Shown here piece by piece: positions 1-12,757 of a DNA stretch of 12,757 bases. The position numbers and the translations under genes were made by a program. The stretch is taken from positions 24,825-37,581 of the forward strand of contig JAXSMZ010000012.1 in assembly GCA_037924335.1 (NCBI GenBank), read 5' to 3'. This stretch comes from Aquificaceae bacterium (GTDB lineage Bacteria; Aquificota; Aquificia; Aquificales; Aquificaceae). The notes beneath the pieces are model-generated. The model was not told where the DNA came from and searched no databases. It saw only the letters and a list, made by a program, of their open reading frames with translations. How positions within the stretch are numbered: position 1 is the stretch's first letter; each line of letters begins with the position of its first letter.

Positions 1-1
1 A

Positions 2-2704
2 TACTTTTACGGTAAAAGGTTTAAATCTGCGGAGCTTAAAAAGTACCATATGGGAGAAGAGTCGGACGACATTATATGGAAGAACGCAGACCTTGCCTTT
101 ATAGAGAAGGGGGCACTCCATATTGTAGATTTCAAGCTTGGAGGGGTAATGAAGTTCCTTAGGGAAATTTTGATAAAAACAGACAATAGAATACCAGTAC
201 CCACTTACGGCATACCCGTTAACCTTTCTCTTGGAGAGCTTGAATTTTATGGCTTTTTGGAAAAGTTTATGCAGGCAAAGGAAAAGTTAAGGGAATCCTT
301 TGATGTTTTTGTGGAAAATAAGGGGCTTTTGCAGACCCTTTGCTATGCGGTGGATTTCCTTTGTTCTGAAAAGGACCCTGTGAGTGAGGTGAGCTTGGAG
401 CTTATATATCCAATGCATGAGCCTTTGAACCTTAGGTTCTTTGTAAAGAATAGGGATAAGCTAAGGGAGTTTTTAAGTGAACTGAAGGAATTATACAGGG
501 ACATAAAACAAAAAGAAAGCCCTTACGGAGAGGCGGATACAGAACGTAGAATTAGAAAAGAAAGGATAAGAAAAGAGACAGAGCAAAGTATAAAGGAACT
601 CCAGAGGGAAATAGAAGAAAGAGAGAAAGAAAGCCTTACACTGGAAACTGGGGATATAAACTCTGCGAGGGACGATGTTAAAAGAAGGCTGGAAGATTTT
701 GTAAAAAGACCAGAGACTTGCAAGGCTATAGCACTTCTTCACTCTGCAGGGAGTGGGAAGACTTCAAGGACAAGGGATATGATACTAAACTTGGAAGGAA
801 AACACATAGTCCTTTATATGGCAACACGTCTAGCCCTTTTAACCAGAGAGCTTGAAAAACTTAAAGAGATAAAAGAAAAATCTCATAAAAGCATAGAGCT
901 GGTTTATGAAAGGGGGCAACAAAGCCAAGGCAAAAAAGCCATAGACAGGGGTACCCACTTTGAGACTATAGAAAACAAGAAGAGGGGCAAGCTAATTGCC
1001 ACAGTGGATGAGGTCCATAAACTCGCACAGGACAAAAAACCAGACATTATATGGGCTTTTACCACTATACAAGCTTTGGTAGAAAAGGCTTCTGGAAAAT
1101 ATACTTCTGAACACTTGAAGCTACTCCAAAGACCAACCTTTAAAGACTATCACATACATATAATCCTTGATGAGTTTTTTGGACACAAAAATGGACTCTT
1201 TGCCATAACGGAGGTGTTTAGGTTTTTGGAAGAGATGAAGGGGATAGGAAGGAAGGCAAGCCTTTACGTCTTTGATGCCAATGGATACTCTCCAAACCTT
1301 TTGGAAAAGCTTATAAAGGAATACGAAGAGTTTGAGGTTATACCAGACTCCTTGGTTTTGAGCCAATATGAGGAAGAGCTAAAAACTCATTATAGATATA
1401 TACCCTTTGAAATCTATGCAAGGCATGGCTTTCCTGCCAATGGGCTTGTGGTTTATAAGAAGTTTATGAAGGTAGAGAGAGAGGAGCAAATTCCTAAGCT
1501 GGTGGCAGATTACATAAAGAGCACTTTAAAAAAAGGAGAAAGTACGGGCTTTGCCTTTATTCAAAACAAGGAGCTTATAGTGAAAGTCTCCGAGGAGCTT
1601 GATAAGGTAGGACTCTCTTCTATGAGAGCTACTGCCAGTTCAAAAAAGAGCCAGGAGCAGATAAACAATGGTACAGAGGATGTGATCTTGGGCACTTCTT
1701 CCGTTTCAAGGGGTCTTGACTTTAGCAGGCCGCACAAGCCAGTGGATTATATATACATAGTGGTTCAAGCCTGGGGCATAGAGAATAACCTTGTAGAAAC
1801 CATACAAGCCCTATCCCGTTCAAGGGGGGATGAGGAGACAGAGAGCAGGCAAAAGCATCTCCATCTGATCTACATAATAGACCAGAATATAGACTATAGA
1901 GTGGAAAACATAGTAAGCTATATGGACCATCCAGATAAGGACCTTGTAAGGCTTATATATACAAAAGAACAGTTGGAAGGCTTTTTAGACCTTGACTCTG
2001 CCATTACAAGAATTGTGGAGCAGTTCCTTTCTAAGCCAAAAGAGAGGGTGCTTGTGCCAGTGCCTACCCAGCATAGAAGCAGGTATATAAACAACGTCAT
2101 ATCAATGTATGAGAATGCTTCCGCCTTTGTGGAAGATATATACCATATGGAGAAGGGAGATGATATCCGCAGTTTTATAAGGCTTCTTGGAAGCACAGCC
2201 TACACATACACAACTCTTAAAAGATTAGAAGATTTACGGAACTTTGACTACTATCATCCTTACATACTCCTTGAAGACCATGAGATATACCTAAAAACAG
2301 ACAATGAGAAAAGGAACCGGCTTAAAAAACTCTTTGAAAAGATAGAACCTGTCTTAGGAGAACACAACAAGGAAAGAACTCAAGACGTAAAAGATTTTTT
2401 GGATAAGGTGTCGCCTATAGAGGAAAACAAGGCGCCATTGCTTATACCTGTATATTCCATAGTTTTTGTGAAAAACTGGTTAAGGGAAAATGGAAAGCTT
2501 GAATTTAGGATAAGTAATAGGGTTGGAAGAGGACATGCGGAAGTTTTAGGGGGAGATTTGGGTCCAAAAACTCTCTGCTACTTGGGTAGCCCTATAGAGT
2601 ATGCCTGCATACCCTTAGGAGAGAACTATCCTTACAAAGAGGTTTTAAGTGGTAGGTTTGCTAAATTCCCTGTAAAATTTATTAAAAGCCTTTTGGAGGG
2701 ATAA
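2..2704 (+). CDS. Nuclease-helicase fusion: N-terminal RecB/Cas4-like PD-(D/E)xK nuclease, charged helical linker and divergent SF2 helicase; probably 5'-truncated by the window edge
   Basis: The frame is open from base 2 (YFYGKRFKSAELKKYH-M) into the ATG at 50, so the true start is probably upstream. Nuclease motifs: AD (86-91), IVDFK (122-136), QTLCYA (332-349). Helicase motifs: Walker A HSAGSGKTS (740-766), Walker B IILDEFF (1160-1180), motif V-like GTSSVSRGLDF (1691-1723), motif VI-like QALSRSRG (1805-1828). Stop TAA at 2702-2704. Confidence 0.8.
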   Translation, partial: YFYGKRFKSAELKKYHMGEESDDIIWKNADLAFIEKGALHIVDFKLGGVMKFLREILIKTDNRIPVPTYGIPVNLSLGELEFYGFLEKFMQAKEKLRESFDVFVENKGLLQTLCYAVDFLCSEKDPVSEVSLELIYPMHEPLNLRFFVKNRDKLREFLSELKELYRDIKQKESPYGEADTERRIRKERIRKETEQSIKELQREIEEREKESLTLETGDINSARDDVKRRLEDFVKRPETCKAIALLHSAGSGKTSRTRDMILNLEGKHIVLYMATRLALLTRELEKLKEIKEKSHKSIELVYERGQQSQGKKAIDRGTHFETIENKKRGKLIATVDEVHKLAQDKKPDIIWAFTTIQALVEKASGKYTSEHLKLLQRPTFKDYHIHIILDEFFGHKNGLFAITEVFRFLEEMKGIGRKASLYVFDANGYSPNLLEKLIKEYEEFEVIPDSLVLSQYEEELKTHYRYIPFEIYARHGFPANGLVVYKKFMKVEREEQIPKLVADYIKSTLKKGESTGFAFIQNKELIVKVSEELDKVGLSSMRATASSKKSQEQINNGTEDVILGTSSVSRGLDFSRPHKPVDYIYIVVQAWGIENNLVETIQALSRSRGDEETESRQKHLHLIYIIDQNIDYRVENIVSYMDHPDKDLVRLIYTKEQLEGFLDLDSAITRIVEQFLSKPKERVLVPVPTQHRSRYINNVISMYENASAFVEDIYHMEKGDDIRSFIRLLGSTAYTYTTLKRLEDLRNFDYYHPYILLEDHEIYLKTDNEKRNRLKKLFEKIEPVLGEHNKERTQDVKDFLDKVSPIEENKAPLLIPVYSIVFVKNWLRENGKLEFRISNRVGRGHAEVLGGDLGPKTLCYLGSPIEYACIPLGENYPYKEVLSGRFAKFPVKFIKSLLEG
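2695..2699 (+). promoter_or_regulatory. Shine-Dalgarno site for the 2707 ORF
   Basis: GGAGG lies 7 nt upstream of ATG 2707, inside the last codons of the helicase gene. Confidence 0.75.
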
Positions 2705-2706
2705 AG

Positions 2707-5034
2707 ATGTATGAAAGCAGGTTTAAGGAAGAGGATGAAAGGCTAAACGCCTTTGCAAAAGGGGAACATTACGGTAGCAACTTCATTTATGCGGGTCTTT
2801 TTTACAATAATGAGCAAGACTACATGCAGAGTATTGCCAACTTGGTTCATAGGCTTGTAAAAAGAAAGGATGTAAGGGCAGAATACAGCAGGTTTCTATC
2901 CGAAGGCAAACCTATAGAAGGACAAGCTCTATATTCCACACAGGAAATTAAGGGATGGATAAAGCCTTGGAGCATATTTAAAAATACACAAACTGCCAGT
3001 TTTTCAAGGTTTGCACCAAACAGCAGGTTTAACATCTACGAACTGAAAACGTTTTCATCTTCTGAGATGGACGATAGGGCTGGGCTTGTCTTTTTGAAGG
3101 TGAGAGGTTACGAAGATGTGGAGTTTGGTAGGGAGATAGAGTGGAAGGCAAAGAAGGACCTGATGGATGAATGGATAAGGCTCACGGACAACCAAAATGT
3201 TAAAAGCTATCTTCAAGAGGTAAGGGAGATATACCGCTTATTGGAAGAGGCACTGCCAGACAGCTATTATAAGCTACCAGCTTCAAGGATTGCCTACTAC
3301 CTTTTCCCTATAGAGCTAAGGTCCTTTGAAGGTATGGTGATTGTTTCAAAGGCAAGCCTTTACAAGAGAAGGGATGAAACAAGGCAGGAGTTCTGGAAGA
3401 AGATATTGGAAGAGTTTGAATCTACAGAAGATAATAAGAGAGCCAAGAAGGACTTGGAATATGTCTTAGAGGAAAAAGGAAAGGAACTAAGCTACCTTGA
3501 GGAGGTTTTAAAGAAGGCTTTGAGCCAAGAGCATTTGAACCTGCTGAGAAGAGATTGGAAGGAGTTCCTAAGAAAGTGTTTGAGGGGGAAAAGCGATAAG
3601 CTTTCTGCCCTTTTTGCTGGAAAGGTGCAAGAGAAAAATCCACCTTGGGTTTCCTTTGGTACCTACTTTGTTCCCAGTGTAGAGCTTGAACTCTTTGTTT
3701 ATGCAGAAAAGGGCTTTGATGTGGATGGTATGAGTGCGGAAGATGTGGTGAAGATAGTAAACAAAGAATTCTCAAAATTTCGCTTTTTGGGAAACGCCAA
3801 GATAAAGTTAAATGAGAAGGTTATGGCTATAGAGGAACTTTTCGGTGGAGGAGACCTATTTAAACTCATAAAGGGGGACAACCTGCAGAATAGCAGGCTA
3901 AAAAGGGAAGATTCTGTAAACCTTACCTATTCTCTATGCTATTTTTCTACAAGAATCTCGAGCCTTATAGCTGAGATAAAGGATGGAAAGCACAAAAACA
4001 AATTTACTGGGATTTTGCTGATTTTGAATACAGAGTTTGAGGAAAGTGAGAGATACGCCCTTTGGGATGTGGTGAGCTTTATATACGACTACTTTGGAGT
4101 CCCTGTTCAGACCCTTACCAAAAGGTCTCTGCGTGTGATAATAAAGGGGAAAGAAAAACAAAGGGAGTCTGTCATCAAAAACATTGCCATAAGCCTATAC
4201 AAAGATTCAAAAGTCCTTGAGATAGGCTTTGATGGTTTCTCTCTTCCCCGTGAAGTAACAGTGTACGCTATAGTTGAAAAGCCATCTCCAAGATTCTTCT
4301 ACAGGTGGGGTGAGCTGAACGGTGGAGCAAGGCATTACCTTTATGAGATTTACAAGATTAGTATACAAGGCAAAAAAGCCCAGATAGGGCTTGAAAACAA
4401 GTTTTTTGAATTGCAGGGCATGAGAGAGTTGGGTATAGAAAGATGGATAGAGGAAAAGAAGAGCTATCAGAATACCAAATTTTGCTTTATAACAGCTTCA
4501 AAAGAATCCAAGTTAGTGGAGCTATACAGCAAGTTTTCTACACCAAAAGAGGAGCATAAGTTTTTGCTAATAAGGTACGATGAGCTAAAGACTGCCTACT
4601 TTTCTGAGAAAACAGAACAGCACTGCTTTATAGTCTACACGCAGGAGATGAGGAAGCTCATGGAAAGACTGGCTATTGCGATGGAAAGGGATATGGCAGC
4701 CATTGCCCTAAAGCCAGCCCACGCTAAATCCATAGAAGACGAGATGTACCATCCTTCCTTACAGCTTTTCTTTACAGAAAGGGTAGGATGGGAAAGGGAT
4801 GATGTGTACTCCGAGAGAAAGAACCTATTTATCTTTACAGTGCTTGCCCTTTCCATGTACGAGAGCGAGTCTTTTATAACACCCTTTAGTAAGCTGAGCA
4901 TATGGTCAAAGGAAAGGAACTACTACCTTACTGTAAAGAGGAAAGATATGGACTACAGGTTTCCCCTAAAGCCAGTCCTTTATGAAATGCTGATGTTTAC
5001 TCAAGAAAGACCAGGAATAGGAGGTATAGAATGA
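2707..5034 (+). CDS. 775-aa hypothetical protein; putative divergent Argonaute/PIWI-like (MID-PIWI) protein, probably catalytically inactive
   Basis: The CDS itself is secure (long ORF with SD). MID-like segment GILLIL...[19 protein letters not shown]...[11 protein letters not shown] (about 4009-4203) resembles the Ago pattern 'gipsQ...NialqinaK'. The C-terminal YHPSLQLFF...[12 protein letters not shown]...ITP resembles the end of a PIWI domain. Size matches long pAgos. No convincing DEDX tetrad. The function is inferred. Confidence 0.55.
5019..5025 (+). promoter_or_regulatory. Shine-Dalgarno site for ppa
   Basis: AGGAGGT lies 5 nt upstream of ATG 5031, within the 3' end of the preceding ORF. 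Confidence 0.8.
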
Positions 5035-5561
5035 GCTATAAGAATCTTCCATCAGGAAAGAACCCGCCAGAGGACATCTATGTGGTGGTTGAGATCCCAC
5101 AAGACAGCCCTATAAAGTACGAGCTGGAAAAGGAGAGCGGTCTTGTGTTCGTGGACAGATTTCTATTCACTGCCATGCATTACCCTTTTAACTACGGCTT
5201 TGTACCTCAGACGCTAGCCGACGATGGTGACCCTGTGGATGTGCTGGTCATATCCAGATACCCTGTTGTTCCTGGGAGCGTTATAAGGTGTAGACCCATA
5301 GGTGGATTAGAGATGAGGGACGAAGAAGGGATAGATACAAAGCTCATAGCTGTCCCCCATTCTAAGGTTGACCCAACTTACGAAGATGTAAAGTCTGTGG
5401 AAGACCTTCCGAAAGTTTTGAAAGACAAGATAAAGCACTTCTTTGAACACTACAAAGAGTTAGAGCCTGGCAAGTGGGTAAAAGTGGAAAGTTTCAAAGG
5501 CATACAGTTTGCCATAGAGGAGATAAAGAAGGGCATAGAAAACTACAAAGCTAATGAATAA
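5031..5561 (+). CDS. ppa: Family I soluble inorganic pyrophosphatase
   Basis: VVEIP...KYE...VDRFL...[23 protein letters not shown] signature, [27 protein letters not shown]; 176 aa. Confidence 0.97.
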
Positions 5562-6519
5562 AGAGATCCTTAAGCTAGCAAGGCGTGTATTTGATACGGA
5601 GATAGAGGAGCTCATAAGGTTAAGGGACAGTCTAGATGATTCTTTTGTGAAGGCTGTCTCTCTTATTCTTTCCTGCGAGGGCAAGGTTATCACCACAGGC
5701 ATAGGCAAGTCTGGACACGTTGCTCGAAAGATAGCATCCACACTTTCCAGCACTGGTACACCAGCAAGCTTCCTCCACCCTTCAGAAGCCCTTCATGGAG
5801 ACCTTGGGCTGATAGACACAAAAGACTTGGTCCTTGCCATATCCAACAGCGGTGAGTCTCCAGAAGTCGTCTCCCTAATACCCTACTTAAAGCTTCTGAA
5901 CATTCCACTCGTGGCAATAACCAACAGAGTTGATTCTACTCTGGCAAAGCATGCCGATGTACATCTTTTTTTGAACGTAAAGAAGGAGGCATGTCCTCTT
6001 GAGCTTGCACCCACGAGCTCCTCAACGGCATCCTTGGTCATCTGTGATGCCCTTGCCATGGTACTCTTGGAGCTAAGGGGTTTTACAAAAGAAGACTTTG
6101 CCTTAAGGCATCCTGCTGGTTCCCTAGGAAGAAAGTTAAAGCTTGTAAGGGACATATACCACACTGGGAAAGAAGTTCCCATAGTTCATAAAGACACACC
6201 AATGCCTGATGTGATAATAGAGATGACAAGCAAAGGATTTGGAGCTACAGCCGTAGTGGACCATGATGGGTTCTTGTGCGGCATAATCACTGATGGGGAC
6301 TTAAGGAGGTTTGTAAAGGGGGGAGGAGATTTTAACAGAAGCTTTGCAAGGGATGTTATGACAAGAAACCCTAAGACTGTGAAACCTCAAGAGCTTGCAG
6401 CAGAAGCCCTTAAAAAGATGGAAGACCATAATATAACTGTCCTTATAGTAGTAAATGAAAAGAACAAACCTGAAGGTATAATTCATATGCACGATGTACT
6501 AAAAGCGGGTGTTGTATGA
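5554..6519 (+). CDS. kdsD: KpsF/GutQ-family D-arabinose 5-phosphate isomerase (SIS domain plus tandem CBS domains)
   Basis: [63 protein letters not shown], and the CBS motif [10 protein letters not shown]; 321 aa. Confidence 0.93.
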
Positions 6520-7655
6520 AGATCAGCATTCTTGGCTCTACTGGCTCTGTAGGAAGTCAAACCCTTGAGGTTATAAAGTCTTACAGAGGAGAGTTTGAAG
6601 TTGTGGGGCTTGTTGCAAAAAGAGCATCGGAGAAGCTTCTCTCTCAAGCAATGGAATTTAAGCCTAAGTATGTGGTGTCTTACCAAGAGCCTTCAAAGGA
6701 ATGGATTGAGAGCCTTCCTCCAGAGTCTGAATACATAAAAGGAGAGGAAGGTTTGCTTGAAGTCATAGATGAATCAGATAGAACAGTCAATGCAATATCT
6801 GGAGTTGATGGTATATTACCTACTTACTATACACTAACCAGAGGGAAAATTCTGCTTGCTTCTAACAAGGAATCCATCATATGCCTTGGTAAGCTTGTAA
6901 AGGAGAAAAGGGACAAGATTATACCCATAGACAGCGAGCACAACGCCCTCTTTCAGCTCCTTTCCTTCACTGAGAGAGAACATTTAAGAAGGGTTTATCT
7001 TACAGCTTCTGGTGGACCATTCAGAGAAAAGTCCTTAGAGGAACTGAAGCATGTAAGCGTAAAAGAAGCCCTCAACCATCCCAAATGGAAGATGGGAGCA
7101 AAGATAACCATAGACTCTGCAACGCTGATGAACAAAGGTATTGAGATGATTGAAGCCATGAAGCTTTTCAACCTCGCAGTGGATGATATAGAGATAGTCA
7201 TACATCCCCAAAGCGTTGTTCATGGTATTGTGGAGCTAAAGGATGGAAGCTTCTTCTTTCATGTTTCACAAACTGATATGAAAGTGCCCATATTACATGC
7301 TCTTTTTTATCCAAAGAGGCAAAACTATCCCTTTGAAAGGAAAAGCTTACTGGAGCTATCACCCATAACCTTTGAAAGCGTTGACAGAGAAATATTTAGA
7401 GCCGTTTATCTATGCAGATGGGTTGCACAGATGGATGGTGCATACGTGCCAGCCCTTCTTGGTGCTGACGAGGCTGCAGTGGAGATGTTCTTAAGCGGTC
7501 AAATAGGCTTTTTGGATATTGTAAGGGTTGTTGAAGATGTTCTGAGCCAGGTCAGCATGCCAGACCCAAACACTCTAAACCAGACCTTGGAGATTGTAAA
7601 ATGGGCTTACAGTAAAGGTAAAGATGTGGCCAAAAGCTACAAACCTATGCTATAA
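6516..7655 (+). CDS. dxr: 1-deoxy-D-xylulose 5-phosphate reductoisomerase (MEP pathway)
   Basis: [14 protein letters not shown]-binding loop, [54 protein letters not shown]. Confidence 0.97.
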
Positions 7656-7656
7656 T
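7648..7656 (+). promoter_or_regulatory. Extended -10 sigma70-type internal promoter upstream of ilvE
   Basis: Perfect TG-C-TATAAT overlapping the dxr stop codon, with 8 nt between it and the ilvE ATG. Weak -35-like TGGCCA at 7627-7632. Confidence 0.6.
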
Positions 7657-7664
7657 CAGTACTT

Positions 7665-8582
7665 ATGGAATACGCTTTATTCGAGGGGAATATAGTACCA
7701 GTAGAAAAAGCCAACATAAACATAAAGACAAACTCCTTCCACTACGGAACTGCAGTCTTTGAGGGTATAAGGGCTTACTGGAACGGAGAAGAGCAACAAC
7801 TTTACATACTCTTTGTAAGGGAACATTACAATAGGCTCTTAAAGAACGCAAAGGCTATGTTTATGGAGATTCCTTACAGCGTAGAGGAGCTTGTAGAGAT
7901 AACCAAAGAGCTCTTGAGGAGAAGCGAGGTAAGACAGGATATTTACATACGCCCCATAGTTTACTTTAAAGACCTTGCCCTAACGCCCAAGCTGATAGGT
8001 TACACTCCAGAGATTGCCATATACATTTACAACTTTGGAAGGTATCTGGATACATCTAAGGGAATAAAGGTTAAGGTCTCATCTTGGAGGAGGAATGATG
8101 ACAATTCCATACCTTCAAGGTGGAAGGTAACAGGAGCTTATGTTAACAGTGCCTTAGCCAAGACAGAAGCCCTCATGGCTGGGTATGACGAGGCAATAAT
8201 GCTAAACCAGCATGGCTTTGTCTCTGAAGGCTCTGGGGAGAACATATTCCTTATAAGAAACTCAAAAGCAATAACACCCGCTTACTCGGAGCATATACTG
8301 GAAGGAATAACAAGGTCTGCAGTCATAAAGCTTCTTGAGAAGGACATGTTGGTCAATGTGGAACAGAGGGCTGTGGCAAGGAGCGAGCTCTATGCATGTG
8401 ATGAGCTTTTCATGACTGGCACTGCTGCGGAAGTAACACCCATAGTAGAAGTAGACAACAGGAAGGTTGGTGATGGAAACATTGGGAAAATCACAAAAGA
8501 ACTACAGGAGCTATACTTTAACGCAGTAAGGGGAAGGATAGAAAGGTACAAAGTCTGGCTCACACCCGTCTATGAAAAGTGA
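7665..8582 (+). CDS. ilvE: Branched-chain amino acid aminotransferase (PLP fold type IV)
   Basis: FHYGTAVFEGIRAY, YIRP, PLP lysine in RWKVTGAYVNS, EGSGENIF, ILEGITR, ELFMTGTAAEVTPI. Confidence 0.95.
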   Translation: MEYALFEGNIVPVEKANINIKTNSFHYGTAVFEGIRAYWNGEEQQLYILFVREHYNRLLKNAKAMFMEIPYSVEELVEITKELLRRSEVRQDIYIRPIVYFKDLALTPKLIGYTPEIAIYIYNFGRYLDTSKGIKVKVSSWRRNDDNSIPSRWKVTGAYVNSALAKTEALMAGYDEAIMLNQHGFVSEGSGENIFLIRNSKAITPAYSEHILEGITRSAVIKLLEKDMLVNVEQRAVARSELYACDELFMTGTAAEVTPIVEVDNRKVGDGNIGKITKELQELYFNAVRGRIERYKVWLTPVYEK

Positions 8583-9654
8583 TACTTTAGAAGAAATACA
8601 AGACATATCGGAGAGGCTTTTGCGTGTAAACAGGCTTTCGGGGCATGAGGGCAATTCAAAAGTGAAGAAGGCTATAAAAGAAATACTAAGAAGGAAAGGA
8701 ATTACTTACACAGAGGAAAAGTTCTATATAGAAAAATTTATACCAGTGAAGGCTTCATTAGAGGCTCAAGGCAAGAGGATAAAAGGGGTTCCTTACATAG
8801 GTAGTCCTTCTGGAGTTTATGAAGGTTATCTGAAAAGGGACCCTTTGGAAGGAGATATAGCTCTCTTTGAAGTGTCCCATGAAGGTGAAGGAATAAGGCG
8901 AGCAAAGGAAAAAGGGGCAAAAGCTTGTATAACATACATGGAGGCGCTAAGCACTTACTACTATGGTGCCATAGAAGATGAGAGCATTCCAACAGTGAGC
9001 ATAAAAGAAAGAGACTTAGAAGGCTTGGAAGACGCTTATGTGAAAGTCTATATAGAATCCCAGAAGAAGAGGCTTGAATGCAGCAACATCATGTTTGAGT
9101 TAGGTAGAGGACCTACTGTATACATAGTAGCCAACATAGATACAAGACATGAGGTATTTGGTGCCATTGACAATGGCATAGGATTCTTGCTTCTTATCTT
9201 TGTTGCATACGAGTTAAAAAACACTTATAGAACACCTTACAGGTTCAGGTTTTTGATAACGGATGCAAAGGAGCTGGGGCTTGAAGGCTCAAACTTCCAT
9301 ATAAAAAAGGGGATAAAACACGCTTACTACTGCATAAACTTGGATTCAGTAGGATGGTATTATCCAGAGGTTATATACAAGGATGCAGCTGGGTACAACA
9401 GTGATAGAATGATGGATATGTTTTTAAGGCATGTTGAAGATATAAAAGTGTCTGTAAACTTCAAAGCACATGAAGAAACAAAGGGCGACCACATACCATT
9501 CAAGAAAGCAGGCATTCAAACCCTTCTTATAAGCTCCTACCCTTTCAACTTGAGACATACATTCCATGACAACTTGGATGCAGTAAACTGGGATATGGTC
9601 TGTGTATGGTATGAGCTTATATTATCCTTTCTGAGGAGGTTTCACAGATTATGA
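8572..9654 (+). CDS. M28-family metallopeptidase-like protein with PA-like insert; catalytic residues altered
   Basis: GAIDNGIG, ELGLEGS, CINLDSVG, GDHIPF and HTFHD match M28 motifs. GDIALF...AKEKGAKACITY is PA-like. It has ANID instead of AHxD and AKE instead of AEE. Confidence 0.8.
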   Translation: MKSDTLEEIQDISERLLRVNRLSGHEGNSKVKKAIKEILRRKGITYTEEKFYIEKFIPVKASLEAQGKRIKGVPYIGSPSGVYEGYLKRDPLEGDIALFEVSHEGEGIRRAKEKGAKACITYMEALSTYYYGAIEDESIPTVSIKERDLEGLEDAYVKVYIESQKKRLECSNIMFELGRGPTVYIVANIDTRHEVFGAIDNGIGFLLLIFVAYELKNTYRTPYRFRFLITDAKELGLEGSNFHIKKGIKHAYYCINLDSVGWYYPEVIYKDAAGYNSDRMMDMFLRHVEDIKVSVNFKAHEETKGDHIPFKKAGIQTLLISSYPFNLRHTFHDNLDAVNWDMVCVWYELILSFLRRFHRL

Positions 9655-10253
9655 CTTATATACTTTTTCTTCTCTTCCCTCTAATTGCGTTGGCTAACAC
9701 CTTTGAACTTTTGGATAAGAAGCTTGAAGAGATAAAGAGCCTAAAGGTAGTCTTTGTACAGAGGGTTTACTATTCGTGGTATCCAAAGCCAGATGTATCG
9801 AAGGGTTTCTTTTATGCCCAGAAAGGGGGGAAGTTCAGAATAGAGTACGAACAGCCTGAGCGTATGCTTATAGTTTCTGACGGTTATGAGCTCCTCCTCT
9901 ATGACCCCAAGGATGGTTCCGCCATAATAGACAAAGTAGAGAACAACAAGTCTGGAACTGTTGAAGCCCTATTCCTACTTTCAAAACCACTCAGAGAAGT
10001 TTTTGACCCCATAGGGGAGATAAAAAGGGAGAAAAGCACCACCTTGATCTTAAAGCCCAAAGTAAAGGATGAACTTTTTTCAAAAGTTTACGTTGACGTT
10101 GATGAGTCCTTTGATATAAAAAGCATAAAAGTTGAAGACAAAGAGGGAACAACTACCGAAGTAGACTTTCTAAGCATTAGCAAAAACTTTGAGCCATCCT
10201 ACGACCTTTTCAAGATAAAAGTTCCCAAGGGAACAAAGATAAAAAGGCTATGA
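9651..10253 (+). CDS. lolA: Outer-membrane lipoprotein carrier protein LolA
   Basis: Signal peptide MTYILFLLFPLIALA, then FVQ, GKFRIEYEQPERMLIVSDG...YDP, and C-terminal LFKIKVPKGTKI typical of the LolA family; 200 aa. Confidence 0.85.
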   Translation: MTYILFLLFPLIALANTFELLDKKLEEIKSLKVVFVQRVYYSWYPKPDVSKGFFYAQKGGKFRIEYEQPERMLIVSDGYELLLYDPKDGSAIIDKVENNKSGTVEALFLLSKPLREVFDPIGEIKREKSTTLILKPKVKDELFSKVYVDVDESFDIKSIKVEDKEGTTTEVDFLSISKNFEPSYDLFKIKVPKGTKIKRL

Positions 10254-10735
10254 AAAAGCAATCTATAAACTTTAGCATAGAGAGGGCTACAGAAAGGGAT
10301 ATCCAGGAGCTTTCAAAACTCTATTTGGAAGGATACAGGGGGCTTGAAGAATACTCCTACACTAATGTGGATGATGTCATGGCTTACATTAACTGGCTTT
10401 TCAGAAGGGATATAGCCGGCATATTCGTAGCAAAGGATAAGGGTAAGATCATAGGGTTCATTGCAAGCGATGGCAACTGGTTCAGTAAAAGGGAAGGTAA
10501 AACGGTGGGAGCCATTCATGAACTTGTTGTCCTTCCAGATTACAGGAGCAAAGGTGTTGGAAATGCCCTAATAAGAAAGGTTTTGGAATACTTCAAGAGT
10601 AGAGGCTTGGATACTGCAGAGCTTTGGGTGGGGGATGAAAATTACGATGCCATAAACTTTTACATATCCCGTGGTTTTGAAATCAAAGACAGGATGAGCT
10701 ACTGGATAAGGATGGTAAAAAAGTTGGATAATTGA
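10250..10735 (+). CDS. GNAT-family N-acetyltransferase
   Basis: Acetyl-CoA motif A LVVLPDYRSKGVGNALI and motif B LWVGDENYDAINFYISRGF; 161 aa. Confidence 0.92.
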   Translation: MKKQSINFSIERATERDIQELSKLYLEGYRGLEEYSYTNVDDVMAYINWLFRRDIAGIFVAKDKGKIIGFIASDGNWFSKREGKTVGAIHELVVLPDYRSKGVGNALIRKVLEYFKSRGLDTAELWVGDENYDAINFYISRGFEIKDRMSYWIRMVKKLDN

Positions 10736-10738
10736 TCT

Positions 10739-12622
10739 ATGGACGGTGAGAGCCTCTTAGAGAGTTTAATAGAGGTCGCTTCTCTGGCAGAGAGGGAACT
10801 AAAGGTAGCCTCCGCTTGGATAAAGGGGGATGTTTTAGAAAGAGTTCTGGAAAAACTCAAAAGAAATGTTCAGGTAGAAGTGATCCTAAAGGCTGGTGAG
10901 AGAGAGGATATGAATATAACGGACATAAGGGTTTTCAGGGCTGTCAGAAAAAAAGGGGGAAGGGTTTACGTAAACCCAAGGCTTCATGCAAAGTTCCTTC
11001 TTGTGGATGATAGAATAGCCTTTGTTGGTTCTGCAAACCTCACTTATTCAGGAACTCAGACAGAGTTTGGAAACTTTGAGGCCGTCGTCAAGTTAGAGGA
11101 GGGAGAGTACGTAAAGGAGCTTATAAAAAAGTACGAGGAGCTAAAAAGAGAATCGGAGGAGATATTTCCGGATACCGTTGCAGTAGTTCTCTCCTTTGAG
11201 AATTCCCTCACCTTTAGGTCTCTGCTCCTTGAAGATGTGCCAGAGCAATCTTTTTTGAAGGTACAAAGCAATAGGGGGATAATGCTTTGTAAACTAATCA
11301 GCGTAGAATCTTACACCTTTGATGAATCTCAACTGATGGGAAAGGATAAGGATAAGGATTGGCTTGTAGCTTTTTTGAAAGCTTATTTTAACGAGACTGG
11401 AAATGTAAAGCTTGGGAGGGTAAGGGTTCTGTGTGAATACAGAAAGATAAGGGCTGAAGAGAAGGAAAGCTATTTTGGCGTACCGCTTTTGCCTCTGGCC
11501 GTTGGAACACAGCTTTTCCTGACTGACCAGTCTGACCCAGACATGCAAGCTGTTATGGGTATGAACATGTCTGGATATCCCATGGACAAGAAGGTTTACA
11601 TAGGAAAGCTTTTAAACACCAATGTGGATGTTTACTTGGACCTATCCAAGGTCTCAAGCATGCATATGGCTGTTATGGGCACAACGGGCGCTGGAAAGAC
11701 CACATTTGTAAGAAGACTTATAGAAAACTTAGGCAAAAACTACGTGAAGGTTTATGTTATGGATGTTTTTGGAGAATACTACGAGAAGCTTTCCATAGAA
11801 AGGGAAAGAATGGAGCATATAAAGCTCCCCTACACTTTATTTCCTGTACACGTGGATGACGTAAAAGAACTTTTTAAAGCTTACGGTGTTGGAATTCAGG
11901 AGAAGTCTTTGGAAGAAAAGAACTTCTTTGCAAACATCAGAAGGGTTCTGAAGCCAGACATTGAGACAATAGCATACAGAGACAAGAACTTTGAGGAGAT
12001 ACTCCTAACATCCTCAACCTCTCCCCGCATAGAAGAGGAGCTTGAGGATTTTTTAAGGATACTAAAGAGGGATTTTGGGGACATGTCGGTAAACAACCAA
12101 AGGGAAATTTACAGGCTTATCAAAATGGGGCTCAGTTCCGAAAAGGATATGGTAATTTATGACCTTAAGGATGTGCTCAACGTTGAAGCTAGGATAAATA
12201 TAGTAGGACTCGTCATGAAGGAGATATTCATAGCTTCAAGGCTCGACGGTAAGGGTAGACTCATTGCATTAGAGGAAGCTCACAACTTTGCTCCAGAGAG
12301 GGGAGCCTTAGAAATACCCTTTGGGAGAGAAAACATAGCCTATACGATGACTAGGAGGATAGCCTTAGAGGGCAGAAAGTTTGGTGTTGGTCTTATAGCC
12401 ATAACACAGAGACCGGCCAACATAAGCAAGTACATACTATCACAGATGAACACGCAAGCTATATTTAGGCTCATAACCAAGAACGACTTGGATGCCGTTT
12501 CCGTCTTCTTTGAAGAGTCAAACATGGAACTTTTGAACATATTACCATCCCTCAGGCCTGGTATACTTTTCCTGAACGGGCTTGCAGTACCCTTTGGCAT
12601 GCTTGTAAGCATAGAGCTTTAA
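10739..12622 (+). CDS. PLD (HKD) nuclease domain fused to a HerA/DUF87-type ATPase
   Basis: HAKFLLVD (10985-11008) plus GSAN (11027-11038) form a single HKD motif. HerA motifs: HMAVMGTTGAGKT (Walker A 11678-11701), DVFGEY, LEEAHNFAP (EEAH 12272-12283), EGRKFG (12368-12385), TQRP. Confidence 0.88.
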   Translation: MDGESLLESLIEVASLAERELKVASAWIKGDVLERVLEKLKRNVQVEVILKAGEREDMNITDIRVFRAVRKKGGRVYVNPRLHAKFLLVDDRIAFVGSANLTYSGTQTEFGNFEAVVKLEEGEYVKELIKKYEELKRESEEIFPDTVAVVLSFENSLTFRSLLLEDVPEQSFLKVQSNRGIMLCKLISVESYTFDESQLMGKDKDKDWLVAFLKAYFNETGNVKLGRVRVLCEYRKIRAEEKESYFGVPLLPLAVGTQLFLTDQSDPDMQAVMGMNMSGYPMDKKVYIGKLLNTNVDVYLDLSKVSSMHMAVMGTTGAGKTTFVRRLIENLGKNYVKVYVMDVFGEYYEKLSIERERMEHIKLPYTLFPVHVDDVKELFKAYGVGIQEKSLEEKNFFANIRRVLKPDIETIAYRDKNFEEILLTSSTSPRIEEELEDFLRILKRDFGDMSVNNQREIYRLIKMGLSSEKDMVIYDLKDVLNVEARINIVGLVMKEIFIASRLDGKGRLIALEEAHNFAPERGALEIPFGRENIAYTMTRRIALEGRKFGVGLIAITQRPANISKYILSQMNTQAIFRLITKNDLDAVSVFFEESNMELLNILPSLRPGILFLNGLAVPFGMLVSIEL

Positions 12623-12675
12623 GTATCCCAATCATACTGCAGACATAAAGGAGTATTAGAAACTAATCACTGAAT

Positions 12676-12708
12676 ATATAGAAGTTTATAGACGCATATA
12701 GAAGTTTA
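12676..12708 (+). repeat. 13-bp direct repeat ATATAGAAGTTTA, two copies with a 20-bp period
   Basis: Exact copies at 12676-12688 and 12696-12708. Confidence 0.85.
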
Positions 12709-12724
12709 GAAACATAAAGACCCC

Positions 12725-12752
12725 TTGACACTTTTGGTTGTATGGATATGTT
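12725..12752 (+). promoter_or_regulatory. Sigma70-type promoter pointing out of the window
   Basis: Consensus -35 TTGACA (12725-12730), 16-nt spacer, -10-like TATGTT (12747-12752), with AT-rich sequence upstream. Confidence 0.6.
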
Positions 12753-12757
12753 ATAAG

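Follow-up and report, generated by a model that had tools for sequence, protein, structure and literature searches.

ORF2 of the window, by which we mean the whole 12,757-nt stretch of Aquificaceae DNA analysed here, encodes a protein of 775 residues (nucleotides 2707–5034, plus strand) that is, according to an AlphaFold model and fold searches, a divergent long Argonaute-fold protein, predicted to be non-slicing. The predicted structure confirms the fold of the Argonaute/PIWI superfamily, composed of a Rossmann-like MID domain followed by an RNase H-like PIWI domain with a beta-sheet extension. The preceding gene, ORF1 (2–2704, plus strand), is predicted to encode an N-terminal PD-(D/E)xK nuclease fused to an SF2 helicase. 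We consider it fairly probable that ORF2 serves as the guide-loaded sensor, and ORF1 as the DNA-unwinding and -cutting engine, of a defence system resembling DdmDE.

The AlphaFold2 model of ORF2, built from 18 sequences, has a pLDDT of 79 and a pTM of 0.82. Its best Foldseek match in the PDB is Aquifex aeolicus Argonaute (E 5e-8), and the best 50 of the 190 matches at E<=1e-3 are all of Argonaute/PIWI type, the Mediator kinase-module entry 7kpv included. The Foldseek TM-scores are low (0.23–0.31 over the query). VIA realignment gave Z scores of 9.7–11.0 and rmsd values of 4.2–5.3 Å over 314–365 aligned residues, all 50 rows being Ago/PIWI proteins. In a Foldseek-independent search of 48,161 chains, 23 Ago/PIWI chains rank first (Z 10.8–7.7), followed by Pelota, YqgF and actin-like RNase H folds, which align with residues 513–624/718. 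The fold-alignment ranges show that residues 301–764 correspond to a whole short pAgo, that the MID domain of hAgo2 (7c6b, 441–574) aligns with residues 319–504, and that the RNase H core begins at residues 513–518.

An earlier note, made from the sequence, had read the C-terminal half of ORF2 as a MID–PIWI module. Structure prediction and three fold searches bear out this reading, including the RNase H-like fold, for which the note had suggested a structural model as a check. All 13 motifs it quoted are found in ORF2 where it placed them, among them GILLIL (aa 435–440, 4009–4026), Q468 (4108), N492 (4180), K499 (4201), IGFD (aa 506–509, 4222–4233), KFCFITAS (4477–4500) and the last helix motif (4825–4860), and its order of strands and helices agrees with the model. 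The agreement exceeds chance, and the boundaries proposed for the module (4009–4900) were too narrow: MID starts at ~aa 320 (nt ~3664) and PIWI extends to ~aa 767 (nt 5007). Because the fold-alignment ranges define its parts, we place the module at nucleotides ~3607–5007.

The kinship of ORF2 with Argonautes is visible by fold only, because profile–profile comparison is not significant. With hhalign, the ORF2 profile matched none of 14 ordinary pAgos significantly, either at full length or over the C-terminal halves (best P=0.07), and the Pfam Piwi and pPIWI_RE models (MID, RNase H, X) match 0 of 28 family members at E<=0.5; the profile search that had also been suggested therefore yielded no significant match to these models or pAgos. 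Scans of ORF2 against Pfam, NCBIfam and PADLOC gave no meaningful family match, and sequence searches of the PDB found nothing. Sequence identity to long-A slicer pAgos is 7–13%. The low TM-scores and the non-significant profile comparison count against our reading of ORF2.

A word-index search with ORF2 returned 18 proteins, query counted, and an HMM search through all 1.84 billion representatives returned 47, down to E 1e-4. An alignment of 28 family members was made, and residue conservation was counted over 46 sequences. The source names of the relatives are 'hypothetical protein', except for a 40-aa fragment in one cluster. ORF2 is under purifying selection, with dN/dS values in five close pairs of ~0.10–0.18 for the whole protein and 0.06–0.18 from aa 430 onwards; two distant pairs are at or near saturation in this comparison. 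No description of the family was found in the literature covered, outside which lie subscription journals and bioRxiv supplements; the ApsAB homologue tables (PMC11096173 Data 7, 8) could list members. Deleted or frameshifted copies occur among the relatives, and in L013, L014, L015 and L044 ORF2 is split by frameshifts or stops, reflecting either decay or assembly error.

The N-terminal lobe (aa 1–300, 2707–3606, plus strand), as delineated by DSSP of the AlphaFold model, consists of a low-confidence extension (1–95), strands at 97–132 and 202–216, and helical blocks at 142–199 and 223–292. In the fold alignments, residues 109–128 correspond to the strand with which long Agos begin. The DSSP string of the full-length model is mostly helical over aa 1–300 and contains no beta-rich PAZ or PAZ-like barrel there. 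In the extension (2707–2991 of the window), F16 and G30 are kept in more than 90% of homologues despite the low model confidence, and this part may fold upon partner binding. Next comes the L2 plus MID domain (aa 301–504, 3607–4218, plus strand), which harbors a remodelled 5'-end pocket as judged by fold alignment and conservation. A linker strand (aa 503–509), which includes IGFD (4222–4233, plus strand) in the model and the fold alignment, leads to the PIWI/RNase H-like domain (aa 516–767, 4252–5007, plus strand), assigned by the model and the fold searches. The PIWI domain includes the beta-sheet extension (639–691), which retains K669, H682 and Q686, and a C-terminal hairpin plus helix (740–765). 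Its elements are continuous across 516–767 in the model, with no ~100-aa insert of the kind called the INS domain.

ORF2 likely lacks the DEDX tetrad, and with it the slicing activity. The catalytic registers were read from the ends of alignment ranges, without coordinates, and assume no gap over the adjoining 7–8 residues. The YqgF chains 1nmn (516=2), 1iv0 (517=1) and 7w89 (515=14) put the first catalytic Asp on residue 523, as does chain 1vhx if its numbering is what we assume it to be. This position is occupied by V523, which is followed by E524 (4273–4278, plus strand), so that the true first catalytic strand is VTVYAIVE. Residue 523 is acidic in none of the 46 sequences; it aligns as Glu in two distant members. 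IGFD, which the earlier note had hesitated to accept as the first catalytic motif, is rightly doubted: it belongs to the linker strand preceding the first catalytic strand, which rules it out; its D509 is kept in 21 of the 46 sequences and replaced by E in 17. The position of the RDG Asp is occupied by A597 (4495–4497, plus strand), where again none of the 46 sequences has an acid; we place it by the strand order in the model, in which a strand at 590–596 immediately precedes A597. No invariant Glu suitable as the Glu finger is present at 570–578, the best candidate being residue 573, which is D/E in 33 of 46 sequences and R in ORF2.

The fourth tetrad residue would fall within aa 731–737 (4897–4917, plus strand), a region of low model confidence. 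The CbAgo range (738=734) puts D727 on residue 731, and the range end for MpAgo, of which we take N624 to be the fourth tetrad position, points to 731–732, while those for CtAgo and KmAgo point to 735–737. Residue 731 is S in ORF2 and D/E in 25 of 46 sequences, and no acid is conserved across 731–737. At the best registers no tetrad position is filled, and slicing has therefore likely been lost, in line with the note's call of a slicer-less module bearing ITAS on the strand that usually carries RDG. The inactivity of ORF2 is nevertheless something we infer, because the invariant E524 (46/46) lies one residue from the first catalytic position. E524 most likely plays a structural part on the far side of the sheet, and as a first catalytic residue it was set aside on the YqgF register. 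E760 was also considered as the fourth catalytic residue (P753+7 spacing) and is not favoured by the range ends.

Judged from the sequences, the MID domain retains a conserved 5'-end pocket (aromatic, Q, K) in which the first Lys is replaced by S/R/N. The pocket residues are Y450, W453, S/R/N457, Q468, K491, N492, S496, K499 and K502. Among them, Y450, Q468, K491, N492 and S496 are invariant over the 46 sequences, all of which have K or R at positions 499 and 502, and W453 is present in 39 of 40 homologues. Residue 457 is mostly S, R or N (21, 16 and 7 of 46), and the first pocket Lys is therefore lost in the close clade. The best local hhalign (P=0.07) pairs W453, S457 and Q468 with Y439, K443 and Q454 of AaAgo, the AaAgo sequence used (the L016 protein) being identical to PDB 1yvu. 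The register of the last pocket Lys (K499) is certain to ±1, and without gaps the counterpart of hAgo2 K570 is D500. The MID domain holds 16 columns conserved at 90% or more, and most invariant residues of ORF2 cluster at the 5'-end pocket.

R745 and E760 (4939–4986, plus strand), located in the C-terminal hairpin and helix, are invariant in the homologues (E760 in 46/46). The last helix (754–767) is matched to the C-terminal tail in AaAgo (696 of 706), TtAgo (676 of 685) and hAgo2 (850). This tail carries the terminal carboxylate of Argonautes into the guide pocket, and the C-terminus of the ORF2 family does not end in a conserved carboxylate. E760 may replace that carboxylate in the guide pocket of ORF2, by analogy with DdmE, which uses Lys674 and Glu678 in its 5'-phosphate pocket according to two preprints (bioRxiv 10.1101/2024.05.10.593530, 10.1101/2024.10.09.617351).

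The remodelled MID–PIWI could instead work guide-free, sensing DNA ends or forks and thereby activating ORF1, which would be a structure-triggered or an abortive nuclease. We regard this as improbable. The loss of the first pocket Lys in most close homologues, the coincidence of hAgo2 K570 with D500, the missing PAZ-like barrel in the model and the free C-terminus would all suit such a protein, but most of its invariant residues lie in the very pocket that would hold a guide 5' end, and altered pockets and the lack of a canonical PAZ are shared by DdmE and ApsB, of which DdmE has been shown to use guides.

ORF1 encodes 1011 residues and begins ~330 nt before the window; its assignment is based on motifs and on the model of a homologue. 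Its N-terminal PD-(D/E)xK-type motifs comprise D at nucleotide 89, DxK at 128–136 and QxxxY at 332–346, and its SF2 helicase motifs comprise the Walker A Lys at 758, DE at 1169 and motif VI at 1805–1825. Both sets are invariant in 45–52 homologues. PADLOC reports a weak Cas4-like match (E 0.008). In the model of a 71%-identical homologue (pLDDT 85.5), the nuclease motifs lie at aa 141–228 and the SF2 fold at 336–800, where generic SF2 helicases match with Z up to 18. The nuclease domain is predicted from its motifs; the match lists were taken up by helicases, which left it without a separate fold match. The helicase is not of DinG type, since its core lacks a conserved cysteine cluster, no Cys column exceeding 60%.

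The two genes are tightly associated. The stop of ORF1 lies 2 nt before the start of ORF2, and the gaps at 16 loci range from -20 to +9 nt. ORF2 is present in 41 and ORF1 in 43 of 178 genomes of the phylum; both occur in 37, and they are adjacent in every one of these, with the helicase first in 36 and the order reversed in one. The gene trees are congruent and the pairwise identities correlate with r=0.99 (16 pairs), which demonstrates joint inheritance, not binding. Modelling ORF2 in complex with the last 219 residues of ORF1, for that part of ORF1 only, gave no answer either way (score 0.00). Among the four genomes with ORF2 only, two have it at contig edges, one has a deleted remnant and one a weak 64-aa match. 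Locus L071 (6248–7135) holds a 295-aa internally deleted ORF2 remnant without a helicase, beside a PLD-SNF2 gene. Five of the six genomes with ORF1 only were examined. In two, an adjacent ORF of 754–790 aa aligns end to end with ORF2, not significantly (P 0.02, 0.11); another has a 1087-aa ORF 2.6 kb away with similar C-terminal motifs (P 0.08); and two have no partner in the stretch retrieved around the gene.

In the defence system that we favour, ORF2 would bind a short 5'-phosphorylated guide, probably DNA, whose 5' end would be held by W453/Y450, Q468, K491/N492/S496/K499 and possibly E760. The guide-loaded protein would pair with invading DNA, from a plasmid or virus, without cutting it. 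By analogy with DdmDE, target-bound ORF2 would then load ORF1, which would unwind the DNA through its ATP-driven SF2 motor and cut it with the N-terminal PD-(D/E)xK domain. This proposal is based on the predicted fold, the conserved pocket, the missing DEDX, purifying selection and the strict pairing with ORF1. The loss of the first pocket Lys, which is S in ORF2, and the lack of a conserved terminal carboxylate speak against it.

The distribution of the pair bears on this proposal in both directions. ORF2 occurs in 8 of 34 genera of the phylum and was not found in most, and in three genera it is present in 7/7, 19/25 and 8/11 genomes. Further copies are found in WOR-3, Thermodesulfobacteriaceae, Bacteroidia and several archaea, including a Sulfolobales archaeon, whose archaeal class yielded 1 clear match in 301 genomes. 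In the window the pair is flanked by lepA and ppa, each of which it overlaps; the flanking genes vary between loci. An empty site was not found, lepA and ppa not being neighbours in genus relatives. No ORF2 relative was found in IMG/VR, PLSDB or INPHARED. We scanned 67 of the 81 nearest neighbours and 3 hand-picked genes at 21 loci for defence functions, the 14 left out coming from near-duplicate loci. Clear defence neighbours (type IIG R-M, type III-A CRISPR, PLD-SNF2) were found at 5 of the 21 loci, a count without background control; three further loci have weaker ones, and 16 of 21 have no clear ones. At locus L012 (12379–18853), a type III-A CRISPR operon begins 8 nt past the ORF2 homologue, with cas10, csm2 and further genes. 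The apparent mobility of the pair, with scattered copies in WOR-3, Thermodesulfobacteriaceae and Sulfolobales, differing flanks and broken copies, counts for defence, as do the clear defence neighbours at 5 of the 21 loci. The 16 loci without a clear defence neighbour count against it, as does the near-core retention in three genera, steadier than that of most defence systems.

Such retention would be expected if the main task of the pair were to maintain the chromosome at high temperature, by completing replication or by resolving forks or catenanes, with guides derived from cellular DNA and defence being secondary. This explanation appears unlikely to us. The housekeeping neighbours lepA and ppa at the present locus are consistent with it, as are the rarity of genomes with both ORF2 and an ordinary pAgo (2 of 90 family genomes versus 5.8 expected; Fisher p=0.03, kin not being independent) and the ciprofloxacin sensitivity of a PIWI-RE knockout described in PMC10991935. 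However, the pair was not found in 26 of the 34 genera, is sporadic in archaea, occurs in broken and deleted copies, and in some cases lies beside R-M and CRISPR genes. It is very doubtful that ORF2 is itself a nuclease with a site rebuilt from invariant residues (E524, H543, E760, E721, R745): E524 and E760 are indeed invariant in 46/46, E524 adjoins the first catalytic position, H543 is conserved in at least 90% of homologues and residue 731 is acidic in 25/46. Against this, four YqgF structures put the Asp on 523, which should turn E524 towards the opposite side; none of the sequences has an acid at 597; in most rows the last helix is matched to the C-terminal tail of Ago; and a nuclease partner is always supplied.

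The proposed defence system can be compared with known ones, and the pair likely works in a manner analogous to DdmDE and ApsAB. DdmDE (Vibrio cholerae, Lactobacillus casei), whose DdmE is a long-C pAgo, likewise combines an inactive long Argonaute without DEDX or canonical PAZ with an SF2 helicase/PD-(D/E)xK fusion, and Glu678 of DdmE lies near the C-terminus in the 5'-phosphate pocket, as E760 may. In the two preprints cited above, the inactive DdmE uses 5'-phosphorylated DNA guides to load DdmD. The nuclease, however, is C-terminal in DdmD and N-terminal in ORF1, and the PIWI domain of LcDdmE is described as carrying an INS domain (510–616) that ORF2 lacks. ORF2 also differs in its ~300-aa largely helical N-lobe and C-terminal hairpin, and the hosts of the pair are hot-spring thermophiles. 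The reversed domain order and the missing INS domain rule out membership in DdmDE. DdmD and DdmE gave no sequence match in PADLOC and are absent among the fold matches listed, their presence in these libraries being unconfirmed.

As described in PMC11096173, the anti-plasmid system ApsAB of E. coli ST38 likewise consists of a nuclease/helicase gene followed by an HMM-invisible Argonaute-like gene with a MID-type motif, which ApsB needs. According to the same text, ApsA exceeds 1400 aa and has a C-terminal nuclease, whereas ORF1 has 1011 aa and an N-terminal one; the ApsB motif is Y-x3-K...QG...K, whereas that of ORF2 is W-x3-S/R/N...QT...K; and ApsB is reported to lack an RNase H fold, which ORF2 keeps. 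The motif and the nuclease position rule out membership in ApsAB.

The pPIWI-RE triad (REase, DinG helicase, pPIWI-RE) shares the order of nuclease, helicase and PIWI protein in a tight operon, a mostly non-catalytic PIWI and an unusual N-terminal region, as described in PMC3702460. In ESM Atlas a pPIWI-RE cluster appears in one row at 0.94, a lead only, since recognition of ORF2 was low (1514). Nuclease and helicase are fused in ORF1, with a helicase not of DinG type, whereas the triad has a separate REase and a DinG helicase with an iron-binding cysteine region. In addition, 0 of 28 ORF2 members match the pPIWI_RE Pfam models. The invariant R and E of pPIWI-RE lie in its beta-sheet extension, whereas R745 and E760 lie in the C-terminal tail, a comparison made without pPIWI-RE sequences. 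Membership is ruled out by the fusion, the non-DinG helicase and the lack of an HMM match. A search of 301 genomes for pPIWI-RE sequences returned none; as the controls returned none either, it carries no information. The long-A slicer pAgos (AaAgo, TtAgo, CbAgo, CpAgo) provide the best fold matches and are likewise of full length, and their MID Q and K are kept in ORF2. The latter differs from them in lacking DEDX, in showing no PAZ barrel and in having a fixed nuclease–helicase partner.

A broader interpretation, offered tentatively, is that ORF2 represents an undescribed, profile-invisible Argonaute clade in which guide-directed recruitment of a helicase–nuclease evolved independently of DdmDE, with a nuclease-first engine, a rebuilt pocket that E760/R745 close, and possibly a non-canonical chemistry involving E524/H543. 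Near-core in Aquificaceae, it may stand in for pAgo there, and it may reach Cyanobacteria via helicases of 1160–1310 aa with partners of ~1090 aa; the pair would then be a thermostable, programmable DNA shredder. ORF2 shows that entire Argonaute lineages still go unseen by Pfam, NCBIfam and PADLOC, and it occurs in about twice as many genomes of the phylum as recognisable pAgo (41 versus 21 of 178). Beside DdmDE, ApsAB and pPIWI-RE, the pair would be a fourth architecture coupling an inactive Argonaute to a helicase–nuclease, which bears on how often this design arose. If the proposed mechanism is true, it offers a two-protein, heat-stable, programmable tool for DNA unwinding and cutting, and the pair is a possible barrier to DNA uptake in the phylum, for which a 2026 paper states that no transformation has been reported (PMC13402655).

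The DNA of the window was detected in hot-spring metagenome runs, seven of which, from two studies, hold at least 90% of its words (five are possibly its source), and no RNA run is among the runs listed as holding it. The stretch is intact in other hot-spring assemblies. A promoter/terminator scan was at chance level. A 627-aa fusion of a phospholipase D (HKD) nuclease and a HerA ATPase is encoded at 10739–12622 of the window, 5.7 kb downstream among housekeeping genes, and no link was seen between it and the ORF1–ORF2 cassette.

Genome G146 encodes a 1161-aa ORF1-related nuclease–helicase (L068 5413–8898, minus strand), oriented divergently to and located 2.6 kb from an orphan ORF of 1087 aa (L073 1530–4793, plus strand) that carries MID–PIWI-like C-terminal motifs. 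This helicase has relatives of 1190–1310 aa, the named ones being mostly cyanobacterial, and it possibly belongs, together with the orphan ORF, to a wider family. Very distant versions of the pair, with ~20% identity, are found in L066 (5696–10820), L067 (3220–8244) and L056 (3022–8766), and in L067 and L056 the Argonaute-like gene precedes the helicase.
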